Under the pieces are notes generated by a model. That model did not search any database. It saw only the letters and a program-made list of their open reading frames with translations, and was not told the origin of the DNA. From IMG/VR virus record IMGVR_UViG_3300025603_000008: 20,000 nucleotides of DNA; one strand, written 5' to 3'. This document shows, one piece after another, positions 1 to 20,000 of the stretch (position 1 is the stretch's first letter; each line of letters begins with the position of its first letter). Both the position numbers and the translations under genes were made by a program. The DNA comes from an uncultured virus (IMG/VR IMGVR_UViG_3300025603_000008) (lineage: Duplodnaviria; Heunggongvirae; Uroviricota; Caudoviricetes).

Positions 1-68
1 TTGCCCATAACGTTAAGGCTATGGTTAATAAACTTTACTCATTGGTTTGAGATAGTTGAACCTAATTA

Positions 69-172
69 ATGCTAACGTTTAGTATATGGTTTTGTAAGCC
101 ACTGCGGAAATTTACAAATTAAAAACGAAAATTAATTAGGCTTATAAACTATAAACAGTGTTGTATGCCGTT
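69..172. repeat. attC-like imperfect palindrome
   Basis: GCTAAC (71-76) ... inner inverted repeat TAAGCC (95-100)/GGCTTA (139-144) ... GTTGTATGCCGTT (160-172). Confidence 0.45.
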
Positions 173-184
173 ATTTTAAAAGAT

Positions 185-376
185 ATGGAACGTAAATTTA
201 ATAAAGATGAAATGGTTGGTTGGAAGTCAAATACGGACTTTACAAAAGAAAATAAAAATAAACCCCCACAAAAAGTTATTGCATACCAAAAATGCATTGA
301 CGGAGAAGGTTGGGAATATAAAATTACAAATTATATGGGGTGGCAAATGCAACACGAATTAGAGCTGAGAGCTTAA
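185..376 (+). CDS. hypothetical protein in an attC-like flanked cassette
   Basis: ORF 158-376; in-frame ATG at 185 preferred because GTG158 lies inside the GTTGTATGCC repeat. Confidence 0.65.
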   Translation: MERKFNKDEMVGWKSNTDFTKENKNKPPQKVIAYQKCIDGEGWEYKITNYMGWQMQHELELRA

Positions 377-466
377 TGGCATACGGTTAGTGCGCCTACC
401 ACAAATGATTGAATTAATCACCGACCTAGCTTGGCGCATTAACTATATAAAATGTTGTGTGCCGTT
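375..466. repeat. attC-like imperfect palindrome (degenerate left arm)
   Basis: AATGGCATAC at the stop codon; inverted repeat GGTTAGTGCGCC (385-396)/GGCGCATTAACT (433-444); GTTGTGTGCCGTT (454-466). Confidence 0.45.
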
Positions 467-505
467 AATTTATAGACATAAAGCAATAACGGACAAAGGA
501 TAATT

Positions 506-531
506 CATCCTAAGTCACAAACTAGACTCAT
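506..531 (+). promoter_or_regulatory. motif A promoter CATCC-N15-ACTCAT
   Basis: exact match; ATG539 lies 7 nt after ACTCAT. Confidence 0.75.
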
Positions 532-538
532 AGGAATT

Positions 539-757
539 ATGAAAGAGAAAATTAAATCTATAGCAGCATTTTCGGTAATGGTTATCACGATTGTAATTGC
601 AATTATATTCATGCTATTTTTTATTTATTCTTTTGCTACATATGTTTCTTCAGGTATAGAAGAAGGGGTTGAGCTTTATGATTTGCATAAAGAGAAAACT
701 GAATTAGAAGTAAAAAAACTCTTGAATGGTTCACGCAATGGGGAAATGGAGAACTGA
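539..757 (+). CDS. small membrane protein
   Basis: 72 aa, N-terminal hydrophobic helix, directly after motif A. Confidence 0.7.
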   Translation: MKEKIKSIAAFSVMVITIVIAIIFMLFFIYSFATYVSSGIEEGVELYDLHKEKTELEVKKLLNGSRNGEMEN

Positions 758-971
758 AAAAAGCGACCACCCAATAGCAAAATTGTTATTAAAAAAAGGA
801 TATACTCAATTTGAGTATGGTGGGAATCAATTTAAAAACCAATATAGTGGTTGGTGGGTTGAGTCTGAGGAACACGAAGAATTAAACGGTAAATTTTTAG
901 GTTGCAATTTGAAAGATTCTATTTGGAGTTTAAAAAACACTAACGATATACCTGAAACAAAACCATCCTAA
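726..971 (+). CDS. hypothetical protein
   Basis: 81 aa ORF; start may be the second ATG (738). Confidence 0.7.
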   Translation: MVHAMGKWRTEKSDHPIAKLLLKKGYTQFEYGGNQFKNQYSGWWVESEEHEELNGKFLGCNLKDSIWSLKNTNDIPETKPS

Positions 972-989
972 AAACCGAATCCAACTCAT
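964..989 (+). promoter_or_regulatory. motif A promoter
   Basis: CATCC 964-968, 15 nt, ACTCAT 984-989. Confidence 0.75.
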
Positions 990-1016
990 ACCAAGTGAAC
1001 CATAAAAAGAGCAGCA

Positions 1017-1472
1017 ATGTCAGACGAAACGAAACACATGAATTGGGAAGAGTTTGTAGAGAAATTCAAGCCAGTTTTCAATCACATCGAAGCAAAGAGA
1101 AATCCCTCTCCAGACCCAGAAAGTTGCTGCTCAGTCAACGGGCGTATGTTCGAGACCAATTGTGACCAAGAGGACTTCGTAAGAACCCACCCAGAGAATC
1201 AAGTGTGGACGGTATTGTTCAACGACGATAACGAATACGACACATTCCGAGACAACTATACTTGTGAAGATTGCCACGCTCCAGTAGAAGGAGAAGAGGT
1301 AGACGAAGAAGACCGTGAGCAATGTTGTTGTGGAAAATCAGAAGCAAAAGCATTAGAAGCAGGGCTTGAGCCTTACCTCCCAATCGTTAAGGGATACCAT
1401 TGGGTAAACCGAAATGGATACATCGTAACGGAGAAGCCGTGGAATGATGAAACTAATGATGTCCAATACTAA
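1017..1472 (+). CDS. hypothetical phage protein, Cys-rich acidic insert
   Basis: 151 aa; MFET..VWT..GYHWVNRNGYIVTEKPW pattern resembles phage hypotheticals; CxxC and CCC motifs. Confidence 0.8.
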   Translation: MSDETKHMNWEEFVEKFKPVFNHIEAKRNPSPDPESCCSVNGRMFETNCDQEDFVRTHPENQVWTVLFNDDNEYDTFRDNYTCEDCHAPVEGEEVDEEDREQCCCGKSEAKALEAGLEPYLPIVKGYHWVNRNGYIVTEKPWNDETNDVQY

Positions 1473-1499
1473 AACCATCTAATCAATCACACCAATCAT

Positions 1500-1829
1500 A
1501 TGAAAAATAAGTGGCTAGTATCCCCAGAAGATGACCTTCTGAAAGTTATGGACATCAATGAGAGTCCAAACGTCGACCAAGAATTCAAAGATATCCTCAA
1601 TGCGATGTTGCAATCTGAGTTTGTAGAGGACATTAGTCCTTATGTGTCTGAATTTGCGTTTGGTACTGAGTTTGTCGCCTCTCCCTTCGCTCTCCTAGAA
1701 GCAGCAGAAGCTGTTGATATGCTGGACAAAGAAGATACACCAGAGAAGCTGGGTTTTATCACAAAACTCAAAAGCCTTGTCAGTTTCTGTGAGGAGCAAA
1801 AAGTGAACTACGTGAGATTCTCAATCTAA
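1500..1829 (+). CDS. hypothetical protein
   Basis: 109 aa ORF in operon-like position. Confidence 0.8.
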   Translation: MKNKWLVSPEDDLLKVMDINESPNVDQEFKDILNAMLQSEFVEDISPYVSEFAFGTEFVASPFALLEAAEAVDMLDKEDTPEKLGFITKLKSLVSFCEEQKVNYVRFSI

Positions 1830-1833
1830 TTCT

Positions 1834-1859
1834 CATCCTGAATTTGCGTTCAGACTCAT
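1834..1859 (+). promoter_or_regulatory. motif A promoter
   Basis: CATCC-N15-ACTCAT exact. Confidence 0.75.
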
Positions 1860-1888
1860 GGGGGGTGTAATCATAAATTATACTCCCC

Positions 1889-2491
1889 ATGAAACTTTTA
1901 GAAAAACCCCAATGGTATGCTCGTGTTAGCGGAACCGTTAAATGTATCAAGAAAGACACAACAGGCACAGCAATGCATTTCCCGCTCAACGTTGGCGGAA
2001 TCTATCTTAAATCTAAAGATGGACAAAGAGACTTTGTTCTCGACCCTTACCAAACAGAATACACCATAGCAGAGAACGGCGACATTGAATTCCAATGCCG
2101 ACTGGAAAGCGTCCCTGAAGAGTTTGAAGACTACAAGTTTGACTTGCTCGTTGAAGACATCAGAGAAGCACGTGCTGAATTTTTCAACCCTGTAGATGAT
2201 GCAGGCGATGGAGTTTACCACGATGATACAGGCGAATTCACAATAGAGTTTTACTTTCAAAACGAACCAAGCATCCAAATCAGAGCGTTTCAAGAGGATT
2301 CAAGCGACTTCCGCAGGCTTATGACGGTTAGGCGAGCTTGGACGCTCCAAGACTACACAGAAGCATACGGAGACGGCGAGTGGGAAACAATCCCAGCCAC
2401 AGCTGAAGAATGCTGGGAGCGAATGGATGAACACATCGCCCAGACCTATGACGAAGGATTAATTAAAAATTGCCTGGAAGATGAATGGTAA
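1889..2491 (+). CDS. hypothetical acidic protein
   Basis: 200 aa ORF after motif A. Confidence 0.85.
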   Translation: MKLLEKPQWYARVSGTVKCIKKDTTGTAMHFPLNVGGIYLKSKDGQRDFVLDPYQTEYTIAENGDIEFQCRLESVPEEFEDYKFDLLVEDIREARAEFFNPVDDAGDGVYHDDTGEFTIEFYFQNEPSIQIRAFQEDSSDFRRLMTVRRAWTLQDYTEAYGDGEWETIPATAEECWERMDEHIAQTYDEGLIKNCLEDEW

Positions 2492-2496
2492 TTTTT

Positions 2497-2522
2497 CATC
2501 CCAGGTTCCCCGCCTGACTCAT
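2497..2522 (+). promoter_or_regulatory. motif A promoter
   Basis: CATCC-N15-ACTCAT exact. Confidence 0.75.
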
Positions 2523-2529
2523 TAGCGAT

Positions 2530-2560
2530 ACCCAATACAAACCCAATACAAACCCAATAC
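2530..2560. repeat. 11-bp tandem repeat ACCCAATACAA x~2.8
   Basis: read directly in the leader region. Confidence 0.8.
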
Positions 2561-2575
2561 CTAAATATACTCCCC

Positions 2576-2987
2576 ATGATTAAACAAATGATGATTATCC
2601 TCTCGTACAACGAGGAAGACCTTAAGGAAGTACATCTTGAAAGCCATGAAGACCTTGAAGAATTGTCTTGCCGTGTCTGAACTGGTCTGGGCAGAACAGT
2701 CTGGCGTATCTGTCAGCGAAGTCCTTATAGAGGACATGGACGCATCCAGCGGCTTCGGAAACATCCACAAGTTAGCAGCATCTGAAAAGAAGATAGCTAT
2801 CCTATGGGGTCTAATAGACATCCAAGATACCTGTAAAGAGAACTATGAAGTGGAACTAACCGACGAACAAGCCTTAGAGGTTCTAGAGATTGTCGACCAC
2901 AGGCATGACGCATCAATAGGAATCAACTGGGATGTGCTGGACGTTCATATTCAAACGTACCTCGAAGACCACAACCTTATTAAATAA
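2576..2987 (+). pseudogene. hypothetical protein, apparently frameshifted (+1) near 2660
   Basis: ATG2576 ORF (MIKQMMIILSYNEEDLKEVHLESHEDLEE..., stop 2680) has the same TATACTCCCCATG leader as gene 1889; the +1 frame continues as LAVSELVWAEQ...HDASIGINWD to 2987. Confidence 0.55.
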
Positions 2988-3004
2988 CCCAACCCCCAAT
3001 ACCC

Positions 3005-3322
3005 ATGAATACTACCAAACTCAAAGTCCTCTTGGAGGCACTAAAGAAAAACGTGAATTGTGACTGGCAAGAAAATGACCCAGCAGAAGAATTCCAAGCC
3101 CTAGCCGATATGCTGGAGTCAGCTCTAAGCACAACTGACCGAGACAAAGCCATCGAGCGCCTAGGACATTATGTATCAGAGGATGATGTAGAAGAAGCAT
3201 ACGGCAAACTAACTGCACAAGCAGAGATTGACGGAAGCGTAAGTGCGGACGACATCATTTGTATCTGGGAGCCGCTGGAATTCAAATACACAGTAGACCA
3301 GCTACTCGACGAAGTGCATTAA
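3005..3322 (+). CDS. hypothetical acidic protein
   Basis: 105 aa ORF followed by terminator. Confidence 0.8.
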   Translation: MNTTKLKVLLEALKKNVNCDWQENDPAEEFQALADMLESALSTTDRDKAIERLGHYVSEDDVEEAYGKLTAQAEIDGSVSADDIICIWEPLEFKYTVDQLLDEVH

Positions 3323-3329
3323 GAAACCG

Positions 3330-3364
3330 AAAAGCTCTCAGCAAGAAATTGTTGGGAGCTTTTT
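3330..3364 (+). terminator. intrinsic terminator
   Basis: AAAGCTCTCAGCAA-GAAA-TTGTTGGGAGCTTT plus T tract. Confidence 0.8.
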
Positions 3365-3390
3365 CATCCCACATCGGGGGTTCTACTCAT
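3365..3390 (+). promoter_or_regulatory. motif A promoter
   Basis: exact; abuts the terminator T tract. Confidence 0.75.
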
Positions 3391-3441
3391 TTCTTGTGAA
3401 ACCATTCAACTCAGGCTTTTTTTATTTGTTGCTTGATTTTT

Positions 3442-3467
3442 CATCCTACAGATTTAATGAGACTCAT
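3442..3467 (+). promoter_or_regulatory. motif A promoter
   Basis: exact; upstream of ATG3485. Confidence 0.75.
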
Positions 3468-3484
3468 TAAGTATATCATCTAAT

Positions 3485-3760
3485 ATGAAAACTATGAAAA
3501 AAGTACAATTAAAAGTTGAAATTGAATTCAAAGATTCAGTTTCAGAATCTAAAATATCTGAAATCACAGCTAAAGTAGCAAGAGGTATTGTTTCACAAGC
3601 CGTAGACACTTCTGAGGGACTTGCACCCGATGATGATGAAACCTATACCGAAATGATTGTGGTTCAGCACGAAAATGGTGTAAAATCAGTTGCAGGAATT
3701 TCAATTCAAGGAATTGAAATTCTTACTACAGATGAAAACGGAGACGAAAACATCTCCTAA
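3485..3760 (+). CDS. hypothetical protein
   Basis: 91 aa ORF. Confidence 0.8.
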   Translation: MKTMKKVQLKVEIEFKDSVSESKISEITAKVARGIVSQAVDTSEGLAPDDDETYTEMIVVQHENGVKSVAGISIQGIEILTTDENGDENIS

Positions 3761-3799
3761 ACAACTTGTCATAATGACAATAAAAAGAGGTGGGTTTTT

Positions 3800-3825
3800 C
3801 ATCCCACCAACTCTCCCTCACTTAT
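3800..3825 (+). promoter_or_regulatory. motif A promoter (variant ACTTAT)
   Basis: CATCC-N15-ACTTAT; supports gene start at 3852. Confidence 0.6.
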
Positions 3826-3851
3826 ACAAGCCGAACGCAAAATCAAACCAC

Positions 3852-4436
3852 ATGTATAAAGGAATCGAAATTCAGTTTGCAAACCTCAAAACTCTTGAGG
3901 GACGAGATGGGCTTATTATCCAAGCCGACATTAAATATAACGGCAAAAAAATAGCAACCTATCGTGATGATGGACACGGCGGATGTGTAGACATTGACGC
4001 TATAGGCTCCATTGACAAAGATAAGGATGGAAACCACCAAAAGTCTAAAGCGCTTATCGAGAACCGTGCATTGCTCATTGAGTTACAAGAAGAGTTCGCA
4101 AAGCTTCCAAAAGTTAAGTCTTCACACGCAAGCATTTTATCTGAATTTGAAGACTGCATAGAGTACGCAATGGACGACTTCATCAACGAACGCGAACTGC
4201 TCAATGATGCCAAAAAAGGAATCTTGACTCAAGAAGCCGAGGGCTCCTCAGGATACTCCATCATCAAATTCAAAGCGGGGTCAATCACGTCAATGCTAAA
4301 GAAGTATACAAAGCCACAAGTTATTCAGCTGCTTGAGAAAAACATTAAGCAGGAAATAGAGGATGATAAGCACATCCTTGCACAAGACTACTACATTTCC
4401 ATCGGTGTAAATCCCGAAATATTCACCAAAGCGTAA
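3852..4436 (+). CDS. hypothetical phage protein
   Basis: ORF 3690-4436; in-frame ATG3852 (MYKGIEIQ) preferred; ADIKYNGKKIATYRDDGHGG motif. Confidence 0.8.
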   Translation: MYKGIEIQFANLKTLEGRDGLIIQADIKYNGKKIATYRDDGHGGCVDIDAIGSIDKDKDGNHQKSKALIENRALLIELQEEFAKLPKVKSSHASILSEFEDCIEYAMDDFINERELLNDAKKGILTQEAEGSSGYSIIKFKAGSITSMLKKYTKPQVIQLLEKNIKQEIEDDKHILAQDYYISIGVNPEIFTKA

Positions 4437-4459
4437 CCTTTTAGGAATTCAAACGTATA
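4432..4459 (+). promoter_or_regulatory. motif B ECF-type promoter CGTAAC-N16-CGTATA
   Basis: AAC/CGT with 16-nt spacer upstream of parB-like gene. Confidence 0.6.
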
Positions 4460-4498
4460 TTTAAATTAGTCAATAATCAATCCATAAATTCATTCACC

Positions 4499-5347
4499 AT
4501 GAACACAGAAAACACAACACCACCTTACAAAAAAGCAGCCCTCAAACCTCTCGACAAGTTTGTCGTTGAAGCAGGGTTCAATGTCCGCCTTGATATGGGT
4601 GACATCAAAACCCTTGCTGCACAATTGGAAGCAGCTTACGCAAAAGACCCTTATAGCATCCCTGCTATTCGTGGACACAACGGTGCATCAGGAACAGTTA
4701 TTGTTACTGATGGGCATCGAAAACTTGCAGCTGCAAAACTCGCAGGAATCCCAACTCTCCCTTACTTGCCGTTCTCCTCAGATATTTTGGAACGAACCGT
4801 AGCTATGGCTTCGTTGAACGCAGGTAAAGATTTGAACGAGATGGAGAAGGCTCGATTGATTCAACGAATCACAACCATCTTGAAAGAACGCAGTCCAAGC
4901 ATTTCTGAAAAAGAAATTTGCACTTTCTGTACTGAGTCCATTGGTTGCTCTCAATCATCTTACTACAACTACAAAGCACTCTTGAACGAGAATGTATCTG
5001 TGGATGTGCAAGACTTGGTTGCTGAGGGTAAAGTGTCTTCTACAGTCGTGCGAAACCTTTCAAAGCAAGTGAAAGACCCTGCCGAGTTGACAAAAACAAT
5101 CTTCGGACTGGTTAAAACTGCACAAAAAGCTGTTGAATCAGGCACGAAAGCACCCGCAAAAGTGAAGCCGTCCTCAGCTATGAAGGAATTTCAACATCTC
5201 CCTGTGAGCAAAAAAATTGAACAGTTCGCTGTTGAATTGCTTGACTCTCCCTCAGAAAAAGGACAATTTATCTTGAAAGTTATCACCCAACTTCAAGACA
5301 AGGAAACAACTCTTGAGAAAATTGTGGCTCAGGTGAATGCGGAGTAA
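4499..5347 (+). CDS. ParB/Srx-family N-terminal domain protein with HTH
   Basis: FNVR, VIVTDGHRKLAAAKLAG (GxRR-like box, second R replaced by K), LNxxKDLNEMEKA and a following HTH-like segment. Confidence 0.85.
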   Translation: MNTENTTPPYKKAALKPLDKFVVEAGFNVRLDMGDIKTLAAQLEAAYAKDPYSIPAIRGHNGASGTVIVTDGHRKLAAAKLAGIPTLPYLPFSSDILERTVAMASLNAGKDLNEMEKARLIQRITTILKERSPSISEKEICTFCTESIGCSQSSYYNYKALLNENVSVDVQDLVAEGKVSSTVVRNLSKQVKDPAELTKTIFGLVKTAQKAVESGTKAPAKVKPSSAMKEFQHLPVSKKIEQFAVELLDSPSEKGQFILKVITQLQDKETTLEKIVAQVNAE

Positions 5348-5361
5348 TCCTTGATGAGTGA

Positions 5362-5400
5362 AAAAAAGAAAGGCTCTACCAAGTAGAGCCTTTCTTTTTT
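5362..5400. terminator. bidirectional intrinsic terminator
   Basis: AAAAAAGAAAGGCTCTAC-CAA-GTAGAGCCTTTCTTTTTT. Confidence 0.85.
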
Positions 5401-5486
5401 AAAACAGCAACTCGTCGAAAAAGCAATATAAATAATGTTAATAACTTTGTTTAAAAGTTAAGAATGTTATACATTTACTTCAGCAA

Positions 5487-6048
5487 GTGAACTACCCACC
5501 CACGCCAGAGGCGATGGGATGGGCTTCAGGAGTCAGCACTTTGACTAACGTCAACAGTTCGTCCTGATTTTTAAGAGTGTGTTCCCCACTCAAATTATTT
5601 TTTAAAGCAAAAGATTTAATATTTATGGAAGCATTTACATCACGGTCAAGAACAGAAGTACACACAGAACAAGTCCATTCACGGTCTTTAAGTGTGAGTT
5701 CTTTGTTTATATTTCCACAGCAAGAGCAAGTTTTACTTGACGGTGCAAAACGTCCTATTCTTAGGATGTTTTTACCATACCAATCAGCTTTGTATTCTAA
5801 CATAGTTACAAAAGTTGACCAACTTACATCGGTAATTGCTTGCGCTAAATTGTGGTTCTTAACCATATTACTTACTGCGAGTGTCTCTAAGCAAATCGTT
5901 TGGTTCTCACGAATTAACTTAGTAGATGTTTTGTGCAAAAAATCTTTGCGTTTGTTTACTACCTTCTCATGTAATAAGGCAAGGCGTTGTTTTGTCCGCT
6001 TACATCCCATCCACGCAAAAGCGATGAATGGGTTTTACGCTCCGTTTT
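5487..6048 (-). mobile_element. internally deleted IS200/IS605-family element
   Basis: left end after TTTAT with hairpin CCCATTCATCGCTTTTGCGTGGATGGG; right end hairpin CCCATCCCATCGCCTCTGGCGTGGGTGGG ending in GTTCAC; contains only 3' tnpB. Confidence 0.8.
5492..6010 (-). pseudogene. tnpB: 5'-truncated TnpB (RuvC-II, Zn finger, RuvC-III)
   Basis: RKDFLHKTS, ICLETLAVSNM, SSKTCSCCG, WTCSVC, DRDVNASINI motifs; N-terminal half and RuvC-I missing. Confidence 0.9.
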
Positions 6049-6063
6049 ATAAAATTGATTATC

Positions 6064-6537
6064 ATGGCAAGAAATGAGAAACAAAATACTTCTAACCCTC
6101 TAATAGCGGGAAGGGCTTACTTACGACTAAGAGAGAAAGAAGGAGCAAGTGTGCAAGAGATTGCAGAAGCATTTAGGGTTTCAATTCCAGCTGTATACAA
6201 ATATATGCAATTAGCTGAGTGCGATGAGGATGTTCAAAACTCTATTGAGAATGGAGATATCACAGCCACAATGGTAATCTCTATTCTTCATAAGCATGAT
6301 AAGAAAGACGTTTATGTCGAAGTTAGAAAAGCAGTAGAGGCAAGGAAACTTGAACAGAAAAAGCTAGGGGATAAAGGCATTTCGAAGATGACAGTAAAGC
6401 GTCGATTAAAAGAGCTTACAAAAGAAATTGATGAACAAAACCTTAATTCACCAAAAGCAGTTTTTTTGAAAGAAATAGCTGAGAAACTTATCTCTGGAAA
6501 TTCTGTTGAAGAGCTGATTGGCTTAACATTAGTATAA
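6064..6537 (+). CDS. ParB-like HTH domain protein lacking the N-terminal CTPase domain
   Basis: AYLRLREKEGASVQEIAEAFRVSIPAVYKYMQL..VQNSIENGDIT resembles the ParB central region; ATG6028 lies inside the IS end, so 6064 is preferred. Confidence 0.75.
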   Translation: MARNEKQNTSNPLIAGRAYLRLREKEGASVQEIAEAFRVSIPAVYKYMQLAECDEDVQNSIENGDITATMVISILHKHDKKDVYVEVRKAVEARKLEQKKLGDKGISKMTVKRRLKELTKEIDEQNLNSPKAVFLKEIAEKLISGNSVEELIGLTLV

Positions 6538-6555
6538 GAAAATCAGAATGCACTT

Positions 6556-6587
6556 AAAGGGACAGGAGAAATCTTTGTCCCTTTTTT
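6556..6587 (+). terminator. intrinsic terminator
   Basis: AAAGGGACAGGA-GAAA-TCTTTGTCCCTTT plus T tract. Confidence 0.8.
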
Positions 6588-6613
6588 CGTCCTAAACTTT
6601 TATTCCAACTCAT
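6588..6613 (+). promoter_or_regulatory. motif A promoter (variant CGTCC)
   Basis: CGTCC-N15-ACTCAT; ATG6621 lies 7 nt downstream (17-aa ORF). Confidence 0.6.
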
Positions 6614-6710
6614 AGAAATTATGGCAATAGATTATCCAACAAACAAAAAGGTCAAGAAACAAGCTGGGTTATAATGCGAAGCCAAATCGAAAAACAATTA
6701 AAATAATTTT

Positions 6711-6736
6711 CATCCCAGAGATGATAGCTAACTCAT
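6711..6736 (+). promoter_or_regulatory. motif A promoter
   Basis: exact; ATG6744 lies 7 nt downstream. Confidence 0.75.
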
Positions 6737-6743
6737 AAGCACC

Positions 6744-7196
6744 ATGACGAAATTATTAGACCAAGTATTATACGACGATGCAAAAAAGCATTTTGAGAAG
6801 AATGGCATCACTGTTACTGCTGAAAACAAATCGGCTTTGTTCGATATGTATAAAGCTCACAGGTTAGCAGGGCGCGAGATAGAGCGCACGCATGAATACC
6901 TTCGAAGCGCTGTGGATGACTTTAACCACCCAGACCAAGAGAAAGCAAACATCAAGGCGAATGCCGCCATTGCGATGCTATCAAACGCACTCAATGGCTC
7001 AAGCGTCCTTAGTGATGTTTTCCAAAAGATGTTCCAATACAACACTGGTCACCGAACACTTGACGGAAACGTCATCAACGAGCTGTTTAGTTTAATCAAA
7101 TTCATCGCTGAAGACGACAAGCACTTCTATGTTGATGACAGAAATAGACACGTAAAAGAGCTGTGCAAAGACGCAGTTATGCCATTAAATAGCTAA
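6744..7196 (+). CDS. hypothetical protein
   Basis: 150 aa ORF. Confidence 0.85.
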   Translation: MTKLLDQVLYDDAKKHFEKNGITVTAENKSALFDMYKAHRLAGREIERTHEYLRSAVDDFNHPDQEKANIKANAAIAMLSNALNGSSVLSDVFQKMFQYNTGHRTLDGNVINELFSLIKFIAEDDKHFYVDDRNRHVKELCKDAVMPLNS

Positions 7197-7778
7197 ATGA
7201 AAAGACGTAACCTAACATATTTCATCACTCTGGCTCAAGCCACAGCTGTGTCCCCTGCTCCTATTCAACAGGACGCATGGGATAAGCTTGTGGAAGCGCT
7301 TAATGATATTCTTCATCCTCACAATACTCCTTTGGATATATGTGGGCAGAGGAATGAAGGCAGAGTACTGCTGGAGGCGAACGCCGTCAGCTTCTCTCCA
7401 GTTGACCATGAGGCAGGAGGAGACTTCTCCCTCAAGAGAGTTGGCAGCAGGATTGTGACAAGAGTCAAATCCAAGTGCGACGAATATGATATTCTCGTTG
7501 GAGCCTGCTTGTTAGCTATAAAAAAATACATTCCACAGGCGACCGTGTCACACACAGGAGGAGTGAAAGCATGGGATGCATCCATTAAGTATTTTCAGTA
7601 CGCTGTTGATGTCCCTGTTCCAGTTGTTTACCCAGCTCAAGCAAGAACGGTGTGTATTGATTTCGAATGGGACTCCAGTGCACCTGCCGAAGATTGCGCA
7701 TCTGTATTGGAGGATATCCGAGCGTTGCTCGCAGGAACTGCTAAAGGCGTGGTTATTCGATTTGATAAACCAGAATAA
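7197..7778 (+). CDS. hypothetical phage protein
   Basis: 193 aa, abuts the previous stop codon. Confidence 0.8.
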   Translation: MKRRNLTYFITLAQATAVSPAPIQQDAWDKLVEALNDILHPHNTPLDICGQRNEGRVLLEANAVSFSPVDHEAGGDFSLKRVGSRIVTRVKSKCDEYDILVGACLLAIKKYIPQATVSHTGGVKAWDASIKYFQYAVDVPVPVVYPAQARTVCIDFEWDSSAPAEDCASVLEDIRALLAGTAKGVVIRFDKPE

Positions 7779-7795
7779 ATTAACCATATTTGGTC

Positions 7796-8800
7796 ATGAA
7801 TAATATTGATAAATCAAATCGTCCAAACAAAGAGCTTATAAGAGCCATTGAAGGCCAAGAGCATGCTTATGCGGATAATCATATACTTGGGCCATATGGT
7901 TTAGACCTAGCTTTGGTCGAATACCAAAGATGTTTGAGCTGGTTCCAAGAGAGGGCGCCTGGAACCTCTCCCCAGAATATCCACATCCACATCCCTGCTC
8001 TTTTAGATATCATGTCCAAGATAAAGAGCAAAGAGGCTATTCACTCTGAGGAGCTTGAAGAGCTCGCTAGAGAGCTTGTATCTGATTTCTTTGCCTTTCC
8101 CCAGGAGAATTTTAAAAGTACAAATATCTCCGATGACTTCGACCTGGAAGAAGATACTCTAGCCCCAAAAACTAAAGTGGACAAAGACAAACTTGTAGAA
8201 CACATTAATAAAAGAATTATCTTAAATGCGATTGTGCATGGAGGAGCTGTTAATTGCTGGAAAACAATTCACATGCTGGCTGATGAACATCTAAATAAAA
8301 TTGACCCTGAATTATCTGGTTTGTATTCAGATTTTACCGCTATATCATCAATGATGATGTGGCAATCCCCACCTCTCCCTGATTTGCCAGACGATAAAAT
8401 AAGAGCTTTCTTAACTTCTCAAAATATAAAGCAAGGACAGAATAAAGTTAGTTTTCAAAAAGATGAACCATATATATCCGCAGAAGCAACATGCTTCCCT
8501 GTGTTGTTGCATGAGTTGGTAAAAGGGGTTTTGGATTTGGTTTCCCTATACGGGATAGACCAGTCTCTTAGTGCTGATGAACAGCAGTACATAATGAATC
8601 AAGCAGATAAACACTGGGATGAAAGATGGTACTATTTGTTCGGCCCTGGAATCTGGGACATTCTAATGGAAAATGAACAACCAAATTCCACATCCATCGC
8701 CGAAATGATGCAAAGTGTATCAACAACAAAGTATTCTTCAATTGTAACTTACCTACAAAACTCTTTAGATGATGCCAGAGACGATGCCCCACAGGCCTGA
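7796..8800 (+). CDS. hypothetical protein with FPVLLHELVKG motif
   Basis: long ORF; KRIILNAIVHG, FPVLLHELVKG, GPGIW motifs; ATG7796 preferred. Confidence 0.85.
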   Translation: MNNIDKSNRPNKELIRAIEGQEHAYADNHILGPYGLDLALVEYQRCLSWFQERAPGTSPQNIHIHIPALLDIMSKIKSKEAIHSEELEELARELVSDFFAFPQENFKSTNISDDFDLEEDTLAPKTKVDKDKLVEHINKRIILNAIVHGGAVNCWKTIHMLADEHLNKIDPELSGLYSDFTAISSMMMWQSPPLPDLPDDKIRAFLTSQNIKQGQNKVSFQKDEPYISAEATCFPVLLHELVKGVLDLVSLYGIDQSLSADEQQYIMNQADKHWDERWYYLFGPGIWDILMENEQPNSTSIAEMMQSVSTTKYSSIVTYLQNSLDDARDDAPQA

Positions 8801-8909
8801 AACCAAGCCTGAAACCAAGCCTAAAACCAAGCCCTCTCCCTTCAATCCTCCAAAACCTAAAGTGGACCCAACACCAAAAGGAACGTATGCAACGATGCTA
8901 ATAAAATAA
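8769..8909 (+). CDS. small Pro/Lys/Thr-rich peptide (not in ORF track)
   Basis: MMPETMPHRPETKPETKPKTKPSPFNPPKPKVDPTPKGTYATMLIK (46 aa); in-frame 12-bp repeats. Confidence 0.55.
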   Translation: MMPETMPHRPETKPETKPKTKPSPFNPPKPKVDPTPKGTYATMLIK

Positions 8910-8923
8910 ATAAGAAAATTTCT

Positions 8924-8949
8924 CATCCCCTTGACTCTCCCTGACTCAT
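8924..8949 (+). promoter_or_regulatory. motif A promoter
   Basis: exact; ATG8957 lies 7 nt downstream. Confidence 0.75.
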
Positions 8950-8956
8950 AAGAAAT

Positions 8957-9208
8957 ATGGAAACAAAAGCACAAACCGAATTACAAAAAGCAGTACTCTC
9001 CCTAGTTAGAGAGAGGCAAAAATCATTCAACTTAATAACAGTTGGTGAGCTCAAGACCATACTGAAGAAGCCTATGACCAAGATTGTTGAAGCGGCTGAA
9101 GATATGGACCTGTGTGTGAACGTTGGAATTAAAACTAATAATGGGCACGGAAATATAGCGAAGCGCGACTGGAGCATCGAGGACTTAGATTATCCATATG
9201 CAGATTAA
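8957..9208 (+). CDS. hypothetical protein
   Basis: 83 aa ORF. Confidence 0.75.
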   Translation: METKAQTELQKAVLSLVRERQKSFNLITVGELKTILKKPMTKIVEAAEDMDLCVNVGIKTNNGHGNIAKRDWSIEDLDYPYAD

Positions 9209-9605
9209 GCTGATTATACAAAAGGTCAATTTGTTTAGTATTGTCGATGGAACAACAGTTGTAGCTAGAATCACAATTGACGACTCACTTGAGTACACTC
9301 AGCAAGAGGATATAGAATCCTTAAAAGAAGGGATAGGTTCTTTGTATCAGGTGGGGCCTGAGGATGTTCAGACAGAATTGGAGTACCAAACTGAACTGCT
9401 TCATATGGCTGTAATTCTTGCTGGTTTGGCAAAACAAACATTTGAAAAATCATCCCAACAAGGAGGAGGCACTCATGAGTTAAAAGAGCAAGCCATTATG
9501 AATGGCTTAGCAACAAAGGCTCATGAAAATGTGTTGACGAAAATTAAGAAGATAAAAAAACTTGAAAAGAACTACGATAAACAAGGGTTCTGGAGAAAGA
9601 AATAA
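9198..9605 (+). CDS. hypothetical protein
   Basis: 135 aa ORF overlapping the previous stop. Confidence 0.8.
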   Translation: MQIKLIIQKVNLFSIVDGTTVVARITIDDSLEYTQQEDIESLKEGIGSLYQVGPEDVQTELEYQTELLHMAVILAGLAKQTFEKSSQQGGGTHELKEQAIMNGLATKAHENVLTKIKKIKKLEKNYDKQGFWRKK

Positions 9606-9726
9606 GTCACATATTTAATCTAATCGAGTTTTTCATAATTAGTTTGTATAATTCAAGTATTGTTTATAGATTAGCATTTAGCGACTGATAAAAAGAGAAT
9701 TAAAACTCATTAATAACCATAACAAA

Positions 9727-10350
9727 ATGACGACAATCGCACAAGTCAGAAGACCAAAACAAAAGGAACGCAAAGAAGCGGATGCAAAGTTAATAAGCTT
9801 AATGCTTAATGGTTCAAACCGAGAAAAAGAGCAGGCTTACACTGAGCTTTATAGCAATTACACTTACTTCTTGACCTACTTCTTTAGCAAGTCAGTACAA
9901 GACCCGAATTCAGTAGCCGACTTGATGATTGAATCCATTGGAAAAGCATTTAAAAACATTCATAAGTTTGATTCTAAATACGCTTTCTCCACGTGGATGC
10001 ACACAATCGCCACCAACACACTCATCGACTTCAAACGCAAACAGAAAATTGAAGTTCAATCCTTTGAGGAGTTGAGTCATTCAGATGATGAAGGAAAAAA
10101 CTATATTTTTGAAGCAAGGTCAAATGGTATGCAGCCTGATGAAATTATCGAACGACAGGCTTCTCATGTGGAGTTACACAAGAAAGTAAATAACCTAAGA
10201 CCTATATACAAAAAGCTTATCGAGATGCGCTTCATTCAAGAGCTGTCGTATAAAGAGATTGCCGAATCACTTGGAGCAAGCATTGGCACAGTAAAGGCGC
10301 AGATATTTCGCGCTAAAAATGCGCTTGCAGTTCAATATGAAAACTGCTAA
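9727..10350 (+). CDS. ECF-subfamily RNA polymerase sigma-70 factor
   Basis: region 2 (ADLMIESIGKAFKNIHKFDSKYAFSTWMHTIATNTLIDFKRK) and region 4 (ELSYKEIAESLGASIGTVKAQIFRAK). Confidence 0.95.
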   Translation: MTTIAQVRRPKQKERKEADAKLISLMLNGSNREKEQAYTELYSNYTYFLTYFFSKSVQDPNSVADLMIESIGKAFKNIHKFDSKYAFSTWMHTIATNTLIDFKRKQKIEVQSFEELSHSDDEGKNYIFEARSNGMQPDEIIERQASHVELHKKVNNLRPIYKKLIEMRFIQELSYKEIAESLGASIGTVKAQIFRAKNALAVQYENC

Positions 10351-10424
10351 TCCAATCTACAAAACCAACAGTGGCTTTGTAAAATGAGATTTGTCTAACA
10401 AAATAATACTTAAACTGATATGAC

Positions 10425-10458
10425 AAAAAAGTCTCTTTAGAAATAAAGAGACTTTTTT
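10425..10458. terminator. bidirectional intrinsic terminator
   Basis: AAAAAAGTCTCTTTA-GAAA-TAAAGAGACTTTTTT. Confidence 0.85.
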
Positions 10459-10480
10459 GTTTTGGAATTCCAACGAAACA

Positions 10481-10525
10481 AATTACATCAAAAGGTTAAC
10501 TCAGTTGTAACCTTTTGATGTAATT
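10481..10525. repeat. perfect 18-bp inverted repeat
   Basis: AATTACATCAAAAGGTTA-9 nt-TAACCTTTTGATGTAATT. Confidence 0.9.
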
Positions 10526-10533
10526 CTCGTATA
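10506..10533 (+). promoter_or_regulatory. motif B ECF-type promoter TGTAAC-N16-CGTATA
   Basis: 16-nt spacer; upstream of DUF932 gene. Confidence 0.6.
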
Positions 10534-10565
10534 TTGGAATAAGGTTTTTATTTCAAATGCATTCT

Positions 10566-10591
10566 CATCCTGAAACCAAAAGCCAACTCAT
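10566..10591 (+). promoter_or_regulatory. motif A promoter
   Basis: exact match. Confidence 0.75.
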
Positions 10592-10623
10592 GTAGAGAGA
10601 ACAACAAAAACGAAAATAGGATT

Positions 10624-11523
10624 ATGGAAATGAAGACCACAACAGAAATGCAAGCTACACTTCCTTGGGAAGTTAAGAAAAGAAGTATTGCAGACGCTGA
10701 GTCGAATATTATCATTCCAGGATGGAAACAGCTTGTTAAGGTCGTTCCTGGGCAAGATGCTATCCACGGGAAGTCTTTTCATGTAGCGAAAGACAGTTAC
10801 TGTCCACCATCTATCGCGGAATTCACAGACTATTACCACGAGCTCGCCGCTATCACAGGATTCGAGCCTGCAGGTTTCCAGGAGTGGCACGAAGGTAAAA
10901 AAGTTTTTGGATACCTCAAAAACACAAAAGAGAATTTTGATATTGATGGCAACAATATTGAGGATTATCTCCTTATAGGTGTGGGGTTTGGTGGGAATAC
11001 ATCTTTCTTCGTTGGGTCGGTTAATCGCTTGATGAGATGTACAAACGAATTCGGAAACATCAACCGAACTTGGAAAATCAGAAATACAATTGGACGTCAC
11101 CTGAAGACCGAAGAACTTATTCAATCATTTGACCAACACATAGCCACAAGAGAGTTGATGTTCGATGCCTTCCGAAAGTTCCAGGAAGTAAAAATTTCTC
11201 CAGAACTTGTCACAGCGTGCAAGCGCCAGTTGCTAGGTATCGGAGAGCAGGATAAGATTGCTGACTTGAGTTCCTACAAACGCAACCGATATCAAGAACT
11301 ATCAGTTGCAATGAACTCTGAAATGCAAGAGCTAGGCCAGAACGCTTGGGGTTTGTTTAACGGAGCAACCTGGTACACAACTCACGACCTCAAAAAAGAC
11401 GAAAGTGACAAGAATATTTTTGGGAATATCTCTGGAGACCTCAGAAATAGCTTGAACAAAAATGCCTTCGATTTCTGTGCAAAGGTAACACAGGAACAAC
11501 TGAGAGTTGAGATAGCAATGTAA
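10624..11523 (+). CDS. DUF932-family phage/plasmid protein
   Basis: LPWEVKK, RLMRCTN, KIRNT and NAWGLFNGATWYTTH motifs. Confidence 0.8.
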   Translation: MEMKTTTEMQATLPWEVKKRSIADAESNIIIPGWKQLVKVVPGQDAIHGKSFHVAKDSYCPPSIAEFTDYYHELAAITGFEPAGFQEWHEGKKVFGYLKNTKENFDIDGNNIEDYLLIGVGFGGNTSFFVGSVNRLMRCTNEFGNINRTWKIRNTIGRHLKTEELIQSFDQHIATRELMFDAFRKFQEVKISPELVTACKRQLLGIGEQDKIADLSSYKRNRYQELSVAMNSEMQELGQNAWGLFNGATWYTTHDLKKDESDKNIFGNISGDLRNSLNKNAFDFCAKVTQEQLRVEIAM

Positions 11524-11543
11524 AAACCAAAATTCTAACATAT

Positions 11544-11582
11544 ATAAAGGGGACGTCGAGTTGGCGTCCCCTTTATGTTTTT
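11544..11582 (+). terminator. intrinsic terminator
   Basis: ATAAAGGGGACGTC..GGCGTCCCCTTTAT plus T-rich tail. Confidence 0.75.
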
Positions 11583-11832
11583 AAAAATGAATTCTGATTT
11601 AGAACTTTTTATTACAATTACATCTGAGCTGTCAAAATTGGAGAACACAATTCTAAACGCCTCTATTTGCTCTTGTGGATTAAATCAAAATGATATGTCC
11701 TTAGAAGAATTGCATGAAGCAGCACAAGAGCTTTTTTGGATTGCTAACGACCTTGCTGCAGACGATGACTTCGAACAAGGAATTCTAGAAGAAGTTGAAC
11801 TCGCATTGGAGCAGTTGTCCGAACGCCTTTAA
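11575..11832 (+). CDS. small acidic hypothetical protein
   Basis: 85 aa ORF; start uncertain. Confidence 0.65.
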   Translation: MFLKMNSDLELFITITSELSKLENTILNASICSCGLNQNDMSLEELHEAAQELFWIANDLAADDDFEQGILEEVELALEQLSERL

Positions 11833-11887
11833 TTTTAACTTACTTCTTTTTACAATTAAGTGTATTTTCCAAATCCTATGAGCTCTC

Positions 11888-12463
11888 TTGAGTGTCTGGG
11901 ATGAAAAAGAATTTGATGAAATGAATGAACACTACTTCCAAAGAAGAACAAAACAAATAATGGGGCTGCTGGGTTACATCGGTGGAATCGTTATCTTGGT
12001 ATATTCAATCTACTTAGGAATCACAACAGAATCTCTGGCACACATAAATCTTTCAGCCACAGGTATAGTTGTGTTCTATTTAGCGGATATAATGCTTTCT
12101 TCTTATGCTAGAATGGAGCTACTGCTTAGAATAATTAAACGCCAGGAAACATTACATCGCCAAAGCCTACAAAATAGAGCACCCATGCCCCCAACGCCAG
12201 AGCTTTCTGATAACTCACAGGAAAATCTTGCAATGAAATTTAATATTTCTCCCGAAGACCTAATAAAGTCTTTTAATGAACTGGGACTTGAAATTCAAAA
12301 AGCTATAGAAGCAGAGCAAGAAGGAAAAACAATTGATGACGTGTCTTTAGAAGAACTTCAGGATATGATGAGTGAAGCAATTAAAAAAGAAGATTATGAA
12401 AAAGCATCCTACATACGAAATGTTATAGACAAACGAAAAGAGCCACCTGAAAATGCTGACTGA
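11888..12463 (+). CDS. membrane protein with C-terminal UVR (UvrB/C) coiled-coil motif
   Basis: two hydrophobic helices; LEELQDMMSEAIKKEDYEKASYIRNVI. Confidence 0.8.
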   Translation: MSVWDEKEFDEMNEHYFQRRTKQIMGLLGYIGGIVILVYSIYLGITTESLAHINLSATGIVVFYLADIMLSSYARMELLLRIIKRQETLHRQSLQNRAPMPPTPELSDNSQENLAMKFNISPEDLIKSFNELGLEIQKAIEAEQEGKTIDDVSLEELQDMMSEAIKKEDYEKASYIRNVIDKRKEPPENAD

Positions 12464-12537
12464 GATAAAACGTCTTATGTTGAAAAGTATTTTTAAATTA
12501 AAATTGGACACTAAAGAATAAATCGTATATTCATTCT

Positions 12538-12650
12538 TTAGTGTTAAGTATTTTGAGTTTTTGGTGCGGGTGATTTCCGCAAAAGCAAGTTGTTATTTAC
12601 TTGTTTTGGTTTAGGTTAAAGCGGAATCCATATGGGTTCCGCTTTTTTTT
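12538..12650 (+). ncRNA. candidate small RNA 1
   Basis: follows CGTATA (12524); hairpins 12565-12581 and 12582-12607, U-rich linker, terminator; no ORF. Confidence 0.45.
12618..12650 (+). terminator. intrinsic terminator
   Basis: AAAGCGGAATCC-ATAT-GGGTTCCGCTTT plus T tract. Confidence 0.85.
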
Positions 12651-12660
12651 ATGAGTTTTT

Positions 12661-12686
12661 TATCCCAGCTCACCTAAACAACTCAT
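12661..12686 (+). promoter_or_regulatory. motif A promoter (variant TATCC)
   Basis: TATCC-N15-ACTCAT. Confidence 0.6.
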
Positions 12687-12733
12687 AGAAGATGTATAAG
12701 AAATGTATCAGCAAAAGGCATAGAAAGAATTTC

Positions 12734-12759
12734 CATCCCAAGTAACACTGTTAACTCAT
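12734..12759 (+). promoter_or_regulatory. motif A promoter
   Basis: exact match. Confidence 0.75.
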
Positions 12760-12780
12760 TCCAATTGTAATCGAAAAGAT

Positions 12781-13143
12781 ATGAAACAGATATTGATATT
12801 TACTTTGCTTCTTTTTTGTTTTGGAGCACCTAGTGTGACTCATGCACAAAGTACATGGTCGCAATACTACCAAGAGTTTACTCCCAAAGATGAACTATTG
12901 CAAAAGTTTACCTTTCCTGAACCAAGCGGAAGACAAAAAAGATACTCGGAACTGAGGCCAAAAGAACGCAGGATGGTAAAGAATCATCTACGCGTGTACT
13001 ATGGTGTGGTTCCAACCAATAAAGGGTACATAGTGGGTGCTGTTCAAACCACGGGGCAGTCCATAGGTAGAACAGTAATTTACATAACAACAATGAGCGC
13101 CGCTGCAATTGTAGTAGGACGACTAATAAACCAACCAAGATGA
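12781..13143 (+). CDS. exported/membrane hypothetical protein
   Basis: signal peptide ending THA-Q; C-terminal hydrophobic segment. Confidence 0.8.
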   Translation: MKQILIFTLLLFCFGAPSVTHAQSTWSQYYQEFTPKDELLQKFTFPEPSGRQKRYSELRPKERRMVKNHLRVYYGVVPTNKGYIVGAVQTTGQSIGRTVIYITTMSAAAIVVGRLINQPR

Positions 13144-13874
13144 AAATAACCACTTTACGAAAAAAGCTTGATTCAATAGGATACGACGATGCTCTAGAAA
13201 AAACCAAAGAAGGAAATACTGAACTAACAACTCAATTCGAAAAGTCTCAAGAAGCTCTTGCTGTTGTTTTTAAAAAATTAGGCATTGCAGCAGAAGATTT
13301 TTACTTTAACCCACAAGAATCTTATATTCGCCTAGCAGACCATGCTGAACGTAAATTGCACAAAAATACTTGGATGTGCTTGGATATGGAGCGTTCATCA
13401 GATACCGCGATGGCTATGTCTCTCTTGGGCGTAAGATTTGAATCCACTCGGTACATTCAAAATGTTAAGCCAGAAAAGCAAAATCTAATACTCTGCGCAG
13501 AAACGTTGGAGTACTTTGCCGAGCTAATGAGAGCATTTGACGACAAAGAACTCGTGAATGCCTACATTCGTATAATAAATGACTATTGGTCTGTGGTGTT
13601 TTCTGAAGCAACACGAACAAAGAAAAGTTATGACATCGTTAAACTGGGGAAACAGTACATAGAAGCTGCTGAGTACGTAACCAAAGCGCTGCTACCTTGT
13701 GGTATCGACACAAAAGAGGATGCTGAGGAATACTTCTCCTCTATGTGCGGCGAAGAGCTTCTATCGATGTGGGAAGCAATGGGTTCTCCAGGAAATTACT
13801 CAAACAAATCAGAAGAGAATATAAAAACAATCTTAGAGTTTTTTGTCGTAGATGAAACTAAATTGCCAAACTAA
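13140..13874 (+). CDS. hypothetical protein
   Basis: 244 aa, ATGA overlap with previous gene. Confidence 0.85.
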   Translation: MKITTLRKKLDSIGYDDALEKTKEGNTELTTQFEKSQEALAVVFKKLGIAAEDFYFNPQESYIRLADHAERKLHKNTWMCLDMERSSDTAMAMSLLGVRFESTRYIQNVKPEKQNLILCAETLEYFAELMRAFDDKELVNAYIRIINDYWSVVFSEATRTKKSYDIVKLGKQYIEAAEYVTKALLPCGIDTKEDAEEYFSSMCGEELLSMWEAMGSPGNYSNKSEENIKTILEFFVVDETKLPN

Positions 13875-13880
13875 CGTATA
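13853..13880 (+). promoter_or_regulatory. motif B ECF-type promoter TGAAAC-N16-CGTATA
   Basis: exact match. Confidence 0.65.
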
Positions 13881-14108
13881 ATTAGATACGACACAAACGC
13901 TGTAGAAGGATTCATTGAAAGCAAACAACCTTCGAACTCTCTCAAAAACACCTTAAATACGAAATTAGATGTATACAGAAATTACAATGCCATATGCTAG
14001 ATTTCGTTGGTATAAAGATATTGTCCCGATGAGCCAAGTTCGGAACATTGAACTCGCTTATAACAATTCAACGGAAAATGGTACGTCGGAATCGAATGCC
14101 GTACCATT

Positions 14109-14375
14109 TTGAAGTTTGAATCCGCTGAGCAGCGGGAAGAAATATTGGTCAAAATGAATGATTTGCTGCTGAGTACAAATCTGTATTTTAGAAACGAAGG
14201 GCTTCCCAGATTTGAATGGAAAGACTTTACTCCTAAACCAGAGTCTGAAACAGAACTAAATGACCTCAGTAACGAGACAAAGGAAGCCTTGATGAATTTG
14301 TCAGACCCAGAGAAACCGATACAACTGCAGGTGCCAGATTACAGACCCGCTTGGAGAAAATTATTTGGAATATGA
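14109..14375 (+). CDS. hypothetical protein (possibly the 3' part of a frameshifted gene starting at 13987)
   Basis: TTG start overlaps the stop of a 41-aa ORF 13987-14112; frame is open back to about 14063. Confidence 0.6.
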   Translation: MKFESAEQREEILVKMNDLLLSTNLYFRNEGLPRFEWKDFTPKPESETELNDLSNETKEALMNLSDPEKPIQLQVPDYRPAWRKLFGI

Positions 14376-14584
14376 GCAAGAAAATGATTAATATACCGCA
14401 ACACCTCCAGTCTAAGTTCGCCAACGCAGAAGAGTCTGAACCAGGTGCGCACACAGTGGATATATTCTACGCTAATAAAGTCATTTGTGGAGTGAAAATA
14501 GTGAACAGATGTGTAGCGCTTATTCACCATGAAATCAAACTCTCTACCGAAGATATTACAAACATAAAATTGGTTTCAATTTAG
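14372..14584 (+). CDS. hypothetical protein
   Basis: ATG14372 (MSKKMINIP) overlaps the previous TGA. Confidence 0.7.
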   Translation: MSKKMINIPQHLQSKFANAEESEPGAHTVDIFYANKVICGVKIVNRCVALIHHEIKLSTEDITNIKLVSI

Positions 14585-14595
14585 TTCATCCCAAC

Positions 14596-14623
14596 TGAAA
14601 CTTTTCTCGTTTTAAACCGTATA
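14596..14623 (+). promoter_or_regulatory. motif B ECF-type promoter TGAAAC-N16-CGTATA
   Basis: exact match; upstream of candidate sRNA 2. Confidence 0.65.
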
Positions 14624-14628
14624 CTTAG

Positions 14629-14724
14629 TGATTGGGAGTAGTTACCCACGTGTTTGACTAATCTTTCAAATACGGTTTTAGTTTTTTCAGCTCTATAGAA
14701 GAGACTCCCACGGGGGTCTTTTTT
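14629..14724 (+). ncRNA. candidate small RNA 2
   Basis: promoter B, hairpins 14633-14648 and 14649-14674, U-rich linker, terminator 14699-14724; no ORF. Confidence 0.5.
14699..14724 (+). terminator. intrinsic terminator
   Basis: GAGACTCCC..GGGGGTCTT plus T tract. Confidence 0.75.
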
Positions 14725-14744
14725 ATTTGTTGGGCCTTTTTTCT

Positions 14745-14770
14745 CATCCTGGTTCGGGGGTTCGACTCAT
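14745..14770 (+). promoter_or_regulatory. motif A promoter
   Basis: exact match. Confidence 0.7.
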
Positions 14771-14831
14771 ACCTTATGGAAAACCGCTTTCTCTAGTTTT
14801 TTTGCTGCTGTTTTATTTCTTCTGCTTTTTC

Positions 14832-14857
14832 CATCCCAAACCACTCTTTCGACTCAT
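14832..14857 (+). promoter_or_regulatory. motif A promoter
   Basis: exact match, 87 bp after the previous copy. Confidence 0.7.
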
Positions 14858-14923
14858 CCCTTGTGGAAAACTATGCTCAAAAAAAACTCTTGAAATTTCT
14901 TTCAAAAAACTTTCTTTGTTTCT

Positions 14924-14960
14924 CATCCCAAATGAAACTTTTCACTCTACTCAACGTATA
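14924..14960 (+). promoter_or_regulatory. overlapping motif A-like (CATCC-N15-ACTCTA) and motif B (TGAAAC-N16-CGTATA) promoters
   Basis: CATCC 14924, ACTC 14944; TGAAAC 14933, CGTATA 14955. Confidence 0.6.
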
Positions 14961-15121
14961 TTTAAGTAGACGCATGAGCAACTAACAACCCACAAGATGA
15001 GAAACACACCAAGGAAAAACTTAAAAACGAAATCAATTCTATTATCCGCTCTCTAACTAGCTCTCGAACCTCACTAAGGACTTACCTTTGCGCTTGGCCC
15101 TCCAAACATAAAGAACACCGC

Positions 15122-15178
15122 CTAAGTCGCTCTAAGTCGCTCTAAGTCGCTCTAAGTCGCTCTAAGTCGCTCTAAGTC
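15122..15178. repeat. perfect 10-bp tandem repeat (CTAAGTCGCT) x5.7
   Basis: read directly. Confidence 0.95.
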
Positions 15179-15904
15179 CATAGCGAAACTCGGTTATACT
15201 TGCCAATAAACACACGAGAAACTAGATGCATAGCATGCTGTGGAGGAGATGAATTTCGCTATGACCTGAAAACAAAAATGAGTTCCATCAGTGGAATTCA
15301 ACCACAAAAAGGTAAAAAGTGGCAGAAAACCCTCCGACCAGTAAATCTCTTACACAGAAATAATCCAATTACATTGATGGAATTATCTTTAATGGTTTCT
15401 TTTAAAAAGAAAGAACCCGCAACTGTCTGCTACCCAGACTCTCCCTACGTTTTGTTGTGAAAAAAAAATGCATTGTTGGATTCTCAACTTGCTGGCTCTA
15501 CAGGTTTTTAGCAGGTGAAAATTAGCATGGCAGATAATGGCAAATTTTGGCGGGACCGACCCCAGCTTCAGCTGCACCAATAAACATAACTCTCCCTGAT
15601 ACATTATTGATTCACATAAGAACTAAACAAGTCTTTAGTGAAGTTCTTAAATAATCCTTAAAACAAAAAACAATTTTAACGTTTATTTAACTGTCTTTCT
15701 TTCTATTAACCCTACGCCAGGTTAACAACTCAGCTCATTATCACCAATATTTTTTACAAAAACAGCATTTAAAGGCCTTTATTTTTATTTATTTGCCACC
15801 CATTATAAACGCTTTTAAGCCTTTTTTATCCCCAAAGTGAGTTATTCGACACCAACCACCCCCAAACTCTCCCTACGCCCCCTTAAAATCATTCTAGAAC
15901 CTCA

Positions 15905-16201
15905 CTAACTCTCCCCTGTATTTATCGCATTTAAAAGGCGGTTGATTTCCTCACTAACTCTCCCTTGATTTGAGTCTGGTCTGAGCAGGGTATTCCCAAA
16001 CTCTCCCCCAGTATAACTCTCTAAGGAAATAGAATACGCAGCAAACTCTCCAGTGATTCCACCCCAATTCAAAACGAATCCACGAAGTTGAAGACTTTGC
16101 AACCCATTTATCCCATACCTGTGTGCTTTGATGGGAGCATTTGAATCCATAAGTTCCTTAACGATGTCGCTTGATTGTTTTTGATTATGTTTCCACTTCA
16201 T
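15905..16201 (-). CDS. hypothetical protein directly downstream of the array
   Basis: 98 aa; ATG 3 nt after the stop of the terminal stub; contains DNA repeats in mixed frames. Confidence 0.45.
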   Translation of the reverse strand: MKWKHNQKQSSDIVKELMDSNAPIKAHRYGINGLQSLQLRGFVLNWGGITGEFAAYSISLESYTGGEFGNTLLRPDSNQGRVSEEINRLLNAINTGES

Positions 16202-16204
16202 ATT

Positions 16205-16249
16205 TTATTTATCATTTGTTGACGTTTGCGTTGCCATTTTCAGTCTCAT
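16205..16249 (-). other. terminal stub of the array (MRLKMATQTSTNDK*)
   Basis: ATGAGACTGAAA start overlapping the last full unit's TGA; stops after 14 codons. Confidence 0.8.
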
Positions 16250-16512
16250 ACAAATGTAAGTCTTATTTCACTGCTCCAATCCCAATTATCCCAACCGTTG
16301 GCTTTGGAGCCAACAGTCCCTTTGTTGATTTCAACGAGCCAACCCCCAGGGAATCCATCCAAAGGAAACCACACATCATGAACCGCCTCGCTTGGCTTGT
16401 TTTGAAGACGCATCCAAACGCCCCGCGCGTTGGTTACCCTTACTTCGAACCCACGACGAATCAATGCGTCTTTGCATGCATCTGTTGCATCTTTTGTCGT
16501 TTTCAGTCTCAT
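16246..16512 (-). CDS. array paralog (MRLKT family), unknown function
   Basis: 88 aa; conserved DAC/RxGF/LRL/KPxE/WF/KGT/WD blocks; ATGA overlaps. Confidence 0.85.
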   Translation of the reverse strand: MRLKTTKDATDACKDALIRRGFEVRVTNARGVWMRLQNKPSEAVHDVWFPLDGFPGGWLVEINKGTVGSKANGWDNWDWSSEIRLTFV

Positions 16513-16775
16513 GCCAGTTTAAGTGTTATTATATTGGCCCAATCCCAATCAACCCAACCGTTGTCTTTGTAGCCAACAACAGTCCCTTTGTGGATTGTAA
16601 CAAACCAATCACAACGGTATCCACGAGGGAACAACGCTTCATAAAACTCACCTGGCTTATCTTCTCCAATACGCAACCACAACGGGCTGCTCGTGGTTTT
16701 AAATCCACCACGAAGCAATTGCTCTTTGCATGCATCTGTTGCATCGCATGCATCTGTTGTTGTTTTCAGTCTCAT
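16509..16775 (-). CDS. array paralog (MRLKT family)
   Basis: 88 aa; same blocks. Confidence 0.85.
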   Translation of the reverse strand: MRLKTTTDACDATDACKEQLLRGGFKTTSSPLWLRIGEDKPGEFYEALFPRGYRCDWFVTIHKGTVVGYKDNGWVDWDWANIITLKLA

Positions 16776-17041
16776 GCAAATCTAAGTATTATTGTGTTGG
16801 AAAAATCCCAATCAACCCCGCTGATGGTTTTAGAGCCCCCAACGGTCCCTTTGTAGATTCGAACGAATTCACCCCTACGGTATCCATGAGGGAACCACGC
16901 TTCATAAACCTCACCTGGTTTGTCTCCACAAAGACGCAACCATTGTGTGTTGTTCCAGGGTTCAAACCCACGACGAAGCAATTGTTCTTTGGATGCATCG
17001 CTTGCATCGCATGCGTCTTTTGTTGTCGTTTTCAGTCTCAT
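16772..17041 (-). CDS. array paralog (MRLKT family)
   Basis: 89 aa; near-identical to 17295-17561. Confidence 0.85.
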   Translation of the reverse strand: MRLKTTTKDACDASDASKEQLLRRGFEPWNNTQWLRLCGDKPGEVYEAWFPHGYRRGEFVRIYKGTVGGSKTISGVDWDFSNTIILRFA

Positions 17042-17298
17042 GCCAATATAAGGATTATTTTAGTGGTCCAACCACTGTTTTTTGAGCCAGCAACGGTCCC
17101 TTTGTAGAATGCAGCGAAATAATCAATACGGAATCCATCCAAAGGGACCCACACATCATAAACCTCACCTGGCTTGTCTCCATGACGCAACCACCATGAG
17201 TTGTTCATGTCTTTGAACCCACCACGAAACAATTGTTCTCGGCATGCATCACTTGCATCTTTTGTTGTTTGCGTTTGCGTTGTCGTTTTCAGTCTCAT
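17038..17298 (-). CDS. array paralog (MRLKT family)
   Basis: 86 aa. Confidence 0.85.
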   Translation of the reverse strand: MRLKTTTQTQTTKDASDACREQLFRGGFKDMNNSWWLRHGDKPGEVYDVWVPLDGFRIDYFAAFYKGTVAGSKNSGWTTKIILILA

Positions 17299-17561
17299 GC
17301 AAATCTAAGTATTATTGTGTTGGAAAAATCCCAATCAACCCCGCTGATGGTTTTAGAGCCCCCAACGGTCCCTTTGTAGATTCGAACGAGCCAATCCCTA
17401 CGGTATCCATGAGGGAACCACGCTTCATAAACCTCACCTGGTTTGTCTCCACAAAGACGCAACCATTGTGTGTTGTTACAGGGTTCAAACCCATCACGAA
17501 TCAATTGTTCTTTGCATGCATCGCTTGCATCGCATGCTTCTTTTGTCGTTTTCAGTCTCAT
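17295..17561 (-). CDS. array paralog (MRLKT family)
   Basis: 88 aa. Confidence 0.85.
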   Translation of the reverse strand: MRLKTTKEACDASDACKEQLIRDGFEPCNNTQWLRLCGDKPGEVYEAWFPHGYRRDWLVRIYKGTVGGSKTISGVDWDFSNTIILRFA

Positions 17562-17827
17562 GCCAATCTAAATTTTATTGTGTTGGAAAAATCCCAATCC
17601 CAATCAACCGAGCCAATGCTGTTTTTGGGGCCAGCAGTCCCTTTGTAGATTTTAACGAACCAATCCCTGCGGAATCCATCGCTAGGGAACCACGCTCGAT
17701 AAGCCTCACCTGGCTTGTCTTGAAGACGCAACTCTACTATAGTTGAGTACCGCTTCGTGTCTTTGAATCCACAACGAATCAATTGCTCTTGGCATGCGTC
17801 TGTTTGCGTTGCCGTTTTCAGTCTCAT
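17558..17827 (-). CDS. array paralog (MRLKT family)
   Basis: 89 aa. Confidence 0.85.
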   Translation of the reverse strand: MRLKTATQTDACQEQLIRCGFKDTKRYSTIVELRLQDKPGEAYRAWFPSDGFRRDWFVKIYKGTAGPKNSIGSVDWDWDFSNTIKFRLA

Positions 17828-18090
17828 ACCAATTTAAGTTTTATTGTGTTGGTCCAATCCCAATCAACCCCTCTGATGGTTTTGGAGCCAGCAGTCCCTT
17901 TATTGATTCGAACGAACCAATCCCTTCGGTCCCCATCGTGAGGGAACCACACTTTATAAACCTCACCTGGCTTGTTTTCAAGACGCAACCCAACGCACCG
18001 AGGGTTGTACGTCGCGGTTTCAAATCCACGACGAATAAATGCCTCTTGGCATGCATCTTTTGCATTTGTTTTTGCCGTTTTTAGTCTCAT
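17824..18090 (-). CDS. array paralog (MRLKT family)
   Basis: 88 aa. Confidence 0.85.
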   Translation of the reverse strand: MRLKTAKTNAKDACQEAFIRRGFETATYNPRCVGLRLENKPGEVYKVWFPHDGDRRDWFVRINKGTAGSKTIRGVDWDWTNTIKLKLV

Positions 18091-18335
18091 GCCAATCTAA
18101 GTATTATTGCACTGTTCCAATGCCAACCAACCGAGCCACTGCTGGCTCCAAAACCAGCAGTCCCTTTTTGGATTGCAACGAATCTATCTCCAAGGTATCC
18201 ATAATAGAACCACGCTTCATAAGCCTCACCTGGCTCGTCTCCTCCAAGCCACAACCGCCAAGGGCTGATAGTTTTAAACCCACCACGAATCAATTGCTCT
18301 TGGCATGCGTCTATTTGTGCTGTCTTTAGTCTCAT
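18087..18335 (-). CDS. array paralog (MRLKT family)
   Basis: 82 aa. Confidence 0.85.
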   Translation of the reverse strand: MRLKTAQIDACQEQLIRGGFKTISPWRLWLGGDEPGEAYEAWFYYGYLGDRFVAIQKGTAGFGASSGSVGWHWNSAIILRLA

Positions 18336-18583
18336 GCCAGTTTAAGGATTATTGTGTTGTAATAATCCCAATTAACCAAATTAACAAAGCCACGGCTGGT
18401 TTTGGAAGCAGCAACGGTCCCCTTGAGGATTTCAATGAATCCATCGTGAAGAAACCACACATCATAAACCTCACCTAGATTGTCTCCACCAAGACGCAAC
18501 CACTGCGAGCTGTACTTGATTTTAAACCCGCCACGAATCAATGCCTTCTGGCATGCGTCTGTTTGTGCTGTTTTCAGTCTCAT
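18332..18583 (-). CDS. array paralog (MRLKT family)
   Basis: 83 aa. Confidence 0.85.
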   Translation of the reverse strand: MRLKTAQTDACQKALIRGGFKIKYSSQWLRLGGDNLGEVYDVWFLHDGFIEILKGTVAASKTSRGFVNLVNWDYYNTIILKLA

Positions 18584-18867
18584 ACCAATCTAAGTATTAT
18601 TGTGTTGGCCCAATCCCAAAAAACAAAGCCAACGCTGGTTTTGGAGGCAGGCATAACGGTCCCTTTGTGGATTTCAACAAACCAATCCCTAAGGTATCCA
18701 TAGCGATGAAACCACACATCATAAACCTCACCTGGCTTGTTTTCTCCACCAAGACGCAACCAACGGTGGTTGCTCATCCAGGGTTCAAACCCACCACGAA
18801 TTAATGCTTCTCTGCATGTATGTGATTTGCGTACATCTGTTGTGTCTTTTGCTGTTTTCAGTCTCAT
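18580..18867 (-). CDS. array paralog (MRLKT family)
   Basis: 95 aa. Confidence 0.85.
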   Translation of the reverse strand: MRLKTAKDTTDVRKSHTCREALIRGGFEPWMSNHRWLRLGGENKPGEVYDVWFHRYGYLRDWFVEIHKGTVMPASKTSVGFVFWDWANTIILRLV

Positions 18868-19130
18868 ACAAATCTAAGTATTATTGTGTTGGAAGAATCC
18901 CAATCACCGTTGTCTTTGGAGCCAGCAGTCCCTTTGTTGATTGCAACGAAAAAATCCCCATGGTATCCACTAGAGAACCACGCTTCATAAATCACACCTG
19001 GCTTGTCTCCACCAAGACGCATCTTCAACCACCACGAGCTGTACTTATCGGCTTCAAATCCACCACGAATCAATTGTTCTTGGCATGCGTCTGTTGCATC
19101 TGTTGCATCTTTTGCCGTTTTCAGTCTCAT
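18864..19130 (-). CDS. array paralog (MRLKT family)
   Basis: 88 aa. Confidence 0.85.
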   Translation of the reverse strand: MRLKTAKDATDATDACQEQLIRGGFEADKYSSWWLKMRLGGDKPGVIYEAWFSSGYHGDFFVAINKGTAGSKDNGDWDSSNTIILRFV

Positions 19131-19432
19131 ACCAGTTTAAGTATTATTGTGTTGGAAATATCCCAAGCAACAAAGCCATCGAAGCTTTTGGAGGCAGCAA
19201 CGGCTCCTTTGTGGATTCGAACGAACCAATCCCCACGGAATCCATCGCGAGGGAACAACACATCATAAGCCTCACCTGGCTTATCTCCACCAAGGCGCAA
19301 CCCTAACATAGTTGAGTACCTATCCGTGGTTTTGAACCCACCACGAAGCAATTGTTCTTGGGTAGATTCCAATGAAATAATCCCTGCGGTATCCATAGCG
19401 CATGCCTCTTTTGTTGTTGTTTTCAGTTTCAT
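19127..19432 (-). CDS. array paralog with a 39-nt ectopic insertion
   Basis: 101 aa; AMDTAGIISLEST inserted after EAC. Confidence 0.85.
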   Translation of the reverse strand: MKLKTTTKEACAMDTAGIISLESTQEQLLRGGFKTTDRYSTMLGLRLGGDKPGEAYDVLFPRDGFRGDWFVRIHKGAVAASKSFDGFVAWDISNTIILKLV

Positions 19433-19689
19433 GCCAGTTTAAGTATTATTGGATTGGAAAAATCCCAAAAAAACCAACCGTTGATGATTTTGTAGCCAGG
19501 TACAGTCCCTTTGTAGATTTTAACGAACCAATCCCCACGGAATCCATCGCAAGGGAACCATGCATCATAAACCTCACCTGGCTTGTTTTGAAGACGCATT
19601 TCCAAAGCCCGCGAATTCGTCGTGGGTTTAAATCCACCACGAAGCAATTGTTCTTTGCATGCGTCTTTTGTTGTCGTTTTCAGTCTCAT
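19429..19689 (-). CDS. array paralog (MRLKT family)
   Basis: 86 aa. Confidence 0.85.
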   Translation of the reverse strand: MRLKTTTKDACKEQLLRGGFKPTTNSRALEMRLQNKPGEVYDAWFPCDGFRGDWFVKIYKGTVPGYKIINGWFFWDFSNPIILKLA

Positions 19690-19901
19690 ACAAATGTAAG
19701 TATTATTGTACTGGAAGAATCCCAGCCATCGTCTTTGTAGCCAGGTACAGTCCCTTTAGGGAACCACACATCATAAACCACACCTGGCTTGTCTCCACCA
19801 AGACGCAACCACTGCGAGTTGTACTTGGTTTTAAACCCACGACGAAGCAGTTGTTCTTTGCATGCTTTAGATGCATTTGTTGTTGCCGTTTTCAGTCTCA
19901 T
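19686..19901 (-). CDS. array paralog with an in-frame central deletion
   Basis: 71 aa; WFP joined directly to KGT. Confidence 0.8.
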   Translation of the reverse strand: MRLKTATTNASKACKEQLLRRGFKTKYNSQWLRLGGDKPGVVYDVWFPKGTVPGYKDDGWDSSSTIILTFV

Positions 19902-20000
19902 ACCAATATTAGGATTATATCCTGGCTATAATCCCAGTCAACCAAGCTGCTGGTTTTGTAAGCAGCAACGGTCCCCTTGTGGATTCGAACGAAATAACCC
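19898..20000 (-). CDS. array paralog, C-terminal part (truncated by window edge)
   Basis: ...YFVRIHKGTVAAYKTSSLVDWDYSQDIILILV* then ATGA overlap. Confidence 0.8.
   Translation of the reverse strand, partial: GYFVRIHKGTVAAYKTSSLVDWDYSQDIILILV

Follow-up and report, generated by a model that had tools for sequence, protein, structure and literature searches.

The window, a stretch of 20,000 nucleotides from an uncultured virus, contains the distal two-thirds of a tandem array of 22 small genes (array A, 5.9 kb) whose products appear to be remote relatives of the PepSY domain. The observation of a tandem small-gene array is confirmed, with corrections, and its most likely function is to supply a repertoire of small proteins, inhibitors or binders, for use in an arms race. 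The probability of this explanation as a whole, a PepSY-like, recombining and co-expressed array that acts as such a repertoire, is put at about one half. The interpretation offered by an earlier sequence-only reading, a candidate diversifying gene-cassette system, is partly supported. With its copies swapping pieces, the array resembles a library of binding proteins that the phage makes for itself.

Extent and layout of the array

Within the window are 14 whole units, a further unit truncated at the edge and a remnant of 14 codons; ATGA overlaps link each of these to the next. The 14 complete ORFs (71–101 aa) and one partial ORF counted previously are borne out, and the ORF listing places all of them on the minus strand, the complete ones between 16246 and 19901. 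Units 9–22 form an unbroken chain in which each stop shares ATGA with the following start, with zero intergenic DNA, and the proposed start pattern ATGA(G/A)ACT(G/A)AA fits 15 of 15 unit starts. The earlier figure of at least 15 units stands as a minimum; the real total of 22 comes from contig L012, which matches window positions 17744–20000 at 99.9% and extends by 8 more units (the cut unit included) up to the array start.

Unit 8 is cut at the window edge, where its 3′ end occupies 19898..20000; complete in L012 (10264–10635) it encodes 123 aa and contains an in-frame internal duplication of 34 residues. It is followed on the minus strand by unit 9 (19686..19901, 71 aa), which lacks the strand-2/3 hairpin segment, unit 10 (19429..19689, 86 aa) and unit 11 (19127..19432, 101 aa), which has a 13-residue insertion in the N-terminal helix region. 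The chain continues with unit 12 (18864..19130, 88 aa), unit 13 (18580..18867, 95 aa), unit 14 (18332..18583, 83 aa), unit 15 (18087..18335, 82 aa), unit 16 (17824..18090, 88 aa), unit 17 (17558..17827, 89 aa), unit 18 (17295..17561, 88 aa), unit 19 (17038..17298, 86 aa), unit 20 (16772..17041, 89 aa), unit 21 (16509..16775, 88 aa) and the last complete unit, 22 (16246..16512, 88 aa). Units 18 and 20 are the closest pair in array A, at 89% identity. The 3′ boundary is formed by a head remnant, MRLKMATQTSTNDK-stop (16249–16205 on the minus strand, 16205..16249), consisting of the first 14 codons of a unit. Array A and a second array (B) are each flanked by the 3′ remnant of a unit on the upstream side and the 5′ remnant of a unit on the downstream side, and the repeat register is therefore offset from the ORFs.

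The unit alignment contains 10 invariant columns with a mean column identity of 55%, and a unit profile matches every complete unit at E = 9e-29 to 1e-46, so the resemblance is not due to chance. The conserved blocks described before appear in this alignment. MRLKT fails as a family block since the motif is common to unrelated neighbouring genes. Frames and ATGA chaining are intact in 43/43 units of three arrays despite many indels, as had been noted for the window; the duplication in unit 8 is one such indel.

The array is not an assembly artefact, a possibility raised at the outset. Parts of it are reproduced at 99.6–100% by the independent contigs L007, L012 and L014, it is tiled by contigs from 4 runs, and 59–95% of its sampled words are present in 24 DNA runs from 24 studies.

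Phage and distribution of the family

The source is assigned to an uncultured huge T4-like phage. A near-identical phage contig measures 447 kb, and array B, of 10 units, lies on this same contig at least 175 kb from array A. The neighbours of the sister array are a Gp23-type capsid protein, an S77 prohead protease and a class II aaRS; relatives of the capsid protein, at 31–46% identity, occur in uncultured phages of 484–595 kb, a Microcystis phage and Rak2-like jumbo phages. The family was detected in every one of the 6 confirmed viral-contig loci and in no species genome, and has been seen in metagenomes only. The search for homologous arrays that had been proposed shows that several related phages keep them, with differing unit number and content. 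No match of the family was obtained in Pfam, PHROG, PADLOC or NCBIfam, and a literature search found no published description of it.

Relationship to the PepSY domain

The unit product is predicted to be a soluble protein of ~88 residues in which a single helix packs against a sheet of four strands. The AlphaFold model of unit 18 consists of a helix (residues 12–22) and four strands; two models were obtained, both of moderate confidence (pLDDT 72.5 for unit 18, and 67.3). A cysteine in the predicted helix is nearly invariant. The units are mostly basic, with a median pI of 9.1 and a range of 4.8 to 10.1.

The sequence-only reading did not recognise the family, which reciprocal profile searches now place as a probable remote relative of PepSY (PF03413; M4 protease pro-domains, YpeB, LanP, UipA), with in-register similarity over unit residues ~10–72. 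Aligning the family with PepSY by hhalign gives a probability of 72% (E = 3.4e-5, unit residues 9–71). Among the long matches in 1.84 billion proteins 7 of 8 are multi-PepSY proteins, the matched stretches fall on PepSY repeats in the same register in 29/29 cases, and the closest sequence relatives carry 3–6 tandem PepSY domains. In the reciprocal test an HMM of PepSY repeats, derived from those bacterial proteins alone, returned family units as its top 40/40 matches among 4293 ORFs. The family nevertheless sits below the detection of Pfam's own PepSY model, which recognises 0/79 members even at E <= 10.

The predicted order of a helix followed by an antiparallel sheet agrees with PepSY. Unlike PepSY, each unit is a single domain that carries an additional strand at its C-terminus, a short, variable tail at its N-terminus and the near-invariant helix cysteine, and the phage arrays string together 10–22 individual genes in place of a single polypeptide of tandem domains. 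In the available passages, PepSY domains clasp enzymes as inhibitors or chaperones and pair to form extended sheets (PMC13556211, PMC9988556). Since PepSY domains clasp and inhibit enzymes (PMC13556211), a repertoire of binders or inhibitors would be the likeliest function of the units. The PepSY proteins described in the same passages (YpeB, LanP, UipA and the M4 pro-domains) are secreted, periplasmic or membrane-anchored, whereas no signal peptide or TM-like segment is present in the units, an observation that speaks against a PepSY-type role.

Selection on scaffold and variable positions

Differences between units are spread almost evenly over the three codon positions (0.251/0.251/0.220), with a median dN/dS of 0.93 overall. 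Relaxed selection would explain such values if the units were functionless, decaying repeats, that is selfish or neutral tandem DNA kept open by chance and homogenisation, and certain units are indeed frameshifted or internally duplicated. This idea is barely credible, being largely refuted by the purifying selection found on scaffold columns. When column classes were set in one array and dN/dS was measured in the other, the values by class were 0.37/1.26/1.49, and 0.23/1.30/1.75 in the reverse test. Conserved columns thus have a cross-validated dN/dS of 0.23–0.37 (bootstrap interval 0.19–0.75) and variable columns 1.3–1.75 (0.98–2.30, a lower bound that touches 1), values to be read with the proviso that recombination among units violates the assumptions of the estimators. 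Invariant residues show synonymous change (F46, pN 0 and pS 1.4; K91, pN 0 and pS 0.77). For mid and variable columns together dN/dS exceeds 1 in 172/210 pairs (NG86) and 167/209 pairs (LWL85), the pairs not being independent; the ts/tv ratio is ~1. The fixed scaffold with variable segments suggested earlier is therefore upheld. Purifying selection acts on about 35 scaffold positions. Amino-acid change outpaces synonymous change in the linker between the helix and strand 1, in both later hairpins and at some strand positions. The intact frames, the still detectable profile similarity to a real protein domain and the persistence of arrays across several related phages likewise stand against functionless repeats.

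Recombination and unit turnover

Reshuffling by recombination, also suggested from the sequence, is supported by uncorrelated block histories and by two conversion events with identified donors that separate strains. For three sequence blocks the between-block Mantel r is 0.06–0.16 and not significant, and only 2/21 units keep the same nearest neighbour across all blocks. In strain L007, unit 21 contains a 132-base patch (16515–16646) copied from the unit three places upstream. L007 and the window differ at 40 positions over 10.9 kb, 29 of them in this patch, and the patch is identical at 157/159 positions to the 3′ half of the donor, unit 18 (17286–17444). In strains L009 and L004 the central ~150 nt of unit 13 lies inside unit 2 of array B at 96–100% identity, giving a chimera of B02 ends and an A13 core. 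Unit 22 has a patch variant with 10 changes in 16291–16362 (one contig, run X22). L008 and L013 show turnover of units, as does the comparison of arrays B and C. Frameshifted units occur in other strains (P0066, where the copy of unit 11 is affected, and P0069), which shows that some copies are dispensable.

The discrete cassettes and dedicated diversifying system envisaged earlier find no such support. Variation is near-continuous, with 33–37 variants per block among 38 distinct units, and no reverse transcriptase or recombinase is present in the 8.4 kb preceding the array or in the 16 kb of window that follows it, so that ordinary homologous recombination suffices. Conserved DNA blocks, the unit junction above all, allow this recombination to copy tracts of ~130–150 nt from unit to unit, within and between arrays; by the same process whole units are gained, lost or swapped, and some units decay. 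The Staphylococcus aureus lpl cluster (Tsuru and Kobayashi, 2008, PMC2568036) similarly has a conserved in-copy sequence as its recombination site, incongruent phylogenies for different parts of one ORF, and unit remnants at array ends with a repeat register offset from the ORFs. The lpl hallmark is that the 3′ part of one ORF and the 5′ part of the next co-evolve as a unit (PMC2568036). This was not found here (Mantel r = −0.05, p = 0.74), and the intergenic region is nil.

The units might instead be structural building blocks, single domains that pair or chain through their sheets in the way that tandem PepSY domains do inside a single polypeptide. The resulting mixed oligomers would serve as a scaffold, decorate the virion or offer a combinatorial surface for binding. 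Balanced co-production is favoured by translational coupling, and the nearest relatives carry several PepSY domains in tandem. In the available passages on YpeB, LanP and UipA, PepSY pairs form pseudo-symmetric dimers with one extended sheet (PMC13556211, PMC9988556). This reading is nonetheless very unlikely, as dN/dS >1, the wide pI spread and units that are gained, lost or frameshifted from strain to strain are not normal for subunits of a fixed structure. A true two-domain fused form was also rejected, the 'long' family matches being an internal duplication and frameshifted calls.

Expression and neighbouring genes

A single polycistron is inferred for the array from the ATGA coupling and absent intergenic DNA. 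The lack of spacers, the stop/start overlaps and scarce Shine–Dalgarno use (SD-like motif in 2/20 phage genes) suggest that the units are probably translated successively by termination–reinitiation off a long transcript, so that all variants would be made together. A sigma-70-like promoter match (TTGACT-16-TATAAT, 11/12; 19914..19941, minus strand) lies inside unit 8, 13 nt before the unit 9 start. It is the sole match in the window of at least 11/12, yet 37/500 shuffles of the array region yield one.

Directly after the array is a 98-aa ORFan (15905..16201, minus strand) that is unrelated to the units and starts MKWK, an N-terminal motif of the same kind. The M-(R/K)-hydrophobic-K start of the units is common to 17 unrelated small neighbours, namely 16 ORFs in the 6 kb upstream and this one downstream, and was found just once among ~135 other ORFs of the remaining phage DNA examined; its codons vary. 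The motif could be a tag by which units and small neighbours are loaded into the capsid and injected with the DNA, for counter-defence in the first minute or DNA-associated action, which departs from the preferred binder repertoire mainly in the place and time of action. The T4-type head module with its S77 prohead protease and the small, mostly basic units are consistent with packaging. The motif has just 4 residues, however, and could instead reflect translation initiation or regulation within a single co-regulated block of genes. If the T4 cleavage rule holds here, no conserved protease-type cleavage site follows it, and the sole semi-conserved Glu (81%, array A) sits in the predicted PepSY helix, where cleavage would damage the domain. 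Packaging is thus possible but unlikely.

The comparison drawn is with the T-even internal proteins IPI*, IPII and IPIII (Rao and Black, 2010, PMC3012670), which the available passages describe as small, highly diverse defence proteins of T4-type phages that have nothing but a capsid targeting sequence in common, thought to counter diverse host attack enzymes; IPI* is a 76-residue GmrSD inhibitor. An N-terminal element shared by otherwise unrelated proteins is common to both systems. Unlike the proteins in those passages, the diverse members here are true paralogs of one fold and bear a motif much shorter than the T4 targeting sequence.

Function and comparison with known systems

In the preferred binder or inhibitor repertoire each unit would be adapted to its own variant of a polymorphic target; host defence and other host enzymes are the most plausible candidates. 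The units could also serve as a repertoire for immunity or exclusion, the phage counterpart of a homogeneous polyimmunity locus. They would neutralise a range of polymorphic toxins or effectors delivered by competing phages or bacteria, or toxins made by the phage itself, so that the infected cell is protected or superinfecting phages are excluded. The layout fits the loci in the available text of Zhang et al. (2012, PMC3482391): one small family of tandem paralogs in a single orientation, minimal spacing implying a single polycistronic message, and strain-variable number and type. The esaG and tipC immunity-gene strings, as the passages available from Garrett et al. (2022, PMC9484751) present them, are also non-identical tandem paralogs with high-similarity blocks in all copies, through which recombination explains chimeras and copy gain or loss among close strains. 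Unlike those strings, the present arrays are carried by a phage, exchange sequence between two distant loci, and combine translational coupling and zero intergenic DNA with variable positions at dN/dS >1. No toxin gene or cassette was recognised near either array, and the family matches no library searched, nor the immunity families listed in the passages of PMC3482391. The carrier is a lytic-type huge phage rather than a bacterial chromosome, and two loci per genome is unusual, being given for ~13% of the organisms that carry polyimmunity loci (PMC3482391, same passages). An immunity role is accordingly judged quite improbable.

A lineage-specific expansion in jumbo phages has been described for Bacillus phage G, with ~35 zinc-ribbon copies (Iyer et al., 2021, PMC7824862). 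The available passages of that paper contain no selection or recombination analysis of that expansion and do not use the words 'tandem' or 'PepSY'; both the domain and the phage lineage are other than those found here. The likeness is that of one small domain present at tens of copies in one huge phage.

Organization of the arrays

The units lie on the minus strand of the window, where 14 complete ORFs of 71–101 aa (between 16246 and 19901) are preceded by unit 8, which is cut at the window edge (20000–19898), and followed by a head remnant of 14 codons (16249–16205). A 98-aa ORF unrelated to the units (15905–16201, minus strand) starts 4 nt after this remnant. Stops and starts followed along this first array (array A) give an unbroken chain with an ATGA stop/start overlap at every joint. 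This tracing bears out the sequence-only reading, which had described 14 complete ORFs and a partial one joined by ATGA; the start pattern it proposed is matched by 15 of 15 starts, and the conserved blocks it named are present as described. Each complete unit scores E = 9e-29 to 1e-46 against a profile of the units, and the family is therefore not a product of chance.

The upstream part of the array is found at the end of a metagenome contig of 446,956 bases (this end is termed L012), which matches window 17744–20000 at 99.9% and runs on upstream. The chain begins at L012 8396, and the whole of array A therefore comprises 22 units over ~5.9 kb. The complete form of unit 8 (L012 10264–10635, plus strand, continuing window 19898–20000, minus strand) reaches 123 aa because 34 residues are duplicated exactly, in tandem and in frame (FEDRMNEDAW...PRGYR twice), which shows out-of-register recombination within a unit. 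Judging from the 2.3-kb overlap, the window and the 447-kb contig probably represent one phage population. A second array of 10 units (array B, locus L010) is located ~265 kb further along the same contig, although on a circular map the separation could be as little as 175 kb; both arrays have ~40 nt of a unit's 3' end in front of them and a short 5' remnant at their end. An array of 11 units (array C) occurs in the related viral contigs L002, L003 and L015, and in other related contigs the arrays are cut by contig ends. The chains of 22, 10 and 11 units all have ATGA at every joint, a single orientation and very small intergenic distances.

Array A is not an artefact. Parts of it are reproduced at 99.6–100% by the independent contigs L007, L014 and L012, 59–95% of its sampled words are present in 24 DNA runs from 24 studies labelled as salt lake metagenome, and contigs from four of those runs tile the array, many of them without differences. 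The listing of runs that contain the array included none of RNA. Contig joints across the array include skips of 1566 and 3179 nt and one joint going back, all at unit junctions with sides of 27–45 nt, and these cannot be told from assembly-graph ambiguity.

The T4 late promoter TATAAATA was found before neither the arrays nor, as a control, the capsid gene, so that its absence carries no information on timing. An internal sigma-70-like site (19914–19941) was equalled in 37 of 500 shuffles and is not significant alone. Unit junctions gave no RNA structure (−0.23 kcal/mol, 0 covarying pairs), and an Rfam search of window 14000–20000 returned nothing. On the plus strand (window 16171–19998), antisense ORFs of up to 154 aa cross the unit boundaries; they probably reflect the purine richness of the coding strand (GC skew −0.15 to −0.28) and not real genes. 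The N-terminal tail of the units (residues 6–16; e.g. window 17519–17546, minus strand) varies in length and consists of 1–4 copies of a three-residue D-A-(T/S/C) repeat followed by a nearly invariant Cys, which suggests slippage of a 9-nt repeat.

Probable remote relationship to PepSY domains

The units have no match in Pfam, PHROGs, PADLOC or NCBIfam, no usable match in the ESM Atlas and none in PDB sequence searches. The curated Pfam PepSY model (PF03413) recognizes 0 of 10 units at E ≤ 1 and 0 of 79 family members at E ≤ 10. A search of 1.84 billion representative proteins with the family profile gave only 24 matches at E ≤ 0.001, 16 of which (E ≤ 1e-10) are family members or fragments. 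The remaining eight are long, weak matches: seven are proteins with 3–6 PepSY domains (E = 6e-10 to 1e-4, 3–5 matched stretches each) and the eighth is a UBA-repeat protein. All 29 of the 29 stretches matched by the family profile fall on PepSY repeats, aligned in one register, and when the family was compared by hhalign with seven PepSY segments taken at Pfam coordinates, the result was a probability of 72% (E = 3.4e-5) over unit residues 9–71. Conversely, when an HMM was built only from 31 PepSY repeats of those bacterial proteins and run against 4293 six-frame ORFs, 148 of them from the family, the top 40 of 40 matches were family units (best E = 2.8e-4). Profile similarity that is significant, reciprocal and in register supports the family as a putative remote relative of PepSY. 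Two AlphaFold models (pLDDT 72.5 and 67.3) predict a helix followed by four strands, with no fold match above noise; this result and the failure of the Pfam model to recognize any member speak against membership.

PepSY domains usually occur in an extracytoplasmic setting, with a signal peptide, a membrane anchor or a secreted pro-enzyme, a feature that is typical but not strictly defining. The units differ in this respect, as no signal peptide or TM-like segment is present in any of 42 units (maximum 15-residue hydropathy mean 1.39, N-terminal 20-residue mean ≤0.09). PepSY domains are described as clasping enzymes, which they then inhibit or chaperone, as for YpeB with SleB and the pro-domains of M4 proteases (PMC13556211, PMC9988556). 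The reading that we favour, at roughly even odds, is that the arrays encode small PepSY-like binders or inhibitors, translated together as a repertoire that is under diversifying selection and whose diversity would be maintained by homologous recombination; the step from binder to counter-defence is one that we infer. PepSY domains are also described as pairing in pseudo-symmetric dimers that share one extended sheet (PMC13556211, PMC9988556). That the units serve as structural oligomers is improbable, and less likely than the packaging considered below.

If the units are inhibitors of this kind, they would form a natural library on a tiny scaffold and would mark the host proteins that a giant phage must neutralize. 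They would further imply that phages can build an anticipatory repertoire by homologous recombination alone.

Scaffold and diversifying positions

Selection was measured on 21 units of array A, unit 8 being left out. Differences are spread evenly over the codon positions (0.251, 0.251 and 0.220) and the median pairwise dN/dS is 0.93. To avoid circularity, column classes were defined on arrays B and C and measured on array A, and the test was then reversed. The dN/dS comparison proposed with the sequence-only reading, made here by column class, separates the classes: dN/dS is 0.37 for the 35 conserved columns (0.23 in the reverse test), 1.26 for the 28 intermediate columns (reverse 1.30) and 1.49 for the 21 variable columns (reverse 1.75). 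Column bootstraps range from 0.19 to 0.75 for the conserved class and from 0.98 to 2.30 for the variable class, with 97% of the latter above 1. Over the intermediate and variable columns together, dN/dS exceeds 1 in 172 of 210 pairs by NG86 and in 167 of 209 by LWL85, with ts/tv near 1, as estimates for pairs that are not independent and in which recombination breaks the assumptions of the estimators. YN00 was left aside because it converged in just 5–41 of 210 pairs. The average of 0.93 hides two regimes, a scaffold and a set of diversifying columns.

When the alignment is placed on the predicted structure, the variable positions fall in the linker from the helix to strand 1, in the hairpins between strands 2 and 3 and strands 3 and 4, and at single strand positions. 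The notion that the arrays are functionless repeats is contradicted by the purifying selection on the scaffold columns; it is highly improbable, and again less likely than packaging.

Recombination and unit turnover

When the units are compared separately by their N-terminal, middle and C-terminal blocks, the resulting distance matrices show no correlation with one another (Mantel r = 0.07, 0.06 and 0.16, all not significant). The nearest relative of a unit stays the same across the three blocks in only two cases of 21, namely units 18 and 20, which form an 89%-identical pair. In a run-length test of mosaicism, 50 of 210 pairs exceeded every one of 300 shuffles, a result confounded by the clustering of slow sites, and reliance is therefore placed on the Mantel test and on chimeras between strains. 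In one of these, a comparison of contig L007 with the window over 10,872 nt gives 40 differences, 29 of which fall within 16515–16646, the 3' half of unit 21; the patch is identical at 157 of 159 positions to the 3' half of a unit three places upstream, unit 18. In the other, unit 2 of array B as found in loci L009 and L004 combines the ends of that unit (100%) with a central ~150 nt matching unit 13 of array A at 96–100%. Whole units also turn over. Units 21 and 22 persist in locus L008 behind other units, unit 11 persists in L013 with other units around it, and arrays B and C have their last five units in common (four identical, one 98%) with a differing proximal part and flanks that are 92–97% identical. 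Two units from other strains (P0066 and P0069) are frameshifted.

The recombinational reshuffling proposed from sequence alone thus stands, with two chimeras of identified donor, turnover of units and uncorrelated block histories, and the number and type of units differ between close strains, as in arrays B and C and in the variants L008, L013, L009 and L004. The description of the units as gene cassettes does not: 33–37 variants per block among 38 distinct units amount to near-continuous variation, which rules out a few discrete cassettes. A diversity-generating retroelement was likewise rejected, as a reverse transcriptase domain is absent from 23 window proteins and from 20 proteins within 8.4 kb upstream of the start of array A, and the variation is spread over paralogs rather than confined to one target repeat. 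No recombinase was found in the window or within that 8.4 kb either; the earlier reading had proposed to inspect the sequence beyond 20000 for such enzymes. The longest exact run shared between two units has a median of 19 nt and reaches at least 20 nt in 94 of 210 pairs. The economical mechanism would be general homologous recombination through the conserved blocks.

Recombining tandem arrays of paralogs are already a known kind of locus (PMC2568036, PMC9484751, PMC3482391). A homogeneous polyimmunity locus, as described by Zhang et al. (2012; PMC3482391), has tandem paralogs of one family in the same orientation with minimal spacing and strain-variable content, all of which is true here. A polyimmunity-like role would account for tandem, ATGA-joined paralogs of one orientation whose number and type vary between close strains, but no toxin domain is recognized in the array flanks; such a role is quite unlikely, more so than packaging. 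The esaG/tipC strings of Garrett et al. (2022; PMC9484751) are described with blocks conserved in all copies, recombination between paralogs to give chimeras and changes in copy number, and these are matched by the present arrays. The clusters of lpl type (Tsuru and Kobayashi, 2008; PMC2568036) have as their described hallmark an evolving unit that straddles the ORF junction, with a 3' part from one ORF and a 5' part from its successor; this is absent here, the C block of each unit and the N block of the following one being uncorrelated over 33 junctions (Mantel r = −0.05, p = 0.74).

Large expansions of single domains are described in jumbo phages (PMC7824862). In the literature searched, that article included, neither the family nor phage PepSY-like arrays nor the N-terminal motif was found described. 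Bacteria are known to carry tandem arrays of small binding or immunity proteins that recombine, and phage counterparts were not found in the same literature. In the present case one huge phage carries 32 paralogs, scaffold positions can be told by measurement from diversifying ones, conversion is seen between natural strains with identified donors, and the family is linked to an enzyme-clasping domain.

A shared N-terminal motif and the surrounding gene block

The motif M-[RK]-[LFYW]-K starts all units as well as 16 of the ~20 small ORFs (64–129 aa) in the 6 kb directly upstream of array A (L012 1808–7802, plus strand, which is the array strand), and three more nearly conform. The 98-aa ORF after the array (window 15905–16201, minus strand) also begins with it, as MKWK. 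Elsewhere it is almost absent: of ~135 ORFs in the other phage DNA compared one carries it, at an internal Met, and none of the 20 plus-strand genes of the window does. It is only four residues long and is written in varied codons. MRLKT, taken in the earlier reading as a block of the family, loses that status, since the motif is also carried by unrelated neighbouring genes. The upstream ORFs were rejected as diverged family members, since the hhalign probability does not exceed 21.5% and the alignment covers just the first 8 residues. All 19 upstream neighbours are ORFans in PHROGs and Pfam, several are ATGA-coupled, and a homologue search with two of them returned only themselves and one 89% variant. 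With these motif-bearing neighbours upstream and downstream, array A makes up the distal part of a larger block of ~13 kb and ~40 genes that extends between a divergent AAA-ATPase gene and a non-coding region rich in repeats. The motif could be a sorting signal, an operator or other regulatory signal, or a translation-start optimum; as a tag on ~40 neighbouring small genes it is a separate lead to sorting or regulation in a huge phage.

The ORF just before array A (L012 7999–8361, plus strand) matches the GatB/YqeY-type 'tRNA amidotransferase' family (phrog_1460, E = 1e-13). It lacks the first ~36 profile positions and an in-frame start codon, and is possibly a broken gene.

The genes next to the sister array bear on delivery. 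A class II aminoacyl-tRNA synthetase gene lies on one side and a Gp23-type major capsid gene on the other, and a T4-type prohead protease (Peptidase_S77; L002 13999–15816, minus strand) nearby is split by an intein with a LAGLIDADG domain. The main rival, which concerns delivery, is that the units are packaged internal proteins in the manner of T4. The internal proteins of T-even phages are described as diverse defence proteins with only a targeting sequence in common (PMC3012670), and the shared N-terminal motif, the T4-type head genes, the prohead protease gene of the related phage and the basic pI of the units (median 9.1, range 4.8–10.1) would all suit such a role. Set against this is a shared motif of just four residues, and we regard packaging as unlikely.

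The favoured repertoire of PepSY-like inhibitors may also be combined with the tag, in a joint reading that is tentative and likewise unlikely. Array A would then be the self-diversifying core of a 13-kb arsenal of ~40 small proteins, which the common tag M-R/K-hydrophobic-K would deliver or co-regulate as a set, for example by loading into a giant capsid for injection. The PepSY-like units would act as a phage-encoded, germline-style repertoire of enzyme inhibitors, and continual gene conversion within and between the two distant arrays could outpace polymorphic host defence enzymes with no dedicated diversification enzyme.

Genome setting and distribution

The nearest deposited relatives of the capsid protein (31–46% identity) are from uncultured phages of 484–595 kb, a Microcystis phage, Rhodothermus phage RM378 and Rak2-like jumbo phages. 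The family is present in viral and metagenome contigs and in 0 of 185,579 species genomes. One unit gave no tblastn match in 50,697 deposited phage records, and a near-identity search of the window against deposited phages and plasmids gave none. No tRNAs were found in the window or in six loci, and an SD-like motif precedes 2 of 20 window genes.

In addition to many ORFans, the window encodes an ECF-type sigma factor (9727–10350, plus strand; Sigma70 r2 and r4, phrog_1740) and a truncated TnpB of which the C-terminal 172 aa remain (5492–6010, minus strand; OrfB_IS605 and Cas12f-like TNB domains), flanked by two ParB-like genes (4499–5347 and 6028–6537). The closest relatives of the TnpB fragment (71–86% identity) occur in MAGs, the top nine of which are labelled Bacteroidota (five), Saccharibacteria (three) and Gammaproteobacteria (one), a weak hint at the phage host.

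The motif GGGAGAGTY occurs 10 times in the window against 0.14 expected, always on the minus strand (3809, 4753, 5243, 8933, 15437, 15588, 15865, 15907, 15956 and 15999), and is absent from L012, L010 and L002. Six of the copies crowd the 570 nt downstream of array A, some of them within the 98-aa ORF, and extended forms such as CGTAGGGAGAGTYTGGG and GGGAGAGTTAGTGAGG recur. A 10-nt unit, CTAAGTCGCT, is present in ~6 tandem copies (window 15112–15188) within a repeat-rich non-coding stretch (~14586–16011) that also holds several direct repeats of 14–42 nt and two inverted repeats. This stretch is a candidate origin, partition site or packaging site; the two ParB-like genes lie in the same window.
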